Assembly: GCF_009914755.1 (NCBI RefSeq)
Contig: NC_060942.1
Reading direction: 5' to 3' (one strand)
Source: the human T2T-CHM13v2.0 reference genome, Homo sapiens
DNA: 64,000 bases
In this document: positions 1-64,000 of the stretch, one piece after another
Layout: the number at the start of each line of letters is the position of its first letter
Position numbering within the stretch: the first letter of the stretch is position 1
The notes under the pieces: generated by a model
Databases searched by the model: none
Told to the model about the DNA's origin: nothing
What the model saw: only the letters and a program-made list of their open reading frames with translations
Position numbers and translations under genes: made by a program

Positions 1-191
1 AGATTGATCATAACTTTTTTCCTGTAACACTTTGTTAAATGTAGCAAAACGAAGTCAACATATTTCAAAGTGTTGTTATATTTTTACTGCCTTCTAAAGC
101 CCCAAACTCCGTAGACTAGAATATGAGTTCCAGGTTATTGTAGATGACAGTTTAAACAGCTGTTTTGCTGTTGTTTAAGAATCACAAACTT

Positions 192-1140
<949 letters not shown>

Positions 1141-1744
1141 AAAGGTGTTACAAACATCCTCTATGCTTTTCTATGTGTAACTAGATATTTTAAGAGGCAG
1201 TTTGCCAATATATTTTAAATTTAAAATGAGCACCCAAATCAAGAATATTTACATCATGTTAATTGGGGTGGGCTGAGGTGGGGTACGGGATAAAATTGTT
1301 TCTATGCCAACTAGACCTAAAAAGATGTCATCACCTGAGGCCATTTACAAATGCAATATTTACAATATAAATTTCTATCAGTAGGAATTGCCAAATTAAC
1401 TAGTTAATTAAAATGGGACACCCAAATATGGATACTAAGCAGTATTTTAAAATAAGTACTTGTGTAATTAACATTAGGTATAATCACCTGTAGTTACAAA
1501 AAAGTTAATACAGTATAATGTAAACAGGATACTATATTTTATATATGTACAGGAAATTATGTGTCTAAGTTTTATATATATGTATCTCTGAAAACAAAAA
1601 ATTGTAAAATATTCTAAATAAGAAGGCAACATTGATTATTTCTAGAACTCTGTCTTAGGATGTCTTCTCTAGACTTATCTCAGTGGCTTAAACTGTTACT
1701 ACACAATGTATTCATAGATAAAGTATGTAGTTAAAAACATTTGA

Positions 1745-1990
1745 TAAGCAGGAACAGAAACCAAATATTGCATGTTCTCACATATAAGTGGAAGCTAAAC
1801 ATTGAGTACACATGGACACAAAGAAGGGAACAATAGACACCCTACTTGAGGGTGAGGATTAAAAAAAACTACCTGTCAGGTACTATGCCTGTTACCTGTG
1901 TGATGAAATAATCTGCAACCAAATCCCCACAACATGCGATTCGCCTATATAACAAACTGCACATGGACCCCTGAACATGAAGCAAAAGTT
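1745..1990 (+). mobile_element. L1 3' end (L1PA15/16-L1PB-like)
   Basis: CATGTTCTCACATATAAGTGGAAGCTAAACATTGAGTACACATGGACAC 3'UTR. Degenerate TSD TTAAAAACA(T/C)TT. Confidence 0.8.
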
Positions 1991-2049
1991 TAAAAACACT
2001 TCAGAACAAATATTTGTTTAAAATTACAATGAATAAATTGCATATTAAT

Positions 2050-2860
2050 GATTTTATTTCAGAAAAATCTGAGAAAATCTCTTAAAAATTAATTGGAACT
2101 GAGATTAAGGTAAAATATCTTGTTGTAAATTAAATATATATGAAAACAATAATTTCATCTACAATAAACATAAACAGAAAAGGTAGAAGATATTATAGCA
2201 TTAAGTTCCAATGGATAGTAATAATGAAAAAGATACAATACCTAGGGGAAAAAGGAAACATATGTATCTATATGGTAAAAATTGTAAAATACTTCTAATT
2301 TCTTGAATCAGAAAAAAATTCAAAAATGGAAGAAATATTCATAACATATTTGATGAAACATAGATTGCCCTAAAATATAGAGTTCTTACAAATCAATATG
2401 TAAGACTCAAATCTGTTTTTATACATATGATTTATTCCCAAAACAATAAATAAATGGTTTTTAATGTGCAAAAACATGCACAAATAGGCAAAAATTCAAA
2501 TAATAGCACATCATTTTTCACTGATTAAGATATTCGAACATTTTAAAGTGTTCAAAATTTTATAGCCCTTGGAGAAGGTACAAAAAAGCTGTGCACCAAT
2601 GTCCTGTTGGTGTGAAATGTGAGAAAGGCATACAACTTCTCAAGAGGAAATGTAATAGTAACTACCATAATTTCCATTACATATTCCCAATAAACTAGTT
2701 ATTCAATTTTTAGAAATCTATGTTATAGATGCTATAGTGCATGGACAGAAAAGTACAAATGCAAAGTATTTTTGTAGCATTATTTGTAATAAAAACAATC
2801 AATAAAAAAGGTAGACATTGATTAACATAGCATTAGTTAAATTATATACTTTAAGAAAAT
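2050..2860 (+). mobile_element. Highly decayed L1M (L1ME-like) fragments
   Basis: A-rich, with residual ORF2/3'UTR motifs (TTTTTAGAAATCTAT, GTAGCATTATTTGTAATA). Confidence 0.45.
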
Positions 2861-2893
2861 GGTATTTAAAATAAAATCAGGCTAAAAGTACGA

Positions 2894-2894
2894 G

Positions 2895-2945
<51 letters not shown>
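2894..2945. repeat. (GT)n microsatellite
   Basis: About 26 GT units with one interruption. Confidence 0.97.
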
Positions 2946-2946
<1 letters not shown>

Positions 2947-3256
2947 GTAAGGATGAATAAGAAATTCCAAAAAATGCTTTGGAATTGGGTCATTGGTGGG
3001 GCCCTGGAGTGGGATAACATTTGCCGTCGTACAACCGTTTGCATTGTTTGGAAAATGTAATTCAAAAATACTCAGACAAATCATTTTAGTTTTCACTCTG
3101 AGTTTATTCTATATGAACCATTTCAGTTTCCATATCAAGATTATTGTCAACTTTTAATGGTGGAATTTTAGGGCCTCAGTTATTACTTATCAATGGATTA
3201 GAATGGTCCCAATTATTTCTTAATGAGATTTATGAACAGGTTTACAGATATAGTCC

Positions 3257-3559
<303 letters not shown>

Positions 3560-3649
3560 TACAGATATATTCTTACATCCTAATTTCGATAATAGGTTAC
3601 TACTCCTATAACCAATTTCATTGTCATGTAGGAAAAAAATCAGATAGCG

Positions 3650-3890
3650 TGCACATTAAGAGTGTAGATTTATAGTCACATAGACTTGGATTGAATTCTA
3701 ACTCTGCTATTTTCTAGATGTGTGCTCTCTGTCAATTTTATATATATGAGAATAAACTTCTTCATCCATAAATTGGAAAAGTAGAATTTAACCTCATGCA
3801 ACTGTTGCAAATGATTCAATAGTACAATATATATACGGCACCAATTGTGGTACCCAACATTTTTAAGTATTCAATAAATGTACATTATTC
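3650..3890 (+). mobile_element. MIR
   Basis: GACTTGGATTGAATTCTAACTCTGC, TTCTTCATCCATAAATTGG and TATTCAATAAATG core motifs. Confidence 0.7.
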
Positions 3891-3907
3891 TTATCATTAT
3901 TCATTGT

Positions 3908-4438
3908 AAATAACTCCTGTTATCTGCTGGGAATATATTTCTAGACCCCCAGTGGATGCCTGAAACCAAAGACAGTACTGAACCTTATATACATTATGTT
4001 TTTTTCCTATACATATATAACAATTAATAAAGTTTTATTTATAGGTTGGGCACAGAAAGAAAATAACAACAGTAATAAAATGGAATAATTATAATAATAG
4101 ATTGTAATAAAAGTTATGTGAATGTGCTTCCTCTTTCTCTCTCTCAAAATTTCTTATTGTGCTCACCCTTCTTCTTGTTATCTACCAGTTTGATAACTGA
4201 GGGCTACTAATTGACAGACGGCACACACAGTGTGGATCCATTGGATAAAGGGCTGATGCACCTCTCAGGAGGGACAGAAAAGGACAGCGTGAGGTTTCAT
4301 CACACTACTCAGAATGGCATGCAATTTAACACGTGTGAATTGTTTATTTCTGTAAAATTTTATTAATATTTTCCACAGTAGAGCATGGGAAACTGAAACT
4401 ATAAGAAAGTAAAATGGGGAGTAAGGGGAAATTACTAT
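3908..4438 (+). mobile_element. MER44 (Tigger7-derived) DNA transposon
   Basis: GACCCCCAGTGGATGCCTGAAACC..AGTACTGAACC start, CACTACTCAGAATGGCATGCAATTTAA, degenerate terminal repeats. Confidence 0.8.
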
Positions 4439-5399
4439 ATTTTTCACACCTAATTTTGAACTCAGAAAGCTAAACCCCATGGAATTGAAAGGATGTAAAC
4501 ATCTCATGCCCATTGATATCCGCTGGCTTTCAGAACTCAGTTTGAACAACAAGGATTATGAATGACTACTTAAAATATCAGTACTTTATTTATTCCTTGA
4601 AACATGCCACAGAGGTAGCTTAGGGATCTCCACCAGAATATAAAAGAAAATTACTAGAAAATCCTGCCACACCTGCTTTTACCAAAATACTTATTTTATA
4701 TTTGCTTTCCATGTTGAAATAAATTTTATTTTACAAATGTATTATCAACAAAAATGAAAAATTTCAAAAGCACATTTTTTAATTTTCTCTCTTAATAAAA
4801 TTAAAGAAACAAAAGCATTGAAAGAATGCCCTAAAACAGATGTTTCATTTTATTAAATATTGTCTAATTTATGAGGGTCCTTAGAAATGATATTTTGTCT
4901 TACATGGGGAAGATATTAAAGCCTATGTTGAAGAATGCTGTAAAACCAGACATTTCCAAATCAGGAATAACTATGGATCTTCTGAGTTATGGACATGGGG
5001 ACTATGTAATGGGCACCATTTCCTTCTCCATATTGGCTTCCAGATAGGTGAAAGCCAACTTTGTGGCTCACAGCCCACTCAGAGCAAATGTGAAAGGTTC
5101 TTAAGAATTGAATTTTGTATTAGTCTCATTTTGGGATCCATTTTATGAGTCCCTAAGTTTATATTCCTTTTTCTTTTCCAACTACTTCTATTCTAGGACA
5201 TCTTAATGCATTTTATGTATCTATTCTTTTAAGAAATATGTATTGATCTTCCACTAATGGGCTAAGACCTGGGATGGATGCTTCACTCTGAGTAGAATGG
5301 ATTACAAAGTACATGACCTTGCCAATAGGAAATTTATATTCAATGCACACTCTCTTGTAAAAAGCAATCTACTAATTAATTACCTAATAAAAATTTATC

Positions 5400-6600
5400 A
5401 TGTTAGGCAAGGAGGGTAAATCCGCATCCAGCATAAGTGTCCATTCCACAGTCACCCTCATGATGGAAACAGTCTAACATAACGTGAAAACTATAAGGGA
5501 AAGAGGGCATATCAGACTCTCAGAGAATGGTCCCTTCCACTGGCAGACTGACACTGAGCACTGGCAGTAGTCAGATCAGCTTTGGAGATGAAAAGTCCAT
5601 GTGATGACATGAATGCTTAACATTCATGTCAAGTACCCTGTTAACTTTGTTTGTAAGCCAACTAGGAAAGCTGGAATGAAGGTGGATGCTAACTCTTGGC
5701 CATAGACAGAACTTGTCCACTTGATAATTATAAGCCTCATCTACCATAGCTGCTTTCTGTTGAGCTTTCATATGGAACACAAATATTTTCATACTCCTGG
5801 GACTCTTTAGTCCCAGTCTTAAAATCAGGGTAATTTAAGTCCATCTCCAACCACGGAAGTTATTAACCGCTACTTATGAGCCATGCCTCATGCCAGGGAA
5901 AGTAGACATTCAGATGTGCTGCTTGAAGCTTTGCCCATTGGAATGACAGTGTCCTGAGGTGGTACACCCTAAGGTTACCCCCATGAGTCATGCCCTTGTT
6001 TAAGCCCATCTGCTTGAGTGTGAGTAAAACCTGTGATTTTCTCTTAGCCCATATAATATGGTAAAAGTGGTAAGATACCACTAACATGATACATTATGTT
6101 GTATGAGACTGTGCCTTAGCAGACTGTAGTCTCTCCTGGACTTGAAGGAGTAAGATGATGTGATGCGACCTTTGTATGGTCAGAGACTGTGGATTGTCTC
6201 TAGTTGCTGAGGCTCTCAGTCCTAGAATTATAAGGAATTGAATTCTGGCAACAACTTGAAGAGCTTGGAATCAGGTTCTTCCCCATTCAAGCTCTTAGAC
6301 GAGAATGCAAGTTTACCAACACCTTGATGTCAGCTGATCTGGTTTGGCTGTCACAACTCACCATTTCTTCAGAACTTGCCAAGCTACTTCACATATATTT
6401 CACTTCCATTTGGAGGAAATTCACATAAATATGCCCAATTTTGTGGCTTAGCAGGTTAGGTCGAACCGATTTCATAGTAGTCAGCACAGTTTGCTGGGTT
6501 GCTTGGTGTCCCTGGCTCAGCCACTTAGCTTCTACTGACGTGCATCAGTGAACTGTGACCTGTGTATTGCCTGGGATTCTCCCATCAGGGCTGACCTCAC
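5400..6600 (-). mobile_element. ERVL-type internal pol remnant (RNase H/integrase), interrupted by an MLT1 LTR
   Basis: Translations KIFVFHMKAQQ..YNYQVDK and SFQWAKLQAAHL resemble ERVL pol (KIFVSHVNAHQ..FNNQVD; SQWAELRAVHL). Confidence 0.75.
5955..6335 (+). mobile_element. MLT1E/F-like LTR, 3'-truncated
   Basis: CCCCATGAGTCATGCCCTTG..TTGAGTGTG..CCTGTGA and AAGGAATTGAATTCTGGCAACAAC motifs. Confidence 0.7.
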
Positions 6601-6729
6601 ATACCACAGATGTTTCTGATTGGCCACAGACACTTCGTTACCTCTGGATGTGTTTGACCACAGGACCAAGTAGCAGAGCTTCCTGCATTGTAACATGCTA
6701 GAGAGTATCATAAGAGTATTAATCTATAA

Positions 6730-7155
6730 TCAACCTTTTTCTCCAAAACTTTTGAATCCAATCATACAGACACTGAATGCGGCATGGCTTCTTTCAAGGT
6801 ATTTTCTATATAAGTTTTGAATTCAAATTGCTAACTCTTGATCACTGTACATGTCATTGTCTTCTTCCAATCTGTCTACAACACACCAGGCTTTCTTACA
6901 GACCTTAACTTAATATGAATTGGTTTGTGAATAAATAACAGAAACCCTGAACTACCCAAGCTATGGTAAATAGATTATGTTCTAGCCAATGATATCCATT
7001 GAATTGTTTAAATGTAACCAATATTTTGACATAAAAGCAACCAGTAACTATCCCTCACAAACTGCAAATGCATATGTGCATTTTCCCTACTCCACCACTC
7101 CCCAGTATAATTGACATAACAAAAGGGATAGTGTGAAGATAAATATACAATTGAA
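6730..7155 (-). pseudogene. Fossil terminal exon: 3 hydrophobic segments, then acidic and IQ-like tail
   Basis: Acceptor ttctaatactttcattgtttttag. Phase 1 reads IQLYIYLHTIPFVMSIILGSGGVGKMHICICSL*GIVTGCFYVKILVTFKQFNGYHWLEHNLFTIAWVVQGFCYLFTNQFILS*. After a frameshift: VKVCKKAWCVVDRLEEDNDMYSDQELAI*IQNLYRKYLERSHAAFSVCMIGFKSFGEKG*. Confidence 0.65.
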
Positions 7156-7500
7156 CTAAAAACAATGAAAGTATTAGAAAGAGAAAATAAAATTGATTTT
7201 AATCATGAGAAATTGATGGGAAAACAGAACAAGAAACGACTATGCCCAAAACACAAAGGAACACTGATAAAACACTATAGTTTTCTTTAGAAATTACAAA
7301 AAAAAAAAAAAGTCAGTAAATTAGTGAGGCAGTTATTCAGGTAATTAATGAAGAGTCAAATTCAGAAGAGATGGACTAGTCATATCTTATTCTTCTTAAT
7401 TGTATGTCAAGAATATGAGACTTGTATTAGCAAATTCTCTCACTATGATAAATTCCAAAAGTAGCAATCTGAAGAAAAGGAATGGACTATAATGAGATTA

Positions 7501-7656
7501 CACGTTAGTGGGTGCAGCGCACCAGCATGGCACATGTATACATATGTAACTAACCTGCACAATGTGCACATGTACCCTAAAACTTAAAGTATAATAAAAA
7601 AAAAAAAAATTTAAAAAAAAATAAAAATAAAAAATAAAAAAAAAATAAATAAAATA
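7501..7656 (+). mobile_element. Very short young L1 3' end (L1HS pre-Ta ACG/A type)
   Basis: ACACGTTAGTGGGTGCAGCGCACCAGCATGG...AACTTAAAGTATAATA, about 60 nt A-rich tail, TSD GAGATTA at 7494-7500 and 7657-7663. Confidence 0.85.
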
Positions 7657-7925
7657 GAGATTATAGAATTGAGTTCACATTCAATATCAATGCCTCCAGT
7701 ATGAGACTAATAAAGGAAAATACAATTCTTTCAAGGAGAGAAATACTACAAATTTATCACAGTTCATCAGAATCTTCCATATTTGATAGTTCATAGGGAG
7801 TATCTTCCAAAAGTATTACCTTCCTACTCCACTTTTCCTTTTAAAATATATAATTGGGAAAAGTTAATTATATTTGCAAAATGGGACATAAATGATATAA
7901 CTCTTGACAATATAAAAATACTATT

Positions 7926-8002
7926 ACCTCCTGACCTCGTGATCCGCCTGCCTTGGCCTCCCAAAGTGCTAGGATAACAGGCGTGAGCCACCGTGCCCCG
8001 CC
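7926..8002 (-). mobile_element. Alu 5'-end-only fragment
   Basis: First ~77 nt of an Alu left arm, antisense. No right arm, tail or TSD. Confidence 0.9.
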
Positions 8003-8189
8003 TTCAGCTTGTTCTTGTTGCCACCACCTTACATTTATCCTCCTTTTCCAACTGCTTGTGGACTTTGGACTTTGAGCTCCAGCGTTATATTAAAGACAAC
8101 AGCCTGACTGAGACCACTCAACCAGCATTCACAATGGTGTATAGGAAAATCTCCATGCAAAGCAAACAAACAAACATACAAAAGTCCAT

Positions 8190-8191
<2 letters not shown>

Positions 8192-8257
<66 letters not shown>

Positions 8258-8331
8258 TGTATACATACATACACACACTGTGTGTGTGTGTGTGTGTGTG
8301 TGTGTGCATGTAGAGAGAGACAGAGAGAGAG
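8192..8331. repeat. Compound microsatellite (TA)n(CA)n..(TG)n(AG)n
   Basis: Direct reading; lies inside the ERVL 5' LTR. Confidence 0.95.
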
Positions 8332-9566
8332 AATCCTGGATGATAAAGAATTTGGTAGGAAGAGTATTTCCAGAGACATAGAAACTTACAGAGGAGTACT
8401 CTGAACTGGTTCTGTGTATTCTGGAAATGTCTCTCTAGATTTAAAGGCACAAGTGACCCTGCTCCCAGGGGCAAATTGGCAAGGTAGGTACTAATGGCTT
8501 GCAGTAATGAGACTGTCACTCAATTTATGACCTTTAGGTCTCTGTTATCCAGTGACTATAGAAGGCATGGTTCTGAGTGATAACGTATTTGTTGCCTTAG
8601 GATAGTTTAGTAAAATTAAGGAGTATAGTAGGGTTGGCTGATTGCTTCTAAATGAACTAAAACTTGGAAAAGAAAATAATGAGTTCAAGACTTTAAATTT
8701 GTAATTCAAAGACTGCATAAGGAAACTGAAGGCTTCAATGACTACCCTGAAAGAAAGCCATCTCTCCTGTAAGCTCTGGGCTGTTCTTAAAAACACAAAG
8801 TCTGATCCTGCAGGTGGCTTAAATATAATATGAATTGAATTCCCAACTTAACAGTCTCTTTTTTTAAAGAGAGAACATTAACTGGAAGTAAAAATGATCA
8901 TGAAACTTGGGATATGGATGTACGGGCAGAATTAAATGAAACTAGGGACCATGGACCCCTATATCCTGCTGATCCTTCTTTGCCCCTGAAGAAGTCCTTC
9001 TACTCTTGCTGAGGAGGTTATTCTCTTCCTGTCTAAAGAATCTATACAAATCTCTCCTGTACTGGCCTTGCAAGGCACTGTTGATCCTCCCCAGGACCTA
9101 TACTCATCACCTCCCCTTGCTTCTAGACATATAAGTTGACTCAAGTCCCAACAGGTCTGAAAGTATGTGGGACAAAACTTGACCACTTACTAGGTTTAAT
9201 ACCCTCTAAAAGGATTGCACCATTTTGCCAATGTATACAGAAATCTAAGAATCATACATGAGCATAGAACTGAAAGGTATGATGTCCAGGTAGGAGAAAT
9301 ATAAGTCTGATCAGGGCAAATTTGTTTTATATGAGTATACTAAGGGAAGATACTAGGCTCATGTTTCAGCCCAATGGACAAGAACATAAACCCAAAGATG
9401 GCTTACACTAAATATGACTGAAATGACAGAACTTCCTGGGTATACTCTGGAGAAAGTTACCCGAAGACTACAGATATCAGCGTAATAATGTAGATTAATT
9501 ACCTACCTGCTTAACCATCTAGAAGGGTGCAGTGGATATAGCGCCCATCACAGCTGGGAGAAAGAC

Positions 9567-9857
9567 TTTTTTTTTGAGATGGAGTTTCACTCTGTCACCC
9601 AGGCTGGAGTGCAGTGGTATGATCTCAGTTAACGGCAACCTCAGCCTCCTGGGTTCAAGTGATTCTCCTGTCTCAGCCTCCAGAGTAGCTGGGACTACAG
9701 GCATGCAGCACCATGCCCAGCTAATTTTTGTATTTTTAGTAGAAATGAGGTTTCACCATGTTGACCAGGCTGGTCTCAAACTCCTGACCTCAAGTGATCC
9801 GCCCACCTTGGCCTCCCAAATTGGTGAGATTACAGGCATGAGCCACTGTGCCCAGCC
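9567..9857 (-). mobile_element. AluSx-like, inserted in ERVL
   Basis: Full antisense Alu; TSD core AGAAAGA. Confidence 0.92.
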
Positions 9858-10375
9858 AAGAAAGATATTTTTTTGGAGATCCCTACCTTCTTTGAAGTTC
9901 TGTGGTTGAACCTCTGTATAGATCAGAAATCACAGTGAAACTAATACCATTTAACTGAGATCTTTCAATACAACAGGGATAATGGGGCACCAGGATGGCA
10001 GGGGCCAAGTTGAGGCCCAGTAACTAAAGACAACATAGGCAATATGGCAGCATGGACAGAAGAATCAGAGAATTAATCAGAAGTGTGTGACATGCAGAAA
10101 TCTTTGGCATTAGTTACTTGATCATCGTTTCCTGGGAAATGAAATTGATGGGCATACTACTGATTTCTTAATCGATAGGAATAAACAAAAAAAGATCTAG
10201 GTGGAGTGAACAGATATCTAACCTGAATCATGAAGACACAGACTCACTGCTCCTCAGTCAATTCCCAGACTTGAGCCAGCTTCACCATCCACAGCCATGT
10301 GAATGAAGATAAGGCCAGAATCTCCACATTGGCTTCATGATTTATGTATTGAGGGACATTATGGTAGAAAACATA

Positions 10376-10845
<470 letters not shown>

Positions 10846-12317
10846 TCACCTATTTGGCCTTTGCAGGCACAGATGCTTCTTGGAGAATGACAGTAGACAA
10901 TCATAAACTTATTCAGGTGGTGACTGCAATTTCAACTACTGTATTTGATGCCATTTTCTTGCTTGAGGAGATCAACACATCACTGGAAGTTAGTATGCAG
11001 CTACTGATGTAGTGAATGCTTTTTTCTCCATATTTGTTGATAAAGCAAATCAGAAGCAGTTTGCATTCAAATGGCAATTCCAGCAATAAATCTTCCTTGT
11101 GCTACCCTGGGAATATAGCAACTCTCTAGCCCTGAGATATAAGCTACTCTCTGAGCATTTGGTCATTTTCCTGCTTAGCAGGACATCACACTGGTCCATT
11201 ACCTTGATGACACTATGCTAATCGGATTTGATGAACAGGAAATAAAAACTACTATATACCGATTAGAAATTGCATGTCGGAGATACGAAACATAATTCAC
11301 AACAACTCAGGGGCCTGGAATTTCAATGACACTTCTGAAGTTCAGTGATTTTGAGCATGTTAAGATATCCCTTCAAGGGCGAAGGACAAGTTATTGACTC
11401 TAGACTGTTCTACAACTAAGACAGACACAATATGGAAGGGGACTCTTGCAATTTTTTGAGGCACCATATAACTCATGGAGGGGGTTAGTCTAATCATATG
11501 ACTCAACAATTGCTACACTTTAGAAAGGCTTGGAACAAGAGAAGGCTCTGCAACAGATCCAGGCTGCCTTGCAAGATGCTCTTCCCTTGGATTACATTAT
11601 CTGGCAGATTCAGTGGTGCTTAAAATGTCCTTGGTAGACAGGAATGCAGTTTGCAGCCTTTTGTAGTCCTCTGTAGATGAATCACAGTGCAGACACTTAG
11701 GATCACAGAGCAAAGCCACTGTGTTATTGATGGATTATATTATCCTTTTAGGAAACACGTTTTGAACTTGCTACTGGCCCTTAATAGAAGCTGTCACACC
11801 AAGTTACCATGTGACATGAGCCATTTATCATCAACTATGTTTTATCTGATCCACCAAGCCATTAAATATTGGACATGTAGAGCAGCACTCCATCATCAAA
11901 TACAACCAGGAAAAATCAGATCCTGAAGACACAAGTAGATTTCATGCAGAAATATCCCAGATGTCCGTGAGCTTATTCCTGCTAAATCATATTCTATCTA
12001 TGGCCTCATATTGTCTCTTTGTGATAGGATAACCAAGAAGGAAAAAACACAAAAGCTTGGGCTTGATTTATAGGTGATTCTGGATGATATGCAAGTACCA
12101 TGTAAAAGTGCCCCCATGCAGAGATGGCCTTAAGTACAGTAGTGCAGGAAAGTCCTGCTGGTGGACAAAACTATGAGCACTGCACCATTCTCCTTACATA
12201 GAAAGAGAAATGGCCAGAAGTAAAGGTCACTATTAATTAGTGGCCCCTGGCTAACGGTTTGGTTAGATGGATGAGGGACTTGGAGACTTAAACATTGAAT
12301 TTAAAAATGGGTGAAAA

Positions 12318-13402
12318 TCCACAATGAGATACCACTATACACCTATTACTTAGGTACAATTTTTTAAAATCAACAGTATCAATTGTTGGCGAGGGTGTAT
12401 ATCAACAGAATCTCTAATTCATTGTGAATTTCTAATTCGATGCAAAGTGGCACAGCCACTCTAGAAGTGTTAGAATTTTTGACAAATCTAAAGACAATCC
12501 TTTCATACAATCTAGGTAATGTGCTATTACATATTCACCTGGCTAATATGAAAACTTATATTCACATAAAAAATGCTTAGAAATGTTTATAGCAGCTTTA
12601 TTCATAATTGCCAAAACTTAGGAACAACCAAGATGTCCTTCATTAGGTGAATGGACCAGCAAACTGTGGTTCATCTATACAAAACAAAATGAAAACAAAA
12701 TTTCAGCAATAAAAAGGAATGCTACTTCACACCATGCAAAAACATAGATTATCTTACAGGTGTATTACTAAGTGAAAGGGGCCAGTCTGTAAAGTCTACC
12801 TTCCGATGAGTGCAGTATTGAAAGTGAGGAAAAGTACAGGTTTATGGTGAAGAGATCTGATCAAGACTGCCTCTGGCAGGTGACCAAGGTTAACATCAAC
12901 AGGGATAAGTCATGGTGACAGTATGTACCCTTGATATGATGTGATGATAATGGGACTTTACCTTTGTAAAAGCCTCCTCAAAAGCCTAATCATTAAAAAA
13001 TATAAGACAAAACCCACGTGAGTAATACCATATAAAATACCTGAGTGGTATTCTATAAACTTCTTTAAAACTATCAAAGTCATCAAAAACAAGGAATGTC
13101 TGAAGAACTGTTGCACTCAAGATCAAGTTAAAAATCAAGTTTTTAACATTAGGTTAAAAACTAAGGAAATCTGCATGATGTCTGGACTTTGGTTAATAAT
13201 AATGTATCAATATTGGTTCAATAATTTTAACAAATATTTCATAGTAATATAAGGTATTAAAAGTAAGTAAAGCTGGAACTTTCTTTATGAAGGGCAGATA
13301 TGATATAAATTCTCATATGTCTTATGGTATGAGGACTCTATCTTCTTTGCAACTCTATTGTAAATATAAAACTACTGTAAAATAACAAGTCTATTTTTAA
13401 AA
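12318..13402 (+). mobile_element. L1MC/MD-type 3' end inserted in ERVL RNase H
   Basis: CACAATGAGATACCAC, CAACCAAGATGTCCTTCA and GGTGACCAAGGTTAACATCA motifs. ERVL pol resumes at ~13403 (GGCAAGGATATTTGG). Confidence 0.8.
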
Positions 13403-14241
13403 AATTAATGGCAAGGATATTTGGAGAAGATATATGTGAGTAGACCTCTCCTGGTGAGCAAAAAGTGTGAAGGCATCTGTGTCCCATGTGACTGCTCACC
13501 AGAGTGGCCTCATCAGAGGAGAATTTTAATAATCAGGCAGATGGGTTGACCTGTTCTGTGGATATCAGTTAGCCTCTTTGCCCAGGATCACTTATCGTCA
13601 TCAATGGGCTCCTGAATCAAGTGGTCATGGTGGCAGAGATGAAAGCTATGCATGGTCTCAGCAACAGGGACTTATACTCTTCATGGCTGATCTGGATAAG
13701 TCATGGCAAAGTGTCAAATCTCCCAATAGCAGAAGCAACACTGAATCCTTGCTTTGACATCATTCTCCAGAAGGATCAGACAGCTTCCTGGTGGCACGTT
13801 AGTTACTCTTGGTGGTTTCAACCTGGAAGAGGCAATACACTCTTCTTAGTGGAATAGAGGCTTACCCTACATATGAAGTCACTGTTCCTACATAGAATGC
13901 AATGCTTTTAGGCTGTGCTGCATGAGAGTCTTTGTGTTAAAGAAAGGAATGCGGTCTTCAAAGGGCATGACAATAATTTCACTGAACTAATAGTTGAGGC
14001 TGCTTCCTAGATGCTTTGGGGTCTTCAGGCTGTTGCATCAACAAGCAAAAAGGAGTTGAGTGTAATGGCTGTGGTTATTGATTCTGAATATGAAAGAGAA
14101 AGTTGATAATTACTACACAATGAAGTAGGTAGGACTATGTTTGGTATACTGGAGAGCATGAAGAGTACTTTATAGTACTAAAATTTTCTGTAATTAAAGT
14201 CAATGGAAAACTATAACAACTAAATTCAAAAGAGTCTGCTA

Positions 14242-14554
<313 letters not shown>

Positions 14555-15695
14555 TCAGCAATGAAGGTTTGTGTCACCCCACCAGGGAGGGAACCATGAC
14601 CAGCTGAAGTGCTTGCTGAGGGCAAAGGAAATATGGGATGCGTAGTTAGAAATTCCAGCTTTGGATACCACTTGCAGAGAGAAAGACTGCAATTGTTGCA
14701 AGTATGTCTTTCTTATGTTAACAAGAATATGTTTTTACATTAACCAATTTTTGTTTCTTCCCCTTTATCACTTCCTCATCATCTAACACGTGTTAACAAT
14801 GATTGATTTAAATGTCAGTATTTGAGTTACAGGAAATCAATGGAGGAGCATGAAAAGGCCAGAAGAAAAATGAACATCCCCAAAGACAAAAAAGAAAAAA
14901 GAAAAACCCACTTTGTATCCTTTCATATGAAGGGTTAGAGTTTCTTCCATTGTGTCTGGGTTTCCTTGCATTGTGTCCAATGGAAATGTGACATTGTTAT
15001 TGTCTTCATTTAGGGATCAAGTTTGGTTTAAAAAGATGCGACGAGTAACAATTTGACAAAGGGTGGACTGCAGTCATTTTGTAATATGTCATCGTGGTAA
15101 AGAGGCCAACTAAATATTTTTGTTTCCTTTCCTCTGTGTTTCTGGTTAGTGTAGCCCACAAGAGAGATTCATACTCTAGATTGGAAAGCAGAAGTGAAGC
15201 AGCCCCCTTTTTTAGTTCACATTTACTGTCAATGACCCCAACTCACCTCGCTGGCATGAGACAGCATCTGAGCCTGCCCCAGCTTCTCCAGGACTCTCCT
15301 TCAGCGTCTCTGACTCCTGGGTCAGGTGCATGCGTTGAGCTCTGAGAAAAGGGGCCTTGTTTCCGCAGGACAATTATTCCACCATGGTCAGAGGCAGCAA
15401 GGACTGACATGGATTTCAGTTTGCCACTGTGGACTCTAGATCATGACTTTGGGTTACAAATAATTCTTGTTCTCTGCCAGTTTACCCGTTTTCTGCCGCC
15501 TGCTGTCACCTCTTTGCACTTCCAGCTCCAGCATAAGACCTGAACACCACAGCCTTAGAGAGACCGCTTCACCATCTTCCAAAAGTGAAAAGGGTCAAAT
15601 CCCTGGAACAAATCCTTGTGTGGTTTTGTGGTTTGCTTCTCTGATTGAACCTGGCCCAATATAAAATATTCACATCATTGCATTAAGACGTTTAC

Positions 15696-15875
15696 TGTGA
15701 TAATCTTTATAAAGACTAATTTCTAAGGGTCAAAGCTCTATGTTCATTTCAGAAATTTCGGGGTCACTCTTCAGCTATGACCCTTGTAGTTAGGCCATGT
15801 ACTGAAAATCAAGTTGATATGTTCTGTATTGATCTAGTAAACCAACAGTTCTTTTCTTTTTGGCATTTATAATTA
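15696..15875 (-). pseudogene. Fossil exon (180 nt, phase 1-1)
   Basis: Acceptor ttgtatttgttttcag, donor CA|GTAAAC. LIINAKKKRTVGLLDQYRTYQLDFQYMA*LQGS*LKSDPEISEMNIEL*PLEISLYKDYH. Confidence 0.55.
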
Positions 15876-16152
15876 CTGAAAACAAATACAATTTAATTCC
15901 TTACATTAATAGTGTTTAACATTATATAATTCATTTAATATTTATTGATTAAAGTTCATGTTTTCAACAATAGCAATTATATTAACTGCTAGATAACAAA
16001 TCTATGAATATTATTTCTATATTTTTAAATTATTTCTAATTGTACATCTATATTTTCTAATAAACTTAAAAATATCTTTTAAAAATCATATAATCATTGT
16101 ATAATTTTAATAATCACCTTTATGATTTGGTCCTCACTCATTGTATCCTTAC

Positions 16153-16183
16153 ACTGATTGTGGACATCCATTAAAAACAACAT
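16153..16183 (-). pseudogene. Fossil micro-exon (31 nt, phase 0-1)
   Basis: Acceptor ttatattttaag, donor GT|GTAAGG. MLFLMDVHNQ; bridges the phases of the flanking exons. Confidence 0.5.
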
Positions 16184-16295
16184 CTTAAAATATAATTTCA
16201 TTTTATGTAATCTTGAAAAAGCAGCTTCAAAATTTCATGTGCATTTCAGGCAAAAATAAGTAAGCCCTGCCCTATTTTACTTTTTTTTAATGTAC

Positions 16296-16502
16296 CATAA
16301 AGCTTTCCACATGTGCTACATATTTTGGTAATAAATTAAACACAAAATCATCTACCAATGTTTTTGGTATCAAGTAATTCTCATTACAGGTTATATTGGC
16401 CTTAGATTCTAAACCACAGTCCACAACGGAAAGATTATAAAGGGGCTCAAAAAATGTACCACAGAATGTGTGAAAGATATAAAAGGGCTTTGCTTTTCTC
16501 CC
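16296..16502 (-). pseudogene. Fossil exon (207 nt, phase 0-0, fully open)
   Basis: Acceptor tatatttcag, donor ATG|GTACAT. GRKAKPFYIFHTFCGTFFEPLYNLSVVDCGLESKANITCNENYLIPKTLVDDFVFNLLPKYVAHVESFM. Confidence 0.7.
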
Positions 16503-16602
16503 CTGAAATATATACACTTGTACTTTTGTCAGCCTATGTTTTAGCATGCTTGCTATTTTTTTCAAACAATGATTACTATAAAATTGAATATTAGTAACTC
16601 AC

Positions 16603-16686
16603 TCAATACATGTCATCAACTCTTGAGAAAATTCCATGTAATTCTTGTTCATTCTTTCTGCAGCCTAATTTTAAACATTTTTGTAC
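16603..16686 (-). pseudogene. Fossil exon (84 nt, phase 0-0)
   Basis: Acceptor tcctactatattcag, donor GA|GTGAGT. VQKCLKLGCRKNEQELHGIFSRVDDMY*. Confidence 0.68.
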
Positions 16687-16833
16687 CTGAATATAGTAGG
16701 ACAGTTTTTGTGAAAATAATATACTCTATTTAACATTCTCACAACTTGTAATTTAAAGAACCTCATTTTCATACAAGCCAATGCAAGAAGATTGCTCAAA
16801 AAGATACTCAACATGGATTTAAAAAAAAAAAAA

Positions 16834-16982
16834 CTTAAAAATGGCCAGTGTTCCACCAAAAACCCCAAATAAATCTATCCTGAAACAGGACACTTTTGGA
16901 AAAAAATTCTTCATGTCAATTTTAATGCCACAAAGTAATGATAACCACCAAGATGGGGAGTGGTCACTCCAATCAATACTTC
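16834..16982 (-). pseudogene. Fossil exon (149 nt, phase 1-0, open; donor destroyed)
   Basis: Acceptor ttctgtttccattag. GSIDWSDHSPSWWLSLLCGIKIDMKNFFPKVSCFRIDLFGVFGGTLAIFK, then AAG|TTTTT (GT replaced by poly-T). Confidence 0.65.
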
Positions 16983-17648
16983 CTAATGGAAACAGAATAA
17001 TACAATTAGAACATTTCAAATGGAAAATATACAAAAACAATACTACTTTCAATAACACATTTAAAGCATGCTTGTTACAAAAATATTTTCAAAACCATTA
17101 ATTTTTAATTCACTAGAGAACAATAGGTATTGAGGAACATTTTTGTAAACAAATAAAAATTAATATTAAAATTCAAGAGAGTGTGCCAAGAAAGGCTGGT
17201 GGAAATACAATTTGTACCATTCAGAATTAAACATGGTATTAGTTGGGCACTAGGGAAATTACTTTGCCCCAATATTTTGTTTGGGGAATTGGCATTTCTA
17301 AGATCAAGGACAGATCTCCCCGTGAAACCTAAAGTGCTGTGTCACAGACCGAAGAGACTTTCTTTTTTATATACAGGATTGTAACCCAATTTCTCCAATT
17401 TGCCAATACTTTTGAACTGAATGCAACCCAATAACCTATAGCATTTTTCTATTATAGATAGTGCTTATTAGAGCTTCAGTAAACTTCAAGAGCTGTGACA
17501 CTTGTCTATTTATTTCACGGATGTACTTTAGTCTCTTTTTGTAAACTGCCCTGGCTGAAAGTAGGTGCTCAATGAATATATGCTTAATTAATAAACTGGA
17601 CACAGATCATTGTAATTATAAAGTAATTAATAATATTTCTGAGAGATT

Positions 17649-18150
17649 TGGGTAGGGAAAATGTTGAAATTACCCAGGAGATTCCTACTCCTTGGCATAC
17701 AGAGCTATAAAATCCCATCCCCTAGGGTGTGGGTAGGGCCTGTGGATATTACACAACACTCACCACCGTGGAAATGTCACATTACACAAGACTGCATCTT
17801 AGCAGACACAGCAGAGGGGTTCTGATGGCCTTGATGAAGTCAGCTGCCCTGTTGTGAGGGGACTGCATGGTGAGGACCTGAATCCAGCCTCTAGTTGCTG
17901 AGAGTGGTCACCAGTGGAGAGCCGCAAGGAAACAAGGACCTCAGCCATGTAATCAGGAGGATGAATTATTTCAACCACCTAAGGAAGCTTGGGAACAGAT
18001 CTTTCTCTAGTCTGGCTTCCAGATGAAGACACAGTTGGCCAGCACTTGATTTAAGCCTCAGAAGACCCAGACTTACAGAAATTATGAGATAACAAATTTG
18101 TGTTGCTTTAAGCCAATAAATTTGTTACATGTCAATAGAAAACAAGAACA
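17649..18150 (+). mobile_element. MLT1E-like solo LTR
   Basis: GCCTCTAGTTGCTGAGAG and AAATTTGTGTTGCTTTAAGCC..TTTGTTACA..AATAGAAAAC terminus. Confidence 0.75.
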
Positions 18151-18228
18151 GGGTCAATGTATTTTCTTATACTAGGAAGATTGAATTCCTTCTTCCTATT
18201 GCCATAGTATAGTTAATATCCTAGGAAA

Positions 18229-18747
18229 TGATGGTTTCCAGCTTCATCCATGTCCCTACAAAAGACATGAACTCATCTTTTTTATGGCTGCATAGTATTC
18301 CATGGTGTATATGTGCCACATTTTCTTAATCCAGTCTATCACTGATGGACATTTGGGTTGGTTCCAAGTCTTTGCTATTGTGAATAGTGCTGCAATAAAC
18401 ATACGTGTACATGTGTCTTTATAGCAGCATGATTTATAATCCTTTGGGTCCATACCCAGAACCATCATTCTGAGCAAACTATCGCAAGGACAGAAAACCA
18501 AACACTGCATGTTCTCACTCATAGGTGGGAATTGAACAATAAGAACACTTGGACACAGGATGGGGAACATCACACGCCAGGGCCTGTTGTGGGATAGGGG
18601 TAGGGGGGAGGGATAGCATTAGGAGATATGCCTAATGTAAATGATGAGTTAATGGGTGCAGCACACCAACATGGCACATGTATACGTATGTAACAAACCT
18701 GCACATTGTGCACATGTACCCTAGAACTTAAAGGATAATAAAGAAAA
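18229..18747. mobile_element. L1PA (about PA4-6) 3' end with 5' inversion
   Basis: Antisense 18229-18459, then sense 18460-18747. TSD ATCCTAGGAAA at 18218-18228 and 18748-18758. Confidence 0.92.
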
Positions 18748-18902
18748 ATCCTAGGAAAGTGGATCTGAATCAATACATTGACCAGAAAATAAATGAGCTG
18801 TGGTCACAGGAACATGTGGTTAGAACACACACAGCAGGAAGTGTTAAACAAGAGGATGCAAATGTCAGGAGCACAGACAGAGTATGAGTGCAGAATATGA
18901 CC

Positions 18903-19062
18903 CTGGAAACCATTGTGGACAACCTTCTGATTTCACAGTTACAGGAGGGAGTATTTCACTCTGCACCATTAGCTGTACCAGCCAGGGCAATGCATTGACC
19001 CCAAGCAATGCAATGGTATCCAAATGTCATTCCAGTCTCAGCATGGGTTCTGCTTTGACTGA
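18903..19062 (-). pseudogene. Fossil exon (160 nt, phase 0-1)
   Basis: Strong acceptor tttctctttacctctttacag. SVKAEPMLRLE*HLDTIALLGVNALPWLVQLMVQSEILPPVTVKSEGCPQWFP(G). Donor degenerate (CAG|GGTCAT). Confidence 0.65.
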
Positions 19063-20245
19063 CTGTAAAGAGGTAAAGAGAAATTACGATCTTACTATCT
19101 TTGTTGTTTACTCTCATACCTTCAAGTTACAATAATGAAATAATGAAATTGAATAATGAAAACAAAATAATAAGAACAAGATCTTTACACTATTAACCAA
19201 AGGGTCTCTGTATTTCCCACAGGTCTTAATTCCATGCAGAAATGCTACTAAATCTGCCATTTAGTATCAAATGATATCTTTGGTATAAATTAGTGAATGT
19301 GAGATACACACATTAAAGGTATAATAAAAGTAATATTTTTTATCCTCTGCTAGTTCAATCTAAGAATTTTCTTTGCTTTCTTGATTATATTGGGATTAAG
19401 CTTCAAGTAGCTTCTTAAAAACATCATGGATGAAATTAATGCAGATTTATTAGAAATAAATCTCATTTTCTATCAATCCCAATAGGCCAGATCTAATTGG
19501 AAATTTCCTATTCATTTCAAAGAGAAATATCAATTATGATCATTTATATGTGGCTTTAAATAAGACGTGCACATTATCATTATGAGTCTGAAATCAAAAG
19601 CATAAGATCTAAAATCCTGTTGGCATAGGGTTTTGAATATTGAAACATATGAAAGCATGACGAACATTTTTAATTTGATATCCTAAAACAGGAAATCAAG
19701 TCAAACTGTATTCAATTAAAAGTAGTCATTTAATTTTTTATGGTGGAGAAAATAATCACCAAAATATTTTTGCCAAGCTAGCATCTTGCCTTAATTACTG
19801 ACATAGACACCAATTGTATGTGTTACCAATACGAGGACATTTGAATGGTTGAAGTCCTGATATGCTTTTAGAAAAAAAAATATATATGTCTCTCAAATAA
19901 AATCTCACAACTTCATAATATTTGTGTGTCCTTGGGGAAAGAAAAGTTCTAGACAGAACTAATAAAAGTACTGAAAATAGATCAAACTATCTAAAGGACA
20001 AAAATCAGAGAGAATCAGCAAAATATTTTTGCTGGGTGAGCTCAAAATAATGTATAGTTCTCGACAACATTGACAAAGCCATTACATAAAAAAATAGAGA
20101 AATTTAAAGGGGGAAAACATCTACTAAATGCATTTACTAGAAAGTAGGAATGGGAATTCCATACATTTAATGAATATATCAACATTATTATTTAATTCTG
20201 TTTATTTCATTTAGCTTTCCTAACCAATGACATGCCATCATTTAC

Positions 20246-20304
20246 CAAAATAACAATTCTAATAAATGTATTTTCACACGCATAGTTCAATGGGAGAAAA
20301 TCAA
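20246..20304 (-). pseudogene. Fossil exon (59 nt, phase 1-0, open)
   Basis: Acceptor tttccttttgcag, donor TTG|GTAAAT. (V)DFLPLNYACENTFIRIVIL. Confidence 0.6.
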
Positions 20305-20768
20305 CTGCAAAAGGAAACCATGATACTTGTATTCAAAGACTTAATTTATATTTAAAACTGAGGTTAAGAATCACGTATTTTTCAGCTATGATGAAAGACA
20401 ATAAAGGAAAGGAAATTATGCACATTAGGAAGGCCTAAGGTATGAAAACATAATAAAAAATTTATTATAATTCTTAGGATTCATTCTCAACCTAAACAAA
20501 GGCAAAGGGAAGACAGCATGCTGGCCTGCCTGCTTGGCAGCAGTTTTTCTCAGAAGGTCCTTGCTGCTTGGTGCTTCCTAGGAGTGTTCATAGATCTACC
20601 AAAGTGAAACTACATATTCAGAGAGACGTACAACTCATAAGGGGCTGAAATTGACCTTCGGTCCAGTCTAATCTAGAATTTCAGCATTCATGCCCCCCAT
20701 GGTCATTATCATTAAGGGCCTGAGTCCCAAGCTTTGCAGTTGCAGCTGTACATGTGACAGAAACATGG

Positions 20769-22831
20769 TTTATTAGTTTCCTAGGGCTTCTAGGAAACAT
20801 ACAGCTATAAACTGAGCAGCTTAAAACAACAGAACTTTATTATCTCACAGCTCTGAAGACCAGAAGACTGAAATCAAGGTGACAGCAGAATTGGCTCCTT
20901 CTGGAAGCTTTGAGGGAGAATCTGTTCCATGCCTCTCTCCTCGCTTCTGGTGGTTTGCTGGCAACCCTTGGCTTTCTTTGGTTTGTAGATGGATCCCTCC
21001 AATCTCTGCTCTGTCACTACATGAGGGTCTATTCTCTGCGTGTCTTCACATTGCCTTTTTATAAAAACAACAGTTATTGAATATAGAACCTACCTAATCC
21101 AGTATGACCTCATCTTAACTTGATAACTATATCTGCAAAGATTCTATTTTCAAATGAGGTCACATCCTGGAATTCCAGGTGGACATATATTGGCGGTGGA
21201 CACTAGCCAACCCAGCAGAGATTCAACCCAGGAGAGCGTGTTCTCTGGACCTGTAACGTTCACATCTAACCTATGTTAAAAGTACCTTCATCCCATCCCC
21301 AAAACCTCTGTAACAGTTAATCCATTCTTGCATTAATTCTAAATCAAAATTATCATCTAAATATTATCAACTCAAACGGTTCCAAACCTAATAATCTAAA
21401 TCAGGTGCAAGAGAGACTGGGATTGTGATTTGTCCTAAGGAAATATCATTCTCTATGAAAGTGGGAAACTAGAAAACAGGATACATCCATCCAGACCACA
21501 ATTATGGGACAAGCATAGTTAGACATTCCCATTGCAAAAGAGAGAAAATGATACGAATGAAGGCATCACTCATTCAAAGCAAGATTGAAACCCAGTCAGG
21601 CAATTTTCATCAGATTTCAAGACCTAAAAATAATTATCAGGCTTGCTCTTCTCTCTGGGCCCACGGATGTTCCAACTTCTGGACACTTCAGTGTTCCATC
21701 AGCCCCTGCTTCTGGACCCAGTGAGGTCCTGTCAGCCCCTGAGCTGTCCTCAGCTGAAATGGCTCCCCTCTTAATTCCTCAGCAGTGACCACACACTTCA
21801 ACCCTTTGGGCAGCCCATTTCCTTCCTTTCATTCTTTTTTCCCCTCCAATCTAAGCTTGGGGTGGTTTTGCTGATGTAACGTTTTCAAAGTCTTATTGGT
21901 CTTCCATGGATGTCAAGGGGATCTATGACTTTATACAAGATAGATCTCCATGGATCCTTCCTGAATAACTCCCTCTCTTTCTCAGTTTCTGCTGAGATGG
22001 TGGACTGGATCCGTGATTGCTTTTCCAGCTATACCACTGGTGTTATCCCCACAGCATGTCTTTTCATCTTTTACAATGTGGCTAGGCAGATGATTTTCTA
22101 AATCATGATGTTCTGGTTCATTTTGCTTAATAGCTTCATTCTTAATTGCTCTCCTCTCACATTTTACTATAAAAATCAAGGATAAGTAAAGCCACACCTT
22201 CCACATCTTGCTTAGAAATCTCCTCAGCTAAATATCCAAGCTTACTACTTACAAGTCCAACTTTCTACCCAGCACTGTACGACAATTCAGTCAAGCTCTA
22301 TGCCACATCATGACAAAAATCACCTTTCATCCAATGTCCAATAACATGCTGCTCTTTTCCTTCTGAGATCTTACTGGAAGCACTTTGTCATGTTTATATT
22401 TCTAGAAATATTCTGTTCATGATGACATATGTGTTCTCTACAATGACAAAATGTTGCCAGTGTCCTTTCACTTCCTTCTGAGCTATCTCACAAATTACCT
22501 GTAATGTCCCTATTTATACCAACAGTTTTTTAAACTCAGTCTAGGCTTTTTCTATATATACCTTAAAATTCTTTCAGTTTCTATCCATTATGAAATTCCA
22601 CATCCACTTCTACGTTTGTAGGTGTTTGTTACAACAGTGTCCCACATCCTGTTACTAACATCTGTATATATTTCTCAAGGCTGCTATAATAGATTACCTC
22701 AAACTACGTGGCTTAAAACAACAGAATTTATACTCTTGGAGCTCTGGAAACTAGAAGTGCAAAATTAACATCAGCAGAGTTGGTTCCTTCTGGAGAATCT
22801 GAGGCTAATCTATCTCATGCTTCTCTCCTGC
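20769..22831 (-). mobile_element. MLT1B/C MaLR provirus (LTR 20769-21217, internal region, partial LTR 22662-22831)
   Basis: Two homologous LTR ends (GCTTAAAACAACAGAA..CTCTG..CAGCAGA.TTGG.TCCTTCTGGA) flank MaLR internal sequence. Confidence 0.82.
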
Positions 22832-23235
22832 AGAAGCTCTAGCTATGCTGTAGAGTGGAATCTGAAGCATAGGGTGCCAACCTGTGGATGGATTTTCTTA
22901 AGTATTTAACTGTAGCACGTTTCCATGGGACATTGATTATAAGACACCAATATTCTGGGAATGCAATCTGCTAGAATCACTTTTAGACAAATCAACTCTT
23001 TCACTTTCTCCTATAGATGGAGAGTGGCCATTTCTCACTTAGTTATAGTGACTCAAGTTCTAGAATGGTCACTAACATTTTCTCCCCAACTAAAATAAAT
23101 ATATAAATAAGGTGCTACTAAGTAAGGGCAAATTAGAAGATTGAAAAAACATTTTCATGGCAAATAGAAGAAAAATACAAAAATGAGAATGAAAGTGCTA
23201 TAGTTATTAATCATTTCACATGCAACATCTGTGAA

Positions 23236-23306
23236 GTGTGTGTGTGTGTGCCTATGTGTCTGTGTGTATGTCTGTGTGTGAGTGTGTGTGTGTGTATGTA
23301 TGTGTG
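23236..23306. repeat. Imperfect (TG)n
   Basis: Direct reading. Confidence 0.9.
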
Positions 23307-23351
23307 AAGTTAATGAATTTGGCAGTCATTTTTTTATCTAAACAAAGTTGT

Positions 23352-23426
23352 CTGAAATTAGAATAAGTATTGTCAAGCCAATAATTAGATCAACTCCCAA
23401 TCATGATGTGATGGGAAGAGAATCAC
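23352..23426 (-). pseudogene. Fossil exon with hydrophobic (signal or TM) segment
   Basis: Acceptor ttttgttattcttcag. Phase 1 reads DSLPITS*LGVDLIIGLTILILIS. An ATG at 23404 joins this frame with one 1-nt shift (MIGVDLIIGLTILILIS). Donor degenerate (CAG|ACAACT). Confidence 0.5.
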
Positions 23427-24200
23427 CTGAAGAATAACAAAATTTAATAAGAAAGGGGAAATTCATCTATTCTGAAGGCCCTGCTTAAAGCATCTCTTTT
23501 GCTAATACTTTACAGTGTCATATGTCTAGCATCCTCAGACTAAACATCATAGCATTTTGTGACAAAGCCCATGATTTATAGTTATAAATCAATTACTAAT
23601 CATTAGTAAATAACCACATAGCATATACAGGTATTTGATGGTGAAGAGAGAACTAGATATACAGCCTGTTCAAATATAATTGGGGATACACAATACTTGT
23701 GCATAAAGAAATAAATCGTATATGTTAATTATACATTTTCTATTGATAGAGTTGTCATGAGAAACTAATTTTATTTGTGAGATTTAATTTATTTCCATTG
23801 CAAATGTGAGATCATTTTTTATATTTTATAAACCTATGAGAGCTGTTTAGCTAGAGCTGGTTAGCAGGAGCTAAAAAGAAAGGTATTTTATTAAACAAAA
23901 TCACTTAATTACCTCTCCCCAAACAGGGTCATTATAAGCTAGAAAGACAGCAAACTTAATGAGAAAGAGGGCAAACATGCTTAAACTATGCATTCAGGTC
24001 TGTTTGACAGGTAAAGTCATTCGTTTTCATAAAGGCTGAAGATTAAGTAGGAAAAAAGTATAATGGTGGATAATTCTCCAGGTTTTTTAGTAGACTATTA
24101 GAAATATAACTTCTTATCAGATATGAAGTATAATTTTATTATTTTATTCAGAATGGCATATTTGGGATTGGCTATATTCTCAGAATATTTGGCAGAGTCA

Positions 24201-24539
<339 letters not shown>

Positions 24540-25241
24540 CTAATAATTATCTCTGAATCACTAATCATATATAACAAATAAAAATATTATTTATAATTTA
24601 GTTTAATTTGAATATCAATTATATAGTCATATATATTACATATGCCAGAAAATAAGCTAGTCATCAAGATCCAAAAATATATATAACAAGGTCCTGCATT
24701 TAAGAGTTTGCTTTTTTAGGAACAAAGAAGCACTTTCAATATAATGTATGTAATACACAAATCATATAATAGTTATTCATTAAAATATGGAATCTATAAA
24801 GTATGATGTAAACATATATGTGATTAACAACATGATATCTACTATAATCATTAGTGTTAACTTATTATATTACTGAAAAACATTTTGACATTTTTAAAGA
24901 CCTCTATAGTTATGATTTACAATTTGACATCTGATGAATGTTTATTGGGTATTCCCAACCAAATTTCAATCTTAGATTGCTAAATATACTAAATAATAAG
25001 TTAAAAATGACAGACAAAACTGCTTTCTTAGGAACGTTGAATAATTTTGGAGAAAATTCAGAAAGTGAAAGTAAACATATAAATACATATAGTTATACTT
25101 TTCTATATACTATTAGTGAGATTATCATTGTTTAGTTTATTTTAAAACACTTTTATGTAGCATTATTCAACTGGGATTAAAGTTATTCTAGATAATATCC
25201 TTAGAAATAGATAAAATAAAGTTGACTCATTTATTGGTTAA

Positions 25242-25575
<334 letters not shown>

Positions 25576-25804
25576 CATGTATTTTCATTTTTAAAAAATT
25601 ATGATTTTGCATCAAAACCTTGCCAATTTGTATTTTACTAATAGGAAAATAATAGATATTTGCTGCATATTCCCTTAAATATGCTATATACTTAGGATTG
25701 TATAATGATGACCAAAGTTCAGATATTATGTCTCAATTCGTTTTATCAGACTTAATTTTTAAAGAACTAACACTATCCATGGCTTTAAGTAAATATACAC
25801 CTAC

Positions 25805-28590
<2,786 letters not shown>

Positions 28591-28659
28591 CCTGCCCCTA
28601 CTCCCACCCCCCACACATAAGCATTTTTGTCACTTTGTTATATGTATAAAAAGTAATAT

Positions 28660-28960
28660 GGGCTGGGCATGGTGGCTCACACCTGCAATCTCAGCATATT
28701 GGGAGGCTGAGGCAGGTGCATCACTTGAGCTCAGGAGTTCAAGACCAGACTGGCCAACATCTCTATCTTTGGTAGAGATGGCCAAACCTTATCTCTACCA
28801 AAAAATACAAACACTATCCAGGCATGATGGTGTGCACCTGAAGTCCCAGTTACTCAGGAAGCAGAGGTGGGAGAATCTTTGAACCCAGGAAGCAGAGGTG
28901 GCAGTGAACTGAGATTGTGCCACTGCACTCCAGCCTGGGTGACAGAATGAAACTCTGTCT

Positions 28961-28994
<34 letters not shown>

Positions 28995-28996
28995 AA
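28660..28996 (+). mobile_element. AluJ/Sz-like
   Basis: CACTTGAGCTCAGGAGTTCAAGACC; long poly(A). Confidence 0.9.
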
Positions 28997-29006
28997 CCAG
29001 TAATAT

Positions 29007-29405
<399 letters not shown>

Positions 29406-30073
29406 CTAAGGAGAAACTAATGGAAAAACCAGGACATGAGTTATTGATATGTGTGTGTGGATGGATGGGTAGAGGCAGATATCTATCTGGTATAAAAATA
29501 CACACTAGATTTCTCATCTATATCATGAAAAGCACTGCTGCTCTTACTTGAAATAAGCCGTTTTGCTATCTAGCAGCTGTTGCTTAACATTCCTGAACAC
29601 ATCTCAGCACAAATAAACTCCTTATTCTACTCCATGACCCAATTCTTCTGCTCAAGTTTAATGCACACCCCTCAGGCAGAGTATAGTGAGTCCCTACTCT
29701 GTGGTTAATTAGTGTTTTGCTCTGTCTTATCTTGTTTCATTAACAGTATTTTAACATAATAAACCATTTATATGTCTGTTTACACAAGTAAACTATTTCT
29801 TTTTTTTTAAAAAAAAAAGATTGTATATAACATTTTAGTTTTATGACCATGCTTAGTTTTCAAAGATAATTGAAAGATGCTGAAAACAAGTTTTGTTGAA
29901 AGAATGACTAGAGAAATTCTTATGCATCATTTTGGATATCCAAGTTTCAGTTAAAACTAAATAATTGTATAATTTTCTATAACAAAATTAATTGACCAAA
30001 CTAAATTCAGGAGAGATCATTATCATTTCCTGTAGCCAATTTGGACCAGAAACCAGGCAATCAAATGTTTTAC

Positions 30074-30217
30074 CGGATGTGGCTACCTACTTATAAATAC
30101 AGCTGAGTCATCAGCAAAACACAGGTCCTTCCTTCCCTGACCTTTAAAATGATCATCCAAATGTAACTCACAAATTGCTCATGAGTGATGCTTTTACAGT
30201 ATGTTATTTATATTTTC
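30074..30217 (-). pseudogene. Candidate fossil exon (144 nt)
   Basis: Acceptor tttcccatcatctag, donor CCG|GTAAAA. Phase 0 reads ENINNIL*KHHS*AICELHLDDHFKGQGRKDLCFADDSAVFISR*PHP; frame ambiguous. Confidence 0.4.
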
Positions 30218-30673
30218 CTAGATGATGGGAAACACCATAAAATGTAAAACAGGAACTATCCAGGCTTTTTCTTTAAAATCTAAAAGTTAGCAAATAAACT
30301 TTAAAATGTAGGGAGATAGTGTCCTACAGAGATTGAATTTTTGATACATATGAGCCTCAAATTAAAGTATAACTCCACTAAGAACTCAGAGCTACTATAT
30401 ATTACTTATCTGCTCTCAGCCATAGTTGTTTCAAGATAAACAGGTGCACAATAATACCTACTTCAAGAATGTACTAGGAAGAACAAAAGTTATTATATAT
30501 AATATGTATAATACTACAGTGCCTAACAGATTTAAATAAAAATTCCCTATCCAATATTTAAAATGAAATTTCCTAAATTTGAGAAATGTTTTATATCTAG
30601 ATTAAAATGTGGATTCTTACAGTACTAAATACATTTCCAATGGCTTCAGAGAGCTCTTGGCAGGGTGACGTAC

Positions 30674-31051
30674 CATTCCACTGTTATTATCATAACATAA
30701 AAAACATTAGATGCACAAAATTAAAGTTCAGGTTAATCAAAATATTGCTTGACACAGCAAATAATTGAATTGCACTTGCAGTGCACTGTGGTAGACAGTA
30801 ATTAACATGCAGCATCTTCAAAATTTGAGTACAACTTCCAATTTCCATTTTAACGTTATAGAATGCTGTCTGCACATTTTTTAATGGTACCCATGATAAT
30901 AATATATTCTCTTTTTAATCATATTCCGCGTTGCAAGAAGTGAAGCTTGCAATTTTCCCAGGTGCTTACCAAATTACTACTGCAAGCTAATTCTCATCCC
31001 CTAAGTTAAGAGTTTCAACACAGTGCACATTAACAGCCTGCTTATGTTCTC
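30674..31051 (-). pseudogene. Fossil exon (378 nt, phase 1 start)
   Basis: Acceptor attaacttaccttctgttgtacag, donor ATG|GTACGT. (G)EHKQAVNVHCVETLNLGDEN*LAVVIW*APGKIASFTSCNAEYD*KENILLSWVPLKNVQTAFYNVKMEIGSCTQILKMLHVNYCLPQCTASAIQLFAVSSN... Confidence 0.6.
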
Positions 31052-31944
31052 CTGTACAACAGAAGGTAAGTTAATATGTGCCTCAATTATATCCAGTTTG
31101 TGCATTTATAGCACCCCGTGGGCAGCAGTAAGAAAGCTGTAAATGTACTTACCCCGTTTTTTAATGGTTTACTATATTACAGTAGAGAAAGACTGAGAAA
31201 GTGAAAAGGAAGAAGAAAAAAAGAAACGTCAGGAGAGCAATAGAAAAGGAAATAGAAGAAAATATGATTGAATGGGGAAATGATAAGAAATGCAAATTTA
31301 AAATGATTGATTTAAAAACTTTTTAATTAAATTCATAGCTATATCTCTAGCTACATGAATGAAAGACATGTATGTATGCCCAATTCTATACACATTTTAT
31401 TTTATGTATTTTTACTTAGTTTTAATGACATGGGGTTATAGAATATCTCCATTTATCAAGAATAGCTACACGTAAAATCACATGAGGAAAGATATATAGT
31501 ATTTACAAAGAAACAGTTCTTGGGACACTTTTAATCTGTATAGACCAATCCATGAATACCTATAAACTCAAGACAAATTTACTTTCCTTCACTTCTCATC
31601 AATGTTAAGTAGCCAAGTCAATTTGCAGTATGAAATGTAATTCACATTTTATCAATCGAAGATATTTAAAACATTGTCCCAAATATATGTATGAGTTATG
31701 AATTAGACTCTACAAGATAATGATCCAAAAATCTGCTTATAAATTACAAGTTTGAAACAACATTTACTCTATTTTTTTTCTTCTGGCATTCAATGTTGTT
31801 TAGCCTTATTGGCACAGTGAAATTTTAAAACAATGTAGACAGAAAGGTAATATCTGTAATGCATTATCTGATTACTTTCTGTTTTCGATATGTAAGAATA
31901 GTAGCAAATTTTTAAAAAGTGATTCATAAAGCTTATAATTATTT

Positions 31945-32140
31945 TTAAAAATTTTTATTAATACATAATTGTAAATATTTAGGTAGTAAATGTGATATTT
32001 TGATTCATGCATATAGTGCATAATGATCAAATCAGAGTAATTAGTAATCAAATCATCACCTTAAATATTTGTCATAGATTTCTGAAGGAAACATTCCAAA
32101 TATTCTCTTCCAGTTATTTTGAAATATACGACAAGTTATA
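31945..32140 (-). mobile_element. L1MA 3' end
   Basis: TGTGATATTTTGA..TAATGATCAAATCAG..TATTTTGAAATATAC. Confidence 0.75.
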
Positions 32141-32643
32141 TTATCATATTCTTAATGCTAACCTTTAGACATCTAAGAATAAAATCATAGACAGTTAACA
32201 AAAGAATTTGTAAGTTAAAAATATTGAATATATATTCAAGTTTAATGGAATTATTACCATTATTACCTTTCCAAGACTATTTAAAAAGTTACAATTGTTT
32301 GCCTAAATATCAATTTATGGGTCATTTTTTAATTTTTACATTACCACAGGAAAAACAAGAACTACAGACATAATAATGTAAACAATCAGTGTTTAAATTC
32401 TTCTTCTATTCAAAAAACTTCCTTGGGTTTCTTTTTCTTTTCTTTCATGCTCAAAGTGACACAACTTGAAAAACTTTCTCCTCTTTTCTATTAGCTTAAG
32501 GGTATTTTTCAATTCTGATGTTGATCAGGGACAAGATCAAACCATGCTTTTTGATTCTGTTTATGCACACAGAACTTGTTATTCATTGCCTTTGAAATTC
32601 TATGGGTCTGAGTGGCTCTGCAGCAGAGTAGTGGACAACTCAC

Positions 32644-32731
32644 CGCATAATAGCAACGCCCACAGAACAGAAGACAGGCTGGAAATGCTCGAGAGGCGAA
32701 CTAACTTCCTGTTTACCAAATTATAAACCAT
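32644..32731 (-). pseudogene. Fossil first coding exon, signal peptide-like
   Basis: MVYNLVNRKLVRLSSISSLSSVLWALLLC(G). Consensus donor GCG|GTGAGT in phase 1, matching the phase-1 exon at 31051. Confidence 0.58.
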
Positions 32732-32789
32732 GTAAGTAACAGAACTTAAGTGATCTCTGTCCCCATGGGCCCCTCCTCTTCAATCAGTT

Positions 32790-33380
32790 TTTGTAAGTGC
32801 TGAATGGTTATTTCTAAATTACAAACATGAATGGTTACCCGATTCTTAAATCGCTTCAGTGGCTGGTATTACAATAAAGTGAAGATCTGCATATTTTCAG
32901 AACATCTGTGCATATATTTACGTTCTGGTTTCCATCTTCCTATCCAGCCACATTTCCTATCACTCCAACACAGAGCCTACAATCTAGCCACACTCAGGGC
33001 CATACAGTTCCCATCTATGTCTTAGTGCTTTCATCATCTATCTATTAACCAAAACACTAGTCTCTCTCTTTTGAAAGCTGCCTGCCTCAACTTAGGCACC
33101 ATATGGTTATCCACATGGAGAATTCTCAGGTACATTTTAAGTCCAGCTAAGATGCTGACTTCTTAGTAATTTCTCTCGATCCATTCTCAAAGCAAAGTAA
33201 GTTTTTTCTTCTTCTGTGTGACTTCTCACATTGAATATGATTTTATTAAATTGCACTTCTGTCGCCTAACTGTAGAGCACGCCATAGTTTTCTGTTCGTC
33301 CTCAGTCAGAAATCTTTAACAAGAACAGATAATCAATATGAACATGAATGTGGTATAAACATCTTCAACAACTTATGAGT
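32790..33380 (+). mobile_element. L2 fragment
   Basis: Decayed L2 3' motifs (CTTAAATCGCTTCAGTGGCT, CTAGCCACACT). Confidence 0.5.
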
Positions 33381-34167
33381 CATTATTGCCTAGGTCATAC
33401 AAACTTTAAAGTCCAACTCACTTCTACATGTGTAGTTATTAATCACCGTGTGCATTTCAATCTTAAAAGTTGTTGAAATAAATGGAAATGAAACAAACTA
33501 GTAATACAAGGGAAGATTAACAAATCTGTTGAGAACACCCGTAAAACCCAGCATTGGAGCCTCCTCCACATTTATTCTTTAAAACAAACAAATGACCACA
33601 ATTGAAAATTGTATGGGTCTCGTCTATGCTTTAAGGGATATTTGCATATCAAGGATAAAGAGAGATGGAACAATAATTTCATCATGAAATCCTAGGTACT
33701 ATTGATTTGTCAACATATATAAGATGAGGCAATGTGGGAATGGGCCTACATTGTTAGATGCAAATATTCCAAGATAAAATAGATTTCAAAATTATTAGGC
33801 ATCTCTGAAATTCAAAGTGCCATATTGCATGTTTCTTAGAGGTAATTACTAAGATTCTTTATAAATGAAGAACTTCATTAGTATTACATTGAACTTTGAG
33901 ATGTCAATCAGATAGTCTTTCAAGTTCTTGATTTAATTCAAAGCTTTCTCTTGAAGAAAAGTACATGTGTACCCAGGGATGCTAGATACTGTTTCAATAT
34001 TGCTCACATCTGTCTTGATTTGTAGGTGCTCATCTGATGCTAAACATCAGATATCAGGCCTGTTTTATACAAACAGGTTGAAACACATGGATTTCCACTT
34101 TGGGATAAAATACAAATCTGAATCCTAAAGGGCACAGCAAATTTTGAATTGTAATTGAACCCTGTAA

Positions 34168-34708
34168 CAGCGGTTCCCAAATTTTCTCAGTTTAAGATGC
34201 TCTTAGAGTCTCAACATTTCCCCCAAGAGCAACTCTAGCCAAAATTAATACCCTCGTATTAAGTAGTTAGGTCTAAACAACTTAACACTCATGTACATCT
34301 TAAATATTTAGTAACCATTTAAAAAAATAAGAATGCACAGGAATTGAAAAAAAAAAGTATGTCATGCTTAAACAACTACATTACAGATTAGTGAGATGTG
34401 TGTATCTGATGGGTCCTGCACAACCTCTCGAGTCTTGGAACAGACTGGGCACGCCACTCACCTTTCCTGTTCCGTGTAGATTTTCTTATGATACTTGCTT
34501 TATATCACAGCAACCAGCAAAAGCCCAGCTATGCAAAAATATGGCATTATTTAAAGGAGAGTAACTTAATTATGTTGAGACTGTGCTAGCAGTTTGTGCC
34601 GTGCATAACAGATGTCACTGGATTTCTTTCAAAAATTTAAGGTAACTTATGGTTCTATGAGCTTGCTGCAGTAACAGCTAACATCTTTTTACTATTGGGT
34701 AACCACAT
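34168..34708 (+). mobile_element. MER119-like hAT-Charlie DNA transposon
   Basis: CAGCGGTTCCCAAATTTTCTCAG start, TATTAAGTAGTTAGGTCTAAACAACTTAA, TTGGGTAACCAC end. Confidence 0.7.
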
Positions 34709-34734
34709 GTCTATGACACTTTTTATCTATCAAA

Positions 34735-36493
34735 TGTATACCTATACAGGTGACAAAAGATGTGAGGACCTCTTCAAGGAGGACTACAAACTATTGCTCA
34801 AGGAAATAAGAGAGGACACAAACAAATGGGAAAACATTCCATCCTCATGGACAGGAAGAATGAATATGATGAAAATGGTCATATGGTCCAAAGTAATTTA
34901 TAGATTTAATGCTGTCTCCATCAAACTACCATTGAGATTCTTCACATAATTAGAAAAAAATACTTTAAAATTTATATGGAACCAAAAAAGAGCCCATATA
35001 GCCAAGACAAACGTAAGCAGAAAGAACAAAGCTGGAGGCATCACTCTACCTGACTTCAAATTATAATACAAGGCTACACTAACCCAAAAAAAGCATCGTA
35101 CTGGTACCAAAACAGACACATAGGCCAAAGGAACATAATAGAGATCTTAGAAATAAGACCACACATCTACAACCATCTGATCTTTGACAAAACTAACAAA
35201 AACAAACAGGAAAGGATGCCCTATTTAATAAACAGTGCTGGGAAAACTGGCTAGCCATATGCAGAAAACTGAAACTGGAGCCCTTTCTTACACTTTATAC
35301 AGAAATTAACACACGATGGATTAACTACTTAAATGTAAAACCCAAAACCATAAAAATCTTAGAAGAAAATCTAGGCAATATCATTCAGGACATAGGCATG
35401 GGCAAAGATTTTATGATGAAATCACCAGAAGCAATTGCAACAAAAGCAAAAATTGACAAATGGGATCTAACTAAACTAAAGAGCTTCTGCACAGCAAAAG
35501 AGACGATCATCAGAGCAAACAGGCAACCTACGGAATGGGAGAAAATTTTTGCAATCTACCCATCTGACAAAGGTCTAATATCCAGAATTTGCAAGGAACT
35601 TAAACAAAAGAAAACAAAAAAAACAAGCAAACCCATCAAAAAAGTGGGCAAAGGATATGAATAGACAACGTCTCAAAAGAAGACATTTATGTGGCCAATA
35701 AACCTATGAAAAAAAGCTCAACATCACTGATCATTAGAGAAATGCAAATCAAAACTACAATGAGATACCATCTCACATCAGTCAGAATGGCAATTATTAA
35801 AAAGTTAAGAAACAACAGATGCTGGTGAAGCTGTGGAGAAACAGAAACACTTTTACACTGTTGGTGGGAATGTGAATTAGTTCCACCATTGTGGAAGACA
35901 GTGAGGCAATTCCTCAAGGATCTAGAACCAGAAATACCATTTAACCCAGCAATTTCATTACTGGGTATATACCCAAAGGAATATTCATCGTTCTTTTTTT
36001 AAAATACATGCACACATATGCTTAGTGCAGCACCGGCACTATTCACAATAGCAAAGACATGGAATCAACCCAGAGGCCCATCAATGATAGACTGGATAAA
36101 GAAATGTGGTACATCTACACCATTGAATATTATGCAGCCATAAAAAGGAAGGAGATCATGTCCACTGCAGGGACATGGATGAAGCTGGAAGCCATTATCA
36201 TCAGCGAACTAACCCAGGAACAGAAAACCAAACACTGCATGTTCTCACTCATAAGTGGGAGCTGAACAATGAGAACACATGGACACAGAGAAGGGAACAA
36301 CACACACTGGGGCCTGTCATGAGGGTGGGAGGAGGGAGAGCATCAGGCTAAATAGCTAGTGCATGTGGGGCTTAATACCTAAGTGACGGGTTGATAGGTG
36401 CAGCAAACTACCATAGTACATGTTTACCTATGTGACAAACCTGCACATTCTACACATGTATCCTGGAACTTAAAATAAAATAAAATTTTTAAA
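34735..36493 (+). mobile_element. 5'-truncated L1PA (about PA10-13): ORF2 C-terminus and 3'UTR
   Basis: ORF2 peptides ([39 protein letters not shown]). 17-bp TSD with 2 mismatches at 34718-34734 and 36494-36510. Confidence 0.95.
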
Positions 36494-36523
36494 ACTTTAT
36501 ATCTAGCAAAATAAGTGTTTGTT

Positions 36524-36890
36524 GTGTGGTAGATTACATTATTTTAGGAATATTTGATACTTATGCCCATTGGGCCCAGTCTTGTATGAGAAGCATAATT
36601 CCCATACATGTAATATCAAGATTGGTCATGTGACTTGCCTTGGGCAATAATATGTGCCCGTAAAATGACTTGTGACATTGTCAGGTGTAAGCTTGTTCCC
36701 ACCATCTGATATCCTCTCCTCCGATATGATGTGGCATGTTCCAGAGAGTAGCTCCACCTTTAGCTTTAGTAGGATAAAGGACAAAACCATAGCCCACCTT
36801 CAATCCGTGTAAACACGAGTATAAAATAACCTTAGTTTTGTGAGTTACTGAAATTGGGTGGTAATTTATTACTGTGGCTTAACTAAAGCT
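36524..36890 (+). mobile_element. Old MLT1 (H/I/J-like) solo LTR
   Basis: TGTGGTAGA start, GGTCATGTGACTTGCCTTGGGCAAT, TTTGTGAGTTACTGAAATTGGG end. Confidence 0.6.
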
Positions 36891-39144
36891 GATGGACCCA
36901 CATAGATATTTCAATAATTAATATATTTTAAACTAACACGTGTCTAAATCTTTAATTTCAGATGGGCAATTTGATGGACAGATATTCATTTTCCTCATTT
37001 TGGTAAGATTTATTCCCATATTTTTAAGTTTAAAAAATACTTGAACATATTATTTCAGCTTCCACAGAAGCAACATTATGTTATCAATTTTAATAAACAT
37101 ATCATACATGCTTACATAGGTATACACAAACACATTTTCATGAATCATCCAAACATTTATCTATTTATCAGTTTATTCAACAGTTGCTATTAAGAACCTA
37201 CTATGCTAATGATAATACTTTTCAAAATGCTTCAACCTTTTTACATACCTAATGTAGAAGTGATTGGCAAATATCCTGTGTCCTTTATACTAAAACACGA
37301 ACATTTCAGTTCTAGAAAAGCTTATCCTACAGAAAAATTTGCCTTCTGTTTCATAGGATGAAAATGACTCTATATTACTCATCTTTGTATCATTTGAAAT
37401 GACTACCATCATTCTTTACATATACCCAGTTCAATAAATGTGCTGAATTTAATCTACTATTTTTTTATCTTAGCTGTCAAAAATAAAGGAAAAAAATGAC
37501 TGAATGAAAGTGCTATCTATTCATTCTGTTTTATCTTGAATTTTCATATTTTACTTTACTTTTGTTAAGATAAAGCAAATGTTTGGAAGCAGACAAAATA
37601 TAAATTATATATAGCCTATGACATTCTTCTAGAATCATTACCTTATTATACTAAGTTGTTACCAATAAAGCACCTATATTTAATTGCATTATATATTTTT
37701 GAGGCAACATTCTCTTCTAACCAAAAAACCCATGATAATAACAAAACAAAATAATAAAAAGTAATAATGTAATAATTCTTTGACTCAATAACTCATTCCT
37801 TCTCTCTTCATTTCACCTAATCTACAAACTTTAAAAAGTGAATTCAAATGAGATTTTTATCTTAGATACAGTGCCATGCATGCCATGACTTCAAGTATTG
37901 GTTTTCTTTAAAATCTTCCAATATATTTGACTATTAAAATGAAATTACATTTAAGCTACGGAATGCACAATAATTTTATTACTTCCAGGATCTCTAATTT
38001 TCAGATAGAGCTTAATTCTTATCTTATTTTAACCAACTTTTGTGTGGTGTTGGATAGAACTGGAGAATCTGTATAAATGAAAAAATTTAACTCTCTGTCA
38101 CTGCCTGATATGGCTTGGCTGTGTCCCTACCCAAATCTCATCTTGAATTGTAGTTCCCATAATTCCCACATGTCATGGGAGGGACCTGGTGGGAGGTAAT
38201 TGAATCAAGTGGGCAGTTACCCTCATGCTGTTCTCCTGAAAGTGAGTTCTCACAGGATCTGATGGTTTTATAGGTGGCTTTTCCCCCTTTTGCTCATCAC
38301 TTTTCCTTGCTGCCTCCATGTAGAGGACGTGTTTGCTTCCCCTTCTGCCATGACTGTAAGTTTTCGGGGGCCTACACAGCCAAGCTGAACTGTAAGTCAA
38401 TTAAATTTATTTATTTTATAAATTACCCAGTCTTCAGTATGTCTTTATTAGCAGCATGAAAATGGATTAATACAATAAATTGGTATTGGGAGTATTGGGG
38501 CATGCTGTAAAGATACACCAAAATGTGGAAGCAACATTGAAACTGGGTAACAGGTAGAGATTAAAACAGTTTGGAGGGCTCAGAAGAAGATAGGAAAATG
38601 TGGGAAATGTTGGAATGTCCTATAGACATGGAGGAAGATGTGGGAAAGTTTGCAACTTTCTAGAGACCTGTTGAATGGCTTTGACCAAAATGCTGATAGT
38701 AATATGGACAATGAAATCCAGGCTGAGGTGGTCTAAGATGGAGATAAGGAACTTCTTGGGAAGTGGAGAAAATATTACTTTTTAAAATTGTATGCTTTAG
38801 CAAAGACACTGGGAGCATTTTGCCCCTGCCCTAGACATCTGTGAAACTTTGAACCTGAGAGAGATAATTTAGGGTATCTGGTGGAAGATATTTCTAAGCA
38901 GCAAAGCATTCAAGGGGTGACAGAGCTTGAATGTTTGGAAAATTTGCAGGTCGATCATGCAGTAGAAAAGAAAACCCTGTTTTCTGGGAAGAAATTCAAG
39001 CCCACTGCAGAAATTTGCAAGAATAGTGAGGAATCAAATGCTAATTGCCAAGACAATGGGGGAAAATGTCTCCAGGGCATGTCTGAGACCTTCCTGGCAG
39101 CCCCTCCCATTACAGGCCCAGAGCTGTAGGAGGAAAAAATGGTT

Positions 39145-39312
39145 TTATCTCTATCTCTGTTTATCTCTGTATTTATATTTATCTCTATCTCTATGTATCT
39201 CTATCTCTATATTTATCCCTCTATGTATCTCTATCTCTTTATCTCTATCTCTATATTTATCCCTCTATTTATCTCTATATTTATCTCTATTTCTATATTT
39301 ACTTATCTCTAC
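39145..39312. repeat. (TCTATC/TTTATC)n low-complexity repeat
   Basis: Direct reading. Confidence 0.9.
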
Positions 39313-39314
39313 AT

Positions 39315-39877
39315 CTTCCTGGGAACCTTTTTTATGACCCTGGGTAGAGCTCAGCAATCCACCCTTTAAGCTTCAGCAAGAGACAAAACAGGGACCCCAG
39401 GAACTCACCGGAACTAATAGGTACAGACAGGGACAGATAGGGATAGATGAAGACTAACAGTATAAGGTCAGTGCCCTAAAGAGGTACTGGTCAGTGGCCT
39501 AAAGAGGTACAAAAGCAAAGACCGGCAATGTAAGGTCATGATTTACAGCTGTGATGGTTTAGCATTTACATGGCCAATTCTAAGACACAATCAATCTAGG
39601 AGCCTGGGAGGGCTAGAAACAAGGAGCCAGCAAGTCTAGACACATTCCAGAGCCATGAGCCCTGGATTTTATCCAAGCCGCGAGTGGTTTTATGCCCTGG
39701 GCTTATATTATGGTATGTCAGGGTAGCCTTCCACCCTTTAGCACAGAGCCTGGTGGTCCAAAGGCTAGAAGGGGTTTTAGACCTTGGACCCCGGACATGT
39801 TCCAAGACTCTTTTACATTATGTCAGACGTGCAAGCCCTACCTCAGCTTCTCCCAACACTCAGCTTTTCTCCCAACA
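39315..39877 (-). mobile_element. ERV LTR (family uncertain, possibly ERVK-class) nested in THE1
   Basis: Minus-strand start TGTTGGGAGAAAAGCTGAGTGTTGGGAG with internal direct repeats; not THE1 sequence. Confidence 0.65.
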
Positions 39878-40685
39878 TTAAGAATTAATTAGTGCTCTAT
39901 TGGATTTCAGACTTGTGTGGGGCTGTAGCTCCTTCATTTTGGTCAACTTTTTCCATCTAGAATGAGAGTATTTTCCCGATACCTGTACCCCCATTGTATC
40001 TGGGAGGTAACTAGCTTACTTTTGATTTTGCAGGCTCATAGGAAAAGGAACTTTCCTTGTATTAAATGACACCTTGGACTTGGACTTTTGGGTTAATGCT
40101 GGAATGAGTTAAGATTTGGGGGGACTGTTGGGAGGGCATGATTGTGTTTTGAAATGTGAGGACATGAGATTTAGGAGGGGCTGCGGGGCTGTGATATGGT
40201 TTGGCTGTGTCCCCACCCAAATCTCATCTTGAATTGTAGTTGCTGTAATCCCCACATGTCATGGGAAGGACCTGGTGGGAGGTAATTTAATCACAGGGGA
40301 GGTTACCCTCATGTTGTTCTTGTGACAGTGAGTGAGTTCTCACAAGATCTGATGGTTTTATAAGAGGCTTTTCCCCCTTTTGCTCAGCAGTTCTTGCTCC
40401 CACCATATGAAGAAGGATGTGTTTGCTTCCCCTTCTGCTAGGATTGTAAGTTTCCTGAGGACTACACAGTCATGCTGAACTGTGAGTCAATTAAAACTCT
40501 CCTTTCTAAATTACCCAGTCTCGGGTATGTCTTTATCAGCAGTGTGAGAACAAACCGGTACACTGCCACATCATCTATTGTTGATACAGAAAAAATATAT
40601 TCATAAGAAACCTTCACCAATTAAAAAATTATTTTATGGCACTGAGCTCTGAACTTCTACAGCCAGAAATCTCAGAAAAATATTG

Positions 40686-40711
40686 CACACACACAGACAC
40701 ACACACACACA
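40686..40711. repeat. (CA)n
   Basis: Direct reading. Confidence 0.9.
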
Positions 40712-42411
40712 GAGATGGTGCTAAGAAATTTCTGGGTACATGTAAATAAAGCAAATTAAATATGTTTTTCCTATCATCAGTTTTGTGTCTAAACATATCT
40801 GGGTATAAAAACTATTATTTAGTTGGATTAAAAAGAAGGAAAAATATAGGGGGAGAAAGAATGAATCATTATGTAACTTATATTACCAAAAGAGCTGTCC
40901 TTTCTGAGAATAAAAATATGTTTTCTATCATATGTAAATCCTCTTTCTCCAGTAGCTGTCTAACTCTACTATAAAGCAAAGAAACAGTAAACCCACTTAA
41001 TTTCCCATAGAAACAGGAGCCATAGTCAATCTTGTTCATAGAGTTAACCTCATATTTTATCTGGCTTCCTTTGTGAGGTTGATTTCTTTTTTGTGACATC
41101 ACAATAATTTCTCATCCTATGGTAAGCTATAATGATGATAATATAAAAATTGAATAAAAATATACCATAGGAATATTCTAAACGGAATTATTTTTCAGTT
41201 TCCTGGGAGATGTCAACACTAGGTCTTTAAAACAGCATTTTATAATGTCAAAAAGAGTTTTTCATACTAGTTTTGCCAAGGAGTAGCATTAAAAAAACAA
41301 ATTAAAAATTTATGCCGAGCGAGAAAATACTTTTGAATTGTAACTGTGTCACTGAGTTGTGCCAGTGCATGAATCTGTTTGTCAGCCAAAACAAAGTGAA
41401 ACAAAACAAAATATTATTTTTACTACTCGCTTCTTGATTTCTGCTTAAGGTGCTGATGAAATAATTGCTAACTTTTGATCATATCTGCGTTTTTCAGGAA
41501 ATGAGTATTTTAACAGGAAAAATCCTTTCTATTAACACAATAAATGATCATTGTGACAGTCCTGGGATTTTGCTACTCTTATTATTTTGTAGATTTAAAA
41601 TGGACCTACATTTCTGATTAATTGTTGTGTTTTACTGTGTCATTTAGACACTCTGCATATTGTTACTCATTGTCAGAATAAAAATTAGTCATTCCTTATT
41701 ATCAGAATAAAAACTAGAAATCTAAATCATCTTTTCCACTTCAAAAGACTCAATGGAATGACATGCTACCGAAATATTTCTTTATATTAGAAAACTAGCA
41801 AAGGAGACATCAAATTTGTCAGCAAAACTGCAGATATGACTCTATCAATAATCCGTGGTACTTTTGTATTCCCCATCTGAGGCTATTATATAGCTTTGGA
41901 TGACAGCCTGCTTCGACTTCATCGTATGATCCACTGGGACAGAAACTCATAACTGGCTTTCGACATAGAGCCTTCGTATAAAGCATAATAGCCACAGCCA
42001 GTCAGTATAGGGGGATTATAAGAGTACGGCAATGAACACAAAAGTTTGGGGAAAAGCAGTTTAACAGAAAACCTGACAAAAAAAAAAAAGCCCGGAAGGA
42101 CGGCTCCTTAAATGTTAAAGGCAGGAAAGGAATGGGCATTTTAAAGTCATGCTTTGGATGATTTGAAAATTGTGTTCTTTTAGGAGCTGCAGCTATTCAT
42201 TTTAAATTGCTCCACACAATCTCCAAACACCTTCCCCACACAGACACACATACAGACTCACCAAGGATGACAAGAGTGTTCTCAAAACAGGCCACCCAAC
42301 AGCACTAGAGGGTCATTGCTTCTAAATACACAGTTTACTACATTTACCTCTCATAATTATAATTTACTGCTTTCAGGATCTCTCAAGAAGAGCTCCAAGG
42401 GGTTGTTGAGA

Positions 42412-42843
42412 CACTGGTGGGTTGGAAGTGCCCTATACTACTCGTGAGCACTGATTGATAGCTTCTGGAAATTTGTGTGCCAGTTATTAAATACAGACAT
42501 TATTAAAAATTAAACTATGTAAATTTGGAATTAGATCATGCTGAAACAAAAGTAATATGTAAACATAATTATTTTTTAATATATTGTTACCATCTTTTAC
42601 TATTATCATAAACTCCTGAAGTTATGTACATCTGTGCATCTGCACGGTAGAAATGTTGTACGATGATGTGCTACTGTGCGTCTTTTCACCACTCTGTGTC
42701 TAGTGCATCCACACTAGCATGTTGGTGGCTTAAATCAGCTACAGTGGTAGTGTTTACATCATGAAAATCAGCAAATTCCATAGCGCATAACTCATTTTCT
42801 CCCTCCGAGAGCTAATTTGAAAGCATTTTCCATCACACCACTG
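42412..42843 (+). mobile_element. MER63B hAT DNA transposon
   Basis: CATTATTAAAAATTAAA, GTGCTACTGTGCGTCTT, terminal CACACCACTG. Confidence 0.78.
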
Positions 42844-44106
42844 GGGTAAGAAGTTTTCAAGTTTCGCATTTGAAAAGTGGTATAGTTATTCCTTCCACAA
42901 GACACCCTTATTGAGCTGTCAAGTCATAATCTGATTATTGCTTTTTGATACCATCAGGGATAAGAAATGGTTTCCTTTGGATTCTCAAGAGTGTTATGAA
43001 ACTTAACTTAGCAATTAACTTTACCTGCTCATTACCAGAGTTCAAAACTTTAACTCATGTGTCATGAACTCTACTTTAAAAGTAAAATAATATAAAACCT
43101 AAAAGTAAAAAAAAAAAATCAAAATGCATTAAGTAAAAAACATTAAGTAGAAAATATTTTTAGAAGTTTTAAAGCACTGGTCTTTCAGATTTAAGATAGC
43201 AGGTATATAACCACTTTTATTCATAATCACTCATAAGTGTTTTATGTGTCTGCAGGGCTGACTGAAATAATTCGCACATAAAAATCATTAAATACATGAC
43301 TAGGAACTTAGGAAAACAAAACGGCATGACCAGTGAGTTGCTGACTGTTGTATGATGGAGAAGTGGGTGAAATTGTGCCTTTGTGCCTAGTGCTTTTGGT
43401 GAAGCTATGAAACCTGACACAATCATGGAACAACTCATTCATTTATCTGGAGAAGTAATGGAAGAAAAAGCAAAAACAAGGTATAAGATAAGACTGTGCT
43501 TGAATTAGCCAGGTATACAGCTGAGTATTGATAACATTTTCAAAGAATATCTCTAGCAATTATTTACAAAACCATATGGAATCCATATGAATTGGTAACG
43601 AGATCTTACTTTATTATCAAGTGTGTATTGAAGTGGCAAACCTGAAGAATTTAATAAACTGTATTTAAAAGCTACAGAGCAGCTTTCCCAAGAGTTGAAA
43701 AATAATTTTAACTAGTATTTATAGACTGATTATATTGAAAGTGGCATTGAGAAATTATCTGGTCTGCCTCAATTTCTAAGAAAGATAAATGTTTATCCAT
43801 CCATGTACTGTGGCATGTATTCACTTTTAAATATCACAAGAGGGAATAGTTTATTTGACACTCATTGATAATCTAATCAATGGTTTATTAATTGTCACAA
43901 ATTATTTGTTTAGTAACTTCTCCTTTACTACAGTTATACCCACACATGTTGTATGAATAATCATTTTTAAAATACATATTAGCCTTTTACCATTTTTGTA
44001 CACATAAAGCAAATGCCTCTTGGTCATCATTAAGAGGAAATGCAAATAAGAGCAAGAAAATATACTGAGATTTTGTATGTTTTTTACAAAATTGAAAAAA
44101 TCACAA

Positions 44107-44450
44107 GGCCGGATGCAGTGGCTCACACCTGTACTCCCAGCACTTTGGGAGGCCGAGGTGAGCAGATCACTTGAGGTCAAGAGTTCGAGACCAGCCTGGC
44201 CAACATGGTGAAACCCCGTCTCTACTAAAAATACAAAAATTAGCCAGGCGTGGTGACAGGTGCCTTGTAATCCCAGCTACTCAGGAGGCCAAGACACAAG
44301 AGTCACCTGAACCCAGGAGGCAGAGGTTGGAGTGAGCTGAGATCATGCCACTGCATTCCAGCCTGGGCAATAGAGCAAGATCCTGTCTCAAAAAAAATAA
44401 AAATAAAAATAAATCATAAATAAATAAAAGAGAGAGAAAAGAAAAAGGAA
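44107..44450 (+). mobile_element. AluSz/Sx
   Basis: Full dimer, patterned tail, TSD AAAAAA(T/C)CACAA. Confidence 0.92.
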
Positions 44451-46959
44451 AAAAAACCACAATTGTTTACCTGATTAGAGCACAAATAGAAGATAATAAT
44501 GGGGCTAGAAACATATTTTTGCTTATATAATTTACATACTGCTTATATTTTAAATGTACATAGTGTATGTATATTCCTATGACAGTTAAATAAAGCATTG
44601 CATCTATTGTGTTTGCTAGAAAGTTATTACATTCAAACTGAAAAATGACAGCAATTTAAAACATGTTTTCTCCTAGGGTAAATGCTTTGTATAAGTAATC
44701 ACTGTGTTAAAAAAACAATGGCCATAAAGGTAGGAAGTGAAAATTATTGCTTAAATGCTCATTTTTTTTTTGTTTAAATAAGACATACTCCCTCATTACT
44801 TGAAAAAGGAACTAGCTACGTCACTAATAATATATGTATAGAGTTTTAAAAGTATTTCTTTCAAAATACTAACTTTGAGATATGAGAATCTCTGTGAACT
44901 TTGGACTAAGAAGGTGAAGAAGCAGTTCATTCTTTTTAAATCCTATATGGAATTCATATCATTTGTTGTTTGGATTCCCATTCACTCTTCAAAGATAATT
45001 TATAAATACACAGGAATCTATTGAACATAATTACTTAGGTAGAAAAGTATTACAAATTCTGCATAAAGAATTTGTTTCTTTTAATCACTCCTGGAAAAAA
45101 ATTAACGTAAATAAATACATTTTTATAAATCTTTTAATTTGAGTTTGGTGGATATTTCTTTCGTACGTAAAAGTAATGTATTCTCCATCTAGCGACCCTA
45201 GGTTAAAGTTGACTTAGAGAAAATAACTATTTACCACGTTTATTTATTGCCAATATTTCATTACAAAAACAAGATATCTATTTCTACAAGTCTTGTAAAT
45301 GTAATATTGTAGTTAAAGAAAGGAGATGATTCTATAGAAATAAAAAAATTTAATGACATTTAAAGCAGGTAATGTGGTAAATATTTATATTGATCTTTTG
45401 CTAAAAATAATGCTTTTTCATAACTAAAAATTATATCTGTTGAAGCTCCTACTTTCCATAAAATGTGCCTGAACCTGGGGAGACTACTAAAGACTAAAAG
45501 ATCTGTGAAGCTTAATAATAAAGATAACTACAAATTTATAACGCATTGCAAATTCCTTGAGTCCCAGTCCAATTTTTTTCCCTATAACATTTTCATCTAT
45601 TTCATTAAAGTCAAAAGAAATATGACATGGTGGCTCTCCTGTAAATCACAGTTAACTAACAGCCCAGGTTAAATAATAATAACAATAACATTAATTATAA
45701 TACCTTCAGCAAAATCAGTGCAGATTTGCTAAATTCCATTGGGCCTAGATTTAAGCACTGATCAAGAAAGGAAGGCATGAGCTTAGTAAGAGTGTTTTTT
45801 TATTCATTTCCCTCCAATGGAATGAAATAGAATCAGAAATTTAAGATAAGAGAAATGGATGAAGGGCTTTCACGGGCATTTCTATGTTCATTTTCATTTG
45901 AATTCACAATGTGAACAAATATAAAGCTATCTCTGTGGGAATAGTAAACATTTTAAATTCTGTGGTTTAACAAAGTTAAAAGCTTCAATCTAAAATTTGC
46001 TGGTTTGAAATAACTTTGAAATTCTGCAAGTAGTTTCATGAGTGTGAAAATCTTCAAAGTCTGTAGACAAAAGTAAGGGCAATCACAGTTAGTGGATAAA
46101 TCATTGGCAATCAAAACTCAGTGATACGATTGAAAGGTCAGTGCCTCTGTCTTTGATTTTTTGCTTTAAACTGATATTTCATTTTCTTCGATTTTCTAAA
46201 GCTGCCCATATGTGCCTTAATGTCCATAATTATGCTTAACAATTTGTCTGAATTTGGCTGAGAGCACTCAATATTTTGGATGCTGAAATATCTGCATTAC
46301 ATTTTTCCTTTGCTATGCTTCCAAAAATAATAAAAATTATTCACACATATATGGGTGATCATCCTAAAAATACTCATCAACACAAGGATATATAGAGAAT
46401 ATTTTCTTCATTTGTTTCTTTTAGGAAACAAAGATAAAAAATAAGTTCCATCCATATTAACAAACATCTGTTGTTTAGTAAATAATAAATGATTTTCTTT
46501 ATTTAATATATTTTTCTACCTATTGTGGATTTCCTATTTATGCAGAGATAAATCCATAACAAACCAAAAAGTATTTCATTCACTAAATGTGTAAAAGATT
46601 GAAAAGCACTTTATTTCATTTTGATGCCTGTATTTTGGCCTTCTTTAAAGATTTGACTTCAAGAATTCCTTTTGAGTTTTAAATATTTGCTGCAAAACAT
46701 TTTTGTATATAAATTAATACATGAATATAGAGTGTGATAATTCACAAATTTAAATTTCTATTATGTCAATAGTAAGACAAAACTGACTTCCTTAAAACAT
46801 AGTTTGATAGGTACTCAATCAGAAATACATACAAAAATAAATACAAACCCCTCACATCCTAAGAATATTTTTCTAGTATCTACTATTCCTTCTCCCAACA
46901 CTTACATGTAGATATTCAGCGAACCATTATATATTTGCCTGCTTAGGAGTGACGACAAT

Positions 46960-47970
46960 CCAATAGGAATCCACACCTCGCTATCAGATCTTGACACTCA
47001 AAATGCCATTCCCCACTAAAAGAAAATAAGAATCTTTGTGGAAGGCACTAATTCCAGGGCTGACACATATACACAGTAATTCAAGAGGAACCTCTTATAT
47101 CCACCATAGAGAAAGGAAGTGCCCAAAGACTGATGACAACATACAAAATTAATACCCAGGCCAGCCTGACTGTTTCTTCTAAAACTTAGCATCCAAGTAA
47201 ATAAAATAATAATCTATTATAATCCACAAATAATATGAGAATTTGTGAGCCTGTATTGATACAGATCAATAAAGACATTGATAGTTTGGTAAGAAATAGA
47301 ATATTAACAGGTCTTCAAAGTATCTTCCCATAAAATACTTACTAAATTACAAAGAGGAAAAGAGTAACTTCACAGCACAGGAGCCTCTGAGACAGCACTT
47401 AAGTGAGTCATCAAAATGGCATCAATAAGTAGTGAAACGAAAATAAATCTTGTAGTGAAAAGAACACAGCATCACTTCTATGATATTCCTGCCAAAGATG
47501 CATTACCTCAATCTGATCAAGAGAACACACCAAAGAAGCCCAAAAGGAGGTACCTTCTAAAGAAGAGCTGGCTTCTAATTTCCAAAGCTTCAAGGTCATG
47601 AAGGTCAACGAATGGCTGAAGAATTCTTCCAACCTATGGGAGATTAAAAAGAAATTGCTGGTAAATGCAGCACTTGATGCTGAACGTGTTCCTTTGCCAT
47701 AAAAGAGATTGTTGGCAAAACTGCTCAAAGTCGAATGGGAGATAAGGATTAGATGATACAAGAAAGAAATGTTAATTTTCATGGTTTTATTGTGTTTGCT
47801 TATAAAACGTTCTTGCTTATAAAAAATATGCAATAAAATGGTTGGGAGTAATGGGGCATCAGGTTGGCAAATTACTCTCCAGTGGTTCAGAAGAAAATCT
47901 TGTTTTGTTTTACTAGAATTTTACTTTTCTCTGAGTTTTTTTGCTATGACAAAACTCAAAAATAATTTAA
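46960..47970 (+). mobile_element. L1MC/MD 3' region
   Basis: ATGCCATTCCCCACTAAAAG, AGCATCACTTCTATGATATTCCTGCCAAA, CAAGGTCATGAA motifs. Confidence 0.7.
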
Positions 47971-48185
47971 AAATGGAATAGTTATTCTGAATGGCTAATA
48001 CGCAATGACATATAGAGAACAGACATTTCATCCCTCACTCTTCCAAGGTCTGATGTAAAAAAAGTTATAAAAAGGTATTATATGAAGCTCAAAATATCAA
48101 CTACATCCTCTCCAGATGAGATTTTAAAACACTTGTGGAAGATTGAAAGTTGATAGAAGTGACAAAGGAAGACAGAGATAGACAT

Positions 48186-50830
48186 GGCTGGGTGTGGTGG
48201 CTCACACCTGTAATCCCAACAATTTGGGAGGCCAAGGCGGGTGGATCACTTGAGCTCAGGAGTTTGAGACCAGACTGGGGAACGCAGCAAGACCCCATGT
48301 CTACAAAAAAATATATAAACATTTAGCCAGGACTGGTGGTTCAGCTTGTAGTCCCAGCTACTTGGGAGGTTAAGGCTGGAGGTTAAGACAGGATGATTGC
48401 TTGAACCTAGGAGGTTGAGGTTGCAGTGTGTTATGATCATGCTGTATTAGTCCATATTCATGCTGCATAAAGACATATCCGAGACTGGGCAATTTACAAA
48501 AGAAAGAGGTGTATTGGACTTACAATTCCACGTGGCTGGGGAGGCCTCTTAATCATGGCAGAAGGTGAAAGACACGTCTCACATGGTGGTGGCGAGAGAA
48601 TGAGAGCCAAGCAAAACGGGTTTCCACTTATCAAACCATCATATCTTGTGAGACTTATTCACTGCCACGAGAACAATATGGGGGAACTACCACCATGATT
48701 CAATTATCTCCCACCGGTTATCTCTTGCAATATATAGGAATTTGGGGAGTACAATTTACGATGAGATTTGGGTGGGGACACAGGCCATATCCATATCATT
48801 CCACCTCGACCTCTCCCAAGCCAAACCATATCATTCCACCTCGACCTCTCCCAAGTCTCATGTCCTCACATTTCAAAGCCAAACATGCCTTCCCAACAGT
48901 CCCCCAAAGTCTTAACTCATTTCAACATTAACTCAAAAGTCCACAGTCCAAACTCTCATCTGAGAGTTTCTTCCACTTATGATCCTGTAAAATCAAAAGC
49001 AAGTTAGTTACTTCCTAGATACAATGGAGGTACAGGCATTGCATAAACACAGCTATACCAAATGGGAAAAAATGGCCAAAACAAAGTGGTTACAGGCCCC
49101 ATGCAAGTCTGAAATCCAGCACGGCAGTCTAATTTCAAAGTTCCAAAATGATCTTCTCTAACTCCATGTCTCGCAACTGGGTCACACTGATGCAATAGGT
49201 GAGATCCCATGGTCTTGGGAAGATCCTCTCCTGTGTCTTTGCAAGGTACAGCTTCCCTCCCTGCTGCTTTCATGTGCTGGCATTGGGTGTCTGTTGATTT
49301 TCCAGGTGCATGGTGCAAGATGTCATTGGATCTGTCTTTCCGGGGTGTGGAGGACAGTGACCCTCTTCTCACAGCTGCACTAGGTGGTTTCCTATTAGGG
49401 ACTCTGTGTGGGGGCTCCCACCCCACATTTCCTTCCTGCACTGCCTCAGCAGAGGTTCTCCATGAGGACCCTGCCCCTACAGCAAACTGCTGCCTGGGCA
49501 TCCAGGCATTACCATACATCTTCTGAAATCTAGGCAGAGGTTCCCAAACCCCACTTCTTGACTTCTATGCACTTGCAGGCTTAACACCACATGGGAGCTG
49601 CCAAGGCTTGGGGCTTACACACTCTGAAGCCACGGCCCGAGCTCTATGCTGACCCCTTTCAGACATGGCTAGAGCAGATAGGACCCAGGGTACCAAGTCC
49701 CTAGGCTGCATATGACATGGGGAACCAGGACCTGGCCCATGAAACCAGTTTCTCCGAGGCTTCTGGGCCTTTGATGGGAGGGGCTGCTGTGAAGACCTCT
49801 GACATGCTCTGGAGACGTTTTTTCCAATGTCTTGGGAGTTAACATTTGGCTCCTTGTTACTTATGCAAATTTTTGCAGCTGGCTAGAAATCTCAGAAAAT
49901 GGGTTTCTCTTTTCTATCACATTGTCAGTCTGTAAATTTTCTGAACTTTTATGCTCTGCTTCCCTTTTAAAACTGAATGTCTTTAACTGCACCCAAGTCA
50001 CCTCTTTAATGCTTTGCTGCTGGGAAATTTCTCTCCCAGATACCCTAAATCATCTCTGTCAAGTTCACAGTTCCACAAATCTCTAGGGCAGTGGTAAAAT
50101 GCCACCAGTCTCTTTGCTAAAACATTACAGGAGTCACCTTTGCTCTAGTTCCCAACAAGTTCCTCATTTCCATCTGAGACGACCTCAGCCTGGACCTTAT
50201 TGTCCATATCGCTATCAGGCTTTTGGTCAAAGCCATTCAACATTCCTGTCTTCTTCTGAGCCCTCCAAACTATTCCAACCTCTGCCTGTTACCCAGTTCC
50301 AAAGTTGCTTCCACATTTTAGGGTACCTTTTCAGCAGCACCCCACTCTACTGGTACCAATTTATTATATTAGTCTGTTTTCAAGCTGCTGAGAAAGATAT
50401 AACCAAGACTGGGTTATTTACAAAAGAAAGAGGTTTATTAGACTTACAGTTCCACATGGCTTGGCAGGAGGGCACCTCACAATCATGGTGGAAGGTGAAA
50501 GACACATCTCACATGGTGGCAGCAAATGAGAGAATGAGAGCCAAGCAAAATGGATTTCCCCTTTTCAAACCATCAGATATCATGAGACTTATTCACTACC
50601 GTGAGAACAGTGTGAGGGAAACTGCCTCCATGATTCAATTATCTCCCACCGGGTCCCTCCCACAACATGTGGGAATTATGGGAATACTATTCAAGATGAG
50701 ATTTGGAGAGGGACACGGGGAACACAGAGCCAAACCATATCATATGCCATTGCACTCCAGCCAGGGTGACAGAGTAAGACCCTATCTCAAAAAAGAAAAA
50801 AAGACAAAGACTAAAAGAAAAAAGGAAGAG
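48186..50830 (+). mobile_element. AluJ split by THE1 (48186-48442 and 50748-50830)
   Basis: Alu stops at TATGATCATGC and resumes at CATTGCACTCCAGCC. Confidence 0.9.
48443..50742 (-). mobile_element. THE1A/B provirus (LTRs 48443-~48798 and ~50365-50742)
   Basis: TGTATTAGTCC..CCATATCA LTRs, MaLR internal region, TSD CATGC/TATGC. Confidence 0.93.
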
Positions 50831-50849
50831 AGAGACAGACACAGAAAGA

Positions 50850-52650
50850 GAACTACAATCTAAGGTCACTGCTCAGCAAGTTGATGGAGTCACAAAGCAG
50901 TCACTCAGAGAGACATGGGACTTGGAAATTCCAAGTACAATTTTAAAAACAAACAACAGAAACCATTAGGCTGAATACAAGGGTTTAAATTGAAATTCTG
51001 GTAGTTAAAAAGTCACATAATTTCTAATCCAACATAGAAAATTGAAAATTCTTTTCTTAAGAAATTTAAATAAATACTGGAGTTACAAGATCTTTTCACT
51101 TTGGAAATTAGCGATTGCACATCCAAATAGCTGTATCCTCACTCACATGGTCAAGAACAATGATCACCAGTCCGCAAGCCCCATGGATTTTCATAGCTAT
51201 TGTTCTAGTCTTCAGCAGAAAGAATCAAGCCGGACATTGCCAGAGATTCAAGATCTTTGAGCAAAGCACTGAACATAAAATAAAGAGATAAATCAACAAA
51301 ATAAATAAACTAATGAGTGGAATCATAGACAGGTTCAGAAATTGAAGGAAAAATGTAACATTAACAGACTAGAGGTTAAAATAAAAAATAGAAACACCAA
51401 AAATAAGGAGGGACACACACATTTAAAATATGGTAGTTAAAATTAAATGTATTGGATTTTTATTTTAGGTTAACTTTAAAAGTTTAACACAAGGTCCCAG
51501 AAAGTGAGACTCAGAGAGAGAGGAAAGAGTGCTTGTTCGTGGACACAGAAAGCTGATCTCCCATAATATTTATGAGAAAAAAAGATTAATGGATTTAAAT
51601 AATTTATTTTACAGGACATTTAGAAAGAGACAGTAAAGAGAAGGGGGAAATTTATTAAATAAATTAGAAAATTAACAGGACCGTTTCTAGATGTGACTGG
51701 CCTTGATCTGCAGATAAGAGAGTCACATGTGCCCAGAGCAAAAAATAAAAAATCAAACACACAAAAAATTTCTTGTCTATTTCAGTATGTTTTCATAACA
51801 CCAAAAATAAAGAGAAAATCTTAAAGCCTTTTAAAACAACAACGATGACAACAGTAAGTAATAACAGCAATAACAAATAAATATACGACCAAGAAAGATG
51901 TGAGTCAAGGAAATATCAGACTTCTCACCGATGACATGGAATGCTGAAAGACAGTGAATAGATTCCCTTAATTTAGTGAAGACAAAAGTAATAAACTGTA
52001 ATTGTATGCTCAGCCACACCATCAGGGAAATGTTAGTACAGAATAAAAAATATCAGGTGTACAAGAAAAATAAAAGTACTTGCACTGATTTTTAAGGAAG
52101 TTTATTAAGAATATATAAAGCAGAAACAAAATATCAATAAAAAGATGAAAATATTGAACAAACATCAAGAGCACAATGAAGAAAAGGGCAAGGATAATAG
52201 CTAGGTAGGAGGACTTGAGAAAAAAACACAATTGGAAAAGAAAATGTCAAGTATTGGAGAAAAAAAGACATTTGGAAGCTTTACAAATATCAGAAAGAAA
52301 AAAATGTGATAATAGTAGATTGCTTGTCTCTGCAGTAAATGAGATTCACAGTAAAACAGATTGCAATTTTTAAAATTTCAATCCTAAGAATTCACTTGCA
52401 GATAAAATTTAAATTTTATTAACTTTGACATTATAAAACTAAAAGTGTAAATGAGAGAGGTTGAGAGATCAAAGTCAGAGAGAAGAGTTGGAAGAAAGAG
52501 CAAGAACACCAACATTTTCTAAAATGGAGACTCAAGAGATCAAGAGAGTAGCTATGTTATGCAAAAAGGAACAAGGGTATGATATATTACTTGAAGTTAT
52601 AATGAATAGAGAAACTAAAACCAGTGCAACTAGTATATGCTGCATCATTA
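50850..52650 (+). mobile_element. Decayed L1M 5'/ORF1 region
   Basis: A-rich; ATCAGACTTCTCACCGATGACATGGAATGCTGAAAGACAGTG ORF1 motif. Confidence 0.55.
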
Positions 52651-52797
52651 GTTTTACATTATAAAGTTCTAATAGGCTAATCTTCAGTAATCCTTTCTTC
52701 TATCTTCATCAATCCTACCTAAGTCTATACAGGAAGCTTAAATATGAGAACACAATTAATTATAATGTAAAGATATTATTTAGAAATATTAAGTTAG

Positions 52798-53094
<297 letters not shown>

Positions 53095-53204
53095 AAAAAT
53101 TTTTTTTAAATTAAAATTTTAAAATCTGTTTGCTTTTGGAAAGACCAGGAGTTTAGTAAGGAAGTAGTTCAAGTTGCTGTTTTTTAACATATGCATTTTT
53201 TAAT

Positions 53205-53340
53205 AATATTTTATTCTAGATTCAGGGGGTACATGTGCATGTTTGTTGCATTTTTATTTCATACTAGTAGGGATTGGGCTTCTAGTATACCCATTACTAA
53301 AATAGTGAACATAGTACCCAAAGGTAATTTTTCAACCCTT
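53205..53340 (-). mobile_element. L1PA16/PB 3' end fragment
   Basis: AGATTCAGGGGGTACATGTGCA..ATAGTGAACATAGTACCCAA. Confidence 0.75.
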
Positions 53341-54264
53341 GTCGCCCTCGTTGACAACCCTTGTTGTCGACCTTCTTACACTCCCCGTCAAGTTGCTTTC
53401 TATTAAGTCTTTTTGTCTTAAGTTTTCAGTATGTGCAAGGATCAATGGATCATGACGTCATTGCTTAGAATTTGTGTTAAAAACAAATTATTTGAAAAGA
53501 TTTGAGATTTATTTATGAAAAGTTTAGTTTCACTGTAGTTACATGCAAGATATAATAATATTCTGGTTTTTGACATTTTCACATAACACAATCTATACCC
53601 TGATTATATGTAATGTTCATACAATATAGAAATATTATTAATTTTGAGAGAGTAATTTTTGCCTTTATCTTTTAATATCTTAAGACTGTCTCAAAATTAT
53701 GAAAATGGTGAGAATTTGTGGAATAATTTGTATGTTCTAAATTGAATCCTGGATTAGGTATTGAAGGCTCACCTCCAATCCTCAGATGCATATAAATAAC
53801 AAGTTGTGTACATCATAAAACAGTACAGTGCAATCATCGTGACTCAGCAAGGACTGTCTGTCAGGCGATGGCCAGCGTTAAAGAGCCGGGCATGGCGGCA
53901 GTGAGGAGATGGTGAAGGCTGCTCTTCCTCAATTACATAGGAGCATGGAATACGTACTCTTACCCACATCCCATCAGTAAGTGCACATTTTTAAACTCTT
54001 TCTTGGCACTGTAGTATCACAGCAATGTTAATCCCATCCAAAGGAGGCAGTTGCCATACAGACTTCAATAGAGAACTTTTACATTATAAAGTTATATATA
54101 TATATATATATTTTAATGGGAGCTGGAATGTCACTGGCATTTATTTAGCAAGTCAAGGTGAATGTCTGTTTCAGTCATCTACGAAGACCCCGAAACAAGA
54201 TGCACATACGCCAAGGCAGAATCAACTAGGTATAATAAGAATGTGGAATAAGAATGACTGGAGG

Positions 54265-54595
54265 GGCTGGGCGCAGTGGTTCACACCTGTACTCCCAGCA
54301 TTTGGGGAGGCTGAGGTGGGCAGATCACCCGAGTTCAGGAGTTCAAGACCAGCCTGGACAACATGGCAAAACCCCATCTCTACTAAAAATACAAAAATTA
54401 GCCAAGCATGGGGGTGCGCACCTGTAATCCCAGCTACTGGGGAGGCTGAGGCAGGAGAATCACTTGAACCCAGGAGGCAGAGGTTTCAATGAGCCGAGAT
54501 TGTGCCACAGCACTCCAGTCTGGGGCCACTGCACTCCAGGCTGGGTGGCAGTACAAGACCCCATCTCAGAAAAAAAAAAAAAAAAAAAAAAAAAA
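54265..54595 (+). mobile_element. AluSx/Sz with 21-bp internal tandem duplication
   Basis: GCCACAGCACTCCAGTCTGGG (54504-54524) followed by GCCACTGCACTCCAGGCTGGG (54525-54545). Confidence 0.92.
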
Positions 54596-55394
54596 GATTT
54601 GAGGATCACAAGATAAGATAAAGGGTGAGGCTGAAATATTTATGTAGCTTCTCTACCTAAGGGTTTTCACAATTTTTAGTGATAAAAATGGGAGATCAAT
54701 AACAGATCTCAACAGAGCCTTTAGTTTTCTTAACATCTATTTATGATACACAGTATATGTGTCTCATTACAACATACAGATGCAATTGCAGTCACTCTCA
54801 ATAGATAATTGTATTAAATTAATAAATTCCCAAGACAAAGACCTCTTTTTAAAGGAACCAGGCCTGACAGAACCATATCATACCTGGAAGGACATAAGCA
54901 AGATGAGGAAATTTTAGGGCCATCCTCACTAGAGTAACACCTATCATAAGTATCTTACCTATATCAGTACATTTGCCCTCTTCCTGTAACACCTGTGAGA
55001 ACTTCTTGTGCATTAACACGTCTACAGAGTCTGGCTTGTTCCCTGATACTCAAAAGGAGTCAGTAAATACATTTTAAACAAAATACAATTCTAAATATAT
55101 ATGATGAGAATATTAATCATCAGCTGAATTTACAGACTCAGTTAAGATAGTTAATTTTTGCATATATTTCAGTGGAAAACTTTTAAACTCTCAATCCCGA
55201 CAAAGTTTACTTATGACTTTGTGGCATTTTCATTCTTGGAATTTTTAATAATTGAAGAGATCTTCTTTAAATATTAAGTTGCCTTTTTATGTTAAAATGA
55301 CAAGATTACAATAAATATGTCTATGCTTCCAAATATCTAACTCTAAGCTGCTGTAAACAATGTGATTTAAGGATAGATGAATAGGACCCTACTT

Positions 55395-55545
55395 ATTCTG
55401 GCTCATAAGAGCTTATTGCTAAATTTTCAAGAATTTTGCAAGAGCTGGTTGTTGAAATGTTGGTAGTTTGAAATTGGCTATGGGAAATCATTATAAAAGA
55501 GGGCCCCTCCTCATCCTCAGTTGTTAAACATTTAGAAGTATACCT
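55395..55545 (+). mobile_element. MER63A-like
   Basis: TAAATTTTCAAGAATTTTGC..GTTGGTAGTTTGAAATTGGC..GTTGTTAAACATTTA. Confidence 0.6.
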
Positions 55546-56064
55546 CGGAATAAATCTTTGCTTAAGGAAAATACACAACTATATAAGAAATTAAATTTTG
55601 CAAGATCTATATCCATAATGTGTTCAACAAAAGATTAGTCCGAGGCAAAACTGTGAAGTATGCATTTGTATTTGCATCTCTTCCCTTCCATTATGCTAGC
55701 CTAATCAGAGGCAAAACACATTTTCGTAGATTTAGTATATCTTAATTTTTAAATGTCAATAATACCCATAAAATGCCCTAGATTATTTTATCTAAATTTT
55801 CTTTCAGCCTCCCATAAAACTCCCCAGCTAATAGCACCTCAAAATGGTATTAACTTTCATCTGTTTTTCCCTCTTCATTCTGTTGTCTTAGTGAAGTTTA
55901 CGGTTCCCCACATGTGCCCCCAATTTTCCAAGATTCTCTGGAGCCTGATCTAGTATAAGCTCATGCACTCATTTTTTCCCTTTTTGTTTGTTTACAGTAA
56001 CATTTGCATGTTATTCTGCCACATGCTCAAATATCCAATTACCATAGGCTATACAATTATCTAC

Positions 56065-56200
56065 ATGGTAGTTCTCACAATGCATCAGCATCATGTGTAA
56101 TGCAAGTACATGGCCTCATGCCAGACCCACTGATTTAGAAATGCTGGGAGTCGGACCCAGCAGTCTGTCCTGCAGCAGGTCTTCTAGGAGAGTCTGGTAC
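56065..56200. mobile_element. MER5A-like
   Basis: CCAGACCCACTGATTTAGAAA..GGACCCAGCAGTCTGT. Confidence 0.6.
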
Positions 56201-57722
56201 ATAAGAATGGCAAGCTCCATTTCTTTACACTGTATGCTTTGTAAAGACAGAGATTGTGTTTGTTTATTAATCACTTTATACCCACGCCCCTGCAGACTGT
56301 CTGGAATAAGGAAATAGGACTCAAATGAACAAAAAAATAGATGAATGCATTAATTAATCCTTTAAAAGACTAAATTCTAAAAGGTTTTGCACCCCCAAAA
56401 AGCTGTAAACTACTATTATGTTACTGAAATAACTCTCCCCCGGAGGGTTGAGCTTCAGCATGACATGGATAGATTATTATTTTAAGTCCTCGTTTGTTCT
56501 AAAAAGACATTGGGAGCACCAGTTAATGCTTAGGAAAGTGTTCCAGGATACTTGCATGAAAGTGCCCAGAGTAGAGGAAAGCACAGTGATATTATTTTCA
56601 TACTAATCCTGCTAGAAAAAAGGATATTTAAGCTTTTATGATTGGTCTTCTCTTCAGAGCCCTGCAGCAGATTTTTTTTTAAAAGAAAGAAAAACAGTAA
56701 AAAGAATTGAAATTAGGATCCAGACTGTAATACTGTGAGGGAAAAAAATCAAAAGCCTTATATGAAAGAAGAAATATCTAACAGTAGCTTTAATCTTGGA
56801 AGTCTCCAAAACAGCTTCCACATGGAGAGCCAGCGTGCCACAGGTGCTCTCCACATGAGCAGGTGAGCAAAATAAAGAGGCTGTCAGGCTGTGATGAATT
56901 CCTGTCCATGATGCATTCATCCCAAGGTGCCCTTCTGCATCTGGTATATATCTCAGTGCATGTAAGTTTTCAGCTGGTAGTTTTCAAGAACGTAAAAGAT
57001 CTCAGAACCAAAAGAGGCTGTAAGATAGTCTACAAGCCTAATGAGGTTGCTTAAGCAGTGGTAAGAAAGGAAGTATTCAGGAAGAATTGTTGTTTACCAA
57101 AGAAATAGATACATGTATTCTGATTTCATTATCCATAAAGATGTTATAGTAGGTCATTAGAATTGTTTGGGCTACAATTATTTTAAAAACCTAAAAGCCA
57201 ATGGTAAATGGAGAGCTTAATAAATTCATAAAATGTATTATTTTTAAAATTAAAATAATATAGTTTGTATTAACTTGATATCTCATAAAACTGTGTATAA
57301 CATGGCATGAGGTAGGTAGTTATATTTCTAAGACGCAAATGCAAAACTAAATGTATATTTCTTCCTTCTCTGCATTTTGAAGGCTAGCTGAAATGTAAAT
57401 ATCTCACAGGCACCTTTGTTAAGTTTTTAAATGATTTCTATGTTTACATGTATATCAAAACAGAAATGACTATGGCTATAACAATGAATTGAAAAATAAA
57501 AAATATTTTTCAAAATTTAAAAATGTTAATATGATCTAATAACAAGGAAATGTTTATTTAGTTGCTCTTGCAACAAAGTCTATCTTTGATACCAAGAAGC
57601 AATGCTCCTGAATGCTGGAAAATTGCACACATCATGTTTAGAAAAATCTTGGAAAATTCAACAGTTTTAGAAAGGAGTGTTCTGGATTTTAAAATATGTC
57701 ACAATAGAAATATTTACCAAAC

Positions 57723-59108
57723 TGTATCAGTTTTCTATCACTGCCGTAACAAATTGCTGCAAACGTAGTGGCTTAAAAGAAGACAAATTTGAAGCCTTGC
57801 AGTCTCGGGTTCGGAATCTAAAATGAGTCCTACTGGGCTAAAATCTAGCATCTGCAGGGCTGTGTTCCTTTATGCAAGCTCCTCCAGAGGAGTTTATTTT
57901 CCTTCTCCTTTCCAGTTTCTAACTGAGCACATTCCTTGGCTCATGGCAACCTCCATCTTCAAGCTAGCAATTCTTCTTTTAAATTTATTATTATTTTTAT
58001 TTGCATAAATTTATGGGGTACAACTGCAATTTTGTTACATGCATATATTGCATAGAGCCTTTTAGAGTACCTATCAGCCAAATAACATACATTGTACCCG
58101 TCAAGTAATTTCTCCTCATCTAACCCTTTTTCACCCCCAGTTTCCTAGTGTGCTTTGTCTATCATTCCACACTCTATGTCCATGTGTACACATCATTTAG
58201 CTCCCACTTGTAAGAACATGCAATATTTGTCTGTGGCTTGTTTCACTTAAAACAATGACCTCCAATTCCATTCATATTGCTGCAAAAGACATGATTTCAT
58301 TCTTTTTAATAGCTGAATAGTACTCCATTGTGAGTGTATACCACATTTTTTTAATCCAGTCATCTGTTTATGGACACTTAAGTTGATTCCCTATCTTTGC
58401 TATTGTGAATAGTGCTGTGATAAACACATGGGTGTAGGTATCTTTTTGATATTATGATTGTTTTTATTTCCTTATGAGTAGATACCCAGTAGTGAGATTT
58501 CCAGATCAAATGGTAGTTCTGTTTTTTTTCTTTCAGAAATCTCCGTACTGTTTTCCATAGAGGTTATACTAATTTACATTCCCATCAACAGCATGTTAGA
58601 GCTTCCTTTTCTCTACATCCTAGTGAACATCTGTCATTCTTTGTGTTTTTAATCATAGCCATTCTGACAAGTGTTAAATTATATCTCATTGTGGTTTTAA
58701 TATGCATTTCTGTGATTATTAGTGATGTTTAGCATTTTTATATGCCTGGTGGCCATTTGTATGTCTTCTTTTGAAAAATGCCTACGTGTGTCTTTTGCCC
58801 TCTTTTTAATGGAATCATTTGTTTCGTTGCTGTTGAGTTGTTTGAGTTTCTGACCTTTTTTCTGATGCCACACTTCTCTCTGACTCTCTACTCTCCTGCC
58901 ACCATCTTTCAAATTTAGGGACTCTTGCAATTCCATTGGACACACCTAGATAATCCAGAATAATCTCCTTATTTTAAGGTCAGCTGATTACTAACCTTAA
59001 TTCCATCTGCTACCTGAATTCCTCCTTGCTATGTAGCATAGCATATTACCAAGTTCTAGGGATTAGCAGGAGGACATCTTTGAGGGGCTATTATTTGGTC
59101 TACCAACC
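57723..59108 (-). mobile_element. MLT1C/D solo LTR split by L1
   Basis: TGTATCAGTTTTCTAT..TAGTGGCTTAAAA start; resumes ~58850 with GATAATCCAGAATAATCTCC. Confidence 0.8.
57972..58850 (-). mobile_element. L1PB/MA 3' end
   Basis: TTGCTGCAAAAGACATGATTTCATTC; peptide [11 protein letters not shown]. Confidence 0.9.
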
Positions 59109-62100
59109 ATCCAGGAATTTCTTACTCTAAAATAGGTAATCTGTGAAAGTATTTTGTGCACTTCCAGGACATGCTTAGCAGGATCATTGTATCTGTGGCA
59201 AACTTTAATACAGTTCTCTAGGTCTTGATGGTGTGAACTTTGTGCTTAGGGCCAAAGACATCACAACATAAATGACACATTTCAGTTTTTCTTGTTTAAT
59301 AGAGATCATGAGTTAAAACGTTATCCTCACCTTTTTAAAAAATCCTTTAACATTTTTTAGCATAGTATGAAAACAATTAAACCTAATGATCACAATGTCT
59401 AGTATCATAAAAATATGATATCATCGTTAATATTCCTGTAACCATTTATGAGGAGAGTACTGAAATTTAATTCTATGGTTAAAAAACGAACTATTTTAGC
59501 TTTACAATAATGATAACTGTAACTACAACTTTAAAAAAAAATCGAGATAGTATCGAACATCTTAATTTACCATGATGGCCTTCTAAATTATCTACCTACA
59601 TTTAGTCTTTCTACTCAAACAGTGTTCTTCATTCAACAACCATCCATTGAGTGCCCACCATTCTTGAGGCACTAATTTAAAGCAGTCAGCAGTCCCTGAG
59701 TTTCGATAGGATGAGGGCATGCTCCCTGATACGGTATGATGTATAGCACTCTTCATAATGTGTCCTAACTTACCTCTGCAGCCATATTCCTCCTCTGTAC
59801 ACAATATTCACTTCCTTCTCATATCCATTATAATCTGCCTTACCATTCTGTTCTCTGCACCTACGTCAATTTCATTTATGAAGAAACATTAGTGTCAAAT
59901 CTCACAGTCCCCAAAAGTCATCTCTTCTCAATAAAGGTTGAAGTAATATTTTTTAATTCTGTGAAATAAAGCCTGTAAAATAGTGACATTAAATACTCAT
60001 CAGTCTTGTGAACTTCTGTATGGCTGTTATGCTCTGTTATTTTTACTATTTTTTGTATGGAGATTTTAATGCTATTACGTATTAACTATTTGATTTTATA
60101 TTTCTTATAGACAGGAGTCATGTCTTCTCCATTTCTGTCTCCACCATGTCTCTCAATACAGTGGTTTCTAATGAATTTTCTCCTATAATTTGGTGAGTAA
60201 CATAGAGCCATGGGAGGTATCATTTATCATTTGCTTCAGAAAAGCTTCATCCAAATCAAATAATTGGTATTATAACTTCATTGGAAAATTCATTTTCACA
60301 AAATTGGACAGCTTTTACCATTTTTTATCCCGACAACTTTGTTAATGGTTTTTCTGAACAGATATAATGATGTCAATATTTTTAAGAAACTATTATCCAT
60401 GGAAGGGAAAATGCCATAATAAATAAGACCTTAAGATGGCACCAAGATAATGAAATAAAGCATTACCAAATGGAACCATTGCTTGCATAATATATGTCAT
60501 ATTATTAAGTCTTAAAACAGAAATATGGAAAAACCTAGGAGACTAAAGGAGTTTACATAAAATCTGGAAAGATCTAACTAGAAATGATTAGTTTTATAAC
60601 AAATATTTAAGGTTTATAATCAGACGGGTTACTTGAAAAAACTTCCCAAAGGAGGCTAAAATACAACTCATTGCATTACAGTTCCTTGAGCTTCACTTTG
60701 TAGATGTTGTAAACATAAAAATTAAAAGTTTATGTAGTGTTTTTTCTTCCAAGAATACTTGATCAATGCCACATTAATTTTGAGGACACCAAATGTCAGT
60801 GTTAACTACTTTCTTTCTTAAAGTGTGTATATGTTGTATGTTAAATAAGTGTGCAAATTAACATAAACTTTATCTTCATGATCTCAATCTAAAAATAATT
60901 TTAATTAACACCAATAAAGTAAAATTATTTTCTACAAATTATCTATCATGCAGCTATTTTGTCTTCAGCATGGTTAGTGGTTACATTTGGGCAGAATTAT
61001 GATAATACTGTGAATAACAATGTCATCCTATAGTGTGCCTTACACACACCCTTATTTTATCACAATGAGAGAAATCTAGATTCTCACACCTAAATGGAGG
61101 AAAATATAAAGAAGAGCATAATTTTAAGCTCCAGTGAAATTTAATTTTTTCTTTTCAGTAAAAATAATGAAGCAATTTTATTCCTTTATGTTCTATGATA
61201 CCTATGTACAGTTACAAATGAACTGGCTTACAGTAAAATGAAAATTAAAATATGTAAGTGCAAAATATGAAATCAGAAATACTTCATTTTTACCAAGTGT
61301 AGCTGGCCCCATATTCTGATAATTGTGATCCCAGTACTTCTTGCTCAGTTTCTAGGGACTCATGCTGTTTGCTAAAATAAGTACCCATGTCTTTCTTCAA
61401 TACTACAATCTCCAGAATAACCCTAGATTGATAGAAAACCTGTAGAAAATAATCAAATTATTCTCTTTGCTACTAGTGCTTATTCTTTAATTAAAGGTAA
61501 ACAAATTGTCAATACATTTTTCTATAGTGCATAATTTCTAGCCAGCAAGTATTAGGTCTAAAGGTAGAAACACACAAAATAAAGAAACCTACTACTGTCT
61601 CATAAACTTTTTTCCCCCTAGACACACACACATTTAATAATTTTTTGAGAGTTTATATTCATCTCTTTCTTCATGTTCTGATACACGCACAGGTTACAGA
61701 AGGATGAAATCATCAGATGTCAATGATGATACAAAATCCAAGCTTATCAGTTTTTCTTCTATCTGATCTTACATCTTACTAGAAGGTCATTGTGCCAAAT
61801 TACATTTTTTTTTGAGTTACTGGGAGTATTTTACTATGAAATTAATTTTAAAGCACATTTTCCAAGTAGCCTCAGTGTGGGGAATTTTGAGCAGCCCTGT
61901 ATCAAGTAAATTAAGCAACAACTTGCATATAGAACCCAATTATACATGTTCACCCATAAATATGAATAATAATCTCCTTTGAATTAATTGACAAATAAAC
62001 TGCCTGACCATCATTCCATGTTACTATTGGAAGAGTAAAATCATTTCAAAAACAGAAAACTTTTGAAATTTATATATTTAGATGATGAATAATTTGAGGT

Positions 62101-62584
62101 AACTGTTCTACTATTTTTTCATCTGTAAAATCATTTGACTTAAGCATGAATAATGCATCAGCTACAGACTGGCCAAGTCATGTATTGTGAGGTCAAAAAT
62201 CACGCTACTGAATTTACTGTTCTGTGATCTGAATAAACAAACAACCAATAAAGTGTAAGTGATACCTGAATCAATTTGCGGTCCTGGCCTTTAAGACCTG
62301 CCATAATGTATCAGGATCATTGTCATCTTTGCCCAGCATTTTACTTTCCAAATTACCACTTAAAGTGTATTGTGGAAGCAGGTGCCTGTTTGTAAATTCA
62401 CTTTACAATTTTTGAAATGTGGTAAACCCAAATTATTAACAAATTTTTTCAAGCAAGAAAGCCTATATCAGATCTAATAAAAGTACATTTGTGAGAGAAG
62501 GAAAATACAAAATATATTTTTTAAATGTTTGACTTTCTTGCTTTCATTTATTTAGCTAAACAATTTTGATGAGTATAATATTCC

Positions 62585-62775
62585 AATATATGGAGCACTT
62601 ACTACATGCCAGGCCCTAGTGCTCTTATAGCTTTAATCTTCACCACATCCTTGCAAAAGAGGAAATATTATTACTCTCTTGCAAAACAAAGCGTCAAAGC
62701 TTAAAGAGCTTAAATTAATTAAAGCCAGTCATTGGCAGAACTCAGACTGGAGTCCAAACTGTCTAATTACCAAGG
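62585..62775 (-). mobile_element. MIR
   Basis: GAGCACTTACTACATGCCAGGC..TTTAATCTTCAC.. Confidence 0.65.
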
Positions 62776-62781
62776 TGGTCA

Positions 62782-63610
62782 TATTGGTTTGCTAGGGTTA
62801 GTTAGGGCTTCCATAAGAAAATACCATAAACTATGCAGCCGTAAAAAAGGATGAGCTCATGTTCTTTGCAGGGACATGGATGAAGCTGGAGGGCATCTTT
62901 CTCAGCAAACTAACACAGGAACAGAAAACCAAACACCCATTCTCACTCATGATGGGGAGTTGAACAATGAGAACACATGGACACAGGGTGAGGAACATCA
63001 CACACTGGGGCCTGTTGGAGGGTGGGGAGCAAGTAGAGGGAGAGCATCAGGACAAATACCTAATTCATGCAGGGCTTAAAACCTAGATGATGGGTTGAGG
63101 TGCAGCAAACCACCATGGCAAATGCACACCTATGTAACAGACCTGTACATTCTGCACATGTATCCTGGAACTTAAAGTAAAATAAAAAATAAAAATAAAT
63201 AAAATAAATAAAAATAAAATGTTCAACCAGGTTTAAAAAAAAAAGAGAAAACACCAAAGATTGGGATGGCTTACAACAAAAATTTATTTTCTCACAGTTC
63301 TGGAAGCTGAAAGTCCAAGATCAAGGTGCCTGAAGGATTGGTTTCTCCTGTGGCCTCTCTCCTTGGCTTGCCGATGATCACCTTCTTGCAGTGTTCTCCT
63401 GGGGTCTTTCCTGTATGTGCATGCACAGAAAGATTTCTGATGTGTCTTCTTCTTCTTACAAAGACATCAGTCATGTTAGATGAGAACCTCACTATTATGA
63501 CCTGGTTTAACTTTAATCACCTCCCTAAAGGTTCTGTTTCTAAATACAGTCACATTGAGAAATAGGTGTCAAAAAAATGAGTTTTGGGGGATGCAATTCC
63601 ATCCAAAACA
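62782..63610 (-). mobile_element. MLT1A-type solo LTR split by L1
   Basis: AATTTATTTTCTCACAGTTCTGGAAGCTGAAAGTCCAAGATCAAGGTG; AAATACAGTCACATT. Confidence 0.82.
62831..63244 (+). mobile_element. L1PA7/8-like 3' end
   Basis: GAGAGCATCAGGACAAATACCTAA..AAAACCTAGATGATGGG; degenerate TSD AGAAAA(T/C)ACCA. Confidence 0.9.
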
Positions 63611-64000
63611 GGGGTGTTCTTTTCACTCTGCTGAAGCACTAAGTCATGGACCGAGTGCTTACTTGTTCCTCACACCACGTGTGCACCAAGAGTTTCAGAT
63701 ATAAAGTGTACTAAGCATCGCCTCTGTCATCCCCTTGATCAGCATCTGAGAGCAACACAACAGAAAGCACACTGACAAAGACACAGACAAAATGCCGCAT
63801 GCACTGACCTTCTGCAGATTCGTACAATGGTTGAATTGTGGTGTTGAGGTTGTAACAATGTCCTGAAACAGGCTTCCAACATTTGAGATGCTTAGCTGGA
63901 CTTGGAAAACTTTTATTTATGGTTAAGACTATATTTGCTTATCCAGCTTATTGGTTGAATTTGATGGATTAGTATGACATCTTTCAGTTGCTTCTAAAGT

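What the first reader, a model, noticed from the sequence alone, without database searches (positions are those of the whole stretch)
30074..32731. Upstream signal-peptide module: second fossil gene or N-terminus of the same one
Seen: ATG at 32731 opens MVYNLVNRKLVRLSSISSLSSVLWALLLC and ends at a perfect phase-1 donor GCG|GTGAGT. The next exon (31051-30674, 378 nt) starts in phase 1 after a strong branch point and acceptor, and has 3 stops in its first 120 codons with spaced Cys and Trp. A 144-nt candidate exon follows (30217-30074). Established: a signal-peptide exon ending in phase 1 followed by a 300-400 nt exon is typical of Ig-superfamily and other extracellular-module genes. Inference: the hydrophobic exon at 23426-23352 is either this protein's TM helix (one long gene) or the signal peptide of a separate downstream gene starting at ATG 23404.
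Basis: partly seen in the sequence, partly recalled or inferred. Interest (0 to 1): 0.7.

Follow-up and report, generated by a model that had tools for sequence, protein, structure and literature searches.

The report
Gene-shaped stretch without a relative
A single-copy stretch of a human chromosome 18 gene desert has good splice signals and a short hydrophobic reading frame, but no related protein was found, so it is likely chance gene-like DNA, with a smaller chance of being the relic of a long-lost receptor gene.

Summary
The two main exon-like pieces are there: an open 29-codon frame (32731-32644) ending at a strong phase-1 donor, and a 378-nt piece (31051-30674) with a good branch point, acceptor and donor. 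The coding case is weak. Exon 2 holds 6 stops, and 5.5% of GC-matched frames in the window are as open as its first 119 codons. Its residue make-up is ordinary. Exon 3 has 7 stops in the continuing frame. ATG 23404 stops after four codons, and the 23426 piece has no GT donor. Searches of 1.8 and 5.8 billion proteins found no relative of exon 2. The larger search also found none for three downstream frames, while a control exon (CD58) found mammals down to 50% identity. IgV, CD2/SLAM, class II cytokine receptor and SEFIR profiles were negative; FN3 gave a faint hint. The exon pair is rare at thresholds fitted to it (2 of 100 simulated strands) but common at thresholds that real CD2 passes (40 of 100). 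Simulation shows the blank search argues against a recent gene loss, not an old one. Verdict: chance 0.55, non-coding spliced RNA 0.25, old fossil receptor gene 0.2. If a fossil, one gene is likelier than two.

The parts
32644..32731 (-). Candidate exon 1: ATG, 29 open codons with a short hydrophobic end, strong phase-1 donor; 4 CpG in 88 nt
   Evidence: best signal-peptide-like phase-1 exon on either strand of the window; CpG o/e 0.94 against 0.19 for the window
32704..32712 (-). ACAGGAAGT, an ETS-like site (label recalled) inside candidate exon 1
   Evidence: 1 match in the window; 46 of 100 shuffles have at least one
31923..32154. Interspersed repeat fragment in candidate intron 1 (L1 3' end by recall; family not named by any search)
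   Evidence: 39 of the 40 scored matches fall here, 75-80% identity
31070..31076 (-). Branch-point-like TATTAAC, branch A about 20 nt before the acceptor
   Evidence: Sequence
30674..31051 (-). Candidate exon 2: 378 nt, phase 1/1, 6 stops in 125 codons, no homolog found
30074..30217 (-). Candidate exon 3: 144 nt, 7 stops in the continuing frame; unsupported
23352..23426 (-). Hydrophobic piece after a strong acceptor; one stop, no GT donor; ATG 23404 out of frame

Best explanation
This is likely neutral, single-copy, AT-rich gene-desert DNA in which splice-like motifs and a short hydrophobic frame fall in gene-like order by chance. How it would arise (inferred): T-rich DNA supplies pyrimidine tracts before AG, and T-rich codons give Leu, Phe, Ile and Val, so acceptors and 'signal peptide' or 'TM' runs appear often. 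A reader who picks the best donor, acceptor and frame in 64 kb can assemble a two-exon model. Shown: the motifs, the stops, the lack of homologs in the tested frames and the background rates. Inferred: that nothing was ever encoded.
For: HMMER over 1.84 billion representatives gave 2 hits, both repeat proteins. For the better one the best single stretch is 9.3 bits and the 45 bits are summed over 9 stretches. The word-based search of 220-2000 aa proteins scored 0 of 47 candidates at E<=0.1, and 0 of 251 at E<=10 for a mixed profile of three downstream frames. The CD58 control found 17 of 79 candidates, down to 50% identity. 5.5% of 4763 overlapping GC-matched frames have 3 stops or fewer. Residue make-up of exon 2 (-0.127) is reached by 35% of those frames, while 8 of 8 real exons scored 0.02 to 0.26 after 20% substitution (these controls were in the training set). 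Exon 3 is stop-rich. At thresholds that the real CD2 exon pair passes, 40 of 100 simulated strands hold a pair. AlphaFold2 on the single sequence gave pLDDT 33 (weak evidence without an alignment).
Against: At thresholds near the feature's own values only 2 of 100 simulated 64-kb strands hold such a pair, and 408 kb of real DNA held one other pair, built on the real SLAMF9 first exon. All three proposed donors contain a CpG, against 30 of 371 donor-like sites in the window (noticed after the fact). Exon 1 is CpG-rich. A 20-sequence human FN3 profile gives exon 2 2.8 bits, reached by fewer than 5 of 1000 shuffles, third among distinct regions of the window. The blank search has little power for an old loss.
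Confidence: 0.55

Rival explanations
1. Exons 1 and 2 would be the 5' end of an unannotated non-coding spliced RNA. Exon 1 would be a weak, partly unmethylated first exon whose donor splices to the acceptor at 31051; the reading frame would be incidental.
For: Strong donor, branch point and acceptor. CpG excess in exon 1 and in the donors. ETS-like site. Slight T-over-A excess on the minus strand in 6 of 6 blocks, 0.018-0.057 (only the longest repeats masked). No protein homolog is needed.
Against: No gene or lncRNA in RefSeq for the window (hub annotation). No chr18 row with a coordinate starting 7004-7009 in the conserved human lncRNA table of PMC5577775 (the hg19 position rests on a recalled offset). 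No expression data here. The ETS-like 9-mer occurs in 46 of 100 shuffles of the window.
Confidence: 0.25
2. Exons 1 and 2 would be the relic of one lost single-pass receptor gene: signal peptide, an FN3-like or Ig-like outer domain, and the 23426 piece as an internal TM exon. It would have died early, before most living mammals split, and decayed neutrally since.
For: Order, strand and phase 1/1 fit. Faint FN3 likeness at residues 47-68, overlapping the stretch matched by a bacterial repeat protein with Ig-like Pfam hits. The 23426 piece starts at a strong acceptor, as an internal exon would. Simulated decay of 0.15-0.2 substitutions per site leaves 3 stops or fewer in 30-37% of runs and is detected in only 0-9 of 25. 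A degraded distant IgV control was also missed by the frameshift-aware test.
Against: No homolog in any library. A loss within 0.06 substitutions per site would be detected in 11-21 of 25 simulations, yet intact CpG-bearing donors point to a recent loss, not an old one (inference). Exon 3 is stop-rich and the TM piece lacks a donor. Composition is ordinary. The locus is not among the chr18 entries seen in published loss lists.
Confidence: 0.17
3. There would be two separate fossil genes: a short secreted protein from exons 1-3, and a second gene starting at ATG 23404.
For: About 6.6 kb separate exon 3 from 23426. The hydrophobic run after 23404 has signal-peptide length.
Against: ATG 23404 stops after four codons and is out of frame with the run; the piece has an upstream acceptor and no donor. 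The length-free HMMER search found no short relative of exon 2. No homolog for the downstream frames.
Confidence: 0.03

Closest known systems
Unitary pseudogenes such as ACYL3 on chr18 (PMC2864566, PMC2134963; passages seen)
   Same: Single-copy, exon-like pieces with stops in an unannotated stretch.
   Different: ACYL3 aligns to an intact gene in mouse, dog and rhesus; here no living ortholog was found.
lncRNAs derived from genes with lost coding potential (PMC5577775; passages and supplements seen)
   Same: Could keep splice sites while the protein likeness fades; the paper reports significant sequence similarity in only about 20% of such pairs above background.
   Different: No transcript is annotated here, and CBLN2, NETO1, SOCS6 and GTSCR1 occur 0 times in its 4 supplements.
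Signal exon + one-domain exon genes of the CD2/SLAM and V-set families
   Same: Short phase-1 first exon followed by a 300-400 nt phase 1/1 exon (CD2 pair recovered).
   Different: No profile match: 0.8 bits, reached by about 5-10% of shuffles; frameshift-aware scores at background.
Fibronectin type III repeats
   Same: A short stretch (residues 47-68) lines up with profile positions 15-37.
   Different: 2.8 bits only, about a quarter of the domain; no Pfam fn3 hit; not among the 150 scored matches in the genome.

Membership tests
Unitary pseudogene | An intact ortholog in another species | tested here: not met
   blank; control positive; power good only for recent loss
Unitary pseudogene | Syntenic alignment with codon-type conservation | not testable with these tools
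   No other vertebrate genome is held
Unitary pseudogene | No functional paralog in the same genome | tested here: met
   Best non-self match E 0.07; DNA single-copy; also expected for non-genic DNA
Unitary pseudogene | Disabled but recognisable multi-exon frame | tested here: inconclusive
   Exon 1-2 phases fit; exon 3 and the 23426 piece do not hold up
Ig superfamily V-set | B-strand Cys, C-strand Trp and F-strand motif scoring on a V-set profile | tested here: inconclusive
   0.3 bits against background 0.4 +/- 1.7, but degraded distant controls were missed too; no Pfam hit
CD2/SLAM V domain | Match to a profile of 12 human family exons | tested here: not met
   degraded in-family controls kept 23-36 bits
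FN3 domain | Profile match over the seven-strand domain | tested here: inconclusive
   22-residue partial match, 2.8 bits
Class II cytokine receptor domain 1 | Match to profiles of the two half-domain exons | tested here: not met
   1.4 bits, about 5% of shuffles; second half no hit
IL-17 receptor (SEFIR), for the downstream frame 6951-6730 | SEFIR profile or pairwise match | tested here: not met
   179-250 of 1000 shuffles reach the IL17RD score
Signal peptide (exon 1) | n/h/c regions and cleavage site by SignalP | not testable with these tools
   Only hydropathy computed: best 10-residue mean 2.25
Spliced lncRNA | Transcript evidence across the junction | not testable with these tools
   No expression data; no Rfam match

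The most novel reading that the evidence does not exclude
An unannotated unitary pseudogene between SOCS6 and CBLN2: the last trace of a vertebrate single-pass receptor with an FN3-like outer domain, lost early in mammals, spanning exons 32731 to 23352 or beyond as one gene.
Probability: 0.17. Interest if true: 0.55.

Novelty: not a real feature. Interest (0 to 1): 0.18.

Why it matters
As it stands it is a calibration case: exon-shaped signals in AT-rich human DNA can look like a receptor gene and still have no relative. If the fossil reading held, it would add an unknown lost receptor to the 18q22.3 gene desert and point to a living gene in other vertebrates that could be studied.

Tried and rejected
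CD2/SLAM V domain, seen by eye: rejected. General V-set, also with frameshifts: no signal, test weak. Class II cytokine receptor: rejected. SEFIR for the downstream frame: rejected. The bacterial hit P0002 and the repeat hit P0003: set aside as scores summed over repeats. An IgV-like snippet upstream of ATG 32731 (E 1.5): not significant. An L2 origin for the DNA upstream of exon 1, recalled by eye: not confirmed. Single-sequence fold: pLDDT 33, so no fold search was run. Atlas look-up of the 103-aa frame 16598-16290: best feature score 0.88, a lead only. One search used a wrong frame and was repeated as (self match only). Pfam on three minus-strand frames of window 1-6450 and of the 10 kb below the window: 0 of 24. 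Rfam: 0. The bacterial promoter scan does not apply. Seven literature searches listed no paper on this locus. Not run: the 69-219 aa length class for exon 2 in the word-based search; only one search covers it. Earlier scan findings were not available.

Full report
What is there. On the minus strand, ATG 32731 opens 29 codons ending at GCG|GTGAGT in phase 1. A 378-nt piece at 31051-30674 follows 1.6 kb later, with a branch-point-like TATTAAC, a good acceptor and the donor ATG|GTACGT. On a rough weight matrix with recalled frequencies these sites rank 11 of 3388, 36 of 4037 and 86 of 3388. The DNA of exons 1-3 has no second copy in the genome search; only intron 1 carries a repeat fragment.

Exon 2 has 6 stops, three in a row near its end. 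The chosen 119 codons give p 0.025 and the whole exon 0.21, and 5.5% of 4763 overlapping GC-matched frames have 3 stops or fewer. Exon 3 has 7 stops in 47 codons in the continuing frame, against 3.1 expected. ATG 23404 stops after four codons and is out of frame with the hydrophobic run; that piece has a strong acceptor but an in-frame stop and no GT donor.

Is the layout more than chance? Exon 1 is the window's best signal-peptide-like phase-1 exon, and exon 2 its best 280-420 nt phase 1/1 exon. A pair detector set near their own values fired on 2 of 100 simulated 64-kb strands. Set loosely enough to catch the real CD2 pair, it fired on 40 of 100, and on many non-gene strands of real DNA. All three proposed donors hold a CpG, against 30 of 371 donor-like sites, and exon 1 has CpG o/e 0.94. 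These points favour something real, but the thresholds and the CpG test were chosen after seeing the sequence.

Homology. Exon 2, read with X at stops, found nothing in Pfam, and in PDB one match at E 0.29 in another frame. HMMER over 1.84 billion representatives gave two repeat proteins. For the better one, a bacterial protein with Ig-like Pfam hits, no single stretch exceeds 9.3 bits. The word-based search of 220-2000 aa proteins scored 0 of 47 candidates. A mixed profile of three downstream frames (6951-6733, 16980-16834, 16598-16290) scored 0 of 251. Simulation showed that profile detects the first and third frames alone at 55-65% identity, but not the second. The control, the human CD58 V exon, returned 17 proteins from RefSeq, UniRef and other sources down to 50% identity, so vertebrate proteins are in the larger library; that the representative library holds them too is inferred.

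Families tried. Profiles built from human exons gave no support for CD2/SLAM, class II cytokine receptors or, downstream, SEFIR. The V-set test was blank but could not see degraded distant controls either. FN3 gave 2.8 bits over 22 residues, reached by fewer than 5 of 1000 shuffles; after four families tried on exon 2 this is a hint only. Residue make-up of the exon 2 frame is ordinary for the window, unlike real exons after 20% substitution; its first 85 residues do better (top 5.5%).

Power of the blank. With real exons decayed neutrally in simulation, a living ortholog was detected in 11-21 of 25 runs at 0.03-0.06 substitutions per site, 6-14 at 0.10, 0-9 at 0.15-0.2 and 0-1 at 0.3. So a recent loss is unlikely and an old one is not excluded. 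An old loss sits badly with intact CpG-bearing donors (inference from CpG hypermutability, established knowledge).

Print. Seven searches listed no paper on this locus. In PMC6886504, supplement S1 has 13 chr18 rows, none near hg38 72.4 Mb; S6 is held only in its first half and I saw 6 of 11 coordinate-like matches, none at this locus. PMC2864566 and PMC2134963 (passages) list ACYL3 and SERPINB11 on chr18. PMC7555810 (text search) has no chr18 mention. PMC10195156 (supplement) has one chr18 row, at 35.3 Mb. PMC5577775 (passages, 4 supplements) names none of the four flanking genes searched; its list of lost genes has only species columns in the head row seen and could not be checked by position. 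PMC11050503 (one table passage) lists only named chicken genes for the region. PMC7519119 (passages) was not relevant. The hg38 and hg19 positions rest on recalled offsets. Unseen supplements may bear on this.

Verdict. Most likely chance gene-like sequence (0.55). An unannotated non-coding spliced RNA (0.25) and an old fossil receptor gene (0.2 in all) remain open.

Noticed in passing
window 16598-16290 (-): 103 open codons in 32% GC single-copy DNA; the Atlas holds it from residue 18 (perhaps from human DNA), no family, paralog or homolog found.
   Followed up: yes
window 6951-6730 (-): 73-codon frame with 2 stops and protein-like make-up (top 3%); weak IQ-motif score E 0.06; SEFIR rejected; acceptor poor.
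   Followed up: yes
window 16982-16834 (-): 49 open codons after a fair acceptor, ending in a T run where a donor would be; no family found; poorly covered.
   Followed up: partly
window 33446-30073 (-): Five CpG-bearing donor-like sites cluster in 3.4 kb (33446, 32838, 32643, 30673, 30073), out of 22 on the minus strand.
   Followed up: no
window 33100-32740: Looks by eye like an old L2 fragment (recalled); not confirmed by genome search or by 295 kb of held DNA.
   Followed up: partly
window 48022-47414 (-): Stop-poor unmasked frame, 1 stop in 200 codons, containing a 169-aa open stretch; not examined.
   Followed up: no
window 42196-41837 (-): Unmasked stretch with a CpG cluster at 41884-42005 and 1 stop in 120 codons; possibly a regulatory or conserved element.
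   Followed up: no
window 26100-28600, 38100-40600, 48500-50900: Long unmasked or partly masked stretches that look like MaLR-type LTR elements (label recalled) and account for many of the long open frames.
   Followed up: no
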